Below are positions 1 through 64,000 of a stretch of 64,000 bases of DNA, one piece after another (within the stretch, counting starts at the first letter, position 1; each line of letters opens with the position of its first letter). This stretch comes from an uncultured Clostridia bacterium (GTDB taxonomy: Bacteria > Bacillota > Clostridia > Christensenellales > UBA1242). A program made the translations under genes and the position numbers. The stretch lies in NCBI GenBank assembly GCA_930990515.1, contig CAKNPS010000001.1, positions 103,280 to 167,279 on the forward strand, given 5' to 3'. Below the pieces are notes generated by a model. It saw nothing but the letters and a program-made list of their open reading frames with translations. It was not told the DNA's origin and did no database searches.

Positions 1-572
1 ATTATCATATTGTTCATAAATTCATAGAAGAATGTTGCCAAGTGCCAGCCATATCCAGGGCATTCACAACCCGCTTGATGACAATGCTCAATGTAAACAC
101 CAAAAGGAAACCACCTTAAGTTTTCATCTGAAATATAATAACCATAGGCTTCTTGATTTACAAAATTTCCCCATCTTCCAATGCCTTGCCCAAAAACAAG
201 ACCAAGCACAACAATGTCAGCAAGTTTTAAGAAATTCTTTTTATGAATTGCACAATACAAAATAACGCCAAGTGTTCCGCCAATAAGCCCGCCATAAAAT
301 CCTAAACCGCCATTCCAAATTTCGAATACTTGCCAAAAACTTGTGATTTGGTCGAGCGAGAAAAGGACATAGTAAATTCTTGCACCAATAATTGCAAGGG
401 GAATGACATAGCATGCAAGCAGAATTATATCATCAGTCGTGAATCCGCGTTTTTTTGCAACAAGACAAACAATAACAACGCCCATAAGGTATCCAAAGGC
501 GCTGATTAATCCATAGTAATTGATTGTTAAACCAAAAAGTTCGAAACTGTTTGTTATTAAATTCATACTCAT
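1..572 (-). CDS. lgt: prolipoprotein diacylglyceryl transferase, C-terminus cut by the window edge
   Basis: My own minus-strand translation from ATG 572 (or 566) gives MSMNLITNSFELFGLTINYYGLISAFGYLMG...GARIYYV...WNGGLGFYGG...VFGQGIGRWGNFVNQEAYG...HLATFFYEF. The GRxGNFxNxE signature and multi-TM profile fit Lgt. The ORF runs off base 1, so it is missing from the ORF track. Confidence 0.85.
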   Translation of the reverse strand, partial: MSMNLITNSFELFGLTINYYGLISAFGYLMGVVIVCLVAKKRGFTTDDIILLACYVIPLAIIGARIYYVLFSLDQITSFWQVFEIWNGGLGFYGGLIGGTLGVILYCAIHKKNFLKLADIVVLGLVFGQGIGRWGNFVNQEAYGYYISDENLRWFPFGVYIEHCHQAGCECPGYGWHLATFFYEFMNNMI

Positions 573-664
573 ACTTTATGAGTATATGAAATTGATAAAA
601 AAAAGTCAAATCATTTTACGATTTAACTTTTCGTTTTATATATAAATCTAAAAAATAAGTATTG

Positions 665-1837
665 TTAGATTTTGCTAGACACTTTAGAAACAAATGTCGT
701 ATATAGAATGTCGGCATTGTCAGTTTCATCGTTTGTTACAAAAAGTGTGGTGTTATAATCAGCGGTAGATTTTGCGAGCATAACGATTTCTTTGATTAAG
801 GTTGCTGTTTCTTCAGCGTGATTAAAATATGATTTATCTGATGATTTGTTATAAGCATCTAAAATGTGTGACAAGGTGACAATGTCTTGAACAAAGATAG
901 CAACATTTGTGCCAATTTCTTGCAAGCGTTTAATGTTGTTCAAGAAAACATTAACTTTTTTGAAATAGTCAGAAGGTTTATCGTCAAACTTCAAGACAAA
1001 AATATTATCAAACCCAACATCTGAAAGGGCGATATATTCGTCAAACATTGTGTTGGAAACAAGTGCAACTGAAATTGTGTTTGCCTTTTTTAAATTTGAA
1101 ATTAAAGATTTAACTTTACTTAAGTTATCAATAAGTTTTCCTTGTTCTAAAACATATCTTAGTCCTAAAGTTATTTCTTTGTCATTAACCTTAATTTTCT
1201 TTGATGGTAAAACCCTTTCTTGAGAAACAGGGAGTGGAGAATATGAAGAAGCATTTATGTAGTTAATTTTTTCAATATTGTCCATTATGTATTCATTGTT
1301 GTCATTCATAACAACGGCGGTGCCTTCCACAAAATCAAATTGTTCAAGGTCTGGAAATGCTCTTTTTTCAATTAAAATTGGGAGAGAGTTATCTTCATTA
1401 ACAATATAAAACTCGTTTGCAGTGCGGTTGAGAACAACGCCTTTAACTTTTATAGGGAAAATCTTTTTCTTGACAACTTCTGGTTCAACTTGTCTAAAGC
1501 CTATTGTTCTGACATTGTCATTTTGTTTATTTGAAAGAGATTTCAAAGTGTAGTCTTTACCAACAATAGAAGAAAGTTCTTCCAAAATGCCTTCAATGTT
1601 GGAAAGTTCTTTGTATGGGCGACCTTGACGAAGAGGAATTGGTTGCAATTCTTCGCCATTAATGATTTTATCCATAATAAATTTGATATGGTCATCTCTT
1701 TTTGAAGTTGTTGGAGAATTATCGCCAAAAACTCTTGCGATGGCTCTAAGTTCATAGATTCCAAGACTTTGGATAAGGTTAAAACTTCTTTCTTGGGCTC
1801 TTGTGAGATTATCATACATAGTTATATTTTTCGACAT
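665..1837 (-). CDS. Rho-like protein (Rho_N-like helix, OB-like middle, RecA-like C-terminal domain with degenerate Walker A)
   Basis: The start was moved to ATG 1837 (MSKNITMYDN), which is preceded by AAAGGAGAA. The N-terminus LGIYELRAIARVFG resembles the Rho N-terminal domain. The C-terminus FDDKPSDYFKKVNVFLNNIKRLQE...VAIFVQDIVTLSHILDAYN parallels E. coli Rho [24 protein letters not shown]...VIILLDSITRLARAYN. The position of the P-loop PPKAGKT reads EQGKLIDN. Confidence 0.55.
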   Translation of the reverse strand: MSKNITMYDNLTRAQERSFNLIQSLGIYELRAIARVFGDNSPTTSKRDDHIKFIMDKIINGEELQPIPLRQGRPYKELSNIEGILEELSSIVGKDYTLKSLSNKQNDNVRTIGFRQVEPEVVKKKIFPIKVKGVVLNRTANEFYIVNEDNSLPILIEKRAFPDLEQFDFVEGTAVVMNDNNEYIMDNIEKINYINASSYSPLPVSQERVLPSKKIKVNDKEITLGLRYVLEQGKLIDNLSKVKSLISNLKKANTISVALVSNTMFDEYIALSDVGFDNIFVLKFDDKPSDYFKKVNVFLNNIKRLQEIGTNVAIFVQDIVTLSHILDAYNKSSDKSYFNHAEETATLIKEIVMLAKSTADYNTTLFVTNDETDNADILYTTFVSKVSSKI

Positions 1838-1916
1838 AATTTCTCCTTTTGTAAATGACTTCAACATCACTTGTCTTTTGGCATTATAGCACAAAAATAT
1901 TTAAATAGCAAATGAT

Positions 1917-2127
1917 TTCGACAAAAATAGCCTAATATTTTACAAAAATTTTTAAAAAGGAAAGGGTACATTCTAAGTATAAGTATAATATAAGTGCATA
2001 ATACACTATATTTTGTGGTGGTATGCAATAGTTGTCTCAATTTATACCATACTTATAGTTTGCTCAAAAACGACAATTTTTATAATCATTTAGTGTTTTT
2101 TTGAAATTTTGTCGTAAATTTGTCGAA
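1917..2127. promoter_or_regulatory. cluster of Spo0A-box-like heptamers (TGTCGAA) in the divergent region upstream of spoIVB
   Basis: TTCGACA at 1917-1923, AACGACA at 2069-2075, TGTCGTA at 2110-2116 and TGTCGAA at 2121-2127. The last two are direct repeats 11 bp apart. Confidence 0.3.
1995..2027. repeat. palindromic repeat family, copy A (inside-out arrangement)
   Basis: TGCATAATACAC-tatatttt-GTGGTGGTATGCA. The two half-sites face away from each other around a CAC-N10-GTG spacer. Confidence 0.7.
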
Positions 2128-2186
2128 ATTTCTCTAAAAATGCCTAATGTCCGTATAAATTTTTGAAAACGCAAGATACTAGAAAA

Positions 2187-3353
2187 ATGAGAAAAAATTT
2201 TTGGATATTCTATAGTTTTTTATGTTGTTTGGTTGTCGTGCTTATCGTTATGCCAATAATTGATATTTATAGCATTGAAGAAAATTTCTTAGTTAGTTTT
2301 GAAGATATGGAAACAGCAAATTCCAATGGAACTTTTGGAGCATACATTAGTGGCGAACTTGAACAAAAAGATCAATCAACAGGTTTAGAACAAACAAAAA
2401 CAGGAGAAGTGGTTTTCAAACTTTTTGGTTTTATTCCTATTCGTAAAGTTTCCGTCATTATGGTAAATGATGATGACTATTACATCGGTGGTGTTCCTAT
2501 AGGGCTTTCCATATATACAGATGGAGCGATTGTTATTGATGATAATGGAAATGATGGCATAAAAGAAGGAGATATTATCACGCAAATTGATGGCATTGAT
2601 TTTAATGAAATTGAAGATATGGAAAGTGTGTTAAAAGATAATGAAGAAGTTGAAGTTACCTATCTTCGTAAAAATAAGGAAGTAAAAACCCTTTTGAAAG
2701 TTAAGAATGAAAATAAAAAACATAAACTTGGACTTACTGTGAAAGATAATGTGACGGGTGTTGGAACTCTTACCTTTGTTAATACGAGAACTGGAGAATA
2801 TGGCGCTCTTGGGCATGCTATTATGGAAGAAGCAGGCGGAAACATTGTTCCAGTAAGCGATGGAAAAGTGTATGCGTGCAATCTTATTGGAATAACCAAG
2901 GGAGAAAAGAACAATCCTGGGCAACTTCGATGCGTATTCGTTCAAAATTCAAAAACTAAAGGAACGATTGAAACAAACAACAAGTTTGGAATAAAAGGTG
3001 TGATGACAAATACATCTGGGCTTGTTGATGAAAACTTAACAGCAAAAATTGGCGGTCGTTTTTCTGTCACACCGGGGAAAGCCACCATTGTCAGCGACAT
3101 TAGTGGAATTAAAGAAGAATATGAAATTGAAATCATAAAAGCAAACTATCAGAAGAAGGCAAACGATAAAAGTTTGGTTTTTAGAGTGAAAGACAAACGA
3201 CTTTTAAATCTTACTGGCGGAATTGTTCAGGGAATGAGTGGTTCTCCAATTATGCAAAATGGCAAAATTGTTGGGGCGGTTACACACGTATTTTTGTCTG
3301 ATGCCACAAAAGGCTATGGTGTTTACACTGATTGGATGACTCAAGACTTATAA
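2187..3353 (+). CDS. spoIVB: SpoIVB-type S55 serine peptidase (sporulation signalling protease)
   Basis: It has an N-terminal TM segment, a PDZ-like segment (GDIITQIDG), LGHAI, and the C-terminal GIVQGMSGSPIMQNGKIVGAVTHVF typical of SpoIVB. ATG 2187 is preferred over the track's TTG 2163. Confidence 0.88.
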   Translation: MRKNFWIFYSFLCCLVVVLIVMPIIDIYSIEENFLVSFEDMETANSNGTFGAYISGELEQKDQSTGLEQTKTGEVVFKLFGFIPIRKVSVIMVNDDDYYIGGVPIGLSIYTDGAIVIDDNGNDGIKEGDIITQIDGIDFNEIEDMESVLKDNEEVEVTYLRKNKEVKTLLKVKNENKKHKLGLTVKDNVTGVGTLTFVNTRTGEYGALGHAIMEEAGGNIVPVSDGKVYACNLIGITKGEKNNPGQLRCVFVQNSKTKGTIETNNKFGIKGVMTNTSGLVDENLTAKIGGRFSVTPGKATIVSDISGIKEEYEIEIIKANYQKKANDKSLVFRVKDKRLLNLTGGIVQGMSGSPIMQNGKIVGAVTHVFLSDATKGYGVYTDWMTQDL

Positions 3354-3535
3354 CACAACACACTATGTGTGGATTGTATATGATTTATATAATTTTGTAT
3401 ATTTATAGTATTATCATTTAAGTAAATATAATCAATAATTAAATTTTTTACAAAATTTACAAATTTACTATAATTTATGATTTTAAACACGCAATCAATA
3501 AAAAAAGTAAAATTTTTACAATATTGTCAAAATCT

Positions 3536-3564
3536 TTGGAAATTAATTTTTAATTTGATATAAT
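3536..3564 (+). promoter_or_regulatory. sigma-A-type promoter of the xer-like gene; leaderless geometry
   Basis: TTGGAA (3536-3541), 17 nt spacer, TATAAT (3559-3564). ATG 3565 abuts the -10 box and a second ATG at 3571 lies 6 nt downstream. There is no Shine-Dalgarno sequence. Confidence 0.55.
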
Positions 3565-4617
3565 ATGAATATGAAAAATTTGACCTATTTTGAAAAGCGT
3601 GACTTAAAAAATATGGAAAGGATAGGGGAGTATCTTCAAAAACTGCCAGAATATTGTTATGATTATTTCACTGGCATTGAACTTAACACTTCTTCTCTTA
3701 CAAGACTAAATTATGCAATGGATATTTCCATATTTTATGAGTATTTATCTAAATATGTTTTTAAAAAAGATATTAAAAATATTACGCTAGAAGATTTAGA
3801 TTCCTTGGAAGCAAGAAATATTGAAAGTTTTTTGTCCTATCTTTCTTTTTATCAAATTGATGATAAGGTCTATAAGAACAATGAAAAAGGTAAGGCAAGA
3901 AAACTTGCCAGTGTGAGAAGTTTTTTTAAATATCTTTTCAATCACGATATGATTTATAGAAATGTGGTGAGCAAAGTGCCAACACCGAAACTTCATAGCA
4001 AGGAGATAATAAGATTAGAGAGTGATGAAGTTGAAAGAATGCTTGATGCTGTTCAAATGCCAACCACATTCACTGAAAGACAAAAAAACTATAACAAAAA
4101 CACCAAGGTGCGTGATAATGCCATTGTGACACTTTTTTTAGGCACTGGCATAAGAGTAAGCGAACTTGTAGGGCTAAATGTGGAAGATATTGATTTTTCA
4201 CAAAACGCTTTCAAGGTCACAAGAAAGGGTGGAAATCAGGTTATTTTGTATTATCCTAATGAAGTCAAGTATGCTCTTCAAGAGTGGCTTGAGATAAGAA
4301 AAACTTTGCCGATTGATGAAAATGAAAAAGCGTTATTCATTTCCCTTCAAAACAGAAGAATCTGCACTCGAGCAGTGGAAAACCTTGTTAAAAAGTTTGC
4401 AAGAGAAAGCACACCTTTAAAGAAGATTTCTCCGCATAAACTTCGTTCCACTTTTGGCACAAATTTATATAGAGAAACTAAAGACATTTATATTGTTGCT
4501 GACGTTTTGGGACATAAAGATGTTAACACCACAAAGAAACACTATGCGGCTATTGATGATGACATTAGAAAGAATGCAGCAAAGAAAGTTAAAATTACAA
4601 ATAGTTTGTATGAATAA
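3565..4617 (+). CDS. tyrosine site-specific recombinase, XerC/XerD-like (phage integrase family)
   Basis: Catalytic residues are present in GTGIRVSEL (Arg), HKLRSTFGT (His-x-x-Arg) and LGHKDVNTTKKHY (His, Tyr), with an N-terminal SAM-like core-binding domain. The true start may be ATG 3571 if the mRNA is leaderless. Confidence 0.85.
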   Translation: MNMKNLTYFEKRDLKNMERIGEYLQKLPEYCYDYFTGIELNTSSLTRLNYAMDISIFYEYLSKYVFKKDIKNITLEDLDSLEARNIESFLSYLSFYQIDDKVYKNNEKGKARKLASVRSFFKYLFNHDMIYRNVVSKVPTPKLHSKEIIRLESDEVERMLDAVQMPTTFTERQKNYNKNTKVRDNAIVTLFLGTGIRVSELVGLNVEDIDFSQNAFKVTRKGGNQVILYYPNEVKYALQEWLEIRKTLPIDENEKALFISLQNRRICTRAVENLVKKFARESTPLKKISPHKLRSTFGTNLYRETKDIYIVADVLGHKDVNTTKKHYAAIDDDIRKNAAKKVKITNSLYE

Positions 4618-4622
4618 TCAAC

Positions 4623-4657
4623 ATATAGAGTGTTATGCAATGCGTAATACTCTATAT
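4623..4657. repeat. palindromic repeat family, copy B
   Basis: ATATAGAGTGTTATGCA-A-TGCGTAATACTCTATAT (15/17 arm match), starting 6 nt after the xer stop. Confidence 0.75.
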
Positions 4658-4809
4658 TTAGTTTAAAATCTTTAACTAAATTTTGTTTAATTACTATTTG
4701 CTTTTGTCAAATTTTTGCACTTACCTTTAAACTTTAATTGTTTTCTAAGGCAAATAAGTTGATATAAAAACGGAAAAAAGCAATGTTTTTATTTTGCTTT
4801 TTATATATT

Positions 4810-4858
4810 TTCGAGAATTTCTATCTTATTTCGACAATATTCAAGAGAAAATTCGACA
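4810..4858. promoter_or_regulatory. phased array of three TTCGA(C/G)A heptamers upstream of the tig promoter
   Basis: TTCGAGA at 4810-4816, TTCGACA at 4830-4836 and TTCGACA at 4852-4858. All are on the same strand, with 20 and 22 bp spacing, ending 31 bp before the -35 box. Confidence 0.3.
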
Positions 4859-4888
4859 ACAAATTGCTTAATTTTAGGTCATTATTGT

Positions 4889-4917
4889 TTGCTTTTTATA
4901 AAAATATATGCTATAAT
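4889..4917 (+). promoter_or_regulatory. sigma-A-type promoter upstream of tig
   Basis: TTGCTT (4889-4894), 17 nt spacer, TGc-TATAAT (4912-4917, extended -10). Confidence 0.55.
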
Positions 4918-5002
4918 CTTCGTAGTTTTTGCTAAAGTGGTGTAGTTTGCCCGATATGAAACCCTTTTGCAAAAAATAATCTACATTTAAGGGGACAAAT
5001 TT

Positions 5003-6271
5003 ATGTATAATTACAAAGTAAACGGATCAAAAGTCATCATTGACGTTAATATTGATGACAAAGAATGGAATGAAGGCGTTAATAAAGTCTATGAAAGCAC
5101 AAAAGCAAAGTTTAATGTTGTTGGTTTTAGAAAAGGTCACGCTCCTAAAAAAGTGATTGAACAACAATATGGCGACGATGTTTTCTATGAAGATACTTTA
5201 GACTATTTCATCAGAAAAACACTTAATGACTTTTTAAACGAAAATTCAAAATATGAACCAGTCTCATATCCAAACACAAAACTTGGAGAATATGTTGTTG
5301 GCGAAGGAATTAAATTCACAATTGAATTTGACATTATGCCAGAATTTAAACTTCCAGCCTATACTGGTCTTGAATTTACACAAGAAAGCCCAAAAGTAAC
5401 TGATAAGGAAATTGAACATGAAATCCATCACTTACTTGAAGACAATGCTTCATTTAATAGCGTTGACAGAGAAAGCAAAATGGGTGACCACACTGTAATT
5501 GACTTTGTTGGCTCTATTGATGGCGTGGAATTTGAAGGCGGAAGAGCGGAAGATTTTCCACTTGAACTTGGTTCACATTCCTTTATCGACACCTTTGAAG
5601 ACCAACTCGTTGGTAAGAAAAAAGGTGACAAAGTTGATGTTAATGTTAAATTCCCTGATGACTATCCTGCAAAAGAATATGCTGGGAAGAAAGCACTCTT
5701 TAAGGTAACAATTAAAGATGTTCGCGAAAAAGTTCTTCCAACTTTTGACGACAAATTTGTTGCTGATACGACAGAATTTGAAACAGCAGATGAGTATAAA
5801 AAACATATTGCTGAGCATATTCAATCTATGAAGGAAGAAAGAGCAGACTATGACATTAAACACGACATTTTAAGACACATCATTGACAACACAGAAATGG
5901 AAATTCCAAAATCTCTTATTGATATGGAAGTTGAAAACAATGTTAAGCAACTTGAAGATGCTTGCAAAATGTATCAAATGGACATTAATGACTATTTAAC
6001 TCGTATGAACACAACTTTAGATGAATATAAGAAAAGTTGCGAAGATAGAGCAGTTAAAAGCATTAAATCTCGCTACATTTTAAGACAAATCATTGATGAA
6101 AACAACATTAATGCAACTGAAAAAGAAATTGACGAAAAAATTAAACAACTTCCTGATTTACGCGGAAAGAAAGAAATTACTCATGAAGACAGAATTTATG
6201 CAGAAAACAATGTTTTACTTGATAAAACATACAATTTCTTGAAAGAAAACAACAAAATTATTGTAAAATAA
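5003..6271 (+). CDS. tig: trigger factor
   Basis: Ribosome-binding motif GFRKGHAPKKV, a central FKBP-like PPIase segment, about 420 aa, and position upstream of clpP-clpX. Confidence 0.95.
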   Translation: MYNYKVNGSKVIIDVNIDDKEWNEGVNKVYESTKAKFNVVGFRKGHAPKKVIEQQYGDDVFYEDTLDYFIRKTLNDFLNENSKYEPVSYPNTKLGEYVVGEGIKFTIEFDIMPEFKLPAYTGLEFTQESPKVTDKEIEHEIHHLLEDNASFNSVDRESKMGDHTVIDFVGSIDGVEFEGGRAEDFPLELGSHSFIDTFEDQLVGKKKGDKVDVNVKFPDDYPAKEYAGKKALFKVTIKDVREKVLPTFDDKFVADTTEFETADEYKKHIAEHIQSMKEERADYDIKHDILRHIIDNTEMEIPKSLIDMEVENNVKQLEDACKMYQMDINDYLTRMNTTLDEYKKSCEDRAVKSIKSRYILRQIIDENNINATEKEIDEKIKQLPDLRGKKEITHEDRIYAENNVLLDKTYNFLKENNKIIVK

Positions 6272-6344
6272 CATAGCAATTTAGATTTTATGTATAATTG
6301 TTACAGACAAAAATTTATAGCAAATTTATAAAGGAGGAAAAATT

Positions 6345-6953
6345 ATGCTTATACCTATGGTTGTTGACCAAAATGGTGCAAATGAAAGGTCTTATGACAT
6401 TTATTCAAGATTACTTGAGGACAGAATTGTCTTTTTGACAGGGGAAGTGAATGACCAATCTGCTAATATTGTGATTGCTCAACTCATTTACCTTGAAGGA
6501 AAAAATCCTGACAAAGACATATTCTTATATATCAACAGTCCTGGCGGTTCTGTCAGTGCTGGAATGGCAATTTATGACACAATGCAATACATTAAATGCG
6601 ATGTTTCCACAATCTGCATTGGGCTTGCTGCTTCAATGGGTGCATTCTTACTTTCAAGCGGAACAAAAGGGAAGCGTTTTGCTCTTCCTAACAGTGAAAT
6701 TATGATTCACCAACCACTTGGCGGAGCACAAGGTCAAGCAAGTGATATTGAAATTCAAGCAAGACAAATTCAAAAGATTAAGGCTAAACTTAACAAAATT
6801 TTAAGTGACAACACTGGCAAGCCATTAAAAACAATTGAAAAAGACACTGACAGAGATAACTATATGACTGCTGAAGAAGCAAAAGAATATGGTTTAATTG
6901 ATAACATTTTCTACACAAGAAAAGCAGATAAGAAAGAAGAAAATAAGAAATAA
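6345..6953 (+). CDS. clpP: ATP-dependent Clp protease proteolytic subunit
   Basis: [29 protein letters not shown] (catalytic Ser) and IMIHQPLGG (His). Confidence 0.97.
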
Positions 6954-6981
6954 TTTTAAATTTTGAATTTATTGAGGTTTT

Positions 6982-8277
6982 ATGAAAGATATTGAAGTTG
7001 TTTGTTCATTTTGCGGAAAACCACAAAAACAAGCCAAAAGATTGATTGCAAACCCTACTGGTGATGCTTATATTTGTGATGATTGTGTGAGAATATGTGC
7101 AGATATAATCAAAGAAGATGCCATTAAAATTAAGGTTTTCAAGGACCTTGAAATTCCTTCTCCAAAGGACATTAAGAAAAGTCTTGACAATTATGTTATT
7201 GGTCAAGAACAGGCAAAAAAGGTTTTATCTGTTGCCGTTTTCAATCACTATAAAAGAATTAACTATAATTACCATAACAAAATTGATGGAACAAAGAAAA
7301 ATGCTAAAAATGCGTTGGAACTTGAAAAAAGCAATGTGCTTATGATTGGGCCAACTGGTTCTGGTAAAACACTTTTAGTCAAAACCCTTGCCAAAATTCT
7401 CGATGTTCCTTTTGCTTGTGCTGATGCCACAACTTTGACAGAAGCGGGATATGTTGGTGAAGATGTCGAAAATGTCCTTTTAAAACTTATTCAAAATGCC
7501 GACTATGACATTGCAAAAGCAGAAAGGGGAATTATTTATATTGACGAAATTGACAAGGTTTCCAGAAAAAGCGAAAATCGTTCTCTTACTCGTGATGTTG
7601 GTGGCGAAGGTGTTCAACAAGCACTCTTAAAAATCATTGAAAGCACAATCGCATCAGTTCCACCACAAGGCGGAAGAAAACACCCACATCAAGAAATGCT
7701 TCAAATTGACACCACAAACATTCTTTTCATTTGCGGTGGGGCATTTGTGGGACTTGATGACATAATTTACAAGCGTATGGCTTCATCTTCTCTTGGTTTC
7801 AATGCTCAAATCAAAAATTCAAATGAAAGAGCAAAGATTAACTACTCAAAAGATGTTCAACCTGATGATTTAATTAAGTATGGACTTATTCCAGAATTTG
7901 TGGGAAGACTTCCAATCATCACAGGACTTGATAATCTTGATGAAGTGGCTTTGAAAAAAATTTTGGTTGAACCAAAAAATTCTTTAATCAAACAATATAC
8001 CGAACTTTTCAAAATGGACGGTTTTGAACTTGAATTTAAAGATGATGCTCTTTCTTATGTTGCACATAAAGCCATTGAACTCAAGACTGGAGCGCGTGGT
8101 ATTAGAACAATTATGGAAACGCGTATGACAGAACTTATGTTTGATTTACCAGACCCAAAAGTGTATAGTAAAGTTATTATCACAAAAGAATTTATGGAAG
8201 GAGTTGGTGAACCAATCTTAGTTAAACGTGAAGAAAAGGAAATTGAACTTCCTAAGGCTGTAGGCGATGGTCAATAA
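6982..8277 (+). CDS. clpX: ATP-dependent Clp protease ATP-binding subunit ClpX
   Basis: N-terminal C4 zinc finger (CSFCGK...CDDC), Walker A GPTGSGKT, Walker [10 protein letters not shown] and the GYVGEDVEN pore-loop region. Confidence 0.97.
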
Positions 8278-8286
8278 TTAAAATTT

Positions 8287-8318
8287 AAGAGATAAGTTTA
8301 GGCTTATCTCTTTTTTAT
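8287..8318 (+). terminator. rho-independent terminator after clpX
   Basis: AAGAGATAAG-tttaggc-CTTATCTCTT followed by a T-run. Confidence 0.75.
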
Positions 8319-8353
8319 TTTCATTTTTCTAACTTTTTTCTTATTAAATCATT

Positions 8354-8381
8354 TTGCGAGAACGTCAAAAAGTGTTATAAT
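8354..8381 (+). promoter_or_regulatory. sigma-A-type promoter upstream of comM/yifB
   Basis: TTGCGA (8354-8359), 16 nt spacer, TGt-TATAAT (8376-8381). Confidence 0.5.
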
Positions 8382-8409
8382 CAAATTTAGAACAACATTA
8401 GGAGAAAGT

Positions 8410-9954
8410 ATGTTATCAAAGTTAAAAAGTTTTGGACTTACTGGTATTGATGGTTTTTTAGTGGAAATTGAAACCGATTTAGTGGGTGGAGTTCCACATT
8501 TTGAACTGGTAGGTTTAGGCGATACTGCCGTTAAAGAAGCAAAAGAAAGAGTAAAGTCTGCAATTAAGAATAGTGGTTTTGAATATCCAATCAAACATAC
8601 CACAGTCAATCTTGCACCAGCAGACATTAAAAAGGAAGGGCCTATTTATGATTTAGGGCTAGCAATCGGCATACTTTCTGCAAGCGAGCAAATAAAAAGT
8701 AAGATTTATAAAAATTACATATTTTTAGGGGAATTATCTTTAGACGGAACAATAAAGAAAGTTAAGGGCGTTTTGCCAATGCTTATTAGTGCTAGAAGCC
8801 AAGGATACACGAAATTTATCATTCCTTATGAGAATAGAGAAGAAGCAAGTTATATTTCTAATATGGAAATTTTTGCTTTCAAAACACTTTCTGATGTTGT
8901 ATGTTTTTTAAATGGAAATGACAATTTTCTATATAATTATGTTGTTAAAACAAAGTCTTATGACGAAACTATGTTGTCAAACACAAACAAACTTGATTTT
9001 GAAAATGTTAAAGGTCAAAAAATGGCCAAACGTGCCTTGGAAATTGCCGCTGCTGGTGGTCATAATGTTTTGATGATTGGCCCACCAGGAAGTGGGAAAA
9101 GTATGCTTGCAAAATGTTTTTCTGGAATACTGCCAAATCTCACTTTTGAAGAAGCACTGGAAGTTACAAAAATTCATTCCATTGCTGGAGAATTAGATTT
9201 AAAGAAAGGAATAATCACAGAGCGACCTTTCCGAACTCCACACCACACGGCATCTGTTGTCAGTTTAACAGGTGGCGGAATACATAGTAAGCCTGGAGAA
9301 ATAAGTTTGGCACACAATGGAGTGTTATTCCTTGATGAGTTTCCGGAATATTCAAGACAATTGATTGAAACATTAAGACAACCGCTTGAAGATGGATATA
9401 TCACTGTGGCAAGGGCTAATCAAACCATCACATATCCAGCATCATTCACACTTATTGCAAGTATGAACCCTTGTCCTTGTGGTAATTATGGTTCAAAAGA
9501 TAGGGAATGCACTTGCACACCTAGTCAAATTCATAAATATCTTTCCAAACTTTCTGGACCTATTATGGACAGAATTGACATTCACGTGGAAGTTGACAAT
9601 ATTTCTTATCACGAACTAAGTGAAGAAAATAAGGAAGAACCATCAAGCAAAATTAAAGAAAGAGTGGATAAGGCAAGAGCAATTCAACTTGAAAGGTTCA
9701 AGGGAGAGAAGAATTTTAATAATGCCAAAATGACAGTGCCACAAACAAAGAAATATTGCAAACTTTCAAAGCCTTGTCAAGATCTAATGGAAATTGCATT
9801 TACCAGCCTTAAACTAAGTGCTAGGGCACACGACAGAATTTTAAAAGTGGCAAGAACGATTGCCGATTTGGATGGCTCGGAAGATATACAACCAAATCAC
9901 ATTGCAGAAGCGGTTTCATATCGCGGATTAGATAGAAAATATTGGAGTTTATAG
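8410..9954 (+). CDS. comM: YifB/ComM family Mg-chelatase-like AAA+ ATPase
   Basis: Lon-protease-like N-domain, Walker A GPPGSGKSMLA, GVLFLDEFPE, and a C-terminal ChlI-like region. About 510 aa is typical for the family. Confidence 0.92.
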   Translation: MLSKLKSFGLTGIDGFLVEIETDLVGGVPHFELVGLGDTAVKEAKERVKSAIKNSGFEYPIKHTTVNLAPADIKKEGPIYDLGLAIGILSASEQIKSKIYKNYIFLGELSLDGTIKKVKGVLPMLISARSQGYTKFIIPYENREEASYISNMEIFAFKTLSDVVCFLNGNDNFLYNYVVKTKSYDETMLSNTNKLDFENVKGQKMAKRALEIAAAGGHNVLMIGPPGSGKSMLAKCFSGILPNLTFEEALEVTKIHSIAGELDLKKGIITERPFRTPHHTASVVSLTGGGIHSKPGEISLAHNGVLFLDEFPEYSRQLIETLRQPLEDGYITVARANQTITYPASFTLIASMNPCPCGNYGSKDRECTCTPSQIHKYLSKLSGPIMDRIDIHVEVDNISYHELSEENKEEPSSKIKERVDKARAIQLERFKGEKNFNNAKMTVPQTKKYCKLSKPCQDLMEIAFTSLKLSARAHDRILKVARTIADLDGSEDIQPNHIAEAVSYRGLDRKYWSL

Positions 9955-11027
9955 TGAACAAAAGTAAAAGGTTTATTGTCTTTTTTTCCGCTTTGGAATT
10001 TACAAATAACAAAATGGAAAAGGCACTTGAAATTGTAGAGAAGCATAAAATAGAAACTATAGAAGATTTAATTAATAATTCAGACTTTCTTTCTATGCTT
10101 TCAACGGAAGAATATCATAACCTTGTTAAAAAAAGTGATGAGATATTGAATTTCATTGAAAATATTGAGAATTCTGAAATTGCTATATTAACGCAAGATG
10201 ATGAAGAATATCCGAAAACACTTTTAGGGATTGACGATGCTCCAAAGGTTTTATATGCCAAGGGAGATTTAAGTCTTTTAAATGATAAGGGTTTAGCAAT
10301 CGTGGGGACTCGTATGCCGTCAAATTATGGTGTTTATGTCACAAACAAATTTGCGGAAGACTTAGCAAAGGCGGGCTTTGTCATTATCAGTGGACTTGCC
10401 TATGGTGTTGATTCAATTTCTCACAAAAAAGCCCTTGAAGTTGGTGGAAAAACAATTGCAGTTTTAGGAAGCGGATTTAACCATATCTATCCTGAAGCAC
10501 ACACCAATCTTGCAAATGAAATTGCAGAAAAAGGACTTTTGCTTTCAGAATATTCGCCATTTACAAGACCAACAAAATTTACTTTTCCTAAAAGAAATAG
10601 AATTATTGCAGGACTCTCTCAAGGCATACTAATTACTGAAGCGAGTGCAAGAAGCGGAACAATTCACACAAAGGAATTTGCCTTAGATTATGGCAAAGAT
10701 TTGTTTGCTGTGCCAGGAAATATCAATTCCTTAAAGAGTGAACTTCCAAATTCCTTAATTAAATCAGGGCAAGCGGAGTGTGTGTTAACTTCCAAAGATA
10801 TTTTGGACTATTATGGCATAGATATAAAAAAGGAAAACAAAAAGGTCATTTCGCTTAATTTTGAGGAGCAAATGATACTTGATTTACTTAAAGATGGTGA
10901 GAAAGATTTTGACGAACTTGCAAAAAAATCTAATATTTCTGTAAATATTTTGAATAGTTATTTGACAACTTTGGAAATTCGTGGTTTAATTAAAAGAATG
11001 CCAGCAAAGACATTTATGTTAAATTAA
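9954..11027 (+). CDS. dprA: DNA processing protein DprA (Smf)
   Basis: Rossmann-like DprA core (IVGTRMPSNYG...SGLAYGVDSISHKKAL...GSGFNHIYP...PKRNRIIAGLS) and a C-terminal winged-helix domain. The start is uncertain: GTG 9954 overlaps the comM stop, with TTG 9942 and ATG 10014 as alternatives. Confidence 0.9.
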   Translation: MNKSKRFIVFFSALEFTNNKMEKALEIVEKHKIETIEDLINNSDFLSMLSTEEYHNLVKKSDEILNFIENIENSEIAILTQDDEEYPKTLLGIDDAPKVLYAKGDLSLLNDKGLAIVGTRMPSNYGVYVTNKFAEDLAKAGFVIISGLAYGVDSISHKKALEVGGKTIAVLGSGFNHIYPEAHTNLANEIAEKGLLLSEYSPFTRPTKFTFPKRNRIIAGLSQGILITEASARSGTIHTKEFALDYGKDLFAVPGNINSLKSELPNSLIKSGQAECVLTSKDILDYYGIDIKKENKKVISLNFEEQMILDLLKDGEKDFDELAKKSNISVNILNSYLTTLEIRGLIKRMPAKTFMLN

Positions 11028-11041
11028 AGGAGTAATATAAT

Positions 11042-13111
11042 TTGAAACTTGTTGTTATCGAAGCCCCAGCAAAAAGGGAAACATTAAAAAAATATTTAGG
11101 TCAAGGCTATGAAGTGTTCGCCACAAAAGGACACATTCGTGACTTACCAGTTAAATCTTTTGCGATTGATATGAATAATCACTATGAACCGCATTATGAA
11201 AATAAACCAGATAAAAAAGAACTCATCTTTGAACTTAAAAACAAAGCAAACAAGGCTGAAGAAGTCTTAATCGCAACCGACCCTGATAGGGAAGGGGAAG
11301 CAATTTCTTGGCATATTGCGAATGTTTTGGGACTTGACCCTAACACAAAATGCCGAATTGAATTTAACGAAATTTCAAAAAATGCCGTTTTAAAAGCACT
11401 TAAAAATCCAAGAGCAATTGACCTTAACCTTGTCAATGCTCAACAAGCAAGGCGAGTTATGGACAGAATTGTGGGCTATAAACTTTCGCCAATCATATCA
11501 AAAAAAGTTGCTCCAAAACTTTCAGCAGGGAGAGTGCAATCAGTTGCCTTAAAACTTGTTGTTGATAGAGAAAAGGAAATTGAGAATTTCGTTCCAGAAG
11601 AATATTGGACCGTGACAGCCTTTCACGAAAAGGATAAAATTTCCTTTAAATCCACATTGCAATCCTATAAAAACAAAAAGATTAAAATTGCAAACAAAGA
11701 CGAAGTAAACAAAGTTTTAGGTGAAATTAAAGGACAAGATTTTGTTGTTTCTTCCATCAAAAAGTCAAAAACAAAATCTCACGCACCAGCACCTTTCACC
11801 ACCAGCACAATGCAACAAGATGCACTCAATAAAGCAGGTATGAGTTTGAAAAGAACAACAGAGTCTGCTCAGCAACTTTATGAAGGTGTGGAAATAAAAG
11901 GCGAAGGAAAAATCGCTCTTATCACATACATTAGAACGGACAGCACCAGAGTTTCAGAAGATGCTCAAAAGGCTTGTCGAGAATTTATTAAAGAGAAATA
12001 TGGCGAAAAATTCTTGCCAGCAAAACCAAACATCTATGCCACAAAGAAAAATGCTCAAGATGCTCACGAGGCAATCCGTCCAATTTCTATGCAGATAACA
12101 CCTGAAATGGTGCAAGACAGTTTGTCAAAAGATAATTATAAACTTTATAAACTCATTTATGAACGCTTTTTGGCAAGCCAAATGAATGAAGCGGAATATT
12201 CAAATGTGACTGCAACGATTGATGTAAATAATTACAATTTTAAGGCAACTGGTAAAACTTTGGAATTTGCCGGCTACACTGCAGTTTATAAAGAATTTGT
12301 TGATGAAGATAAAGAACAAAAACAAGAAATTTCCAAACTACCAGTTTTAAATGAAGGCGAAAAGGTAGAAGTAAAAGATATTAAGGAAGAACAAAAATTC
12401 ACAAAACCGCCAGTTCGCTACACTGAAGCAAGTTTGGTTAAGGCAATGGAAGAAAAGGGGATTGGTCGTCCTGCAACTTATGCCGCAACAATTACCATTT
12501 TGACTGCAAGAAATTATTGCGGAAAGGAAGGTAAATATCTTGTTCCAACTGATTTAGGAAAACGCATAACAGAATATCTTGAAAAATTCTTCAGTGGCGT
12601 TATCAATGTTAAATTTACAGCACATATGGAGAACCGACTTGATGACATTGCAGAAGACAAAGACGATTGGCACGATGTTGTTGACAGTTTTTGGAATGGT
12701 TTTAAAGGACTTTTGGAAAAAGCTGATGCTTCCGCTGTCACAATGAAATCTGAACCTATTGAAACAGATATTATTTGTGAAAAATGTGGTCATAAAATGC
12801 TTTTAAGAGATGGAAAATATGGCAAATTTTTAGGCTGTTCAAACTTTCCAAAATGCAGAAATATAAAACCATATAACACAGAAAATGAAAGAAAACCAGT
12901 TGGTATTTGTCCAAAATGTGGTAAAAATGTTTTTGCTTTTAAATCGAAAAGGGGAAAGACTTTCTATGCCTGCGAAGATAGAAATGGTTGCAATTTTATG
13001 AGTTGGGACATTCCAACAGGCGAGAAATGTCCAAAGTGTGATGCATATCTTATTAGAAAAGGCAAAAAAATCAAATGTTCATCGTGTGATTATGTTAAAG
13101 AAGGGCAATAA
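11042..13111 (+). CDS. topA: DNA topoisomerase I
   Basis: Toprim N-terminus (VVIEAPAKRETLKKYLG...DPDREGE), the topo IA core, and three C-terminal C4 zinc ribbons (CEKCGH, CPKCGK, CPKCDA). TTG start 9 nt after AGGAG. Confidence 0.96.
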   Translation: MKLVVIEAPAKRETLKKYLGQGYEVFATKGHIRDLPVKSFAIDMNNHYEPHYENKPDKKELIFELKNKANKAEEVLIATDPDREGEAISWHIANVLGLDPNTKCRIEFNEISKNAVLKALKNPRAIDLNLVNAQQARRVMDRIVGYKLSPIISKKVAPKLSAGRVQSVALKLVVDREKEIENFVPEEYWTVTAFHEKDKISFKSTLQSYKNKKIKIANKDEVNKVLGEIKGQDFVVSSIKKSKTKSHAPAPFTTSTMQQDALNKAGMSLKRTTESAQQLYEGVEIKGEGKIALITYIRTDSTRVSEDAQKACREFIKEKYGEKFLPAKPNIYATKKNAQDAHEAIRPISMQITPEMVQDSLSKDNYKLYKLIYERFLASQMNEAEYSNVTATIDVNNYNFKATGKTLEFAGYTAVYKEFVDEDKEQKQEISKLPVLNEGEKVEVKDIKEEQKFTKPPVRYTEASLVKAMEEKGIGRPATYAATITILTARNYCGKEGKYLVPTDLGKRITEYLEKFFSGVINVKFTAHMENRLDDIAEDKDDWHDVVDSFWNGFKGLLEKADASAVTMKSEPIETDIICEKCGHKMLLRDGKYGKFLGCSNFPKCRNIKPYNTENERKPVGICPKCGKNVFAFKSKRGKTFYACEDRNGCNFMSWDIPTGEKCPKCDAYLIRKGKKIKCSSCDYVKEGQ

Positions 13112-13169
13112 TTTTATTGCTTCTTTTTTATATATTTATATAATTTTATAAATAGACATAAATTTTAAT

Positions 13170-13197
13170 TTGCTTTTCGTTTATTTTATGATATAAT
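13170..13197 (+). promoter_or_regulatory. sigma-A-type promoter upstream of hslU
   Basis: TTGCTT (13170-13175), 16 nt spacer, TGa-TATAAT (13192-13197). Confidence 0.45.
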
Positions 13198-13297
13198 AAA
13201 AAAGAGCAGTTTGGCTCTATATGAAATTATTCGATTGAATACAAGAAAATAAAGTTTGGTTATCCAAATTTAATTTAAAATAGATAAGGAGTTATAT

Positions 13298-14602
13298 ATG
13301 AATTACACACCAAAACAAATTGTTAATGAACTTGATAAATATATTGTTGGACAAGCAAAAGCAAAAAGAGCGGTGGCTGTTGCACTTAGAAATAGATATC
13401 GTCGTTCTCACTTGCCAATTGATATAAGAGATGAAATTACACCAAAGAACATCATTATGCGTGGACCTACTGGGGTTGGTAAAACAGAAATTGCAAGGCG
13501 TCTTGCCAAACTTGTTGGAGCACCTTTTGTGAAAGTGGAAGCCACAAAATATACCGAAGTTGGCTATGTTGGTCGAGATGTTGAAAGTATGGTTCGCGAC
13601 CTTGTGGAAGTTGCAGTTCGTATGGTTAAGGACAGAAAGAAGAAAGAAGTGGAAAACAAAGTTATGCCAATTGTGGAAGCAAAACTTATTGATGCTCTTT
13701 TCCAAAACCGCAGAGTAACAACCGTTGAAGTAAAACGCGAGGACATTTTAGACGAACTTAAAAGCGGAAAATGTGAAGATGAGATTGTGGAAGTGAATGT
13801 TCTTGATAATCCAAAACCAATTATGGCTTTTGGCGGAAATGAAATTAATTTAGGTTCAATGTTTGATAGCCTTCAACCACCAAGACATAAAAAGAAGAAA
13901 ATGAGTGTTCGCCACGCGAGAGATTTACTTCTTCAAGAAGAAACAGAAAAAGTTATTGATATGGACAATGTCAACGAAGAAGCAATTTCACTTGCCGAAG
14001 AACAAGGAATTATCTTTATTGATGAAATTGATAAAATCATTGGTAAAAGTCAGGCGACAAACACTGCTGATGTGTCAAGAGAAGGTGTGCAAAGGGATAT
14101 TCTTCCAATTGTGGAAGGAAGTACTGTGCCAACCAAATACGGCAATGTGAAAACCGATTTCATTCTTTTCATTGCAGCAGGGGCTTTCCATGTTGCTAAA
14201 ATGGAAGATATGATTCCTGAACTTCAAGGTCGTTTTCCAATTAGAGTGGAACTTGAAAGTTTAACTCAACAAGATTTTAAGAAAATTTTGACTGCACCAA
14301 AAAATGCTGTTACTGTGCAATATGCAAATCTTCTTAAGGTAGATAACATTGACCTTAAGTTTACAGATGACGCTCTTGACGAAATCGCTACTATTGCAGC
14401 AAATGAAAACGAAGTGGAAGATTTGGGGGCAAGACGACTTCACACAATTTTAGAATTATTACTTGAAGACATTTCTTTCAACGCCACTGGAGAACACCCA
14501 ATGACCACAGTGGAAATTGATAGAGCCTATGTTCAAAAGGCATATAAAGAGAAAAGTAAACGCTCAACAGCCAAAATTAAAATGGGCTTTCAGGCAAATT
14601 GA
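13298..14602 (+). CDS. hslU: ATP-dependent protease ATPase subunit HslU
   Basis: [16 protein letters not shown], Walker [16 protein letters not shown], an inserted I-domain, [10 protein letters not shown] and the sensor region. Confidence 0.95.
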
Positions 14603-14686
14603 GTAGTTTAATTTAAGTTTTGTTTAGTTAATAATTAGTTTATATTTAGTCTATTATTAAACATTAAAATTTACAACGAGGAAAGT

Positions 14687-15370
14687 ATGTGGACTTTAAG
14701 AACAGAAATGTTAATTGGAAAAGAAAATTGTGAGAAATTAAAAAATTCACATATCACTATTGTAGGGCTAGGCGGAGTTGGTGGCTATGCAGTAGTTATG
14801 CTTGCCCGTGCTGGTGTTAATAATTTCACTTTAATCGACTTTGATAAGGTGGAAGAAACAAATATAAATCGCCAAATTGTTGCCACAACAAAGACAATAG
14901 GAAAATTTAAAACAGAAGTTTTGAAAGAAATACTATTAGAAATAAATCCAAATTGTCAAATACAAATTTATACAACTCGTTTAACTGAAGATAACATAAC
15001 TTCATTAATATCAAAAGACACTGATTACTGCATTGATTGCATTGACAGTGTGAAAGATAAGGTTTCACTATGTTCATATTGTTATTTTAACGAAATTCCA
15101 ATTATTTCTGCTATGGGGGCAGGGAACAGAATTGATATTCCAGAATTTAAAGTTATAGACTTATACAAAACAGCAAATGATGGGCTTGCAAAAGTGATGC
15201 GAAAAAAACTTAAAGAGAAAGGCGTAAAAAATCTTGAAGTTGTTGCTCCAGCAAGTCCAGCATTAAAAAATATTGATGGGGTTGGTAGTATTTCATATTA
15301 CCCAGCAATGTGTGGTTGCGTTTTGTCAGCACAAGTTTTAAATAAACTTTTAAAAAAGGAAAATTTGTAG
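14687..15370 (+). CDS. tcdA: ThiF/HesA-family E1-like enzyme, TcdA-type tRNA t6A dehydratase
   Basis: GLGGVGGYAVVMLARAGV...LIDFDKVEETNINRQ nucleotide-binding motif. The size (227 aa) and absence of MoeB/ThiF partners fit TcdA/CsdL. Confidence 0.75.
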   Translation: MWTLRTEMLIGKENCEKLKNSHITIVGLGGVGGYAVVMLARAGVNNFTLIDFDKVEETNINRQIVATTKTIGKFKTEVLKEILLEINPNCQIQIYTTRLTEDNITSLISKDTDYCIDCIDSVKDKVSLCSYCYFNEIPIISAMGAGNRIDIPEFKVIDLYKTANDGLAKVMRKKLKEKGVKNLEVVAPASPALKNIDGVGSISYYPAMCGCVLSAQVLNKLLKKENL

Positions 15371-15393
15371 AAAATAAATAAAAGGAGTTTATT

Positions 15394-15705
15394 ATGGAAA
15401 TTTTAACAGAAAAGAATTTCAAAAAGAAAATAGAAAAGGGATTTGTCATTGTTGACTTCTTTGCAAATTGGTGTGGACCTTGCAGAATGATGGCTCCAAT
15501 TCTTGAAGATGTTCAAAAAGAAATGGGAGATAGAGTTCAAATTTATAAAGTTGATGTTGATGATAGCGAAAATTTATCAAGGCAATTTGGAATTATGAGC
15601 ATACCAACAATCATTTTCTTTAAAGATGGCGAACTTGTAAATAAACATATAGGGCTTTGGATGAAAGACTCTATGATAGAAGAAATAAACGAAAATCTAA
15701 AGTAA
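15394..15705 (+). CDS. trxA: thioredoxin
   Basis: WCGPC active site, 103 aa. Confidence 0.95.
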   Translation: MEILTEKNFKKKIEKGFVIVDFFANWCGPCRMMAPILEDVQKEMGDRVQIYKVDVDDSENLSRQFGIMSIPTIIFFKDGELVNKHIGLWMKDSMIEEINENLK

Positions 15706-15752
15706 AAATTACCATTTACAAACAAAATTTGAAGGTTTTAAAAAGAAAGGTA

Positions 15753-15781
15753 TTGACTTTTTGCCTTATTAATGATAAAAT
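15753..15781 (+). promoter_or_regulatory. sigma-A-type promoter upstream of nifS-nifU
   Basis: TTGACT (15753-15758), 17 nt spacer, TGa-TAAAAT (15776-15781). Confidence 0.55.
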
Positions 15782-15853
15782 TTAATTAAGATTAAAATTC
15801 TTGAAATACATTAATTTTTTAAAGAGTGGCATAGCCACACAAAAGAGGGGAAA

Positions 15854-17026
15854 ATGGAAAGAAAAGTTTATTTAGATAATGCCTCAACAACTTATGTTTC
15901 ATCTGAAGTTTTAAATGAAATGATTCCTTGTTTTAATGCTATTTATGGAAATGCTGGTTCTCTTCATAAATTTGGTAGAGATGCTGTTGCCATTGTTGAT
16001 AAAGCAAGAGATAGAGTTAAGGAAGGTGTAAATGCTCAAAAATCTACTGAAATTTATTTTACAAGTGGTGGAACAGAAGCAAACAATATGGCAATTTTAG
16101 GTGTTGCACATGCTTATGCAAATAAAGGGAAACACATAATAACAAGCCAAATTGAACATCATTCCATTTTAAATGCCTGCAAGGAACTTGAAAGAGAAGG
16201 ATATGAAGTTACATATTTGCCTGTTGATAAGACTGGTTTGGTAAGCCTTCCAGATTTGTTACACGCAATCAGAAAAGATACAACTTTAATTTCAATTATG
16301 TCTGTTAATAATGAAGTTGGAACAATTCAAAACATCAAGTCTATTGCTAAAATTGCACACGATTATGACATTATTTTTCATACTGACGCAGTTCAAGCAG
16401 TTGGACAAATCAAAATTGATGTTCAAGATATGGAAATCGACCTTTTGTCGCTTTCTGGTCATAAAATTCATGGACCAAAAGGTGTTGGGGCATTATATGT
16501 TAGAAATGGCATTAAAATAGAACCTATCACATTTGGCGGAAACCAAGAAAGAGGAAAACGCTCAGGAACAGAAAATGTTCCGGGAATTGCTGGACTTGGC
16601 AAAGCAGTTGAAAATGCAACTAAAAACTATCTTATAACAAATAAAAAATTAAAAACAATTAGAGATTATTTCTTAGATAAACTTGCTGAAAATGTTGAAT
16701 ATTATCAGATAAACGGGCATTTACAACAAAAATCTAACGAAATTTTGAATATTTCTTTCTACGGAATTGAAGGGGAATCTCTTTTGATGCTTTTAGATTT
16801 AGCAGGGATTTGTGTGTCAACTGGCTCTGCCTGCACATCAAAAGTTGCTGAACCATCACATGTTTTAAAAGCAATGAAAATTCCTGATGATATAATTCAA
16901 TCTTCTGTAAGATTTTCTTTCGGAACGAATATCAGTAAAGCCGATATTGATTATGTAATAGCAGAACTTAGTAAAGCCGTTGCAAAACTTAGAGCAATTT
17001 CACCAATTCAAGCAGGGAGGATATAA
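15854..17026 (+). CDS. nifS: cysteine desulfurase (NifS/IscS type)
   Basis: Class-V aminotransferase fold, PLP-lysine motif SGHKIHGPKGVGALYVR and active-site Cys loop STGSACTS. Confidence 0.93.
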   Translation: MERKVYLDNASTTYVSSEVLNEMIPCFNAIYGNAGSLHKFGRDAVAIVDKARDRVKEGVNAQKSTEIYFTSGGTEANNMAILGVAHAYANKGKHIITSQIEHHSILNACKELEREGYEVTYLPVDKTGLVSLPDLLHAIRKDTTLISIMSVNNEVGTIQNIKSIAKIAHDYDIIFHTDAVQAVGQIKIDVQDMEIDLLSLSGHKIHGPKGVGALYVRNGIKIEPITFGGNQERGKRSGTENVPGIAGLGKAVENATKNYLITNKKLKTIRDYFLDKLAENVEYYQINGHLQQKSNEILNISFYGIEGESLLMLLDLAGICVSTGSACTSKVAEPSHVLKAMKIPDDIIQSSVRFSFGTNISKADIDYVIAELSKAVAKLRAISPIQAGRI

Positions 17027-17028
17027 TT

Positions 17029-17445
17029 ATGATGTATAGTAGAACTGTAATGGAAAGATTTCAAAATCCTAAAAATGCTGGCGGAATGCATGGTGCAAAT
17101 GCTATTGGCGAAGTTGTGAAAGATGGTTGTGTAGATTTAACAAGATTATATCTCAAAATTGACGACAATGGCTATATTGAAAATGCAAGATTTAAAACAT
17201 TTGGTTGCTGTGCTTCAATTGCTTCTGCAGATTTGACTTGTGATTTAGTTAAAGGCAAAACTATTGATGAAGCATTAAGAGTGTCAAATCAAGATATTTT
17301 AAAGATATTAGGGGATATGCCTGAAAATAAAATTAATTGTTCAATAATTGCAGAAGAAACAATCCATGCTGCTGTCGAAGATTATTATAAGCGTAGAGAA
17401 AAAGAAGCAAAAAAAGCACTTAAAAATGCAAAATTGATGGATTAA
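17029..17445 (+). CDS. nifU: Fe-S cluster assembly scaffold (NifU N-terminal/IscU-like)
   Basis: The conserved Cys residues are present (GCVD, FGCCASIAS, INCSI), it is 138 aa, and it lies immediately downstream of nifS. Confidence 0.9.
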   Translation: MMYSRTVMERFQNPKNAGGMHGANAIGEVVKDGCVDLTRLYLKIDDNGYIENARFKTFGCCASIASADLTCDLVKGKTIDEALRVSNQDILKILGDMPENKINCSIIAEETIHAAVEDYYKRREKEAKKALKNAKLMD

Positions 17446-17470
17446 AATTTAAATATTTTACGAATAGATA

Positions 17471-17504
17471 GAACACTACTTTTGAATGTAGTGTTTTTTA
17501 TTTT
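17471..17504 (+). terminator. rho-independent terminator after nifU
   Basis: GAACACTAC-ttttgaat-GTAGTGTT followed by TTTTATTTT. Confidence 0.8.
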
Positions 17505-17829
17505 AAGGTGAGTTTTTATTATACTTTACTCAAGATTACAACATTAGCAAAATAAATATTAGCATTATTTCTGACTTGTAACCATTTAAAATAAATTTAG
17601 AGAGATAATCGCATCAAATTTATATTGTAAGAGAAATCACTTAATATAATTTCACATAATACTTTTAAAGCAAATTTAATATAAAATGATTAGTTGTATT
17701 TAACAAAATAAAATCTTATAAAATTTGAGATATAAATTTGGCAACATAATCTATGCAAAATTTTATTTAGTTTTAAGATAAAATATAAGAAAGAATTAAC
17801 CAAATACATTATAAAATCAAATAAAAAAA

Positions 17830-17856
17830 GTATTATGCAAAAATAATGCATAATAC
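17830..17856. repeat. palindromic repeat family, copy C (split core)
   Basis: GTATTATGCA-aaaataa-TGCATAATAC with perfect 10-bp arms, followed by CACAATATTTTG. Confidence 0.7.
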
Positions 17857-18218
17857 CACAATATTTTGATAAATTTTACTGCATATCACACTATATATTG
17901 ATTATTTATTCGCAAAACCTGTCTTTTGCGAATAGATATGTGTATACTTTTTTTATAAATCGCCCTAAAATTTTGTTATACAAATGGTTATCATTTAAGA
18001 TGTTTTTATATCAAAAATTGCATACAGGGTCTTTCTATTTCAAATTTATATTCATAAAATTTTAAATTTTTATCTTATACAAAACTTTCGTTTTTCCGCG
18101 TTTTTATATGCCAAATTTCACTTTTAAAGTTCATATAAATTCAAACTAGTTTATAATCTATTTCCTGCCCCAAATTTTAGCAGAATAAATTAATAACCTC
18201 CCCCAAAAATCTAAAGCA

Positions 18219-19019
18219 TCATTTTTTATTATTTTCATTTGTTAAGCCAAGATAATCGTCTAGTTCTTTGGAAAAAGAATAATATCTAGTAAATTCTTCA
18301 TTATCAAAATTATAATAATTTGCTCCTACTTCTTTTGCTAATAAGTCTCCCGGCATATAATCCCATTTTGTATTTGCTGGTTCCACAAGAAAATCTGTCA
18401 CCCCTTTTGCCAAAAGTGCATATTGCACTCCAGAACAATCAATTGTCAAAAATTTAGGAGCAAAGAAATCTTCTTTAGCGTCATTATATAATTTTTCATA
18501 TTTTTCTTTAATTTCTAAAGGCCAATTATAAGGAATGTTATTGAAATTGACATTACATTTTTTCATAGGTGTATTGCACATACGATGTATCTTTTGCCCA
18601 TTTAAATAAGCTCCATGACCTTTAATTGCCACATAAATTTCGTTTAGCATAGGAAGAAAAATGATAGAAAATTGTGTTTCGTTTTTATCATAAAAGGCAA
18701 TTTGCATATCATAAAAAGCAGAATTTCTTATGAATAATGATGTCCCATCAATTGGATCAATAATCCAAGTCCTATTTCCCAATTTTGTTTTGTTATTGGT
18801 TTCTTCAGTTAAAAAGTTATCATTTTTAAATTTATTTTTCAAATTTTGAATTAAGAATTTTTCAGTATTTATGTCAAGATTTGTAACAACTGTTTTATCT
18901 ACTTTTATGCTAACATCTCGCTTTTTATTGTAAATACATTTCTTATAAGCTTTTTGAATTAAAGATTTAACAAAATTTAACTCTTTATAGTACCTATATT
19001 TTTTATCTACTTCTTTCAT
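18219..19019 (-). CDS. inositol monophosphatase / FBPase-family phosphatase
   Basis: Metal-binding motif WIIDPIDGT plus an upstream EE..T segment (LTEETN); 266 aa. Confidence 0.75.
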   Translation of the reverse strand: MKEVDKKYRYYKELNFVKSLIQKAYKKCIYNKKRDVSIKVDKTVVTNLDINTEKFLIQNLKNKFKNDNFLTEETNNKTKLGNRTWIIDPIDGTSLFIRNSAFYDMQIAFYDKNETQFSIIFLPMLNEIYVAIKGHGAYLNGQKIHRMCNTPMKKCNVNFNNIPYNWPLEIKEKYEKLYNDAKEDFFAPKFLTIDCSGVQYALLAKGVTDFLVEPANTKWDYMPGDLLAKEVGANYYNFDNEEFTRYYSFSKELDDYLGLTNENNKK

Positions 19020-19040
19020 TTTATCCCCATTAAAATTTAA

Positions 19041-19421
19041 TTATGCAACAAACATAGCCATAATAAAAAGTCCTGCCACACCAAAAGCAAATATGATTTT
19101 GCAGATATTAATTGTTTTGTCTTTTATTGTTTTTTTATTAAATTGCTTTTTATAATAAGCAATATTTTTCTCAAATTCCTCACTTGTTACACCTTTTGAA
19201 TTGATTGTTTCTGCCTTGTAATAATTGAAATCATCTTCAAGTTCTGCCTTGAAAGATGTGCAGTAATAACAAATCAAATGCCCTGCCCAAGCAAGTGAGA
19301 GCAATGTTAAAAGTGAAAGCGTGAAATAACTAAATCCGCCCCAAACTTGAATAAGTAATGCGAATATAATGCTTAAAACTATTAAAACTGCACTAATAAT
19401 ATAAATTATATTCCCTTTCAT
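19041..19421 (-). CDS. hypothetical membrane protein
   Basis: Three predicted TM segments, a good SD (AAGGAAAG) and no recognisable motif. Confidence 0.6.
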   Translation of the reverse strand: MKGNIIYIISAVLIVLSIIFALLIQVWGGFSYFTLSLLTLLSLAWAGHLICYYCTSFKAELEDDFNYYKAETINSKGVTSEEFEKNIAYYKKQFNKKTIKDKTINICKIIFAFGVAGLFIMAMFVA

Positions 19422-19523
19422 ATCTTTCCTTTTAAATATGCTATTTGTTTTTAGTGAAATTTAAAAATAATGTTTAATTATCGTAATTTATTTTGTGTTC
19501 ATAGATATTAACTTTGTGATAAT

Positions 19524-20021
19524 TTATACAACTGCAAAAATATAGAATATGACTAATATTATAGAAGCAACAATCCAGCCAACAAGCCACCAAATATTTC
19601 CGCGTTTACGTGTAAAGTAGAAACCAAGCCAAATACAAACAAGATATGCCAAAACTTCGCTTATTCCCTGCATATATTCCACAATTTCTGGGTTTGCGTT
19701 GTCTTTAAAGATAAGTCTCAAAATCATAACAATGGCAATTAAAATAACAGCAAAATATGCAAAGCATTGAAGTATTCTATTTGGCCCCCACTTTATCACT
19801 TTTTGAGTTTGTTGATTTTCTTCTTTTTCACTTTTTTCTGTTTCGTTACTATTTTTCTTTTTAATTTTAAATAATGACTTTTTTTCTTTCTTTTCTTCTT
19901 GCTCTGTTTTAGGCAAACTTTCACTAGTTTCATCATTTAAAACTTCAGAAGCACTAATTTCTTCATCGGTAGGTTTTGATTTAACGATAATTTCTTCGTC
20001 TTTTTTCTTTTTATTAAACAT
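19524..20021 (-). CDS. hypothetical membrane protein with a charged Lys/Glu-rich N-terminal region
   Basis: Strong SD (GGTGAGGTGA), a low-complexity N-terminus and three C-terminal TM segments. Confidence 0.6.
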   Translation of the reverse strand: MFNKKKKDEEIIVKSKPTDEEISASEVLNDETSESLPKTEQEEKKEKKSLFKIKKKNSNETEKSEKEENQQTQKVIKWGPNRILQCFAYFAVILIAIVMILRLIFKDNANPEIVEYMQGISEVLAYLVCIWLGFYFTRKRGNIWWLVGWIVASIILVIFYIFAVV

Positions 20022-20062
20022 AAATCACCTCACCATTTTATATGAAAATTTAGAGAAAAGTT

Positions 20063-21646
20063 TTATTTTGCAGTTTCAACAAATCGGCTTTCTCTAATGA
20101 CATTGACTTTAATCTGTCCTGGATATTGCATTTCATTTTCAATTTTTGTAGCAATATCTTTTGCCATAAACATTGCCTGATCGTCAGAAATTTGTTCAGG
20201 TTTAACAATAATTCTAACTTCTCTACCGGCTTGAACAGCAAATGATTTTTCCACACCTTCAAACGAATTTGCAATTTCTTCGAGTTGTTGAAGTCGTTTA
20301 ATATAGTTTTCAAAACTATCGCGTCTAGCACCTGGTCTTGAAGAAGAAATGGCATCAGCAACCTGCACAATAACGGCTTCAATCGTCTTAAATTCCACAT
20401 TAAAGTGATGTGCTTCGATGCAGTGAACAACTTCTTCACTTTCGCCATATTTTCTTGCAAGGTCAACACCAATTTGAACATGAGTGCCTTCAAGTTCGTG
20501 GTCAAGAGCCTTACCAATATCGTGCAACAAGCCTCCACGTTTTGCAATTTTAACATTTGCACCCATTTCAGCGGCAAGAAGTCCGGCAATAATTGAAGTT
20601 TCAATTGAATGTTTCAAAACATTTTGTCCGTAACTTGTTCTATATTTAAGTCGCCCTAAAATTTTCACAAGTTCAATATTCATATTGAAAATGCCGGTTT
20701 CGTTGCAGGCATCATCTCCCGCTTGACGAATGGTTTTATCAACATCGCGTTGCATTTTTTCAACGATTTCTTCAATTCTTGTTGGATGAATTCTTCCGTC
20801 AGAGATAAGTTTTTCAAGAGAAAGTCTTGCAACTTCTCTTCTTATTGGGTCAAAGCCAGAAATCGTGATGCTTTCTGGTGTGTCATCAACAATAAGTTCC
20901 ACACCTGTTGCGGCTTCAATTGCACGAATATTTCTTCCTTCACGGCCGATGATTCTACCCTTCATTTCATCAGTTGGAAGAGTAACAACAGAAATAGTCA
21001 TCTCACTTGTAGTTTCTGTTGCACATCTTTGAAGTGCTTGTCCGATAATTTCACGAGCTTTCTTTTCGCCGTCCTCTCTTGCTTCATCTTCAATTTGTTT
21101 AACAAGTATAGCAGCCTCTTTTTGTGCTTGATTTTTCATTTTTGTAACAAGCATATCAACCGCTTCTTGTTTGTTCATTTTAGCAACTTTTTCAATTTCT
21201 TGGAGTTGTTGCTCTTTGAGACTTTCCACTTCTTCCTTAGACTTATTTAAAGCCTCTTTCATTGAAGAGATTTCTTTCTTTTCATCTTCGAGTTGTTCAG
21301 TTCGTTTATCAATTGAAAGTTCTTTCTTTTCAATAAACTCTTCTCTTTGATTTAATCTTTCTTCTTGTCTAGCAATTTCTTGTCGCCTTTCTTTGATTTC
21401 AGCGTCAGCATCTTCCTTTAATTTTTGAGTTTGCTCTTTTGATTCAAGCATAGCTTCTTTTTTGATTGTTTTGGCCTCAGCGTAAGCGTCTTCAATGATT
21501 TTTACCGCATTAGTCTTACTTTTTTGCATTTTTTTAAGTTGAATAACACGAATAACAATTGCACCAATGACAAGCCCAATAAGAAAACATGCCACAGAAA
21601 CAATAGACGCAACAAGAGGCGTAACATCTAATAAAATAGCATCCAT
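20063..21646 (-). CDS. rny: ribonuclease Y
   Basis: N-terminal TM segment, coiled coil, KH domain ([12 protein letters not shown]) and HD domain (GLLHDIGKA...HH). Confidence 0.96.
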
Positions 21647-21870
21647 TTACTCTACCCCTTTTAAAGTGATATGTTAAATTTTAGAAAAATCTAAAATAAA
21701 AATCCACTACATTTATATTTTAAACTTTTAAGTGCATTTTGTCAAATAAATTGTTGCCATATTTAATATTAATAAGAAATATATTATTAGTTATTAATAT
21801 AAAATAAATTTTTAATAATATCAAGAAACTTATAATAGTTTTAAATAATAAAAAAAGAAGGTAATACTTC

Positions 21871-23004
<1,134 letters not shown>

Positions 23005-23038
23005 TTATTTTTATTTTCAGTTCCATAATCTCGATAGT

Positions 23039-24091
23039 TTAATAAATAAACATTGCATCGCCAAAACTAAAAAAGCGATATTTGTCTTTAACTGCGTGAT
23101 TATATATTTCAAGTGTTTTATCAATATCTCCAATAAATGCTGAAACAAGCATAATGAGAGTGCTTTCTGGTAAGTGAAAGTTTGTGATAAGCGCGTCCAC
23201 CATTTTAAATTTATATGGTGGATAGATAAAGATGTTTGTTTCTTTAGAAACAGGCATAAGTTTTCCATTTTCGTCCACCGCACTTTCTAACACTCTCACA
23301 GAAGTCGTTCCAACTGCAATAATGCGTCTGCCTTCTTCTTTTGCTTTATTAATTTTACCTGCCACTTCTTCGGTCACTTTGATATATTCAGAGTGCATTT
23401 CGTGATTTAAAATATTGTCTTCTTTAACCGGCCTAAATGTTCCAAGCCCAATATGAAGCAAAACTTCGCAAATTTCCACGTCTTTTGCTTTGATTTTCTC
23501 AAGTAACTCTTTTGTGAAATGAAGCCCTGCAGTTGGTGCCGCACTTGAACCGTCATATTTTGCATACACAGTTTGGTATCGTTCAGGATTTTTTAATTTT
23601 TCTTTAATGTATGGTGGAAGTGGAACAGTTCCAATTTCCATTAAATGTTCTTCAAAAGTTTTTGGAAGTTGATAAATAAATTTAACAACGCACGAACCAT
23701 AAGTATCCTTTTCTAAAACTATGCATTTTAAATTCTCATTAAAAACAATTTCCGTTCCTTTGTCCAGCCTTTTAAAAGGTCTTGCAATAACTTCCCAAGT
23801 GGTCAAATCTTTGCGTTTTTGAAGAAGTATCTCAATTTTAGCGCCAGTATTTTTAAAACCAAAAAGTCTTGCTGGTAAAACTCTCGTGTTATTGATAACC
23901 AAAATGTCGCCCTTATGAAGAAAATCAATAATATTGTAAAAATGACAGTCTGTCATTTTGTCATTTTTTCTATCATAACATAAAAGTTTGGAAGCATCGC
24001 GTGGCTCAATTGGAGTTTGTGCGATTTGTTCCACAGGTAAATCATAGTAATATGTGGATTTTAAAAGTTCTCGTCTAATTTCTTCTGGCAT
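23039..24091 (-). CDS. queA: S-adenosylmethionine:tRNA ribosyltransferase-isomerase
   Basis: YDLPVEQIAQTPIEPRD, AAPTAGLHFT, GTTSVRVLES. Confidence 0.96.
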   Translation of the reverse strand: MPEEIRRELLKSTYYYDLPVEQIAQTPIEPRDASKLLCYDRKNDKMTDCHFYNIIDFLHKGDILVINNTRVLPARLFGFKNTGAKIEILLQKRKDLTTWEVIARPFKRLDKGTEIVFNENLKCIVLEKDTYGSCVVKFIYQLPKTFEEHLMEIGTVPLPPYIKEKLKNPERYQTVYAKYDGSSAAPTAGLHFTKELLEKIKAKDVEICEVLLHIGLGTFRPVKEDNILNHEMHSEYIKVTEEVAGKINKAKEEGRRIIAVGTTSVRVLESAVDENGKLMPVSKETNIFIYPPYKFKMVDALITNFHLPESTLIMLVSAFIGDIDKTLEIYNHAVKDKYRFFSFGDAMFIY

Positions 24092-24100
24092 AATAATCTC

Positions 24101-25117
24101 CTATTTGTTTCCATTTGGTGCAGAGTATGGAATACCGAGATGATGATAAGCATTTTCCATAGCAACACGACCGCGTGGAGTTCTAGCAATAAAGCCAAGT
24201 TGAAGAAGATATGGCTCATAAACATCTTCAATAGTTCCAGCATCTTCACCAATAGTGGCAGAAAGAGTGTCAAGCCCAACAGGTCCACCCCCAAATTTAT
24301 GAATAATGCTGTCTAAAATCTTTCTGTCAATAAAATCAAGCCCAAGTTCATCGATTTCCATTTTAGAAAGTGCTTGGTCAGTTATTTTCTTGTTTATCAC
24401 ACCACTTCCCATAACTTCGGCGTAATCACGAACACGTTTAAGAAGCCTATTAGCAATACGTGGAGTTCCACGAGAACGGCGAGCAATATCAAGAGAAGCA
24501 TCTTCGTCAATTTCGATATTAAGAATAGATGCTGAACGATTTAAAATCACTTGTAGTTCTTCTGGACTATAAAGCTCAAGTCGGCAAATAACTCCAAATC
24601 TATCACGAAGTGGGCTTGTGAGCATACCAGCCTTTGTGGTTGCACCAATAAGTGTGAAAGGTTGAATTTTAAGTCGCATATTCTTTGCAGATGGTCCCTT
24701 TCCAACAATAAAGTCAAGAGCAAAATCTTCCATTGCAGGATATAAAATTTCTTCAACGGTTTTGTTAAGTCTGTGAATTTCGTCAATAAAGAGAACATCA
24801 TTTTTATTTAAGTTTGTCAAAATTGCAGCAAGATCAGCAGCGTGCTCGATGGCAGGACCGGAAGTGATTTTAAGTTGTGAGCCAAGTTCTTTGGCGATAA
24901 TGTGAGATAAGGTTGTTTTTCCAAGTCCTGGTGGTCCATATAAAAGAACGTGGTCAAGAGCATCATTTCGTGACTTTGCAGCCTTAATATAAACACCCAA
25001 ACTTTCCTTAATCTTGTCCTGCCCAACATATTGGTCAAGTGATGTTGGACGCAAAGAAGTTTCAATCTCTGCATCTGTCCAATTCTTTGTGCTGGTTATA
25101 AATCTGTTATCTTCCAT
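24101..25117 (-). CDS. ruvB: Holliday junction branch migration ATPase RuvB
   Basis: [12 protein letters not shown], Walker [19 protein letters not shown]. Confidence 0.97.
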
Positions 25118-25142
25118 ACCTTACCCCTTCAACATATAATAC

Positions 25143-25184
25143 CATATATAGTGTATTATGCAATGCATACCACAATATATTTTG
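25143..25184. repeat. palindromic repeat family, copy D (ruvA-ruvB spacer)
   Basis: CATATATAGTGTATTATGCA-A-TGCATACCACAATATATTTTG. Confidence 0.8.
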
Positions 25185-25784
25185 TTATCTACCTAAATAT
25201 TTTAAAACCTTCAATATGATTTCTTCTGCTGTCGCATCATTCGATGCATTTGCTCTTGCAAGTTTGTATGCTTCATTCTTATTGACCCCTAAACTTATAA
25301 GAGTTTCAACTGCATCGTTAAGAGCACTTTCGTTGATATTGACAACTTCGTTATAGTTAAATAAGTCTGCTTCAATACCAACAGCATTGACTTTATCTTT
25401 AAGTTCAAGGCAAATTCTTTCTGCTGTTTTTCTTCCAAGCCCCTTAATTTTGGAAAGTAATGTGACATCTTCTCGCTTTATTGCCAAAATTAAATCGGAA
25501 ATTTTCATTCCAGAAAGAATGCTAATTGCCATTTTAGGCCCTACCCCTGAAACAGTGATAATTTGCATAAAAATTTGTTTTTCTTCCTTTGTTGCAAAAC
25601 CATACAAAGCCACTCCATCTTCTTTTACTTGAAGATATGTTAAAACTTTTGTTGTTTCGTTTATGTTTGGTAGTGCCACAAGAGTGTTGTTTGAAATTAA
25701 AAGTTTATACCCCACTCCGTTCACATCTAAAAGTAGATAATTTTCAAATTTTTCTTCAATTATTCCAACTAAAAATCCAATCAT
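25185..25784 (-). CDS. ruvA: Holliday junction DNA-binding protein RuvA
   Basis: OB N-domain and HhH motifs (VSGVGPKMA, GLGRKTAERI). Confidence 0.95.
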   Translation of the reverse strand: MIGFLVGIIEEKFENYLLLDVNGVGYKLLISNNTLVALPNINETTKVLTYLQVKEDGVALYGFATKEEKQIFMQIITVSGVGPKMAISILSGMKISDLILAIKREDVTLLSKIKGLGRKTAERICLELKDKVNAVGIEADLFNYNEVVNINESALNDAVETLISLGVNKNEAYKLARANASNDATAEEIILKVLKYLGR

Positions 25785-25911
25785 ATTTCCTTCCTTTCAG
25801 TTTGTAATTTTAATTTACAGTTTTATTTTCTTTTATTATTTAAAAACTTCATTATTATATTTTTATTTTAAGTTTTAGAAAACTTTTTAAAAAGTGCTAA
25901 TAGCACCCACC

Positions 25912-26400
25912 CTACAACCTATTTTCATTCAAGCGTGGATTTATCTGGCTATGACATAATGCAACAGCAAGTGCATCGGCAGCATCGTCTGGTTTTGGAA
26001 TTGAAGAAAGTCCTAAAACACTTTTTACCATATATTGCATTTGCCTTTTTTCTGCATGACCGTTTCCTGTAAGAGCCTGCTTAATTTGAATTGGTGTATA
26101 TTCAAAAATGCGTTCACAATATTTTTGACTAGACAAAACAATAACTCCCCTTGCCTGAGCCACTTGAATGACTGTCTTTTGGTTCTTAAAATAGAAAAGT
26201 TCTTCAATGGCAACTTCGTCAGGACGATATGTTTCAAACAAAACACGGAGTGCTTCATCAATAGTTTGAAGTCTGACAGGCAAAGTGTCTTCTTTTGGTG
26301 TTTCAATAACACCATAATCCACCACTTTTATGTCATTTCCTGTGTCAATAATTCCATACCCCACAATTGCATAACCAGGGTCAATTCCTAAAATTCTCAT
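25912..26400 (-). CDS. ruvC: crossover junction endodeoxyribonuclease RuvC
   Basis: MRILGIDPG...acidic catalytic residues; 162 aa. Confidence 0.93.
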   Translation of the reverse strand: MRILGIDPGYAIVGYGIIDTGNDIKVVDYGVIETPKEDTLPVRLQTIDEALRVLFETYRPDEVAIEELFYFKNQKTVIQVAQARGVIVLSSQKYCERIFEYTPIQIKQALTGNGHAEKRQMQYMVKSVLGLSSIPKPDDAADALAVALCHSQINPRLNENRL

Positions 26401-26547
26401 ACACTCCTAGTTTAGTTTATTTTGCAAAATTTGTCAAATAAAATAAGACATCGTCTCATACTAATTACTAAATAATACAAAATTAAACTTTAAAAAATAT
26501 TGTAATTTTTAAAAATGTAAAAAAGAGTAAACTTTTATCCATTTTGT

Positions 26548-27339
26548 TTACTCTTCTTCATTTGGGTTCACTAAAACACCAGTGTTCCAAAATTCCCCAC
26601 AAATAATTTTACCTTTTTTAAGTTCCTTATTTTGTATAAGCTTTGGGTCAACCAAAAGCCTTATATAAAGTTTTAAGCAAATAATATCTATTGAATAATA
26701 TTTGTTGTGTGTTATAGGATTTTCTAAAAGCACAAAATCTTGAATTATGCCACTTAACCAACTTGTGCTTATATCTTTTTCAAAATTTGCTATGTAACTT
26801 TCATCAGCCATTCCATTAAAAATGTTATTTTTATTTGATAAAGTTAAATTGTAAATATTTGTTGCATTTATATCTTCAGCATCTTTTAGTTCTTCAATAT
26901 GATTTGCAAAACTTACAAGTTCAATTTCGCAAGATTCATCATTATTAATACAAAAAATTTCTGCATTAAAACAAGTCACCCAAAAAGGAATATCATCTTG
27001 ATTATAAAAATTTAATATTGGAAATCCATTTCTTTCGTTTTTCTTACAAGAGTTTTTGTGGATTTTTATAATTGATAAATTTTGATTTTTATGTGTAACA
27101 AAAAAGTCATCTAGTTTTTTGTTTTCTAAGTCACCTTTTGCAAAAAATTTAAGATTATCAATTTTAAAAAGTTGTAAAGTTTTAGACTCTTCGTTTTGAA
27201 TTTTCCAAATTTTTCTTTTATATGTTTTGTTATTTATATCAAACTCAGAAGATAAAGCATAATTAATGATTTTATTAACATCACCTATACTTTTAACTTC
27301 AAAACCAATATCGCTATAGTGACTCACAAAAAACCTCAC
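26548..27339 (-). CDS. hypothetical protein (no recognisable domain)
   Basis: An intact 263-aa ORF sits between yebC and ruvC. A more likely start is GTG 27327, 6 nt after GAGG. No motif was recognised. Confidence 0.5.
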   Translation of the reverse strand: MRFFVSHYSDIGFEVKSIGDVNKIINYALSSEFDINNKTYKRKIWKIQNEESKTLQLFKIDNLKFFAKGDLENKKLDDFFVTHKNQNLSIIKIHKNSCKKNERNGFPILNFYNQDDIPFWVTCFNAEIFCINNDESCEIELVSFANHIEELKDAEDINATNIYNLTLSNKNNIFNGMADESYIANFEKDISTSWLSGIIQDFVLLENPITHNKYYSIDIICLKLYIRLLVDPKLIQNKELKKGKIICGEFWNTGVLVNPNEEE

Positions 27340-27356
27340 TACTCATAGATAAAATA

Positions 27357-28085
27357 TTATTCTTCATCTGGAAGGTTGACATTGTGATAAACTTCTTGAA
27401 CGTCGTCAAGGTCTTCAAGTGCATCAACCATTCTTTGAAACTTACCAATTTGTTCTTCGTTTAAATCAACATAGGTGTCAGGAACAAGTTCAGTGTCACT
27501 AGAAACCACATTGTAGCCTTTCTTCTCTAGTGCTTCTTGCATTTCGGAATGTTTATTTGGTTCGGTTATCACTTGAACACTATCTTCGTCTTCAAAAACA
27601 TCAACAGCACCAGCATCAAGAGCGTCCATCATAAGAGTATCAACATCTTTCACATCTGTGACAATCACAACACCTTTACGATTAAATAGATAAGAAACGC
27701 AGTTTGTTGAGCCTAAACTTCCGCCATGTTTATCAAAAGCGTGACGAACGTCTCCTGCTGTTCGGTTTTTGTTATCTGTCAAGCATTCAACAATAACAGC
27801 AGAACCACCAACTCCATATCCTTCATAAGTGATTGCTTCATAGTTTACGCCGGCAAGTTCTCCAGATGCCTTTTTGATGGAACGTTCAATGTTATCATTA
27901 GGCATATTGTTTTGCTTTGCCTTGGAAATTATATCACGAAGTTTAGCATTACTATTAGGGTCAGAACCACCAGTTTTTACTGCGACAGCAATTTCACGAC
28001 CAATTTTTGTGAAAATCTTTCCCCTTGCTGCATCGGATTTACCTTTTCTTGCTTGTATGTTGTGCCATTTTGAATGTCCTGACAT
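27357..28085 (-). CDS. yebC: YebC/PmpR-family DNA-binding regulator
   Basis: [15 protein letters not shown]...AKQNNMP signature. Confidence 0.95.
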
Positions 28086-28227
28086 AAATTACCTCCATAA
28101 AATTACACGCAAAAACTCAATTAGGAAGAATCCTATAAGAATTTGCTTTTTTTCAAGTTGTAAAAACCATTTACTTTTTTATTATAATACAAACATAATA
28201 CCTTATCCAAACGATTTTAAAGCAAAT

Positions 28228-28950
28228 TTAGAAATTATCTTTAGCAATTTCATACATAATAATCGAACCACTTACTCCAGCATTTAAACTTTCAATTCCT
28301 TCTTTCATAGGAATTTTTACACTGGTATAGCATAGAGCGGAAATCTCTTCACTTAAACCTTGCCCTTCATTGCCTATGACAATTCCAACATTTCCATTTG
28401 GTTTAAAAGTGAAAATGTTTTCGCCGTTCATATCACATTTGATAAGATTTAAAGTGTTTTGTTTAGAAAATTCGACAAAGTCATTTCGTGACATTGAATA
28501 AACTTTAATTCCAAAAACTGCCCCAACAGACGAGCGAATAAGTTTGGAATTTGTCACACTTACAGAGTCCACCAAAAACACAGAGTCCATTCCCGTTGCT
28601 TTGGCAGTTCGAATGAGTGTGCCCACATTTCCCGGGTCTTGGAGTCCGTCCAAAACCAAAAAGTGATTTTTAGGCTTAACCACAACATCTTGATTGTAGT
28701 ATGCAATGCATAATACTTTCTGTGGTGTTTTTGTGTCCGAAAGAATTTCTATTGTTCTCTCGTCAACACGATAAACCCTGCAAGTTGTCTTGAATGGCAA
28801 CTCGTCCAAACTTGTCAAGATGTATTCAATTTTTAAGTTTTTATTATCTAAATTATCTTTAATTATTTTGACATTATCCAAAAAAAGCAAAGACTTATCT
28901 CGTTTTTGCTTTTTAAGGTTAGATATTAAACTTTTGGTCGCCCGTTCCAT
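28228..28950 (-). CDS. TrmH/SpoU-family RNA 2'-O-methyltransferase (YsgA-like, downstream of rplT)
   Basis: SpoU motifs LDGLQDPGNVGTLIRTA, IVIGNEGQGLS and IPM..GIESLNA. Confidence 0.88.
   Translation of the reverse strand: MERATKSLISNLKKQKRDKSLLFLDNVKIIKDNLDNKNLKIEYILTSLDELPFKTTCRVYRVDERTIEILSDTKTPQKVLCIAYYNQDVVVKPKNHFLVLDGLQDPGNVGTLIRTAKATGMDSVFLVDSVSVTNSKLIRSSVGAVFGIKVYSMSRNDFVEFSKQNTLNLIKCDMNGENIFTFKPNGNVGIVIGNEGQGLSEEISALCYTSVKIPMKEGIESLNAGVSGSIIMYEIAKDNF
28697..28717. repeat. palindromic repeat family, copy E (inside the TrmH-family CDS)
   Basis: GTAGTATGCA-A-TGCATAATAC. Its reverse complement is identical to the 21-mer of copy F. It encodes VLCIAYY. Confidence 0.75.
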
Positions 28951-29297
28951 TAAGCCTTCTTTGCAGTTGCAACAAGTTCAGCGAACGCATTTGGTTCTCT
29001 GACTGCCATATCTGCAAGCACTTTTCTGTTTAAGTTGATATTTGCTTTCTTAAGACCAGCAATAAATCTTGAATAAGAAATATCGTTTTGTCTGCAAGCA
29101 GCATTGATTCTTGTAATCCAAAGAGCACGGAAATCTCTTTTCTTTTGTTTTCTGCCAATATAAGCATATTGACCAGATTTCATAACTTGTTCTCTAGCAG
29201 TTCTATAAAGTTTGCTTTTTGCTCCAAAGTAGCCTTTTGCAGATTTTAAAATCTTTCTACGCTTTTTAACTGCGTTTACGCCTCTTTTAATTCTCAT
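28950..29297 (-). CDS. rplT: 50S ribosomal protein L20
   Basis: [17 protein letters not shown]... Confidence 0.97.
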
Positions 29298-29310
29298 ACT
29301 TTCCCCCTAA

Positions 29311-29505
29311 TTACTTAACAAGAAGTGTCTTAATGTTTTGTGCATTCTTTCCTGCAATATAAGACCCTTTACGAAGTTTTCTTTTGCGACTTTTACTTTT
29401 GTTTGTTAAGAAATGTCCTCTATTAGACTTTGCATACTTAACTTTTCCTGTTGCTGTGAGTGAAAAGCGTTTTTTAGCTCCACTGTGTGTTTTTTGCTTT
29501 GGCAT
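29311..29505 (-). CDS. rpmI: 50S ribosomal protein L35
   Basis: MPKQKTHSGAKKRF... Confidence 0.97.
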   Translation of the reverse strand: MPKQKTHSGAKKRFSLTATGKVKYAKSNRGHFLTNKSKSRKRKLRKGSYIAGKNAQNIKTLLVK

Positions 29506-29518
29506 AATCTTTCTCCTT

Positions 29519-30034
29519 TTATTTCGTCTTTTTTGGATAAATTACGACAACGACATTACGTCCCATAATTTCAGGCTTTTTGTCAATCGTTCCATATTCA
29601 GAAAGCGCTTCCACGAAGTTGTTGACAACTTCAACAGCATTTTGAGAATATGCTTGTTCTCTCCCTCTCATACGAAGAGAAACTTTCACTTTATCTCCGT
29701 CCTGCAAAATCTTTTGTGCATTTTTGAGCTTAAAGTTGATGTGGTATTGGTCAATACGCATTGTGAGTTGAATTTCTTTTAACTCAACAATCTTTTGATT
29801 TTTTTTGAGTTCTTTTTCTTTTTTAATGCTATCAAACTTGAATTTACCATAATCCATAAGTTTGCAAACGGCAGGATTACCATTTCCGTTCATTAAAACA
29901 AGGTCAAGACCTTCATTTTCGGCAACTTCTCTTGCCTTTTCAATTGGCATAACGCCAAGTTGTTCACCATTTTCGCCGATAAGACGAACTTCTTTTGCGG
30001 TGATTTGTTCATTGATTAACTGTTCCTTAAAAAT
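29519..30034 (-). CDS. infC: translation initiation factor IF-3 (ATT start codon)
   Basis: The track ORF starts at an internal Met (29950). The frame stays open 28 codons upstream (IFKEQLINEQITAKEVRLIGENGEQLGV), which is the conserved IF-3 N-terminus, and begins at ATT 30034, 8 nt after AAAGGAGA. A non-AUG (AUU) start is the known autoregulatory feature of infC. Confidence 0.9.
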   Translation of the reverse strand: MFKEQLINEQITAKEVRLIGENGEQLGVMPIEKAREVAENEGLDLVLMNGNGNPAVCKLMDYGKFKFDSIKKEKELKKNQKIVELKEIQLTMRIDQYHINFKLKNAQKILQDGDKVKVSLRMRGREQAYSQNAVEVVNNFVEALSEYGTIDKKPEIMGRNVVVVIYPKKTK

Positions 30035-30176
30035 TGTCGTAATCTCCTTTAAAAAAAATTTGGTAGAAATAAAAGTTCCACCAAAAAAATAATAAATTTA
30101 AGTTTATTAAATTTTTGACCAAATCAGAAATACAATTCGACTGGTGAGAAGTGGACTTCTACTTTCATACGGCAAG

Positions 30177-30205
30177 ATTATATCACACAAAACTTTATAT
30201 GTCAA
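30177..30205 (-). promoter_or_regulatory. sigma-A-type promoter of the infC-rpmI-rplT operon
   Basis: On the minus strand: TTGACA (30205-30200), 17 nt spacer, TATAAT (30182-30177). This leaves a leader of about 135 nt that may correspond to an L20-type leader. That identity is not verified. Confidence 0.6.
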
Positions 30206-30306
30206 CAATTTTTAACAAATTTTCAAAAGATTTTTGTTTTTTATAAAAATTTTTAAAATTGTTTAGTTTCCCGAATATTTAGATTTTCTCTCACAAATAA
30301 AGGAAT

Positions 30307-30885
30307 TTATTTTTCTTCTTTCTTCTTTTTTCTTTTATGCTTTTTCTCTTGTCGCTTTTTTCTCATTCTATTAAAGAAACTTGCCTCTAAATAAGCTCCC
30401 GTTACAATGGCTATTAGCTCGCAATTTTTAAGAGCATAAGTTTTCATAATCGCCTTACAAAAAATGGTGATACCGGCAATTAGAGAACTTACAAGACAAG
30501 TTACAAGTAGATTCAAGTTGGCATCTTGAATGTTCATATTAACCACCAAACTGACTCCGCCTGCCCCACTTAATATACCACAAATATCGCCTACAACGTC
30601 ACCGCCAAAAGAAGCCACCTTGTCCGCTCTTTCACATAGTTTTACAGCCATAACATAGCCATTTTCATTTTTAAACTTATCTAGTTGTTCTTTATTTATT
30701 GAAGTGAACGCCACTGCAACCATATCAAAAATAACACTGACAAAAACAAAAAAGACAATCACAAAGATAGAGAAAAAAGGCGAAAGAGAAGGCAATAAAC
30801 TTTGTGAAACAAGTGAAAATATGATTGATAAAGAAATTGACAAAATAAAAACCTTAAAAGCCCACTTAGTCGAATTTTTATTCAT
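30307..30885 (-). CDS. hypothetical multi-pass membrane protein with a poly-Lys C-terminal tail
   Basis: Four or five TM segments and a C-terminus RMRKKRQEKKHKRKKKKEEK. There is no SD, and TAAAAT lies 5 nt upstream of the ATG. Confidence 0.55.
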   Translation of the reverse strand: MNKNSTKWAFKVFILSISLSIIFSLVSQSLLPSLSPFFSIFVIVFFVFVSVIFDMVAVAFTSINKEQLDKFKNENGYVMAVKLCERADKVASFGGDVVGDICGILSGAGGVSLVVNMNIQDANLNLLVTCLVSSLIAGITIFCKAIMKTYALKNCELIAIVTGAYLEASFFNRMRKKRQEKKHKRKKKKEEK

Positions 30886-30943
30886 AAGGTATTTTATTCA
30901 ATAATGATTATTTTTATGAAATAATGCTGATTTTAGCGAGACA

Positions 30944-31032
30944 GTGGGCGAAGAAAAATCTCGCAAACTTGCGAGATTTTGACTGCCTATGGGCAGTCAG
31001 CGAGAAAAAACTTTTTCTCGCTCTTCGCCCGC
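30944..31032. other. GC-rich 89-nt four-way-junction (cloverleaf-topology) palindromic element; includes the probable polA terminator
   Basis: The closing stem GGGCGAAGA (30946-30954) pairs with TCTTCGCCC (31022-31030). It encloses three abutting perfect hairpins: AAATCTCGCAA/TTGCGAGATTT (30956-30979), TGACTGCC/GGCAGTCA (30980-30999) and GCGAGAAAAA/TTTTTCTCGC (31000-31021). On the minus strand the first hairpin is followed by TTTTTCTT. Confidence 0.7.
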
Positions 31033-31052
31033 CAACAACTTAAAACTCAACA

Positions 31053-33545
31053 TCACTTACAGTCGTATAAATTATCTCCCACTCCAACATTGACAACAAG
31101 AGGAACTCTAAAGGTCTTAACATTTTCCATACAACGTTTTACAATTTCTTTAACCTTTTCAAGTTCTTCTTTCTTTACGTCAATGACAAGTTCGTCGTGA
31201 ACTTGCAAAATGATATGACTTTCCAAATTCTTGAGTTCTCTAAAAGTTGCAATCATTGCAAGTTTAATGATGTCAGATGCTGTGCCTTGAAGTGGCATAT
31301 TCATTGCAACTCGCTCGCCAAATTTTCGGACATTGAAGTTGGAAGAAGAAAGTTCTGGAATCATTCTAATTCTTCCAAAAACCGTTTTCGCATAGCCATT
31401 TTCTTTTGCAAACTCAACATTTTTATCCATAAATTCCTTGATTTTTGGATAACGCTCAAAATAACTATCAATATAGATTTTTGCTTTCATTCGAGAAGTT
31501 TTTATGTTTTGAGATAAACCATAGTCACTTATACCATAAACAATTCCAAAGTTAACAGCCTTTGCATCTCTTCTCATACCTGGTGTCACTTTTTCAATTG
31601 GCACATTAAAAATTTCACTTGCAGTTTTTGTGTGAATGTCAATGCCTTGTTGGTATGCCTGCATCATGGAATTTTCTTCTGCCATATTTGCAAGAAGACG
31701 AAGTTCAATTTGGTTATAATCGGCAGATAAAATAAGCCCGCCATCAAATTTAGACACAAAAATTTTGCGAAGATTTTTTCCTTCTTCATCACGCGTTGGA
31801 ATGTTCTGCATATTAGGTTCAGAACTCGACAATCTCCCAGTGTTTGTAAGGGTTTGGTTGAAAATTGTGTGAACAACATTTCCACGAGTTTTACAAAGGT
31901 CTTTATAAACATTAATGTATGTGCTTTTAAGTTTATAAACTTTTCGATAATGAATAATTAAATTAACAATTTCGTGGTCAAAGCGAAGTTCGTCTAAAAT
32001 GGCAAAACTTGTTGAACGTTTCTTGTTGTTAAATGGCACAATTTGAAGTTTATCAAACAAAATATTTGCCACCTGTTTTGGAGAATTTATATTGAATTTT
32101 TCGCCTGCCATTTCATAGATTTTGTCTTCAAGTTCTTTTATTTCGCTAGATATTTTTTCGTCTATTTCGTCTAATATCTGCTCATCAATTTTAAAGCCTT
32201 TTTCTTCCATTTCTGCCAAAACTTCAACAAGTGGAATTTCAATGTTGTTATAAACAAAATCAACGCCTTTTTCTTGAATCAATGAAGAAAATTCTTTTTT
32301 CAATTTAAAGAAATCTGCAGGGTTCTTAGAAAGATTGTTAGAAACTTGTGTAAAGCAAACATATCTTGCAATTTCAAGGTCAAAAAAGTTCGTAAGTTTT
32401 ATGCCAAGTCGTTTTAAAATTTTCATATCTTCTTTTGAAGACAAAGTTATTTTTTCAATTTTCTCATCTTCAAAAACATTTTTAAGTTTCTTTAAAACTT
32501 CATTTAAGTCGATAAAAGAAGAAAATAGGTTTGGATTTTTTTCAAGAAAATAAACCTTATTTTCATTAGGAGAAAACATAAGTTCATGAATGCTATATGA
32601 AAATTCCCCTTTGATTTCCTTAATCATTTCGTCAATTTTAGAAATATCATCAACTGAAATATGTTGAACTTCATTGTTTTCTTTCTTTTCTTCGCCAAAT
32701 ATATCATCGCGTTTTGTGAAAGAATTAAAGTTCCAATATTCAAAAAATTCTCTCACTTCATTTGAGAATGGAAAACTATATTCACAATCACTTAAATTAA
32801 ACTCAATTTCACAATCAGTTTTAATTGTGGCAAGTTTCTTAGAAAGATAAGCATTTTCCTTACCATTTTCAAGTTTTTCTTTAAGTTTCCCAGTGATTTT
32901 ATCTAAATTCTCATAAACACCATCTAAATCGCCATAGGTTTGAAGAAGATTTAGTGCAGTTTTTTCGCCAACTCCGCTCACCCCAGGAATATTGTCCGAA
33001 CTATCTCCCATAAGGCTTTTAAGTTCAATAATTCCAGAAGGAGCAAACCCATATTTTTCTTTAATTGCCTTTGTGTCCATAACTTCAAGTTCTGTCACGC
33101 CTTTTTTTGTGAGCCAAACTGTTGTATTTTCGTCTACAAGTTGAAGTAAATCTCTATCCCCAGAAAGCAAAATGTTTTGATTTTGCGAATGTTTAGACAA
33201 AGTTCCAATTATGTCATCAGCTTCAATTCCTTCTTGCTCAAAAACTTTTATGCCCATTTTTGAAAGCATTTCCTTAATGAAAGGAAATTGTTTTTTAAGG
33301 TCAGGTGGAGTTTCCTTTCGTGTGCCTTTATAATCAGCATAAATTTCATTACGAAATGTTTTTCTTGCGTGGTCAAAAGCAACTGCAATATAGTCAGGCT
33401 TTTGCTCAGTTATGAGTTTAATTAAAATATTGGCAAAACCAAAAATCGCACCAGATGGCTGTGCTTTAATATTAGATAAATAAGGCATTGCATAGAACGC
33501 CCTATTTGCTAAACTATTTCCATCAACAATTAAAAACTTTTTCAT
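31053..33545 (-). CDS. polA: DNA polymerase I
   Basis: N-terminal 5'-nuclease domain, Pol motif A ADYNQIELRLLA, motif B RRDAKAVNFGIVYG and motif C QVHDELV. Confidence 0.96.
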   Translation of the reverse strand: MKKFLIVDGNSLANRAFYAMPYLSNIKAQPSGAIFGFANILIKLITEQKPDYIAVAFDHARKTFRNEIYADYKGTRKETPPDLKKQFPFIKEMLSKMGIKVFEQEGIEADDIIGTLSKHSQNQNILLSGDRDLLQLVDENTTVWLTKKGVTELEVMDTKAIKEKYGFAPSGIIELKSLMGDSSDNIPGVSGVGEKTALNLLQTYGDLDGVYENLDKITGKLKEKLENGKENAYLSKKLATIKTDCEIEFNLSDCEYSFPFSNEVREFFEYWNFNSFTKRDDIFGEEKKENNEVQHISVDDISKIDEMIKEIKGEFSYSIHELMFSPNENKVYFLEKNPNLFSSFIDLNEVLKKLKNVFEDEKIEKITLSSKEDMKILKRLGIKLTNFFDLEIARYVCFTQVSNNLSKNPADFFKLKKEFSSLIQEKGVDFVYNNIEIPLVEVLAEMEEKGFKIDEQILDEIDEKISSEIKELEDKIYEMAGEKFNINSPKQVANILFDKLQIVPFNNKKRSTSFAILDELRFDHEIVNLIIHYRKVYKLKSTYINVYKDLCKTRGNVVHTIFNQTLTNTGRLSSSEPNMQNIPTRDEEGKNLRKIFVSKFDGGLILSADYNQIELRLLANMAEENSMMQAYQQGIDIHTKTASEIFNVPIEKVTPGMRRDAKAVNFGIVYGISDYGLSQNIKTSRMKAKIYIDSYFERYPKIKEFMDKNVEFAKENGYAKTVFGRIRMIPELSSSNFNVRKFGERVAMNMPLQGTASDIIKLAMIATFRELKNLESHIILQVHDELVIDVKKEELEKVKEIVKRCMENVKTFRVPLVVNVGVGDNLYDCK

Positions 33546-33577
33546 TTTTTATCCTTATAACAAATTAATATAATATA

Positions 33578-33623
33578 CAATATCTTGTTGTATTATGCAT
33601 TGCATACTACCACATATTTTGTG
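33578..33623. repeat. palindromic repeat family, copy F (upstream of polA)
   Basis: ...CTTGTTGTATTATGCA-T-TGCATACTACCACATATTTTGTG. Confidence 0.8.
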
Positions 33624-33941
33624 TTATAGTAGCGAAAGTGGATTTACTGAACTAAACCAACTGTAAATTACATCTGGGCAAGCCATAACAATAATATAGA
33701 CAACAATTGCCACAATAAGAATTATGAAGAAAACAACTTTTAATGGATTCCCTGCAAAATTGACGAGTGCGAAACAGAAAATAATTGCCACACCACCAAA
33801 GTTCACAATCAAATCAAACCAAGTGCGGAATGCTCCCATATCTGGTTCCCACGCAGTCTGTGTATCAATGACATTTACAATCAAAAAGCAAATATAAACC
33901 ACTGAAAGTATCGACAAAATTGTGTAAAGAACTTTTTTCAT
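33624..33941 (-). CDS. hypothetical small membrane protein
   Basis: Three TM segments. It has its own candidate promoter (TTGTAA, 17 nt, TGc-TAGAAT) downstream of the island terminator. Confidence 0.55.
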   Translation of the reverse strand: MKKVLYTILSILSVVYICFLIVNVIDTQTAWEPDMGAFRTWFDLIVNFGGVAIIFCFALVNFAGNPLKVVFFIILIVAIVVYIIVMACPDVIYSWFSSVNPLSLL

Positions 33942-34074
33942 AACTCCTCCAATTTGTAAAATAAAAGGAAAATTCAGTTAATTTTCAAAATTATTCTAGC
34001 ATAAAAATTTTTAATTTACAACTTTTTTTATGCTTTTTAAAAATTTTTCGTTTGTTTTTCTTAAAAAATAGGTC

Positions 34075-34107
34075 GAAAAAAAATAAGGAGCAATAATTTG
34101 CTCCTTA
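34075..34107 (-). terminator. rho-independent terminator ending the phage-derived operon
   Basis: On the minus strand: TAAGGAGCA-aattat-TGCTCCTTA followed by TTTTTTTT. Confidence 0.8.
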
Positions 34108-34119
34108 AATTTTAACTGT

Positions 34120-34509
34120 CTATTTAACTTTATTTATATCTTCTTTTTCAACATTTTCTTCATATTCACTTTCTGAAACGCTGTTTCCTTCGTCACTATC
34201 TTCTTGTTCTTCAACATTGTTTTCTTCATTATTTTCTTCTTCATTTGGCACTTGTTCTTCAATGGTTTCATCACTGTTTTCATCATTTTTATCGTCTTCT
34301 TCAGTTTCTTCTTCATTTTTTGGAGTATCTTTTGTTACAAGCCCAAAAACGACCAAGATTCCAGCAAAAGACATTATGACATTCTCTACCACAGCATTTT
34401 CAATCTTAAAGCCGAAAATATTTCCAAGACAATTTAAAAAGATTATAAGTGCCCCAGTAAGCGATACCCAAAAACTATAAGACTTCATTCTTTCAAGCAA
34501 TTTCTTCAT
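34120..34509 (-). CDS. phage holin (Staphylococcus/Streptococcus-phage 'Phage_holin_1'-like) with a long acidic tail
   Basis: KSYSFWVSLTGALIIFLNCLGNIFGF...AGILVVFGLVTKDTP matches the KNKxFWxxLxxAxxLF...FG...G(I/V)xTDPT pattern of this holin family. The C-terminal 70 aa are Glu/Asp/Asn-rich. Confidence 0.65.
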   Translation of the reverse strand: MKKLLERMKSYSFWVSLTGALIIFLNCLGNIFGFKIENAVVENVIMSFAGILVVFGLVTKDTPKNEEETEEDDKNDENSDETIEEQVPNEEENNEENNVEEQEDSDEGNSVSESEYEENVEKEDINKVK

Positions 34510-34726
34510 AGTCGTCCTCGTCTTTTAAATATTCTTTGATGTCCAATAGTTCTTGTTTAACATCTTCAAGCGTAGAAAGACTTTTTGTCAAAGTTTCAAT
34601 CGTTTGCTGATATTTTTCTTCTCGCTTTGTGGAATCTTTCATTTGATAGAAAAATAGCCAAACAAAAAGCACTGCAAAAATTCCATTACTTACAACTGTG
34701 CTCAAAACTTCATTCCAAATTTCCAA
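34493..34726 (-). CDS. BhlA/UviB-family holin-like protein
   Basis: GIFAVLFVWLFFYQMKDSTKREEKY matches the BhlA signature FAVLFxWLLFYVMKxSKERExKL. TTG start preceded by GGGAGA. Confidence 0.7.
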   Translation of the reverse strand: MEIWNEVLSTVVSNGIFAVLFVWLFFYQMKDSTKREEKYQQTIETLTKSLSTLEDVKQELLDIKEYLKDEDDYEEIA

Positions 34727-34842
34727 AATTATCTCCCATTTTGTTTTCTTTTAGACTTAAAATGCCATCTACCATATAGTTCTCTCCTTTTAAGTAGAAA
34801 AGTTTTCTGTTATGAAAAGAAATATGACCAGAGTAAATCAAC

Positions 34843-36348
34843 TTACGAAATAACATCAAACACAATCATAGGTTTGGAAATATGGCAATCAGCACTTGTT
34901 GTTTTGAAACTTATTTGAAAATTTCTTCCGTAAACACTTGCAAGTTGTCTTTGTTCTTTTTCACTGCCTTCAAAAGTATATGTTTTTGTTTCTAAATCGC
35001 TTTCAATCACAACTTCAATGTTTTCTTCTGTGTTTAAAATGATTTCCTTAATTTTTTTTAACTTGCCTTTATATCCTAAATCAGTTTTAAAAGAAGTCCA
35101 AAGTTTTTGGTTTGCCGTTGTAAAGATTTTTCCATTATGAGTAAGTTCGCCAAGATGAGCACTGTTTGTTCCATTAAAACAAGCAATAACTTTGCTAAAA
35201 TATGGAACATCAAGAGCAATGATTTTCTTTATATCAACTCCACGCAAAATGTCAACACTGTTTGTTTCTATGTCAATTTCAAACAAAACATTGTTGACAA
35301 AGCCTGTTTCACTTTCTGAGCCAAGTGTTAAACCGTCATTAAAATTGCAACGCGTGGCGAGATAATATTTCCCATCAAGAGAACAAGATGAACAATGAGA
35401 ATTGTCAAGATTTTTAAAATATGAGTCATAATCTTCACAAATCTTTCTTACACTTGTTCCATTAAAGGAATATAGCCCATCACGAGTGGCAAAAAAGACC
35501 AAATCTCCGCAAACAGAAACAGAATTTTCATAAATTTTTGAAGTGGAAGTGTATAAATGAGTGAAAGAAAAGTCGCCAGAAGTGGAATATTCCGAAATTC
35601 TGGTTATTCCATACTCCCTAAATAGATAGATATAGTCGTTAAATGTAACAAGTTTGTTAAAAGCACCGCGTTGGTCCAAAAATTCAATAACCTTATTATC
35701 TGCTCCGTCATAAGTTATAAGGTTTAAATTGTCTTGATATATGAGTTCGTTACGATTTGTGTCAGTAATACCAAAAAACTTATCATAATGCACAGCAACC
35801 GAAAGAAGTGGTGGAACATTTGTATATTTTTCAGTTTCATATCCAGAAGAAAAAATCATTCCAGTTGGCACAAAATATAAGATGCAATCATCATTATCAA
35901 TTCTATATTGGCAAGTGGAAACCAAGTCGTTAAACCCTAAATTAGATTTAGCAACAGGATAACCAACTTCATCAATCACAGCACAAATCCAAAGATAGCC
36001 ACGCTGATCAACAATGTTGATGTGATAATAATATCTGTCATCTTCACTGTCTTGAAAACGAAAACTATCAATCGCAGTAATCCCCGTAATTCCCATACTT
36101 GCCATATCGTAAGTATGAACAGTTGATAAGTTACTTTCACTTGCTGGAACTTCAATATCTTTGAAGCCTAAACCTGTTTGCAGTGCCCCATTTGTTATTG
36201 TAAAGTTATAAAAAGTCTTACATTCATTAGGTTTTGAAATAAGGTCATCTTCATTTGAAATGACCCCATCTTTAAAAATGGAAAAAGTTATGTTCTTTTC
36301 GGTGGTATTTTTGTATTTCTTTAAATTCTTATAGAAAATCAAAGCCAT
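34843..36348 (-). CDS. putative virion structural protein (beta-rich; nozzle/tail-tube-B position of a podovirus-like module)
   Basis: 501 aa, rich in beta-strand-type repeats, with no nucleotide-binding motif. The call rests on gene order alone (portal, scaffold, capsid, small ORF, adaptor, this ORF). Confidence 0.35.
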   Translation of the reverse strand: MALIFYKNLKKYKNTTEKNITFSIFKDGVISNEDDLISKPNECKTFYNFTITNGALQTGLGFKDIEVPASESNLSTVHTYDMASMGITGITAIDSFRFQDSEDDRYYYHINIVDQRGYLWICAVIDEVGYPVAKSNLGFNDLVSTCQYRIDNDDCILYFVPTGMIFSSGYETEKYTNVPPLLSVAVHYDKFFGITDTNRNELIYQDNLNLITYDGADNKVIEFLDQRGAFNKLVTFNDYIYLFREYGITRISEYSTSGDFSFTHLYTSTSKIYENSVSVCGDLVFFATRDGLYSFNGTSVRKICEDYDSYFKNLDNSHCSSCSLDGKYYLATRCNFNDGLTLGSESETGFVNNVLFEIDIETNSVDILRGVDIKKIIALDVPYFSKVIACFNGTNSAHLGELTHNGKIFTTANQKLWTSFKTDLGYKGKLKKIKEIILNTEENIEVVIESDLETKTYTFEGSEKEQRQLASVYGRNFQISFKTTSADCHISKPMIVFDVIS

Positions 36349-36902
36349 TTCCTTCTTGGAAGTCTTGCTTCGCTTCTTTTTCTTGAAAGCACAAACAAAC
36401 TTTCTTTAAATCTTTCTTCCCATATCTCCGCGTCCTCACTAAGTCCGTCTATAAGAAGATACTCGCTGGCAATTCCATAAGCAAAAATTCTTGCAGAAAG
36501 CCCATTATAAAAAGTAAAGTCGTCATTAAGTTCTTCTTTTTCAGGAAGAAAAGAATACGTTATTTCTTTGGCTCTACCAAAAATTTCAACATATTCTGGA
36601 TATGTTTTATATCTTACATTCCTTCCAAAACTTCCCTTAATTTGATATATATTTATAATAGTCTTACTGAGAGTTGAAAAATTTAAAATGGAATTATTAA
36701 CATCAATTTCTTCTGTTATAAGATATGGTAAGTAGTCGCTGGCGATTTCTTCATTCACAAAATTAAAACACCTAAGTAAACTATCCACTTTTTCCTGTTC
36801 CTTTGCTGAGTAAGTTACTGTCTCTTGACTATTTAACTTTTCAGCAAGTTCTTTTTCTCCAATAAATTCACACGCATAAGCAATAATTTCTTTAACTTTC
36901 AT
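36339..36902 (-). CDS. putative head-tail adaptor/connector protein
   Basis: About 187 aa from ATG 36902 (MKVKEII...), overlapping both neighbours. The call is by position only. Confidence 0.35.
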   Translation of the reverse strand: MKVKEIIAYACEFIGEKELAEKLNSQETVTYSAKEQEKVDSLLRCFNFVNEEIASDYLPYLITEEIDVNNSILNFSTLSKTIINIYQIKGSFGRNVRYKTYPEYVEIFGRAKEITYSFLPEKEELNDDFTFYNGLSARIFAYGIASEYLLIDGLSEDAEIWEERFKESLFVLSRKRSEARLPRRKWL

Positions 36903-37212
36903 ATAGCCTTGCCTCCACTTCATTTAAAATATTTTTCTTACGCGATTTTTCAAGTCTTTCATTTTCCGCGTCCAATTCTTTAATTAATTCGTCTCGCTTT
37001 TGACTTTGTGTTTTAAGTGTTAAATCAATCGTTCTTTCATCAAGACAATCAAAAGGAAGGGTCAAACAATATGTCCCTTCCTCTTGTCCACAGTTGTGAA
37101 GTTCAAATGTTTTTCGCGAAATATTGTAAACAACAAAGTAGTCCTTATCAATTTCCTTTAAACGCTTGATTATGTCTTGACAATCGCTATATATTTCAAA
37201 TGAATTATTCAT
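36892..37212 (-). CDS. hypothetical phage protein
   Basis: 106 aa, immediately downstream of the capsid gene, with a C-terminal coiled coil. Confidence 0.45.
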   Translation of the reverse strand: MNNSFEIYSDCQDIIKRLKEIDKDYFVVYNISRKTFELHNCGQEEGTYCLTLPFDCLDERTIDLTLKTQSQKRDELIKELDAENERLEKSRKKNILNEVEARLYES

Positions 37213-37231
37213 ATTTATCCTTTTTTATTAA

Positions 37232-38434
37232 TTAACTTTGTAAACCAGTATCATCAGATGTATCTGGTGCAGTTAAGGTTGTTGCAATATTTGAAAGTTT
37301 TCCTTGTCCTGCTGGCTTTTCGCAAATAAGTTCAGCATATTTAACAAGAGTTGCAGAATAAGTTGGATAGTTTGGATTTTGTCTTAAAATTCTACCACTT
37401 TCATCTTCAAGCCATTTCCAATCACACATTTCATACATTGTGAAATCGTTTGTATTTAAGAAATACATTGTATTATCATTAACAAATTTATCTCCCACAA
37501 CTGGAATACCATTATAAGTGATTGTTTTGAATCCGCCTTTAAGTTCTGTGACATCAATGTTTCTTCTATAAGCACCAAGATATTCTTGATATAATCTACG
37601 AATAGCCTTTGTTGTTGCAATATAGTTGATGTTGGAATTTGCAACATCTTCAAGATAATCAATTACATTTTGAATTGCAGAATCAGAAAGATATATTAAA
37701 TCAGTGCTTGAATATGGATTTAACCATTTATTATCGGTTTTAGAAAGTCCATATAAAGATGTGGCTGAGAAAATTCCTTCAATGCCTGTAATTTCTTTAT
37801 CTTTTGAACCTTGAACAACCAATTTAACACCATTGTTGAAACTTGCTGTTGTAAAATTATTTTCTTCAGTGTAAATTCTCTTGTTTGCTCTATCAACATA
37901 AGTAACATGGAAAAGGTAGTCTGGTTTTTCAGGATTTTGAATAACCATTCCTTCCACAACATTATTAATGTTGCCAGTCACTGTAAAGAAATGATTTGCA
38001 GTTGTCACACCATTAATTGTAATAAGAGTTCCTGAGCCATCTCCAAATAACATTCTTCCAAGGTTGAAGTTTGATGATTCAATAAGTTTTTCCATTTCAT
38101 CGTTAAGCAAGTTAATAAAACTATTTACATTGTTTGATGTCGCTCTAAGTGCCTTATCTGAAATTTCAATCTTTCCATAAAGGTTTTTAAGTTCTGCAAC
38201 AAAACTTACATAGTTTGTGGCAGAAGAAGCAGGAAGTTCGCTAGTTTCATCTCCTGCACCGATACCACCATTGATACCTACAGGAGCAGCCTTTCTTACT
38301 TCTTTTCCGTAAATATGATTTGTTGAGCGTTTAATTTGAGCAAGAAGTGGATTTGCGGCAACATTTAATTGATTTGCAACAATTCCCAAATACACTTCTT
38401 TAAGTGCATTTTCAGCACTAGTTAAAGTTACCAT
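37232..38434 (-). CDS. phage major capsid protein (HK97-fold type, scaffold-dependent)
   Basis: 400 aa directly after the scaffold gene. The segment GKIEISDKALRAT...LNDEMEKLIESSNFNLGRMLFGDGSGTL resembles the conserved ...l.Ge..L..a......l.GDGtG. region of HK97-like capsid proteins. Confidence 0.6.
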   Translation of the reverse strand: MVTLTSAENALKEVYLGIVANQLNVAANPLLAQIKRSTNHIYGKEVRKAAPVGINGGIGAGDETSELPASSATNYVSFVAELKNLYGKIEISDKALRATSNNVNSFINLLNDEMEKLIESSNFNLGRMLFGDGSGTLITINGVTTANHFFTVTGNINNVVEGMVIQNPEKPDYLFHVTYVDRANKRIYTEENNFTTASFNNGVKLVVQGSKDKEITGIEGIFSATSLYGLSKTDNKWLNPYSSTDLIYLSDSAIQNVIDYLEDVANSNINYIATTKAIRRLYQEYLGAYRRNIDVTELKGGFKTITYNGIPVVGDKFVNDNTMYFLNTNDFTMYEMCDWKWLEDESGRILRQNPNYPTYSATLVKYAELICEKPAGQGKLSNIATTLTAPDTSDDTGLQS

Positions 38435-38450
38435 TCTTTTCTCCTTTTAA

Positions 38451-39089
38451 TTAGGAAAACAAATTTTTAAGATAATCTTTTGCATCTTTTAAATTTTGGG
38501 GTTTTTGAGTGGCAGTCGAAGTTGCCACCCTTTTCCCCGCGGAAGATATTTTTATTGGCGATTTGTTTTCCGTTAATTGATTTACATATTTTTCTAGGAC
38601 TATGTTCTTAAGTTTTTCATTCCCTAAAACATAGTTTGCAACTTCCCCATCGGTCTCGCTTGACCCTTTAAGTTTTTCAAAAATCATCTCTGCCCAAACG
38701 TAGCTAAAGGGGTCGTCCATTTTTTTTAGACTTTCATTTTCCAAAACTCTTTTTTTGAGTTCTTCGGAATATGAATTTGCCTCACCGTTTGAAGAAAGGA
38801 ATGTTTTAAGTTTGTTATCCACTTGACTATCAAGTTCTTTTTCTTCTTCCATCTTATCTTTCTCAAATTCGGCTAGCCTTTGGCTTTTTTTCGTGAACTC
38901 TTTTTCAAGGTTGTTATAGGCATCAAGTAGAGCCTCAACATTTTTAAATTTTCCAACTTTTTCACCGTTTTCCGCTTTGCTCTCTTCTCCTACAATAGCA
39001 CTTTGTTCACCTTGCTGGGAGCCGTCATTAGTTTCATCATCTAAAACTAAATCTTCTGGTTGTTCCCAGTATTTTTCATCTTCATTCAT
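38451..39089 (-). CDS. phage scaffolding protein
   Basis: 212 aa with an acidic N-terminus and long helical/coiled-coil content, located between the portal and capsid genes. Confidence 0.55.
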   Translation of the reverse strand: MNEDEKYWEQPEDLVLDDETNDGSQQGEQSAIVGEESKAENGEKVGKFKNVEALLDAYNNLEKEFTKKSQRLAEFEKDKMEEEKELDSQVDNKLKTFLSSNGEANSYSEELKKRVLENESLKKMDDPFSYVWAEMIFEKLKGSSETDGEVANYVLGNEKLKNIVLEKYVNQLTENKSPIKISSAGKRVATSTATQKPQNLKDAKDYLKNLFS

Positions 39090-39094
39090 ATTTT

Positions 39095-40936
39095 TTAACC
39101 TTCCTTTATAAGTTTTTTATGTTCTCGAATATGTTTCAAAAAGATTTCTTCAGTTTCTTTATCTGCTTCCTTAAAGAAGTTCCCAGAAAGCATATAAGCA
39201 ATATGTTCGTTGATGTGCAAATTGTGGTCATCAATCTCCTTAACTTCCACATTTTCTTTTTCCATCATATCAAGATTTTCATTATCCGCTCTTTTAATTT
39301 GAAGTTCGTTTAAATCTTTAACATCTTCCCAAACACCAAAGCCTATCATTTCCAAAATCTTATTTTTCATTGTGGTGGAAATTTGGCCATTTTCGTCAGA
39401 TAAAAGTCCTTTGTCGAGCAAAGTATAAATCATATTTCTTCTTTGCGACAATGTGTCATTGCTTTCAACTTCGGTGTCAAGTTCAACATCATCGCTTGAA
39501 ATATCGCTAGATTTAAAATAAAAGATTTCAACATCGCCATTTTCTCCAACAATTTTGGTTAATCTTGGAAAAGTTGCGTATTGCTTATATAATCTTAAAA
39601 TTTGTTTGCCAATAAGTTTGATTGCTGATTTTATGCTGTCCGTTGTGAATGACAAGCGTGTTTCATTTTCATCAATCAAAAGTTCGAGTGCCACCCCACT
39701 TATAGTGGAAGAAATGGAGTCCATAGTTCCCATTTCTGTCGTTCCACTGATTGTGGTAAATTCATTTAATAATCTTTCTTCTTCCTTCTCAAAATCAGTT
39801 GGTAAAGTTTCCGTTGCCAAATATTCTGGTGGATTTGCTCCCTGCCTATAAACCAAAATTTTGCCAGGTGCAAGTCCTTCTTCTTCCAAATTATCAATGT
39901 CCACACTGCCGTCTTCCACTGAAAGCACACCAAGAGTTAATCGATTTAAATATTCGTGTTTACGATTTTTAACGGCATTATATGCTCTTTGAATAGGAAT
40001 CATTCTATCAATAAGACTAACACCCCAAAAACTTCCCACATTGTCACAACAAACCTGTTTAATAAATGGGAAATCGCGTTTTCCATCAGTTCCATTGATG
40101 TATGGCAATTCTCCGTCAAAAACCAATTCTTCGCCTGCCACAATGATTAATCTTCCATTTGGATATTCTTCACTTGGTCTAACATATTTTTCAATCACAA
40201 TTCCTGCATCTTGTTTTGTCACTTCAATAAGTTTTTGGCCAATACCAGTAAGTCCAAGTCCACCCACAGAAGCAGTGTTGTCAAGTGAAAAAACGTTAAT
40301 ATCTTCTCCTTCAATTTCCACACCATACATCTCTTTGATTTCATCTTTGGAATAAACCTTTGCGTGAATAATGCTTTGACAATCTTCCAAATTCTCGTTT
40401 GCAGTGCTGTCTGTATAAATTTCAAATGGCGAACAAACTGAAATGTCAACATCACCAGTTTTTATTTTTCGTCCGTCTTCTTCAATGGCAACAACTTGTC
40501 CAAGATTGCTGTTCCAATAAACTTTATAGAAACTCGTTCCACAAATTTCACTCCATTTTGTTGCTTGATTGATTTTTTGAGAAAGAGAATATTTATTTGC
40601 CACTGAGTCTAGAATTTTTTTAGACATCTTAGCGGTATAAACATCACTTTCATCATTACTTGCAGGAATAACTCGCATTTTAGGCTTAATTCTTGAAAGT
40701 TTTGATAGTCTTATATCAATTTTTGGTGCAATATGATTGAATACTTCGCGTTCTTGCCAAAAGTATTCCCTATTCGTATCATCAAGAAGTCCACCAAAGC
40801 CGACCGAACAAAATTGATTTCCCATATAGAAATTCATATTAAGTCGCCACTTAAGGTCAAAACTTTTTCTTTCGTTCACGCGTCTAGCAAAATCGTCAAG
40901 GACTTCTTTCACCAATTCATTTTCAATTTTCTTCAT
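39095..40936 (-). CDS. phage portal protein
   Basis: 613 aa. N-terminal KWRLNMNFYMGNQF, central FPFIKQVCCDNVGSFWGVSLIDRMIPIQRAYN (portal wing/stem pattern), and first position in the head module. Confidence 0.65.
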   Translation of the reverse strand: MKKIENELVKEVLDDFARRVNERKSFDLKWRLNMNFYMGNQFCSVGFGGLLDDTNREYFWQEREVFNHIAPKIDIRLSKLSRIKPKMRVIPASNDESDVYTAKMSKKILDSVANKYSLSQKINQATKWSEICGTSFYKVYWNSNLGQVVAIEEDGRKIKTGDVDISVCSPFEIYTDSTANENLEDCQSIIHAKVYSKDEIKEMYGVEIEGEDINVFSLDNTASVGGLGLTGIGQKLIEVTKQDAGIVIEKYVRPSEEYPNGRLIIVAGEELVFDGELPYINGTDGKRDFPFIKQVCCDNVGSFWGVSLIDRMIPIQRAYNAVKNRKHEYLNRLTLGVLSVEDGSVDIDNLEEEGLAPGKILVYRQGANPPEYLATETLPTDFEKEEERLLNEFTTISGTTEMGTMDSISSTISGVALELLIDENETRLSFTTDSIKSAIKLIGKQILRLYKQYATFPRLTKIVGENGDVEIFYFKSSDISSDDVELDTEVESNDTLSQRRNMIYTLLDKGLLSDENGQISTTMKNKILEMIGFGVWEDVKDLNELQIKRADNENLDMMEKENVEVKEIDDHNLHINEHIAYMLSGNFFKEADKETEEIFLKHIREHKKLIKEG

Positions 40937-41153
40937 TTTTCCTCCTTCTTAATGTTCTGTTTGGTTTGTAGTGTGAATCTATTGCTTTTGGAACAAAAAT
41001 CTTTGATAATTCAGTGTATAGGTTTTTCATACACTCTTCACAAAAAGCAAATTCATTTTTGAAAAGTCCACGAGTGGAAACATAATAGTCTGCTAGGTTT
41101 CTGCACCCACCAAAATCACATTTCACTTTGTGTGTACATTTTTCAACTTTCAC
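40923..41153 (-). CDS. small Cys-rich (zinc-ribbon-like) protein
   Basis: 76 aa with CxxxxxCxxxxC...CxxC and a basic tail RTLRRRKNEEN. It overlaps the TerS-like stop and the portal start. Confidence 0.45.
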   Translation of the reverse strand: MKVEKCTHKVKCDFGGCRNLADYYVSTRGLFKNEFAFCEECMKNLYTELSKIFVPKAIDSHYKPNRTLRRRKNEEN

Positions 41154-41430
41154 TTTCTTCTTCCTCCTTTAAAAGTTTTAAAAGTCGCCTTTTTTCTTTT
41201 TTAAGTTCGCTATCAGTCATCTCTTGAATTTTATCGTCTGTCAAAATATCTTGCCTTTCAAGTAACATTTTCATTGCAGTAATATCAGGTGGATTAAATT
41301 TTTTGGTAACCTTCTTTTTGCAAAGAACAGGATTGCCATTTTCGTCCAGTTGATATTCTTCCACAACCTCGTTACAAGAAAAACCAAGTGCTTTTTTCAA
41401 GAGTGCTTTTTTAATGTCACTTTCTTCCAC
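41143..41430 (-). CDS. terminase small subunit-like protein
   Basis: The start was moved to GTG 41430, 4 nt after AAGGAGG. ALGFSCNEVVEEYQLDENGNPVLCKKKVTKKFNPPDITAMKMLLE resembles the ALGY...K.V.K..PPD..A..fWLkN core of a TerS family. The track's extra N-terminal 23 codons cover the promoter. Confidence 0.45.
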   Translation of the reverse strand: MEESDIKKALLKKALGFSCNEVVEEYQLDENGNPVLCKKKVTKKFNPPDITAMKMLLERQDILTDDKIQEMTDSELKKEKRRLLKLLKEEEESES

Positions 41431-41457
41431 AACACCTCCTTGCAACTTTCGTATTCG

Positions 41458-41486
41458 ATTATATTTTAAGAAAATTGCAAATTCAA
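41458..41486 (-). promoter_or_regulatory. sigma-A-type promoter of the phage-derived operon
   Basis: On the minus strand: TTGAAT (41486-41481), 17 nt spacer, TATAAT (41463-41458). Confidence 0.6.
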
Positions 41487-41555
41487 GAAAGAGTGACAAT
41501 TTTTTGTTTTCACAAAATTTGAAATAGAAAATAAAATGTATTTGTAGGAGTAATT

Positions 41556-42335
41556 ATGGAAAACCTCTTAGAATTCAAAAATGTCAACTACTTCTATCAA
41601 ACAAAAAATGATGAAATTTTTGCGTTAGACAATATTAACTTTGATGTCAAAGAAGAAGAATTTGTCTCACTTGTAGGTCCTAGTGGTTGCGGAAAAACAA
41701 CCATACTTTCGCTTGCCGCAGGACTACTAAAGCCAAGTTCAGGCGAAGTAATACTAGACGGAGAAAAGAAAATTGACACAAAAAAAATTGGTTATATGTT
41801 TCAACGCGATATGCTTTTTGATTGGCGAACGGTTTGGAAAAATGTAACTTTAGGACTCGAACTTCAAAAGCCAAAAGATTTAGATAGGAAACTTGCCTTT
41901 GCCGAAGAACTATTAAAAAAATATAATCTCGATGGCTTTAAAAACCGAAAACCACGCTCTCTTAGTGGTGGTATGCGACAAAGAGTGGCACTCATTCGCA
42001 CTCTAGTTTTAGAGCCAAAACTCTTACTTCTCGACGAACCTTTCTCGGCACTCGACTATCAAACAAGACTGACTCTTTGCGACGATGTTGCTGAAATACT
42101 AAAAAATGAAAAAAAGACAGCACTTCTAGTTACACACGACATTTCAGAAGCAATTTCGCTGTCTGATAAAATCATAGTTTTATCTTCTCGACCTGCCAAA
42201 GTGAAAGATGAAATACATCTCAACTTAAACGGAGAAACTCCACTTAAAAAACGTGAAGATTCTTCCTTTGGCAGTTACTTTGATTTAATATGGAGAGAAC
42301 TTACAAATGAAGAACAAAAAAATAACAGCGACTAG
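41556..42335 (+). CDS. ABC transporter ATP-binding protein (NitT/TauT-type)
   Basis: Walker A GPSGCGKTT, signature LSGGMRQR and Walker B LLLLDEPFSALD. Confidence 0.9.
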   Translation: MENLLEFKNVNYFYQTKNDEIFALDNINFDVKEEEFVSLVGPSGCGKTTILSLAAGLLKPSSGEVILDGEKKIDTKKIGYMFQRDMLFDWRTVWKNVTLGLELQKPKDLDRKLAFAEELLKKYNLDGFKNRKPRSLSGGMRQRVALIRTLVLEPKLLLLDEPFSALDYQTRLTLCDDVAEILKNEKKTALLVTHDISEAISLSDKIIVLSSRPAKVKDEIHLNLNGETPLKKREDSSFGSYFDLIWRELTNEEQKNNSD

Positions 42336-43119
42336 TTTTTCTAAGTCGCATCAGTTGTATGTCAGTAAACTCAAAAAAGATAAGTTTATCGTCATATTTT
42401 TCAGAATATTCATTTTAGTTGCATTCATAGGACTTTGGGAACTACTCACCTACTTAAAAGTCCTTGACCCTTTCTTTTTTTCCAGTCCATCAAGAATTGT
42501 CGCCACACTTGGCGATTTAATCAGTGCTGGCACACTTTTTCATCACGCTTGGGTAACACTTTATGAAACCTTAATCGGTTTTGCGATAGCCACAGTTTTA
42601 GGCTATTTAATTGCAGTTGCACTTTGGTGGAATGAAAAGGTTAGGAAGATTTTTGAGCCATATATCATTGTTTTAAATTCCTTGCCAAAAATTGCACTTG
42701 GCCCAGTGATTATTCTTTGGGTTGGTGCAGGAACAAGTGCCATAGTTTTGATGTGTGTGCTTATTTGCATCGTAATCACAACAATGTCAATGCTCTCCGC
42801 ATTTATTGCTTGTGATGAAGGAAAAATTCTTTTACTTAAAAGTATGCACGCAAACAAATTTCAAATTTTATGGAAATGCGTTTTACCAAATTCAATGCCA
42901 GACTTTATTTCCGTTTTAAAAATTAATGTGGGAATGGCTTGGGTTGGTAGCATTATGGGCGAATATTTGACAAGTAAAGCAGGACTTGGCTATCTCATTG
43001 TCTATGGCGGTCAAATCTTCAAGATTGACCTAGTTATGACCGCCACCTTTGTCCTTTGCATACTCGCCTTCTTGATGTATTTTCTTGTTAGTCTTCTGGA
43101 AAGACGATATAAAAAATAG
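42307..43119 (+). CDS. ABC transporter permease (NitT/TauT-type)
   Basis: Six TM segments with a binding-protein-dependent transport inner-membrane fold. It overlaps the ATPase stop. Confidence 0.85.
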   Translation: MKNKKITATSFSKSHQLYVSKLKKDKFIVIFFRIFILVAFIGLWELLTYLKVLDPFFFSSPSRIVATLGDLISAGTLFHHAWVTLYETLIGFAIATVLGYLIAVALWWNEKVRKIFEPYIIVLNSLPKIALGPVIILWVGAGTSAIVLMCVLICIVITTMSMLSAFIACDEGKILLLKSMHANKFQILWKCVLPNSMPDFISVLKINVGMAWVGSIMGEYLTSKAGLGYLIVYGGQIFKIDLVMTATFVLCILAFLMYFLVSLLERRYKK

Positions 43120-44052
43120 AAGAAGGAAAATTGCCATAACTGACGAAACTGGATAGAGATAAGAAACGATATAAGAAAAACCACATTCACTGATTAAAAA
43201 TGGAAGAAAAATGGAAAGAGAAAGAAGCAAAACTTCACTTTTAAAGAAATTTGATAAACTTTCTTTCAAGGTTAAACATAAAGAAAGAAGAGTGGTAAGA
43301 CAGCCAATAAAAATCACAATATAAGAGAGTGTAAAGAAAAATTTGTTCCCTTGACATAGATATAGAAAAGGCATATCAGCATAAAAACTTTCTGGGTGTG
43401 TTCTTAAAACAACATTCCCAAAAGTTAAAAACGCAAAAAGAAGAAGACTTGAAAACAGACTGATAAAAAAAGTCTGTTTTTTTGTGAGCTCATTCCCCGC
43501 TTTTGCCACAATGAAAGTGCTTGTTGAAAAATTGAGAGCAACATATAACGGAGAATATAAAAAACCAAAATGGCTTTTTGTTTCCATAATATATGTCGAT
43601 TTTTGAAAACATAAAAACACAAGAACACCAAGGAAAATAAAGGCACAAATAGGCATAATAAATGCTGTGAACTTTTCCAGCATTTTCATACCTTTCAGTG
43701 TTATATATAATGTTAAAAGTAAAAGCCCAGCACAAAGTAAAATGTAAATAAAAGAACCAGAAAAAGAAAACAAACTTTTTAAGCCTGCAAACATAGATGC
43801 AGTAAACACAATGGAAATAAAAATCATAATAATGTTTATTATCTTCAAATTTTCAAACTTTTCCGTTACCTTGCTCCCTTTGGATAAAAAGAGATAAAAA
43901 AGAAAGAAAAAGAGAACGCAAGCAATAAAGATATAAAGGTATGAAAGATTGCCAAACCTACTAAAAAAGACAAAAATTTCTTTTCCACTTGAAAAGCCAG
44001 AGCCAACAATAGTTCCAAAAATAAGAAAAACGATTGTCCAAACTTTTTTCAT
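43030..44052 (-). CDS. YkvI-like membrane transporter-family protein
   Basis: N-terminal GTIVGSGFSSGKEIFVFF motif and about 10 TM segments. There is no SD. Confidence 0.6.
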   Translation of the reverse strand: MKKVWTIVFLIFGTIVGSGFSSGKEIFVFFSRFGNLSYLYIFIACVLFFFLFYLFLSKGSKVTEKFENLKIINIIMIFISIVFTASMFAGLKSLFSFSGSFIYILLCAGLLLLTLYITLKGMKMLEKFTAFIMPICAFIFLGVLVFLCFQKSTYIMETKSHFGFLYSPLYVALNFSTSTFIVAKAGNELTKKQTFFISLFSSLLLFAFLTFGNVVLRTHPESFYADMPFLYLCQGNKFFFTLSYIVIFIGCLTTLLSLCLTLKESLSNFFKSEVLLLSLSIFLPFLISECGFSYIVSYLYPVSSVMAIFLLLFFISSFQKTNKKIHQEGEYAKDKGGGHN

Positions 44053-44086
44053 AGAAAAATATATGTAAAATAAAAATTTTATATGT

Positions 44087-44113
44087 AAAAAAAGTTGCTA
44101 TTATAATAGCAAC
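44087..44113 (-). terminator. rho-independent (bidirectional) terminator after recN
   Basis: A 20-bp perfect palindrome GTTGCTATTATAATAGCAAC, flanked by T-runs on both strands. Confidence 0.75.
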
Positions 44114-44130
44114 CTTTTTCTTATATCAAT

Positions 44131-45783
44131 TTACGCAAGTAATTTTTTGGCGTGATCAAGAGCAGTTGAAGAAACATTTTCATTTCCATCAATTAGTCTT
44201 GCAATTTGTTCAACAACCTCTTCCCCTTCAATCACTTTTGCGTTTGAAACGGTCTCTCCGTTCTCATTTTTCTTGGAAACCAAAATGAATTCATCGCCCT
44301 TGCTTGCCACAACTGGTGTGTGAGTGATGCAAATGACTTGCACAAACTCAGCAATCTTACCAAGTTTTTCTGCCACCTTGCCTGCCGTTTGCCCACTTAT
44401 TCCAGAATCAATCTCATCAAAAACGACTGTTGCCACATTTTCTTTATCAAGCATAATACCTTTAAATGCCAAAAGAAGTCTGGATAGTTCCCCACCAGAA
44501 GCGGTTTTAGACAAATCTTTCATTTCTTGTCCAGCATTTGCAGAGAAGATAAATTTGACAGCATCAAACCCCTTTCTTCCAATTTCGCTTTTGTCAAATT
44601 GAACTTTAAAGTTTGTTCCTTTCATTTGAAGGTCGTTTAATTCTAATTTAATTTTATCTTCCAAAATCAAAGCATTTTCTTTTCTCAAAGTGGAGAGTTT
44701 TGAACATAATTGGTTTAAATTTTGAAGGCATTTTTCTTTCTTTGCATCAAGTTTATTTATCATAAACTCGCTGTTTTCAAGATTATCAAGCCTTTCTTTT
44801 GCATCTTGTAGGAATTTCAAAATTTCAGTTATATCTGCCCCATATTTTTTCTTCAAACTTTTGATTAAATCAAGACGATTATCAATTCTTTCAAGTTCAC
44901 TTTCATCAAAATCAGTGTTTTTGACAATACCTTCCAAAACTTCTGCCACATCTTTAATTTCATAGTATGCAGAATTTAATCTTTCTTGGCACTCTGCAAT
45001 GTCTTGAAATTCAGAAAAGGAAGAAAGAAGATTTTTTGCTTCAAAAAGTCCATTAGTTACAGCATTCACACCTTCATCAAGTTTAGAAACCGCACCACCA
45101 ACTTTTTCACAAATGTTTTCGCTTGCCGAAATAAACTTAAATCTTTCCTTTAACTCTTCTTCTTCGCCTTCTTGAAGATTAGCATTTTCAATTTCTTGAA
45201 TTTGGAAAGATAAAATTTCCTTAAGCCTATTTCTTTCCGTTTCATTGCCACCAAGTGACTTAATCTCTTTTTCAATTTCTGCAAGATTATCACATTCTTT
45301 TGAAATTTCTTCCAAAAGACTATATGCTTTATCTCCAATAAATCTATCTAAAAGTGATAAGTGATTGTTTTCATTAATTAGTCCAACATTATCGTGTTGC
45401 CCACAAAAATCAATCAAATTTAATGTTATCTCTTTTAATGTTTTGAGAACAACTGGCACACCATTAACCCTAATTGTGCTTTTTCCATCAAGGTTTAAGG
45501 TTCTGGAAAGGATTAGTTCATCTTCAAATTCAATATCTAATGAAGTTAAAGTTTCTTTAATACTTTCACTTAAGTGGTCAAACACTGCTTCAACACGCAT
45601 TGTGTTTTCTTTGCTTCGAATAAGTGTTTTGTCAGCCTTTGCACCGAGCACAAAACTTAAGGCATCAATAAGAATACTTTTCCCCGCACCAGATTGTCCC
45701 AAAATCACATTGAAACCTTTTTTGAAATCTATCTCACAATTTTTAATAAGAGCAAGATTTGAAATAAAAAGAGAAGAAAGCAT
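44131..45783 (-). CDS. recN: DNA repair protein RecN
   Basis: Walker A GQSGAGKS, a long coiled coil, and C-terminal ASGGELSRLLLAF...VFDEIDSG. Confidence 0.95.
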   Translation of the reverse strand: MLSSLFISNLALIKNCEIDFKKGFNVILGQSGAGKSILIDALSFVLGAKADKTLIRSKENTMRVEAVFDHLSESIKETLTSLDIEFEDELILSRTLNLDGKSTIRVNGVPVVLKTLKEITLNLIDFCGQHDNVGLINENNHLSLLDRFIGDKAYSLLEEISKECDNLAEIEKEIKSLGGNETERNRLKEILSFQIQEIENANLQEGEEEELKERFKFISASENICEKVGGAVSKLDEGVNAVTNGLFEAKNLLSSFSEFQDIAECQERLNSAYYEIKDVAEVLEGIVKNTDFDESELERIDNRLDLIKSLKKKYGADITEILKFLQDAKERLDNLENSEFMINKLDAKKEKCLQNLNQLCSKLSTLRKENALILEDKIKLELNDLQMKGTNFKVQFDKSEIGRKGFDAVKFIFSANAGQEMKDLSKTASGGELSRLLLAFKGIMLDKENVATVVFDEIDSGISGQTAGKVAEKLGKIAEFVQVICITHTPVVASKGDEFILVSKKNENGETVSNAKVIEGEEVVEQIARLIDGNENVSSTALDHAKKLLA

Positions 45784-45797
45784 TTTTCTCCCTCCTT

Positions 45798-46250
45798 TTA
45801 AGCCAATATATCAGAAAGCGTTGCCACAGCCTCACTTGACAAAGCCGTTGATGGAAAAACAAGAAGAACTGTGTCGTCACCATAAGTTGTTCCCATAAGG
45901 TCAATAAGATTGAGTTTGTCAATAAAAGAAGCAACACTTCCACCCATTCCTTTGATGGTTTTAATCACAGCAAGATTAAGAGCATTTTTAACCGAAATAA
46001 CAGATTCCTTAAAAATTGTTATGTAACGGTTAGAAATTGCTTGTTGTTCAGAACCCAAAATGGCATATTTATATTTGCCAGTTGAAGACAAAATTTTTGT
46101 AAGACCAAGTTCTTTGATATCACGAGAAATAGTTGCTTGTGTAATATCAAAATCAGCATTTTTAAGTTCTTTTGCGAGTTCTTCTTGAGTTTCAATCTCT
46201 TTAATTGAGATGAGTTCAAGAATTTTCGACTGTCTTGCACTTCTTGCCAT
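45798..46250 (-). CDS. argR: arginine repressor ArgR/AhrC
   Basis: The start was moved to ATG 46250 (MARSARQSKILELI), which follows AAAGGAG. It has a winged-helix N-domain and C-terminal GTTYGDDTVLLV. Confidence 0.92.
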   Translation of the reverse strand: MARSARQSKILELISIKEIETQEELAKELKNADFDITQATISRDIKELGLTKILSSTGKYKYAILGSEQQAISNRYITIFKESVISVKNALNLAVIKTIKGMGGSVASFIDKLNLIDLMGTTYGDDTVLLVFPSTALSSEAVATLSDILA

Positions 46251-46380
46251 AACAAACTCCTTTAAGCCATATAACCCGCTAAAATAGGGCAATTAGGCGA
46301 TTTATGCATAAATATAAATTTATAAATATTAATGCATTTTTCATTATTATACAATAAAATTTATAATTATGCAAGTGATT

Positions 46381-46398
46381 TTTGAATATTTATGCAAT
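46381..46398. promoter_or_regulatory. candidate ARG box upstream of argR
   Basis: TTTGAATATTTATGCAAT matches TGAAT-WWWW-AT(T/G)CA. Three further ATGCA-containing AT-rich sites lie at 46303-46376. Confidence 0.3.
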
Positions 46399-46516
46399 AA
46401 ATTTTTATAATAATTTGAAAATGTGAAAATTTATAAATTCAAAAAGAATAAATATAAGTTAATATACATTTTAAAGTTCAATGAAAATATCGACAAATAA
46501 TAGTCCCCTGCCCCAC

Positions 46517-46546
46517 AATAAAAAACTGCAAGTAAAACCTGCAGTC
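46517..46546 (-). terminator. rho-independent terminator after thiI
   Basis: On the minus strand: ACTGCA-ggttttact-TGCAGT followed by TTTTTTATT. Confidence 0.6.
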
Positions 46547-46567
46547 TTAAATCACAAAAATAAAAAC

Positions 46568-47722
46568 CTATCTTTTTAAAACTAAAACTTCTTTTGTGTT
46601 TAAGGCATCGTTTACAAGTTCATCAATATTTAAAAATTTTTCTTGATACTCTGCTTTTTTAATCGTTGGTTTAATAACAGGATATTTTGGCAAAAAGACA
46701 GTGCAACAATCTTCATAAGGCAAAATTGAAGTTTCGAAAGTCCCAATCTTTTTGGCAATCTCCACAATATCTTCTTTATCAAACGCAATAAGTGGACGAA
46801 AAACTGGAAGTGAAACCACACTGTTTGTAACATTGATGCTTTGCATTGTTTGGCTGGCAACCTGCCCCAAACTCTCCCCTGTGATTATCGCTCCAAGTTC
46901 ATTTTGTTCGCAAATCTTTTCTGCAATTCTCATCATAATTCTTCGCATAATTGTAATCATATATTCCGAATCGCAATTCATATGAATTTGTTCTTGAATT
47001 TTTGTGAAAGAAACAATGTGAAGTTTGATTTCATCACAATATTTTGTAAGTTCTTTTGCAAGAGTGATAACTTTTTCTTTTGCCTGTTCACTTGTGTATG
47101 GATAAGAATGAAAATGCACTGCTTCAATTTTAAGTCCACGCTTTGCCATTAAGTATGCTGCAACTGGACTATCTATTCCCCCAGAAAGAAGAACAAGTGC
47201 TTTACCACCCGAACCTAATGGAAGCCCACCATCGCATTTAATTGTTTCGTAGTAGATAAAAGTTTGGTTGTTAAATCTTACTTCAACATTTATGTTGTGT
47301 TCTGGATTATGTAAATCAACTTTAGCGTTTTTATTGCTTTCTAAAACAACTTCGCCAAGTTTTCTTTCCATCTCAACTGAAGTCATAGGAAATTTCTTAT
47401 CTGCTCTTTTTGCATTAACTCTAAAAGTTCCATCAATTTCAATGTTTGAAACAAATTTTGCAATTTCTTCAAAGTCAGATGCCACTTCTGTCGCCTTTGA
47501 AACACCAATAAGTCCAAACACAGTTGTTAAGTTTTGAACAATGGCATTTTCTTCCATTTCGTCATAGTCTGAAATAATAATTCTTCCAACAACCTGTTCC
47601 AATGAAAAAGAAAAGGAAGAAAGTTTTGTTTTGATATTCTCAATCAAAAGTTTTTCAAAATCTTTCTTATTTTTACCTTTTAAGAACAATTCACCGAATT
47701 TCAATAATAAAACTTTTTTCAT
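46568..47722 (-). CDS. thiI: tRNA 4-thiouridine synthase ThiI
   Basis: Ferredoxin-like and THUMP N-terminal domains, and PP-loop motif LLSGGIDSPVA. Confidence 0.94.
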   Translation of the reverse strand: MKKVLLLKFGELFLKGKNKKDFEKLLIENIKTKLSSFSFSLEQVVGRIIISDYDEMEENAIVQNLTTVFGLIGVSKATEVASDFEEIAKFVSNIEIDGTFRVNAKRADKKFPMTSVEMERKLGEVVLESNKNAKVDLHNPEHNINVEVRFNNQTFIYYETIKCDGGLPLGSGGKALVLLSGGIDSPVAAYLMAKRGLKIEAVHFHSYPYTSEQAKEKVITLAKELTKYCDEIKLHIVSFTKIQEQIHMNCDSEYMITIMRRIMMRIAEKICEQNELGAIITGESLGQVASQTMQSINVTNSVVSLPVFRPLIAFDKEDIVEIAKKIGTFETSILPYEDCCTVFLPKYPVIKPTIKKAEYQEKFLNIDELVNDALNTKEVLVLKR

Positions 47723-48843
47723 TAAGTAACCCTTTTCTTTATATCATTATAAACACGAATAATAATTTCCCCTGCTTTTTCAATTTCTTCAACAGTTTGA
47801 TAAGCATTGAAACTTATTCTGCAACTTGAAATTATATCATTCTTTGTAATTCCAATTTGCTCTAAAACTCTGTTTCCTGCTTTTTTAGAAGAACAAGCAC
47901 TGCCAAGCCCAACAATAACCCCATTTTCTTCAAGTGCGTGAAGCATTGTTTCTCCTTTAACACCAGAGAAAACCAAACTTTCTATATAAGGCGAACCAGC
48001 AAAGTTTAAAATTTTGATACCGTTTTCTTTTGATATGACTTCATTAAATTTTTCTTTCAAATTCTTCGCATTTTCAAAATTTTGTTTAACATCAATTTTT
48101 TCAAGAGCGGTTTTTAAAGCCATAATTGCTGGCACATTTTCTGTGCCCGAACGAAGCCCATATTCTTGTCCACCACCATCGACAATATTTTTTATTAGAC
48201 TTAATTTTCTCACATATAACCCACCAACACCTTTTGGTCCGTGAAATTTATGGGCACTAAAAGTGAGTAAGTCAACTTTAAAATCTTCCACTGAAAAAGG
48301 AATTTTCATAAAACCTTGAACAGCATCAATATGAAGAATCGCATTTGGAGCAAACTTTTCACGAAGTTTGGAAATTTCCTTAATATCATTGATTGCACCA
48401 GTTTCATTGCTGACAAAAATTGTGCTGATAAGTCTTGTTTTTGAATTCAACTTACTTTTTAAATCATCTAAATCAATCTTTCCATCTTCCTTGAGTTTAA
48501 CAAAATGGACTTTCTTTCCCTGCATTTCCAAAGTTTTTGCCACATTCAAAACTGAAGGATGTTCCCCACTTGAAAAGACATATTCATAATCTCCACCACG
48601 CATCGAACCTTTGATGGCAAGGTTGTTACTCTCTGTCGCCCCACCCGTGAAGATAATTGTTCCTTCAAAGGCATTAAGTTTCTTCAAAATGAGAGAACGA
48701 ACATCATTTATCTCTGCACCAATTTTGGCACTCACTTTTGTAACAGCAGATGGATTATAAAATTCTTGACACGAATAAAAAGAATATGTTTTCACACATT
48801 CTTCAAACATTTTTGTTGTTCCTGCATTATCAAGAAATATCAT
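47722..48843 (-). CDS. cysteine desulfurase (NifZ/IscS-like partner of ThiI)
   Basis: Class-V aminotransferase fold, SAHKFHGPKGVGGLYVR, and Cys loop LGSACSS. Confidence 0.9.
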   Translation of the reverse strand: MIFLDNAGTTKMFEECVKTYSFYSCQEFYNPSAVTKVSAKIGAEINDVRSLILKKLNAFEGTIIFTGGATESNNLAIKGSMRGGDYEYVFSSGEHPSVLNVAKTLEMQGKKVHFVKLKEDGKIDLDDLKSKLNSKTRLISTIFVSNETGAINDIKEISKLREKFAPNAILHIDAVQGFMKIPFSVEDFKVDLLTFSAHKFHGPKGVGGLYVRKLSLIKNIVDGGGQEYGLRSGTENVPAIMALKTALEKIDVKQNFENAKNLKEKFNEVISKENGIKILNFAGSPYIESLVFSGVKGETMLHALEENGVIVGLGSACSSKKAGNRVLEQIGITKNDIISSCRISFNAYQTVEEIEKAGEIIIRVYNDIKKRVT

Positions 48844-48918
48844 TTTTCTCCTTTATATAATCATTGAGCAAAATTTAAATTACTAAACACGATAAGACAA
48901 AATTTTAAAATAATTTTG

Positions 48919-51318
48919 TTATGCTCTTAGTTTAGCACCAAACCTAAATTCTAAACTCTTTAACACCTTTTTAATTATAGCATTAATTTCGTCAGCAGTC
49001 AAAGTTTTATCATCACTTACTAGACGAATTTTATATGCAAGACTTTTGTTGTTTTCTCCAAGACTCTCACTGCGATAAACATCAAAGAGTTCGCACTCAA
49101 AGAAATGCTTACCACAAGCAGATTTAATTGCAGAGATAAGTTCTCCATTTGTCACCTTTTCATCAGCAACAACTGCAATATCTCTTTCAACAATAGGGAA
49201 TTTGGAAATTTCCTTTGTCGCATAAGTTTTTTCAGGAAGTTTAGATAAATAATCAGTGTCAAGTTCGGCATAATAAACATCTTCAGAAATGTCATAGTTT
49301 TTCAAAACTTTTTTATGCACTTTACCAAACCAGCCAACTTTTTTGCCATCACTTGCAATTATGTCAGCACTCACACCACTGTGAAGATAAGGTTCTTTTG
49401 ACCTTTCAAGTTTATATTCAAGTGGGAAAGAAATAAGCAAGTTTTCAATAACATTTTTAAGCATAAAGAAATCATATCCATCTTCACAAACTGCGATTGA
49501 CAAACGATTGTTTTCAACTGGAAGTTCGGTAAGTGGTAAAGATTTTGGTTGATAAACTCTCCCAGTTTCAAAAAATCTTAAGCCTTTATTCCCAACAGAC
49601 AAATTATAGTGAATATCAAGAAGTAAAGCATGCGCCATAACAGTTCTTACTGTTGACAAATCTTCACTAATAGGATTTGCAAGTTTAATGACATTTTTTC
49701 TTTCGTCATTTATCATAAGTTTTTCAATAGCAGATGGAGAATAAAGTGAGTAGTTCAAAGTTTCATAGAAACCATTGTCCACAAGTTCATTTTTCATCTT
49801 GTTTTCCATAACAAGTCTAGGTTCAAACGCTCCGACAGTGACAGAAGAATGTTCAAATGCACCACCTTCAACATTATTATAAACATCATAGCCATAAATT
49901 CTGATTAATTCTTCAGCTAAATCATTTTCATTTTCAACATCTTCACGATAATATGGTAAAGTGCAAGAAAGTTTGTCGCCATTTAAAATTGATTTAATCC
50001 CTAAACTATTTAAAATTTGAAGCACTCTCTTTCTATCAATTGTCACTCCTAATATTTTATCAATTTTAGACATTGAAGCTTCAATTTTCCTTTCTGGAAC
50101 TTCCTTTTGTTTGCAAGTGTCAATAATTCCATCAACAATCTTTCCGCAATTTAATGTTGAAACCAAATTTAATGCTCTTTGGATTGCTTTAATTGGTGTT
50201 GATAAATAAACACCCTTTGAATATCTCAAAGAAGAGTCCGTCATAACACCAATTTTACGGCTAGTGAGTCTCACACTCTTTAAATCAAAAACAGCACATT
50301 CAAAAATTGTTTCTGTGGTATCTTTCTCCACACAAGAATTAACTCCACCAATAACCCCTGCAATAACAACTGGTTTAACACTGTCAGCAATAACCATATC
50401 ATCAGAATTTAATGTGTAGGTATTTCCATTTAAAACGGCAATTTTTTCATCTTTTTTGGCATCACGAACAATAATTTTGCTTCCTGCAAGATGTTTATAG
50501 TCAAATGCGTGCATTGGCTGACCTTGTTCAATAAGAACATAGTTTGTGATATCAACAATGGTATTTATTGGTTTAATTCCAACTGCAAAAAGACGAGAAC
50601 GGAGCCAAAGTGGAGAACGAGTAAGTTTCAAATCTTTGACATAACTTGCCATATATCTTGGACATTTTTCTGTCTTAACTTCAACAGAAATATGGTCATT
50701 GATATTTCCGCCAACTGTTTTATATGAATAGTCAACATCTTTAAAAGGTTTATCGTAAATTGCACAAATTTCTCTTGCAATTCCAATAATACTGTTGCAA
50801 TCAGGACGATTTGGTGTTACATTGATGTCCAAAACAACATCATTAAGCATCAAAGCATCTTCAATCTTTGCCCCAATTTTCATATCATTTGGTAAAATTA
50901 AAATTCCATTAACTCCACCACCTTCGATATAGTTTTCATCAATTCCAAGTTCTTCTCCAGAGCAAAACATTCCGTCACTTTTAACACCCCTAAAATTAGT
51001 AGGTTTGATTTTAACACCATTAACTAAATCTGCTCCTTCAAGTGAAACAGGAACAACAGCACCTTCAAAGACATTTGTCGCAGAAGTTATAATTTGAACT
51101 TTTTTATCTCCGACATCAACTTGACAAATTTGAAGTCTATCTGCTTCTGGGTGCTTTTCAATTTTGGTAATTTTGCCAACATAAACATCGTGTAAATGTT
51201 CATTTTGGAAAGAATATTCTTCAACTTCAAAACCCGAAGTGGAAAGCTTTTCAGCGAGTTCTTCAACAGGAATGTCAATATCAACAAAATCTTTAAGCCA
51301 ATTATAAGAAACTTTCAT
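48919..51318 (-). CDS. pheT: phenylalanine--tRNA ligase beta subunit
   Basis: N-terminal MKVSYNWLKDFVD, tRNA-binding OB domain, B3/4 and B5 domains, and C-terminal FDX-ACB domain; 799 aa. Confidence 0.96.
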   Translation of the reverse strand: MKVSYNWLKDFVDIDIPVEELAEKLSTSGFEVEEYSFQNEHLHDVYVGKITKIEKHPEADRLQICQVDVGDKKVQIITSATNVFEGAVVPVSLEGADLVNGVKIKPTNFRGVKSDGMFCSGEELGIDENYIEGGGVNGILILPNDMKIGAKIEDALMLNDVVLDINVTPNRPDCNSIIGIAREICAIYDKPFKDVDYSYKTVGGNINDHISVEVKTEKCPRYMASYVKDLKLTRSPLWLRSRLFAVGIKPINTIVDITNYVLIEQGQPMHAFDYKHLAGSKIIVRDAKKDEKIAVLNGNTYTLNSDDMVIADSVKPVVIAGVIGGVNSCVEKDTTETIFECAVFDLKSVRLTSRKIGVMTDSSLRYSKGVYLSTPIKAIQRALNLVSTLNCGKIVDGIIDTCKQKEVPERKIEASMSKIDKILGVTIDRKRVLQILNSLGIKSILNGDKLSCTLPYYREDVENENDLAEELIRIYGYDVYNNVEGGAFEHSSVTVGAFEPRLVMENKMKNELVDNGFYETLNYSLYSPSAIEKLMINDERKNVIKLANPISEDLSTVRTVMAHALLLDIHYNLSVGNKGLRFFETGRVYQPKSLPLTELPVENNRLSIAVCEDGYDFFMLKNVIENLLISFPLEYKLERSKEPYLHSGVSADIIASDGKKVGWFGKVHKKVLKNYDISEDVYYAELDTDYLSKLPEKTYATKEISKFPIVERDIAVVADEKVTNGELISAIKSACGKHFFECELFDVYRSESLGENNKSLAYKIRLVSDDKTLTADEINAIIKKVLKSLEFRFGAKLRA

Positions 51319-51340
51319 TTTCTTTCTCCTTTATATAAAA

Positions 51341-51377
51341 CACAATATATAGTGTAGTATGCATTGCATAACACAAC
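51341..51377. repeat. palindromic repeat family, copy G (pheS-pheT spacer)
   Basis: CACAATATATAGTGTAGTATGCA-T-TGCATAACACAAC. Confidence 0.8.
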
Positions 51378-51380
51378 AAA

Positions 51381-52400
51381 TTAACGCATTTGCTTTAAAA
51401 ATCTCATATCATTTCTAAATAGGTATTTAATGTTAGGAATTTTATTTAAAACCATAACACTTCTGTCAATACCAGGTCCAAAGGCAAAACCCGAATATTT
51501 CTTACTGTCAATTCCAGACATTTCCAGAACTTTTGGATTGACAACTCCTGCCCCAAAAACTTCTGAAAACCCAGAACCTTTGCAAAGTGAACAACCTTTT
51601 CCACCACACATTTGACAAGTTGCATCAATTTCAATTGAAGGTTCAGTGAATGGGAAATATGAAGGACGAACACGCATTTTAACATCTTCGCCGAATAAAC
51701 GCTTCAAAATTGTGTCAATCATTTTCATTAAATCTTTAAGACCAACATTCTCATCAACCACAAGTGCTTCAAATTGATTAAAGATTGGAGAATGAGAACT
51801 GTCATCATCATTTCGATAAACTCTCCCAGGACAAACAATTTTAAATGGTGGTTTAATTGTTTCCATTGCGTGAACTTGCATATTTGATGTTTGAGTACGA
51901 AGCACAATGTTGTCAGTAATGTAAAGTGAGTCTTGCATATCTCTTGCAGGGTGATTTTTTGGAACATTCAATGCTTCAAAGTTATAGTAGTCAGTGTCAA
52001 TTTCTGGTCCTTGAATAACAGTAAAGCCCATTTCCACGCAAATATCCATAAATTTATTATTAAATCGTGTTAAAGGGTGAAGGGAACCTTTCTTAATCCC
52101 CTTGCTTGGCATTGTTATGTCAACTCTTTCTTTTTCCATTTCGACTTCAAGTTGTTGTTCTTCTAAGACTGCAAGTTTTTTAGACAATGCTTCTTCAATT
52201 TTGTTTCTAACAACATTTGCAAGCATACCAACATCTTTTCTTTCTTCTGCTGGAATTTCTTTCATATTTCGTAAAATTGCAGTAAGTTCGCCTTGTTTGC
52301 CCAAAAACTTAACACGCACATCATCTAATGCTTTCAAATTATCAGCATTTTCAATTTCACTTAAGCCATTTTTCAAAATTGCATCTAATTTCTCTTTCAC
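51381..52400 (-). CDS. pheS: phenylalanine--tRNA ligase alpha subunit
   Basis: Class II motifs (HPARDMQDSLY, FRNDDDSSHSPIFNQFE, GFAFGPGIDR). GTG start after GGAGAG. Confidence 0.96.
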   Translation of the reverse strand: MKEKLDAILKNGLSEIENADNLKALDDVRVKFLGKQGELTAILRNMKEIPAEERKDVGMLANVVRNKIEEALSKKLAVLEEQQLEVEMEKERVDITMPSKGIKKGSLHPLTRFNNKFMDICVEMGFTVIQGPEIDTDYYNFEALNVPKNHPARDMQDSLYITDNIVLRTQTSNMQVHAMETIKPPFKIVCPGRVYRNDDDSSHSPIFNQFEALVVDENVGLKDLMKMIDTILKRLFGEDVKMRVRPSYFPFTEPSIEIDATCQMCGGKGCSLCKGSGFSEVFGAGVVNPKVLEMSGIDSKKYSGFAFGPGIDRSVMVLNKIPNIKYLFRNDMRFLKQMR

Positions 52401-52420
52401 TTTGCTCTCCTTTTAAACAA

Positions 52421-52661
52421 AAAAAATGCCGTCCTATTATTAGGACGACATAGCCGTGGTACCACCTAACTTTATGCTTATAGAAGCACCTTAATTTTGC
52501 ATTTTACGCCTGCATACGCGACAACCCCTACACAAGATAAACTCTTCAAGGTGCAACTAGAAAGTGAATTCAATGCCACATTCCTTGCCTTATTTCCAGC
52601 AACCAAAGGCTCTCTGTAAGAAACTTTTTGACATCTACTAGTCTTTCATCATCGTTTTTAC
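52421..52661 (-). promoter_or_regulatory. T-box riboswitch leader (Phe, specifier UUC) controlling pheST
   Basis: On the minus strand: AGAGA in Stem I, specifier loop GAA-UUC-A (UUC at 52568-52566), the conserved T-box AGGTGGTACCACGG (52467-52454), and then terminator GTCGTCCTA-ataa-TAGGACGGC plus T8 (52450-52421). Confidence 0.88.
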
Positions 52662-52667
52662 ACTCAA

Positions 52668-52696
52668 ATTATAATCATTTAATAAAGTTTTGTCAA
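52668..52696 (-). promoter_or_regulatory. sigma-A promoter of the pheST T-box leader
   Basis: On the minus strand: TTGACA (52696-52691), 17 nt spacer, TATAAT (52673-52668). Confidence 0.75.
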
Positions 52697-52723
52697 GTAA
52701 AAATGGAAACTTGTTAGCATATT

Positions 52724-52751
52724 TTGAAAATCAGCAAATTTATGATAAAAT
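52724..52751 (+). promoter_or_regulatory. sigma-A-type promoter of the pseudouridine synthase gene; leaderless geometry
   Basis: TTGAAA (52724-52729), 16 nt spacer, TGa-TAAAAT (52746-52751), then 6 nt (ATACCC) and ATG 52758. There is no SD. Confidence 0.5.
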
Positions 52752-52757
52752 ATACCC

Positions 52758-53684
52758 ATGGGAACAATCATTAAACCTAAAAATAATTTAACTAATTCAC
52801 AAAACAATATTAATAAAGAAACGCAAATTAACTACTATAAAATTTCAGTTTCAAACATTGTTGAAAAAACAAATGTTTATCTATATCTTCGCAAAAATGG
52901 TTTTTCCGAACATTATCTTAAAAATTTAAGAAACAAAGATAACGCAATTTTAGTAAACAACTCTCCTTCCACTGCACGAACACTATTAAATAATGGAGAC
53001 ATCTTAGAAATTGATAAAAATCCTTATTCTCCAACAAAAATTAAAAAAGTTGAAAAAGATATAGACGTGGTCTATGAAGATGAAAATTATCTCCTTGTAA
53101 ACAAGCCACCACTTCTTGCCACAATGCCCACAAAATCACACTATGAAGACAATCTTGCAGGACGAATTGTGGCATATATAAATGATGACAGTTTCACACT
53201 TAGAGTTTTTAATCGCCTAGACAGAGAAGCATCAGGACTTATTCTTATTTCAAAAGATGCAATTACTCATCAATTTACAGAAATATTAAATAAAGAATAT
53301 TATGCAATATGTCACGGAATTTTGGAAAATAAAACGATAATTGAAAAACCTATTTTAACAATAAATAATAATGGCATAAATGAAATGAAAAGGGTAATTT
53401 CCCCACTTGGTCAATATGCAAAAACAACTTTAACTCCTGTTAAAGCACTAAATGGTAAAACTTTATTAAAAGCTGAGATAATAAAAGGAAGAACACACCA
53501 AATTCGTCTGCACTGTGCGTCAATAACACATTCTCTTATTGGTGACAAAATTTACGGAATAAATGACGAATTTTCTCACACATTTTTACACTTAAAGTCA
53601 ATCTCATTTTATAATAAACTACTTAACAAAAACTATCATTTTGAAATAAATCTCCCAGAAGAATTTGAAAAAGTCATAAAATAA
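52758..53684 (+). CDS. RluA/RluD-family pseudouridine synthase
   Basis: S4-like N-domain, catalytic RLDREASGL, and GRTHQIRLH. Confidence 0.9.
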   Translation: MGTIIKPKNNLTNSQNNINKETQINYYKISVSNIVEKTNVYLYLRKNGFSEHYLKNLRNKDNAILVNNSPSTARTLLNNGDILEIDKNPYSPTKIKKVEKDIDVVYEDENYLLVNKPPLLATMPTKSHYEDNLAGRIVAYINDDSFTLRVFNRLDREASGLILISKDAITHQFTEILNKEYYAICHGILENKTIIEKPILTINNNGINEMKRVISPLGQYAKTTLTPVKALNGKTLLKAEIIKGRTHQIRLHCASITHSLIGDKIYGINDEFSHTFLHLKSISFYNKLLNKNYHFEINLPEEFEKVIK

Positions 53685-53701
53685 AATGAATTTTAACAAT
53701 G

Positions 53702-53726
53702 AAAAAAGACCTTGATGGTCTTTTTT
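53702..53726. terminator. bidirectional rho-independent terminator
   Basis: AAAAAGACC-ttgat-GGTCTTTTT with A/T runs on both sides. It serves the convergent rluD-like gene and the small ORF. Confidence 0.8.
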
Positions 53727-53737
53727 CATTTTGGGAA

Positions 53738-53887
53738 CTATTTGCATTTTTTTGAAGACTTACTAGATTTTGCTTCTCTTCCAGCTTCGCAATTTCTTGC
53801 ATTTGAAGAAGTTCTTGAAGAAGTTTCTCTCCCTGCTTCAGCATTTGAGCAGTTTTTACAAGCCTTCTCTTTCTTTTTACCAAACAT
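53738..53887 (-). CDS. small Lys/Ser/Cys-rich protein (49 aa), unannotated in the track
   Basis: GGGAGG lies 6 nt upstream of the ATG. Translation: MFGKKKEKACKNCSNAEAGRETSSRTSSNARNCEAGREAKSSKSSKKCK, with internal repeat NC..EAGRE x2. A terminator follows 11 nt after the stop. Confidence 0.5.
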   Translation of the reverse strand: MFGKKKEKACKNCSNAEAGRETSSRTSSNARNCEAGREAKSSKSSKKCK

Positions 53888-54030
53888 AGTTTACCTCCCA
53901 TTTTTCAAGGAATATTTCCTTGTTAATTATATTGTTATTAAAAAAACAATTTTTATTCAAAAATAGAGAAAATAAGCAAAATTTTTTGAAGCAATTAAAA
54001 CAAAACAATGTAATTAAAAATAACAAACTT

Positions 54031-54064
54031 TAAAATAAAAATACCCTTAGCATTTCTAAGGATA
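54031..54064 (-). terminator. rho-independent terminator after the DUF1292 gene
   Basis: On the minus strand: CCTTAG-aaatg-CTAAGG followed by gTATTTTTATTTT. Confidence 0.6.
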
Positions 54065-54084
54065 TTTTTTACTTTAATAAACGA

Positions 54085-54477
54085 TTATTTCTTAGCTTTC
54101 TTTTTATTTTTAGTAGCTTCTTTATTTGCTTCTTCAACAAGATTATAATATTCGTCAAAAATCTTAATAGCAATTTCTTGGTCTGCTTCTGGTCTTAAAG
54201 TTGTAGGCTTTGTTGTTTCGTCACATAAAAAGACAATTGCTTCATCGTCTTTAACACCTTCAATTTTATCAATAGGTTTTAGAACAGCATAAATTTTGTT
54301 GTCATAAGGAACGATTGCAACTTGTTCAAATCTAATTCTTTTCCCTTTGTCATCTTCTAAAACAATAGGATCAGTGTCATTTTGATCCAATAAAACATCT
54401 AAAATATCAAAATCTGACATTTCTTTTTCAACATCATTTGAAATTTCTTCAAGTTTTTTAACTTTATTCTTATCCAT
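54085..54477 (-). CDS. DUF1292 (YrzB-like) protein
   Basis: The start was moved to ATG 54477 (MDKNKV), after AAGGGGA. The core reads LEDDKGKRIRFEQVAIVPYDNKIYAVLKPID...DEAIVF. Confidence 0.8.
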   Translation of the reverse strand: MDKNKVKKLEEISNDVEKEMSDFDILDVLLDQNDTDPIVLEDDKGKRIRFEQVAIVPYDNKIYAVLKPIDKIEGVKDDEAIVFLCDETTKPTTLRPEADQEIAIKIFDEYYNLVEEANKEATKNKKKAKK

Positions 54478-54496
54478 AATATTTTCCCCTTTTCTT

Positions 54497-54916
54497 TTAT
54501 TTATTTTCATCAAGATAGTTTTGTAAGATTATCTGAGCGGAAACTTTATCAAGAAGTTTTTTCCTATCTTCCCACTTGAGTCCTGCTTCCTTCAAATATT
54601 CTTCAGCTTCAAAAGATGTATATCTTTCATCTTGATAAAAAACTTTGATTTGTGAATAATCTTCAAGAGCTTTTCCAAAATCTTTAACTTTCAAAGACAT
54701 TTCACTTTCAGTGCCATCTGCATTGAGCGGTAACCCAAGAACAATCCCCGAAACATCATTCTCTTTTGCATAAGAAGAAAGATAATTTAAATCTTCTTCA
54801 TGCCCCCGACTTTTATATATGCTATCAGCAGTAGCAATTGTCGCGGTGTAATCAGAAAACGCAATTCCAATTCTCGAATTACCATAATCAAGTCCCATAA
54901 ATCTTTTATATTGCAT
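54497..54916 (-). CDS. ruvX: YqgF/RuvX-family putative pre-16S rRNA nuclease
   Basis: MGLDYGNSRIGIAFSD...ERYTS motif; 139 aa. Confidence 0.92.
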   Translation of the reverse strand: MQYKRFMGLDYGNSRIGIAFSDYTATIATADSIYKSRGHEEDLNYLSSYAKENDVSGIVLGLPLNADGTESEMSLKVKDFGKALEDYSQIKVFYQDERYTSFEAEEYLKEAGLKWEDRKKLLDKVSAQIILQNYLDENK

Positions 54917-54999
54917 ATATCACCATTTATATTTTAACTTAAAGAAAATTAATTGTCAAATAAATTTCGAAAATATATTTTTTATTTAATTAAAAAATC

Positions 55000-57900
55000 T
55001 TATAATACACAAGCAAAATTTGCTAAAGCGATAGTGACTCTAAAACCTAACATCATATCCATATCAGTTTGCGTAACCGAGCCAAATCTTGTGATACTCT
55101 CGCCCACTTTTATATTGCTTCCTAAACCTCTTGTCCAATACATTTTGCCTCTTAACATGTCGCTCACTAAATCGCTATATTCTGCCTCACACTCTCCAAA
55201 CACTTCCGCTATTTCCTCGACATTTGAAACTATATAATTTGCAGTCAATATTTCGTCTGTTTCCGAATCTAAAATTCCATTATTTATATTCATATACTTA
55301 TCTACTGTGAAATTTCGCGTCGCTAAAAGTTCTGTATCTATGGTTGTGCTGGAAATTAAGCTGTTTGAGTTGGTGTATAAATCAGACTCAACAAAGCCTT
55401 CTCCTAAACTCAACCCAACACTATCAAACACACTTGTAAAGACTATCTTCTCTGTTACCGCTGTCACATTCGCACTTTCTGTACCAAATTCTTCTTCGTA
55501 TTCTCCTGCTAAAACATATCTTACTGATAAAACCTTGTAATATGTGTTGTTCGATGACAAATACGCATATTCTTCTCCGTTAAAGGTATATGAATTTAAA
55601 GCATTTCCTCCCATTTGATAAGTTTGAGTAATGGCACTTTCTGAATTTCTTAAATTGTCTAGCTCTGAGATGATTCCACTGTCCGTCACCCTATCTTGTG
55701 GAAACATTCCCATTTCCACATACCAGTATCCTTTCTCTTCGTCAAAATGTGCCGGATTTGTCGCTTCCCATTTAGCATAAATTGTAGCATCACTTGTTGT
55801 AAAATTATTGTTTCCAACAATATTTCCAGTTTCGTCGATAATTTGATTTCCTAAACCATTTTGCAAAGTATAATATCCACCAAAATCATAGCCCGCTTTT
55901 TCGCGAAGCCCAACTACACTCTCAATTGTATAAATTTGATTAGTTGTTGCACTGTCAGAATAGAAACCAGTATCATATTTTATAAAAATTGTCGAAGCTG
56001 ACTCGCCATTTTCGTGCTCAAGTGTAATTTCATAGGTAATAGGTTGCCAAACAGCGTATAAAGTCACCGACTGTGATGCGCTGTAAGTTTGATTAAACAT
56101 ATAATTTTCACCAGGATAATAGCTTGGACTGGTTGCTATGTTTGAAGTTGACCAACCTAGGAAATTATATCCTGTCCGTGTTGGAATACTATTCGAAATT
56201 GTAAAACTAATTGAGTTTCTTATATTCCCACACTGGTTCCAATATTGTGCTGATGACAATGTAACATTTGTGCCAGAACCTCCGTTAAAATTAAAATAAA
56301 GATAAACGGAACGCCAAGAAATTGCATACCAAGATAATGTTGATGTGCTTTGAGTGTAAGTTGTATCTGAAATTGTTGTATTACCAGCATATCTTCTTTC
56401 GATAGTTGAATTACTGAAAGCCCAACCATATAAACTCCAACCATTAGAATTATAATAAGGTAGATATGAGGCGGAACGTGTTGTGAAACTTTGGTTATAA
56501 GTTCTTATTTGCGTGTCAGAACTTGTTACTCCGCTACTATTTCGATAATGATAAATGTTGTTATAAGTTTTTGCCGTCCATCTAGCATAAAGTGTATGAT
56601 TAGCAGTTTGTGTGAAAACTGTTGAAGAAGTTACAGGGCTGCCTGTAAAACTAGAATTCGTATACCAACCGTTGAAAGTGTAACCTGTTCGAACAGGTGT
56701 TGGAAGAGTGCCATAAGCTTCTCCATACTCCACAGTAATAGGAGCTAACGGCTCTTCAAAGGAAATATCTGAAACTTTTTGGACTGCACAATTTCTTATG
56801 TATAAGTAATCACCAGACTGCCATTCTGATGAATAAAATGTAAAAGCAAAAAAATCATAATTAATAGCAGTGAAAGTATTTGTAAACGTTTGCCAAGAAG
56901 ATGTTATTGTTTCAGTTGTTCTTTCACTCATTTCATGGCCAAAATAATCAATATTAATAGTTCGAGAAGCTCTTAACTCAATACTCCACTTATATTCTTC
57001 TCCAACAGTCAAAGGAACTCCTTCTAAGTATGGGCCACTTTGATCGCTTGTCGAATTTGAAGTCAAAGATATAACCACATTTTGCGAGTTTCCTTCAATA
57101 GTAGATGTCGAAGCGCCAGTTACGGAATTAAATTGCACAGAATATGGATACCGAACATAGTTATCCGAATCAAAATTAATATAATAAGTATTTGACATCT
57201 GAATTACGATTATATCGTCCCAGTCACCTGGATCATGACCAGTAAATGACGCAGTATAAGTATATGTTCCATCACTTTCAACAATAGTTCCTCGTGAACA
57301 AGTTACGCTTTCAACATAATAACCTGTGGTAGGTATAATATTTGAAATCCTAATCTCTTGATCTTTTCCACAATATGGGTCTTGCTGGTCAGTAATATTA
57401 CTATAAGAGCTTCCTGAGTATTGGTTCCAAGTATTCATTGTTCCACTTAAATAATCTTGTACCCCACTGGGGTTTAATATGTTTATATCAATATTATATA
57501 AATATTCCATTTGAATTGTAATAATTATATCCATTCCTCCAGTAGGCGTTCCATAATCTTGTATATTGGATCCTGGCCAAGAAAGAGAAAAGATAAAAGA
57601 GCCATTATTACTAGTCCTCGATATTAATGCGCTAATATAAACAGTATATGTAATGTACTTAAAATAATAACCTGTGGTTGGTGTTATATTCCAAATCATA
57701 AGAGAAGAACCTGCAACCAAATATACTTCACCTTGCTCGTTGTTAACATTGGTGTAATTTTGATTTCCCCAATGTGTACTATAATTCATTGTCCCACTAT
57801 TAAAATCTTGTTCTCCGTTAGGGTTCAAAATATTTATATCAACTCTATATCTTTTTAATGAAAGATATACATCAAAAGTAATGGAACCATTGCCAAAAAT

Positions 57901-58422
57901 ACCAGTTTGCAAGTGATGTCTATGATATGTATCAGTTATGTTCGCATTACAACCAGAACAATAAATATGGTCAAAAGCAAAACCTCTTATACCACCATAA
58001 GCACCATTATTATTTAAACCTGAAAATCGAACAGTAGGATACCAGTTATTCCATAAAGTCTCACTATGACTTAAAGTAGTAGTTGCACTATTTATACTAA
58101 TAGTTTCTGAAACTTGAGTTCCACTCTTCCCTTCTATCCAAGCACTTGCAGTCCCAGTATAAGCAGAATCATATTTATTTGTAGTATAATCTCCAGTAAC
58201 TAATTGTCTATAAACACGTAAAGTTATAGTTACTGTATTTTGAATTTGTATATCGTCACTATCGTCTAATATAGGGTCATTATTTTGTGAATCATCAGAG
58301 CCGTTTGAATTATCTTCATTTTGTGAATTGTCTATTCCCTCCCCCGCATCTTCTGAATAGGAAGAATTGTCAGTGCAAGCGGATAAAATCAGTCCGCCAC
58401 CGATGACGGTAAAAGCAAACAA
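55000..58422 (-). CDS. large repeat-containing cell-surface lipoprotein (Listeria-Bacteroides/InlB-B-type repeats); 5' end displaced by an A7 frameshift
   Basis: The open frame contains ...GGGLILSAC (lipobox), an Asp/Asn/Ser-rich linker, two ~120-aa tandem domains (Y[RN][VI]DINILNP.G.QD..SGTMN...I.PTTGYY), and three G(Y)xFxGW...LYAxW repeats (TGYTFNGWYT, TGYNFLGWST, AGYDFGGYYT). The natural ATG (58459) is 1 nt out of frame. Confidence 0.8.
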   Translation of the reverse strand: MFAFTVIGGGLILSACTDNSSYSEDAGEGIDNSQNEDNSNGSDDSQNNDPILDDSDDIQIQNTVTITLRVYRQLVTGDYTTNKYDSAYTGTASAWIEGKSGTQVSETISINSATTTLSHSETLWNNWYPTVRFSGLNNNGAYGGIRGFAFDHIYCSGCNANITDTYHRHHLQTGIFGNGSITFDVYLSLKRYRVDINILNPNGEQDFNSGTMNYSTHWGNQNYTNVNNEQGEVYLVAGSSLMIWNITPTTGYYFKYITYTVYISALISRTSNNGSFIFSLSWPGSNIQDYGTPTGGMDIIITIQMEYLYNIDINILNPSGVQDYLSGTMNTWNQYSGSSYSNITDQQDPYCGKDQEIRISNIIPTTGYYVESVTCSRGTIVESDGTYTYTASFTGHDPGDWDDIIVIQMSNTYYINFDSDNYVRYPYSVQFNSVTGASTSTIEGNSQNVVISLTSNSTSDQSGPYLEGVPLTVGEEYKWSIELRASRTINIDYFGHEMSERTTETITSSWQTFTNTFTAINYDFFAFTFYSSEWQSGDYLYIRNCAVQKVSDISFEEPLAPITVEYGEAYGTLPTPVRTGYTFNGWYTNSSFTGSPVTSSTVFTQTANHTLYARWTAKTYNNIYHYRNSSGVTSSDTQIRTYNQSFTTRSASYLPYYNSNGWSLYGWAFSNSTIERRYAGNTTISDTTYTQSTSTLSWYAISWRSVYLYFNFNGGSGTNVTLSSAQYWNQCGNIRNSISFTISNSIPTRTGYNFLGWSTSNIATSPSYYPGENYMFNQTYSASQSVTLYAVWQPITYEITLEHENGESASTIFIKYDTGFYSDSATTNQIYTIESVVGLREKAGYDFGGYYTLQNGLGNQIIDETGNIVGNNNFTTSDATIYAKWEATNPAHFDEEKGYWYVEMGMFPQDRVTDSGIISELDNLRNSESAITQTYQMGGNALNSYTFNGEEYAYLSSNNTYYKVLSVRYVLAGEYEEEFGTESANVTAVTEKIVFTSVFDSVGLSLGEGFVESDLYTNSNSLISSTTIDTELLATRNFTVDKYMNINNGILDSETDEILTANYIVSNVEEIAEVFGECEAEYSDLVSDMLRGKMYWTRGLGSNIKVGESITRFGSVTQTDMDMMLGFRVTIALANFACVL

Positions 58423-58449
58423 AATAACATATAATGTAAAAATTATGTA

Positions 58450-58456
58450 TTTTTTT
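58450..58456 (-). repeat. homopolymeric A7 tract directly after the ATG of the lipoprotein gene (candidate slipped-strand phase switch)
   Basis: The minus strand reads ATG-AAAAAAA-TAC. With A7 the ATG frame stops after 29 codons. With A6 (or A9) it reads MKKYIIFTLYVILFAFTVIGGGLILSAC into the 1140-aa frame. Confidence 0.8.
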
Positions 58457-58465
58457 CATATTCAC

Positions 58466-58494
58466 ATTATAAAATATATTTTAATTTTTTACAA
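58466..58494 (-). promoter_or_regulatory. sigma-A-type promoter of the lipoprotein gene; leaderless geometry
   Basis: On the minus strand: TTGTAA (58494-58489), 17 nt spacer, TATAAT (58471-58466), 6 nt (GTGAAT), then ATG 58459. There is no SD. Confidence 0.5.
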
Positions 58495-58586
58495 ATAAAA
58501 TAATTTATTTTATTAAATTTTTTAATAATTTTCATTTTAATTATGTTATACAAGAAAATTTGCAATTTTTTTAAGCCACATAAAAC

Positions 58587-58611
58587 AAAAAAAGATAGAA
58601 TTTCTATCTCT
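58587..58611 (-). terminator. rho-independent terminator after efp
   Basis: On the minus strand: AGATAGAA-a-TTCTATCT followed by TTTTTTGTTTT. Confidence 0.65.
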
Positions 58612-58629
58612 TTTACTCTAATTTTTTTA

Positions 58630-59190
58630 TTATTTAACTTTTTCCATATATGATCCGTCACGAGTATCCACTCTTATTATATCACCAATGTTAACAAAAA
58701 GTGGAACATTGATTGTGTAACCAGTGATAAGTTTTGCTGGTTTCTTTGAAGCCTTTGATGTGTCGCCTTGAATTCCTGGCTCAGTGTCCACAACTTCAAG
58801 TTCAACAAATGTTGGTGGATAAACTGCAAAAGGCACACCCTTATACATATACATAGTTGTGTTCATATTTTCTGTAACAAAATTTAAAACATCAGCAACC
58901 ACGTCTTTATTTAAAGGCATTTGCTCATAAGTTTCATTATCCATAAAATAATAAAGTTCGCCATCGTTGTAAAGATAAAGCATATCTTTCTTTTCAATAA
59001 CCGCTTCTTGAAATTTGTCAGATGGATTGAAAGTGTCCTCTCTAACTTGTCCTGTCATAACATTTTTAATTTTTGCTCTAACAAATGGAGAGCCTTTACC
59101 AGGTTTTACGTGTAAGAAGTCAACAACGTTGTAAACTGCTCCGTCCATTTCAAAAGTAGTTCCTTTTCTAAAATCTCCTGCTGTAACCAT
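58630..59190 (-). CDS. efp: elongation factor P
   Basis: [16 protein letters not shown] loop and three OB-like domains; 186 aa. Confidence 0.96.
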
Positions 59191-59309
59191 AAAAATCTCC
59201 TTAATTTTTTAATTTAATATAGTATTCAAATTTAAGAAAGGTAAAAACAATTCTTAAATTCAAAAACTAAAAAGCCAAATTGACTTTTAACTCAATTAGT
59301 ATAACATAC

Positions 59310-60173
59310 TTAACTGCGATTTGCAAGTGTTTTCAAATAAATATCTTTCATTGTTTTGCTATCTTCTGCCATTGTTCCTGAAGATTCACAAATAATATGG
59401 CAAGAAAGGTCATAATCAATAAGAACATTCACCAAATCTTCAAAATATGGTCCATAAATTGTGTCATCAAAAGTCAAGTGCCTTATTTCGCCTTTTGCAC
59501 CATATTGAATTTTTGAAAAATGAATATGTGCATTTTTAGTTCTTTCTTCGCCAAGTTTTTCAAAAGAATAATCAAAAATTCTTTTATAGTCATCTGCACT
59601 TTTAAGAGAACCTTGTGTTAATGCATTTATATGCCCAAAATCAAAAGTTGGAATAAGTTTTTTAGAAATTGTGCAAAGGTCAATAATCTCTTTATATGTT
59701 CCAATTTGCATAACCTTTCCCATAGTTTCAGGACAGAGATATTTATCTCCCAATTCTTCTTCAAAGGTTGGCATAATTTCTTTAAGCCTATTCGTCATCA
59801 AAGAAACTGCTTCTTCTCGCGTTTGTTTTCCACAAGAAGCAGGGTGAAAAACCATTCTATCTGCTTGCAAACTTTTCATAAATTTTATGCCGGTGTTTAT
59901 GTAACCTATGCTTTTGGTAAACATTTCTTCGTCAGGGTTAGCGAAATTTATAAAATAAGGTGCGTGGAGCGAAAGAACAATTCCTTCTTTTTTAAATTCT
60001 TCCCCAAGTTTTAAAGCGGTTTCAGTTGTCATACGATAACCTTGTCCAAAACTATATTCAAAAATGTCAAGTCCCCTTTCTTTGACCCATTTTGGTGTGT
60101 CAAAAGAAGATTTAAAACCTTCTTCATAAAAAGAAAGACTATTTCCTGCAGGTCCAAACAAAACTTTCCCCAT
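59310..60173 (-). CDS. TIM-barrel protein of the xylose-isomerase-like / AP endonuclease family 2 (endonuclease IV-like)
   Basis: 287 aa with His-rich metal-ligand pattern (LHAPYFINF, VFHPAS, FDFGHI, HIHFS...ICES). Confidence 0.6.
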   Translation of the reverse strand: MGKVLFGPAGNSLSFYEEGFKSSFDTPKWVKERGLDIFEYSFGQGYRMTTETALKLGEEFKKEGIVLSLHAPYFINFANPDEEMFTKSIGYINTGIKFMKSLQADRMVFHPASCGKQTREEAVSLMTNRLKEIMPTFEEELGDKYLCPETMGKVMQIGTYKEIIDLCTISKKLIPTFDFGHINALTQGSLKSADDYKRIFDYSFEKLGEERTKNAHIHFSKIQYGAKGEIRHLTFDDTIYGPYFEDLVNVLIDYDLSCHIICESSGTMAEDSKTMKDIYLKTLANRS

Positions 60174-60185
60174 AAATTTCCCCTT

Positions 60186-61055
60186 TTAAAAATCGGCTAA
60201 TCTTATTTTCATTTTTAAGTTTTTTTCTCTAACTTCTCCAACTCCTAAAAATTGATTATTAAAGTAAATCTTGTAAAAAGCATCTTTAAAATCAATAATT
60301 AATTGTTGACCATTTTTTAACTTAAAAAAGTCATTTTCGCTTAAGTTTATAATATCATAATCAAATAAATTTTGGCAAGGAATAATCTCAAAATTTCCTT
60401 TTTCAATATCTTCTAATAAATAAGCATCTTTTATGCAGAATACACCACATCTTGTGCGTAGTATGCATTGCATACTACCATAAGTGCCAAGTTTATATGC
60501 CAAATCACGACAAACACTTCTTATGTAAGTTCCACTTGAACAAGTGATTTCAAAGCGGAAAGTTCTGTTATTAATCTTCTTCAAAATCTTGAACTCATAA
60601 ATTTCCACTTCTTTTGGCGATAAATTGATTGTTTCTCCAACTCGTGCAAGTTTATACCCCACCTGTCCATTGACTTTTTTTGCACTATATTGTGGTGGCA
60701 TTTGCATATACTTTCCAATCATTGAATTAACTGCCATTTTTAACTCATTATCACTAAAATTCACTTCACATTCTTTAACAATTTTTCCTGATGTGTCCAA
60801 AGTGTCCGTTTCAAAACCAAAAACAAATTCTGTTTCATAAGTTTTATCTTTTTGAAGATAAAAATCAAACAATTTTGTGGCATTATTTATTGTGACTGGC
60901 AAAAGTCCTTCTCCTTCCAAGTCAAGAGTCCCTAGATGCCCGCATTTTTTTGCACCTAACTTAAATTTAACAATGTTTACCACTTTGTTAGAAGAAATAC
61001 CTTTCGGCTTATTTACTAAAACAATTCCGCTATCTTTAAATCTATATTCTTTCAC
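60186..61055 (-). CDS. truB: tRNA pseudouridine(55) synthase
   Basis: VNKPKGISSNKVV and catalytic GHLGTLDLEGEGLLP. Confidence 0.94.
   Translation of the reverse strand: MKEYRFKDSGIVLVNKPKGISSNKVVNIVKFKLGAKKCGHLGTLDLEGEGLLPVTINNATKLFDFYLQKDKTYETEFVFGFETDTLDTSGKIVKECEVNFSDNELKMAVNSMIGKYMQMPPQYSAKKVNGQVGYKLARVGETINLSPKEVEIYEFKILKKINNRTFRFEITCSSGTYIRSVCRDLAYKLGTYGSMQCILRTRCGVFCIKDAYLLEDIEKGNFEIIPCQNLFDYDIINLSENDFFKLKNGQQLIIDFKDAFYKIYFNNQFLGVGEVREKNLKMKIRLADF
60458..60478. repeat. palindromic repeat family, copy H (inside truB)
   Basis: A perfect 21-bp palindrome GTAGTATGCA-T-TGCATACTAC that encodes GSMQCIL in the conserved TruB core. Confidence 0.75.
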
Positions 61056-61121
61056 AGAGAGTCGTTGACTCCTTTTATTTTTATTTAATATTGTTAAGAT
61101 TATATAAAATTAAATCAAAAT

Positions 61122-62141
61122 TTAAAATTCTTCACAAATTTTCTTTAATTTATGTTTTATGGCATTTTTATTTCCATACAAATTAAAGCCTGCAGCCATT
61201 TGATGTCCGCCACCACCGTGGTGCTGAGCAACTTTTGAGACAATAAAACCATTCTTTGAGCGACAACTTACTTTATATTTGTTTTTGTCAATCTCATAAG
61301 CCACCATAATAACATTAAAATCTTTAATGTTATTTAAGCTGTTTACATAGAATTTCACATCATCAACAGTTGCTTTTAGTTTTTTCATAACCTTGGTCGT
61401 CACAACAATATAACAAATATTTTTTCCTTCAACATGGTAGTTATCCAAAAGATATTTTTGTAGTTCAATTTTTTCTCTTGTTATTGAACGATAAACAACA
61501 TCATAAATCTTTTGAATGTCAATACCATATTCCATAAGCTTAACAATACATTTAAAAGTGTCTAAATCAGTGTTAGTATTTAAAAATCTTTCAGTATCTC
61601 CCACAATACCAGCAAAAATGTATGAAGCTGTTTCATAATTGAGTTTAAATTTATATGTGAATATTAAATTTGCGACAATCATACTTGCAGCACAAACATC
61701 GCTTTTTATATAAAATTTGCAACCACTTTCAATTATGCTATGTTCGTGGTGGTCAATGGCAAGAATATTTTTGTGTGCTTGCACCTTTTCTCTAAATTTA
61801 ATATCAATTCTTGAAAATTCATTGCAATCAACCATTAAAACAAGGTCGAATTTAGAAGGTTCAAAATCTTTTTCAACCACACTCTTGTCAAAAATTTGAT
61901 TTAAAAATGATGTTTCTGGATTATTTGCAAAAAGATGAGCTTCAGTTCCTAATTTTTCACATAAATATTTTGCACCAAACATAGAGCCATAACAATCTAA
62001 ATCAGGGTTGACATGACCAAAAATTGCCACATTTTTTGCTGAAGAAATAATGTTTTTAACTTCTTCTTCATCAACATATTGTGAATTTTTCGCGTTTAGT
62101 TCTTCTTCTCGGCTTTTCTCAATAATCTTATTCTTCATCAT
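61122..62141 (-). CDS. nrnA: DHH-family phosphoesterase (NrnA-type oligoribonuclease/pAp phosphatase)
   Basis: DHH motifs (GHVNPDLDCYGS, AIDHHEH) and DHHA1 motif GGGGHQMAAG. Confidence 0.88.
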   Translation of the reverse strand: MMKNKIIEKSREEELNAKNSQYVDEEEVKNIISSAKNVAIFGHVNPDLDCYGSMFGAKYLCEKLGTEAHLFANNPETSFLNQIFDKSVVEKDFEPSKFDLVLMVDCNEFSRIDIKFREKVQAHKNILAIDHHEHSIIESGCKFYIKSDVCAASMIVANLIFTYKFKLNYETASYIFAGIVGDTERFLNTNTDLDTFKCIVKLMEYGIDIQKIYDVVYRSITREKIELQKYLLDNYHVEGKNICYIVVTTKVMKKLKATVDDVKFYVNSLNNIKDFNVIMVAYEIDKNKYKVSCRSKNGFIVSKVAQHHGGGGHQMAAGFNLYGNKNAIKHKLKKICEEF

Positions 62142-62493
62142 CGCTTTCTTCCTTTGGTATATCCAAATTTCTCAAGATTTCTTCGACTTGAATGATGCTT
62201 GCAGTTCCCTTATCAACTTCAAACTTAAATTTAGGCATATATGGAAGGTCAATCATCTCTTTAAGTTCTCTTTTAATAAACCCTTCAGATTTTTGTAGAA
62301 CATTAACAACATTTTTGGCTTCTTTTAAGTCTAAAACGCTGACTTTAACTTTGCAAAATTGAAAGTCTGGGCTGACCTTAACTTCAGTTAAACTAATCAC
62401 TTGCCTGAGCCTTGGGTCGTTCATTTTGCGTTGTATAATTTCGATTAAGCATTTTTGAATTTCACTGCTTGCTCTTTCTTGTCTATTACTCAT
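62128..62493 (-). CDS. rbfA: ribosome-binding factor A
   Basis: RQERASSEIQKCLIEII....DPRL..ISLTEVKVSPD pattern; 121 aa; downstream of infB. Confidence 0.93.
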   Translation of the reverse strand: MSNRQERASSEIQKCLIEIIQRKMNDPRLRQVISLTEVKVSPDFQFCKVKVSVLDLKEAKNVVNVLQKSEGFIKRELKEMIDLPYMPKFKFEVDKGTASIIQVEEILRNLDIPKEESDDEE

Positions 62494-62529
62494 CTTATCC
62501 CCCTTTTAAAATGAAAAAGAGATTGAAAA

Positions 62530-64000
62530 TTAATCTCTTTTTACCTCCTCTTTCACATAATATTCTACAATATCGCCTTCTTTTATGTCAAAGTTATCTT
62601 TAAATTTCACGCCACATTCAAATCCGCGAGCAACTTCTGCTTTTTCATCTTTAACAATTTTAAGAGATTCAACAGTTGTTTCACAAACAATTTCGCCGTT
62701 TCTCTTAATCTTAGCAATAGCGTTTCTTTGAATCTTTCCGTCAGTTACATAACTTCCAGCAATTCTCCCAGCAGTTGAAAGTTTGAAAACTTGCCTAATC
62801 TCTGCTGTTCCGATATATTTTTCTTCATATTTAATTGCCATCATTCCCTTGCTTAGACGAGTTATTTGGTCAACAACTTCGTAAATAATCTTACTTTCAA
62901 TGATTTGAACCTTCAAACTATCGGCCATTTGCTCAGTTTTTGATGGAATTTTTAAGTTAAATGCAATGATAACTGAACCTGTGGTTTGAGCAAGAATTAA
63001 ATCGCTTTCGCTGATTGCCCCTGCTCCACTATGAATTGTTACCACTTTAACTTCTTCATTTCTTATTGCTTCAAGAGAATTTTTAAGTGCTTCCACAGAA
63101 CCTTGAGTGTCTGCTTTGATAATTATGTTCAAACTCTTTAAATTGCCTTCGTGAATTCTGTTCATAAAGTCATCAGCACTCACACCAGATGTTTGTTTTG
63201 CACGTTCTTTCTTGATTTTATCAATTCTTTCGTGAATAACTTGCTTAGAAAGTGAATCTTCCACTGCATAAACTTGGTCACCAGCAGAAGGCACTTCATT
63301 GAAGCCCATAACAGCCACAGGAGTTGAAGGTGGAGCCTTTTTAACAGGCTTGCCATTTTCATCAAACATAGCCTTAACTTTACCATAGGTAATACCACTT
63401 ATGATACTGTCACCAATTTTCAAAGTTCCATTTTGAACAAGGACAGTAGCGACAGGTCCACGCGCTTTATCAAGTTCGGCTTCAATAACAACACCGGTTG
63501 CCATACGATTTGGATTTGCTTTCAAATCTTCCATTTCGGCAACAAGAAGAATCATTTTCTTGAGTTCATCAAGTCCCATTCCAGTCTTTGCAGAGATAGG
63601 AATACAAATTGCATCACCGCCCCATTCTTCTGGCAAAATTCCATATTCTGTGAGTTGTTGCTTAACTCTCTCTGGGTTTGCTTCTGGTTTATCCATTTTG
63701 TTTATTGCCACAATCATAGGAACTTTTGCTGCTTTAATATGATTAATTGCTTCCACAGTTTGAGGCATAATGCCATCATCAGCCGCAACAACAAGAATGG
63801 CAATATCAGTAACTTCTGCACCCCTTGCTCTCATTGCGGTAAACGCAGCATGCCCTGGGGTGTCAATAAAAGTGATTTTTTCATTGTTGAAAGTGATTTG
63901 ATAAGCGCCAATTTTTTGAGTGATGCCACCTGCTTCCCCACTAACCACATTTGTTCTTCTAAACGCGTCAAGAAGGGAAGTTTTACCATGGTCAACATGT
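62530..64000 (-). CDS. infB: translation initiation factor IF-2, N-terminus cut by the window edge
   Basis: The G domain continues to base 64000 ([28 protein letters not shown]...DTPGH...NKMD) and is followed by the beta-barrel and C-terminal domains. Confidence 0.96.

Follow-up and report, generated by a model that had tools for sequence, protein, structure and literature searches.

To our knowledge, organizers of the chromosomal terminus domain are known in detail only in enterobacteria (MatP/matS) and in Bacillus (XerD/XDS). Two further systems read position along the chromosome from the complementary side: the sites of the ParB-like protein Noc (NBS, Bacillus subtilis) and of the TetR protein SlmA (SBS, Escherichia coli) lie everywhere except at the terminus, and Noc, in addition, recruits DNA to the membrane. 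In the MatP system, 23 matS sites are found in 800 kb (PMC3330122). In B. subtilis, XDS are dif-like terminus sites at which XerD unloads SMC (Karaboja 2021, as cited in PMC11840125 and PMC11894783).

Here we describe a family of palindromic sites, termed TerPal, around the replication terminus of an uncultured Clostridia bacterium. Like matS, TerPal is a short palindrome with a 6-1-6 core geometry that is present in tens of copies at most over about 17–19% of the chromosome around dif; it also meets the test of being confined to the terminus both inside and between genes, and its role is presumed to be the marking of a domain. Unlike matS, TerPal has the core TATGCAWTGCATA, which does not match GTGACRNYGTCAC, and its half-sites are also found in arrangements that are not palindromic. 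MatP is a soluble protein that makes contact with the divisome via ZapB, whereas the candidate binder of TerPal is an integral-membrane PadR winged-helix protein. A search of the genome for MatP (PF06303) did not find it, the sole match scoring 16.6 bits (E = 0.01; cut-off, 27 bits) and containing three internal stops. As with XDS and XerD, multiple sites are scattered in a Bacillota terminus near dif and one stands beside xer; unlike XDS, TerPal fails the test of similarity to the dif of its own lineage, and only one XerS-like recombinase is present instead of a XerC/XerD pair. TerPal shares with the sites of Noc and SlmA a distribution that encodes position relative to the terminus, with the difference that it occurs only there, that its binding is inferred and that the candidate binder comes from a protein family unrelated to either.

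Results

Palindromes inside truB and trmH are conserved as DNA

The window, that is, the whole stretch of 64,000 nucleotides that was analyzed (C1:103280-167279), belongs to a 1.18-Mb genome of 32% G+C that is assembled in 10 contigs and is 89% coding. Its features are listed in Table 1. The TerPal copy in truB, GTAGTATGCATTGCATACTAC, consists of 10-bp arms around one central base and is as perfect as an odd-length palindrome allows. It lies 574 nt into the coding region and is read in frame on the minus strand as G-GT AGT ATG CAA TGC ATA CTA C-GC, encoding (G)SMQCIL(R), which bears out the observation of an earlier note that a 21-bp palindrome is embedded in frame in this gene.

Table 1. Coordinates of TerPal sites and associated genes, given as positions in the window unless a contig is named.
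Feature	Position	Strand	Details
Everted half-site pair TGCATAATAC-N13-GTGGTATGCA	1995-2027	.	Divergent gap upstream of spoIVB
XerS-like tyrosine recombinase gene	3565-4617	+	Only chromosomal Xer candidate; 13 kb from dif
TerPal-type palindrome GTGTTATGCAATGCGTAATAC	4630-4650	.	Starts 12 bp past xer stop codon
Two half-sites, GTATTATGCA-AAAATAA-TGCATAATAC	17830-17856	.	7-bp spacer; terminus gap
Single TerPal unit, TGCATATCAC + ACTATATATTGA	17880-17901	.	Ends 5 bp before dif
dif-type site TATTCGCAAAA-CCTGTC-TTTTGCGAATA	17907-17934 (C1:121186-121213)	.	11-6-11; skew flip; 770-bp convergent gap
TerPal, ruvA/ruvB	25153-25173	.	Intergenic; ACWATATATWGT-type flanks
SpoU/TrmH-family RNA methyltransferase gene	28228-28950	-	Second intragenic host; SpoU_methylase, 8e-34
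TerPal copy in SpoU/TrmH-family gene, GTAGTATGCAATGCATAATAC	28696-28716	.	
TerPal, polA	33590-33610	.	Intergenic; 45 bp upstream of polA start
TerPal, pheS/pheT	51354-51374	.	Intergenic; position kept in G062 and MAG GCA_017936585.1
truB (tRNA pseudouridine synthase) gene	60186-61055	-	Host gene; Pfam TruB_N, 2.3e-46
TerPal copy in truB	60458-60478	.	10-1-10 palindrome; +42.5 kb from dif
PadR-type gene, 551 aa	C1:65493-67145	-	Outside the window; putative TerPal binder (no binding data)

Sixteen motif-bearing truB orthologues from same-genus genomes (61–100% identity) were compared in a codon alignment. All orthologues of at least 61% identity read GGT AGT ATG CAA TGC ATA (C/A)TA CGC, and the codons that flank the motif vary synonymously. 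Among conserved degenerate codons, 4/6 inside the motif use a single codon versus 3/110 outside (Fisher p = 7e-5, n = 16), so the synonymous-site check proposed in the earlier note came out in favor of a constraint on the DNA. In the same 16 sequences, the longest invariant nucleotide run of the gene (14 nt; at most 6 elsewhere) and its most conserved 21-nt window both fall on the motif. More distant truB genes read GGT GTT ATG CAA AGC ATA CTA CGC (YGVMQSIL), three mismatches away from the palindrome. The Ser and Cys residues are confined to palindrome-bearing orthologues, with Val>Ser and Ser>Cys co-occurring with the motif; the suspicion that the unusual Cys tracks the motif is therefore correct for truB.

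The copy in the trmH gene lies 234 nt into the coding region, carries one mismatch and encodes VLCIAYY on the minus strand. Mismatch and peptide are as first reported, and the position is corrected from 28697-28717 to 28696-28716. When orthologues were aligned, all five motif codons (5/5) used a single codon, compared to 23% outside the motif (p = 1e-3). Relatives without the palindrome read TPQGVLCIAEY, and the site was completed through TGT>TGC and Glu>Tyr. Cys-Ile/Val-Ala is thus an ancestral protein motif that the palindrome reused, and the proposal that Cys-Ile is unusual and tied to the DNA motif does not hold for this gene.

Neither coding copy is an insertion, as the earlier note had inferred from protein length: orthologue alignments contain zero indels at both sites, which arose by two or three point changes. 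The two copies differ in codon phase, and their peptides are unrelated; what they have in common is therefore the DNA and not the protein. Together with the synonymous tests in both genes, this supports the claim that the motif is maintained in addition to the coding constraint, and the site family is under DNA-level selection beyond that on protein. At places in this compact genome without a spacer, coding sequence that already nearly matched may have been turned into a site, which purifying selection on the DNA would since have held in truB and trmH. As to the type of motif, the suggestion of a protein-binding or architecture-imparting site is supported, in the absence of binding data, and the dismissal of REP elements was upheld. 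Uptake sequences and Chi-like motifs, also suggested, do not fit because TerPal is a palindrome of about 20 copies that is confined to the terminus; uptake sequences, Chi and KOPS are oriented and number in the hundreds to thousands, a test that TerPal does not meet.

TerPal sites cluster around dif

The GC skew changes sign, from + to −, at C1 ~121 kb, where genes also converge, and dnaA and parB are on contig C2, which places the replication terminus at that point of C1. By comparing the terminus gaps of this genome (G000) and a relative (G062), we found there an 11-6-11 palindrome that is single-copy in G000 and occurs once on the terminus-bearing contig in each of G062, G006 and G023. It coincides with the skew flip in G000, G062 and G023; G006 has no clear flip. 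Perfect 15-bp arms and a variable 6-bp center were seen in 15/16 loci of clades B and C of the PadR-type protein introduced below. With its single copy, skew and strand switch, inverted arms, variable center and nearby recombinase gene, the palindrome meets the test of dif membership, and the XerS-like recombinase very probably uses it as dif. This recombinase is conserved in 39/41 genus genomes; among NCBIfam models it scores highest against XerS, but the 194 bits fall short of the equivalog cut-off of 267, and we therefore call it XerS-like and not a XerS equivalog. A TerPal unit lies at most 60 bp from dif in clades A and C.

Two other candidates for dif were withdrawn once the single-copy 11-6-11 palindrome had been found in four genomes: the TerPal-like palindromes adjacent to xer, and TGTGAAG-GAGAWWTG-CTTCACA after xer, which had been considered as a second dif type in other clades. 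The latter is a conserved single-copy hairpin located 28–61 bp past the xer stop codon in clade B/C loci (L083-L097) and is absent from this genome. It contains AAGGAG-N3-ATG and is more likely the sequestered ribosome-binding site of a tiny downstream ORF. In the closest relatives, the palindrome just after xer (window 4618-4662; loci L071, L076 and L078-L082) keeps long perfect arms, ACAAAATATRGTGTAGTAT..., and its 6–8-bp center differs per species, in contrast to the invariant center of dispersed copies; a second role as the terminator hairpin of xer is possible. Conserved beside xer and the PadR-type gene is the gene of the SpoIVB peptidase (window 2163-3353; TIGR02860, 3.2e-87), which indicates that sporulation genes were retained in this reduced lineage with its 1.18-Mb genome. 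Contigs C5-C8, which carry six tyrosine-recombinase genes in total and of which C5 and C8 are lower in G+C (29%), are likely mobile elements or prophages.

The TerPal family follows the consensus GTRKTATGCA-W-TGCATAMYAC and comprises about 20 sites or half-site clusters genome-wide; the ACAAYATATWGT flank often found beside the consensus is conserved. All sites fall within −104 to +122 kb of dif, ten per side; the domain so marked is centered on dif and takes up about 225 kb, or 19% of the chromosome. The window alone contains five copies at up to three mismatches, compared to 0 expected from 100 shuffles. Full copies (at most four mismatches) are all on contig C1 (8/8, 76.9–233 kb), and 34 of the 47 GT[AG]NTATGCA half-sites are found within 17% of the genome (p = 9e-17), a region that was delimited post hoc, after the data had been seen. 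A genome-wide count of intragenic and intergenic copies, also proposed in the earlier note, gave 8/10 full palindromes in intergenic DNA, with truB and trmH as the two coding copies, in different codon phases. The absence of coding copies elsewhere in the genome, which had been named as grounds for refutation, is technically met; it is not a valid refutation, because the family is so small and restricted in position. Most intergenic copies occupy tiny spacers, 25–45 bp or, more widely, 25–170 bp upstream of a start codon, and local effects on expression or mRNA are thus not excluded.

Half-sites are arranged in several ways: head-to-head with a 1-bp spacer (the 21-mer), with 0-, 7-, 11- and 12-bp spacers, everted around ACWATATATWGT, and as three direct repeats. 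Such variety would not usually be expected of a rigid PadR dimer and remains unexplained. The three direct repeats (GTAGTATGCAAG GTATTATGCAAT GTGGTATGCA, 12-bp period) occupy a convergent intergenic gap at C1:180049-180082 and do not fit a simple palindrome-binding dimer. Two other readings of the motif were rejected: avoidance of ATGCAT (NsiI-type) as a restriction site, there being none in the genome (243 observed versus 257 expected), and sigma-70 or sigma-54 promoters, the spacing of which does not fit by inspection. Three ORFs on the minus strand have no Pfam or NCBIfam match, at 665-1894 (409 aa), 19041-19421 (126 aa) and 33624-33941 (105 aa), and the first and last of them directly adjoin TerPal sites.

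Terminus restriction persists through rearrangement

The 13-bp core was found in 15/25 same-genus genomes (controls, 0) and in 1/16 other families of the order. Among closer relatives, 13/13 searched carried 4–10 copies, with about 0 in reversed-pattern controls. In G062, the TruB of which is 66% identical, 6/6 copies are located on the 270-kb skew-flip contig, −32 to +116 kb, and the truB, trmH, pheS/pheT and two other sites are positionally conserved. Restriction of the motif to the terminus holds in three species. Gene-level synteny between C1 13–313 kb and contig C1 of G062 revealed many symmetric inversions across the terminus, and the TerPal sites stay terminus-proximal though genes change replichore. 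Relative to G062, the xer cassette by itself has been flipped where it stands, between spoIVB and the gene that follows. A role of TerPal sites as rearrangement endpoints received inconclusive to negative support, as only about 4/16 breakpoints between G000 and G062 touch a half-site.

A membrane PadR-type protein is the most likely binder

The protein most likely to bind TerPal is a membrane-integral member of the PadR family, an inference from promoter adjacency, synteny and covariation that has no binding data behind it. Public annotation describes it only as an HTH regulator. Its N-terminus is a PadR winged helix (Pfam, 5.5e-16; nearest solved relatives, LmrR and PadR), followed by a Glu/Lys-rich acidic linker of 320 aa (net charge, −26) and four predicted C-terminal transmembrane helices. 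The clear winged helix and the palindrome at its own promoter are shared with the autoregulated repressors PadR and LmrR; the acidic linker, the four transmembrane helices and about 20 further terminus-confined sites, some of them intragenic, are not. No ligand-binding C-terminal helix domain was detected in the protein, and we found nothing relevant in the literature on a membrane-anchored PadR protein at the terminus.

Of 41 genus genomes, 39 have the gene, 2–5 kb from xer. In most of the genus it adjoins dif, and the dif-type palindrome lies within 1.5 kb of it at 15/16 clade B/C loci. In one further MAG the cluster reads xer-spoIVB-ygjP-padR. In this genome, rearrangement has left the gene 54 kb away from dif, and a three-arm TerPal cluster (C1:67218-67272) stands upstream of it. 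Half-sites or a full palindrome were found at −70 to −150, upstream of the TTGACA...TATAAT promoter of the gene, in 22/22 clade A/B loci, against a background rate of 0.023 per 200 bp; TerPal is likewise at the padR promoter in G062 and an extra MAG.

The PadR-type proteins form three clades (A, B and C), and the site changes with them. Clades A and B have the recognition helix LKKP(T/S)(L/V)YSxLTRMEK in common and use TATGCAWTGCATA. In clade C the recognition helix reads IKLPSLYSNINRMKELK versus KKPTLYSCLTRMEKKG, with a 2-residue deletion and a different wing, and the site at the promoter is GGTATTATG-N4-CATAATACC. The core search covered six clade C genomes and found no exact 13-bp core in them except for one weak copy in G007, and in the two that were analyzed in detail (G006 and G023), variant half-sites cluster around dif. 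The tests for a PadR operator, namely a promoter palindrome (met at all clade A/B loci) and a site that covaries with the DNA-reading residues, are thereby met. Another factor could bind the padR promoter instead.

Discussion

We interpret TerPal as a family of terminus-domain sites that is bound by the membrane PadR-type protein and serves as a marker in the manner of matS/MatP, a reading to which we assign a probability of roughly 0.58. Binding and a cell-cycle role are inferred, and membrane tethering is pure inference. On this interpretation, the protein would bind TerPal sites, including the motif just upstream of its own promoter, and would tether or mark the terminus domain close to the Xer/dif machinery, at the membrane and perhaps at the septum. 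The result would be a counterpart in function of matS/MatP or XDS/XerD that rests on an unrelated protein.

The same protein could instead be the sensor and regulator of an ordinary regulon, with TerPal sites as operators that tune neighbors such as ruvB, polA, pheT and others; the factor, being membrane-bound, would reach only loci close to the gene that encodes it, and clustering at the terminus would follow as a by-product. Autoregulated repression is classical for PadR proteins, the motif abuts the promoter of the PadR-type protein itself, and the position of most intergenic copies shortly upstream of start codons would suit operators. We nevertheless regard a regulon as unlikely, though not negligible, given that copies lie within operons (ruvA/ruvB and pheS/pheT) and deep in coding sequence (574 nt in truB and 234 nt in trmH), that the genes beside the sites are housekeeping genes with no functional relation to one another, that sites remain terminus-proximal even after genes switch replichore and that TerPal units flank dif itself in clades A and C. 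Binding by the recombinase is a further possibility, in which TerPal sites would be recombination-inactive binding sites of the XerS-like recombinase that unload SMC, as the XDS of B. subtilis do. Binding of XerD to dif-like terminus sites provides a precedent (PMC11840125 and PMC11894783, both citing Karaboja 2021), and the copy 12 bp past the xer stop codon, with long perfect arms and a variable 6–8-bp center in sister species, speaks for this possibility. What makes this improbable in our judgment is the existence of a real dif candidate with TATTCGCAAAA arms and a 6-bp center that is single-copy, at the skew flip and genus-wide. These arms are unlike the TerPal arms GTRKTATGCA, which argues against an XDS-like reading; the invariant center and 1-bp arm spacing of TerPal do not fit a recombinase dimer, and rearrangement breakpoints between the two species are mostly off TerPal sites.

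A repeat of the REP or MITE type would explain the 21–45-bp palindromes as hairpins (terminators or mRNA stabilizers) or as sequences spread by a transposase. REP elements begin with GTAG, as do the intergenic copies, which extend to palindromes of about 45 bp. The arms, however, vary without compensation (GTGG versus GTAT) around an invariant core, which indicates that sequence is conserved and not pairing. REP/BIME elements are high-copy, genome-wide and extragenic with conserved pairing, and TerPal, with its ~20 sites and two intragenic copies, does not meet that test (an associated RAYT transposase was outside the search). Its low copy number, restriction to 19% of the genome, orthologous positions across species with 60–65% protein identity and coding copies that arose by substitution without insertion leave this explanation only a very slim chance. 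We give as little credence, or slightly less, to a replication fork trap, in which a terminator protein would bind TerPal sites as Ter-type barriers, like those of the Bacillus RTP/Ter and E. coli Tus/Ter systems. Those systems have a similar number of sites, similarly spread about the terminus, and RTP, too, is a winged-helix dimer. Palindromic sites leave no room for a polar trap, and the search for polarity among single or asymmetric units found no switch of orientation across dif. An RTP homologue was not found in the genome (Tus was outside the search), and the test for an RTP/Ter system is not met.

Returning to TerPal as terminus-domain sites of the membrane PadR-type protein, a more specific version is possible but tentative, and we would not yet count on it. 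It holds that this is an undescribed system in which an integral-membrane PadR-type protein encoded beside dif and xer binds ~20 sites over roughly ±110 kb and so physically anchors the terminus domain at the membrane or septum, with selection for site density overwriting conserved codons of truB and trmH.

It is an open question how the terminus is marked and handled in the majority of Bacillota, among them the abundant, uncultured Clostridia of the gut; for this the present work supplies a defined DNA motif, a domain and an unexpected candidate protein that combines a transcription-factor fold with a membrane anchor. The coding copies would be a clean example of a chromosome-architecture signal that overrides amino-acid choice in conserved enzymes, which is relevant to the interpretation of 'odd' residues in alignments and to recoding and synthetic-genome work. 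Clades A/B and C are natural specificity variants that make the question directly testable in vitro.
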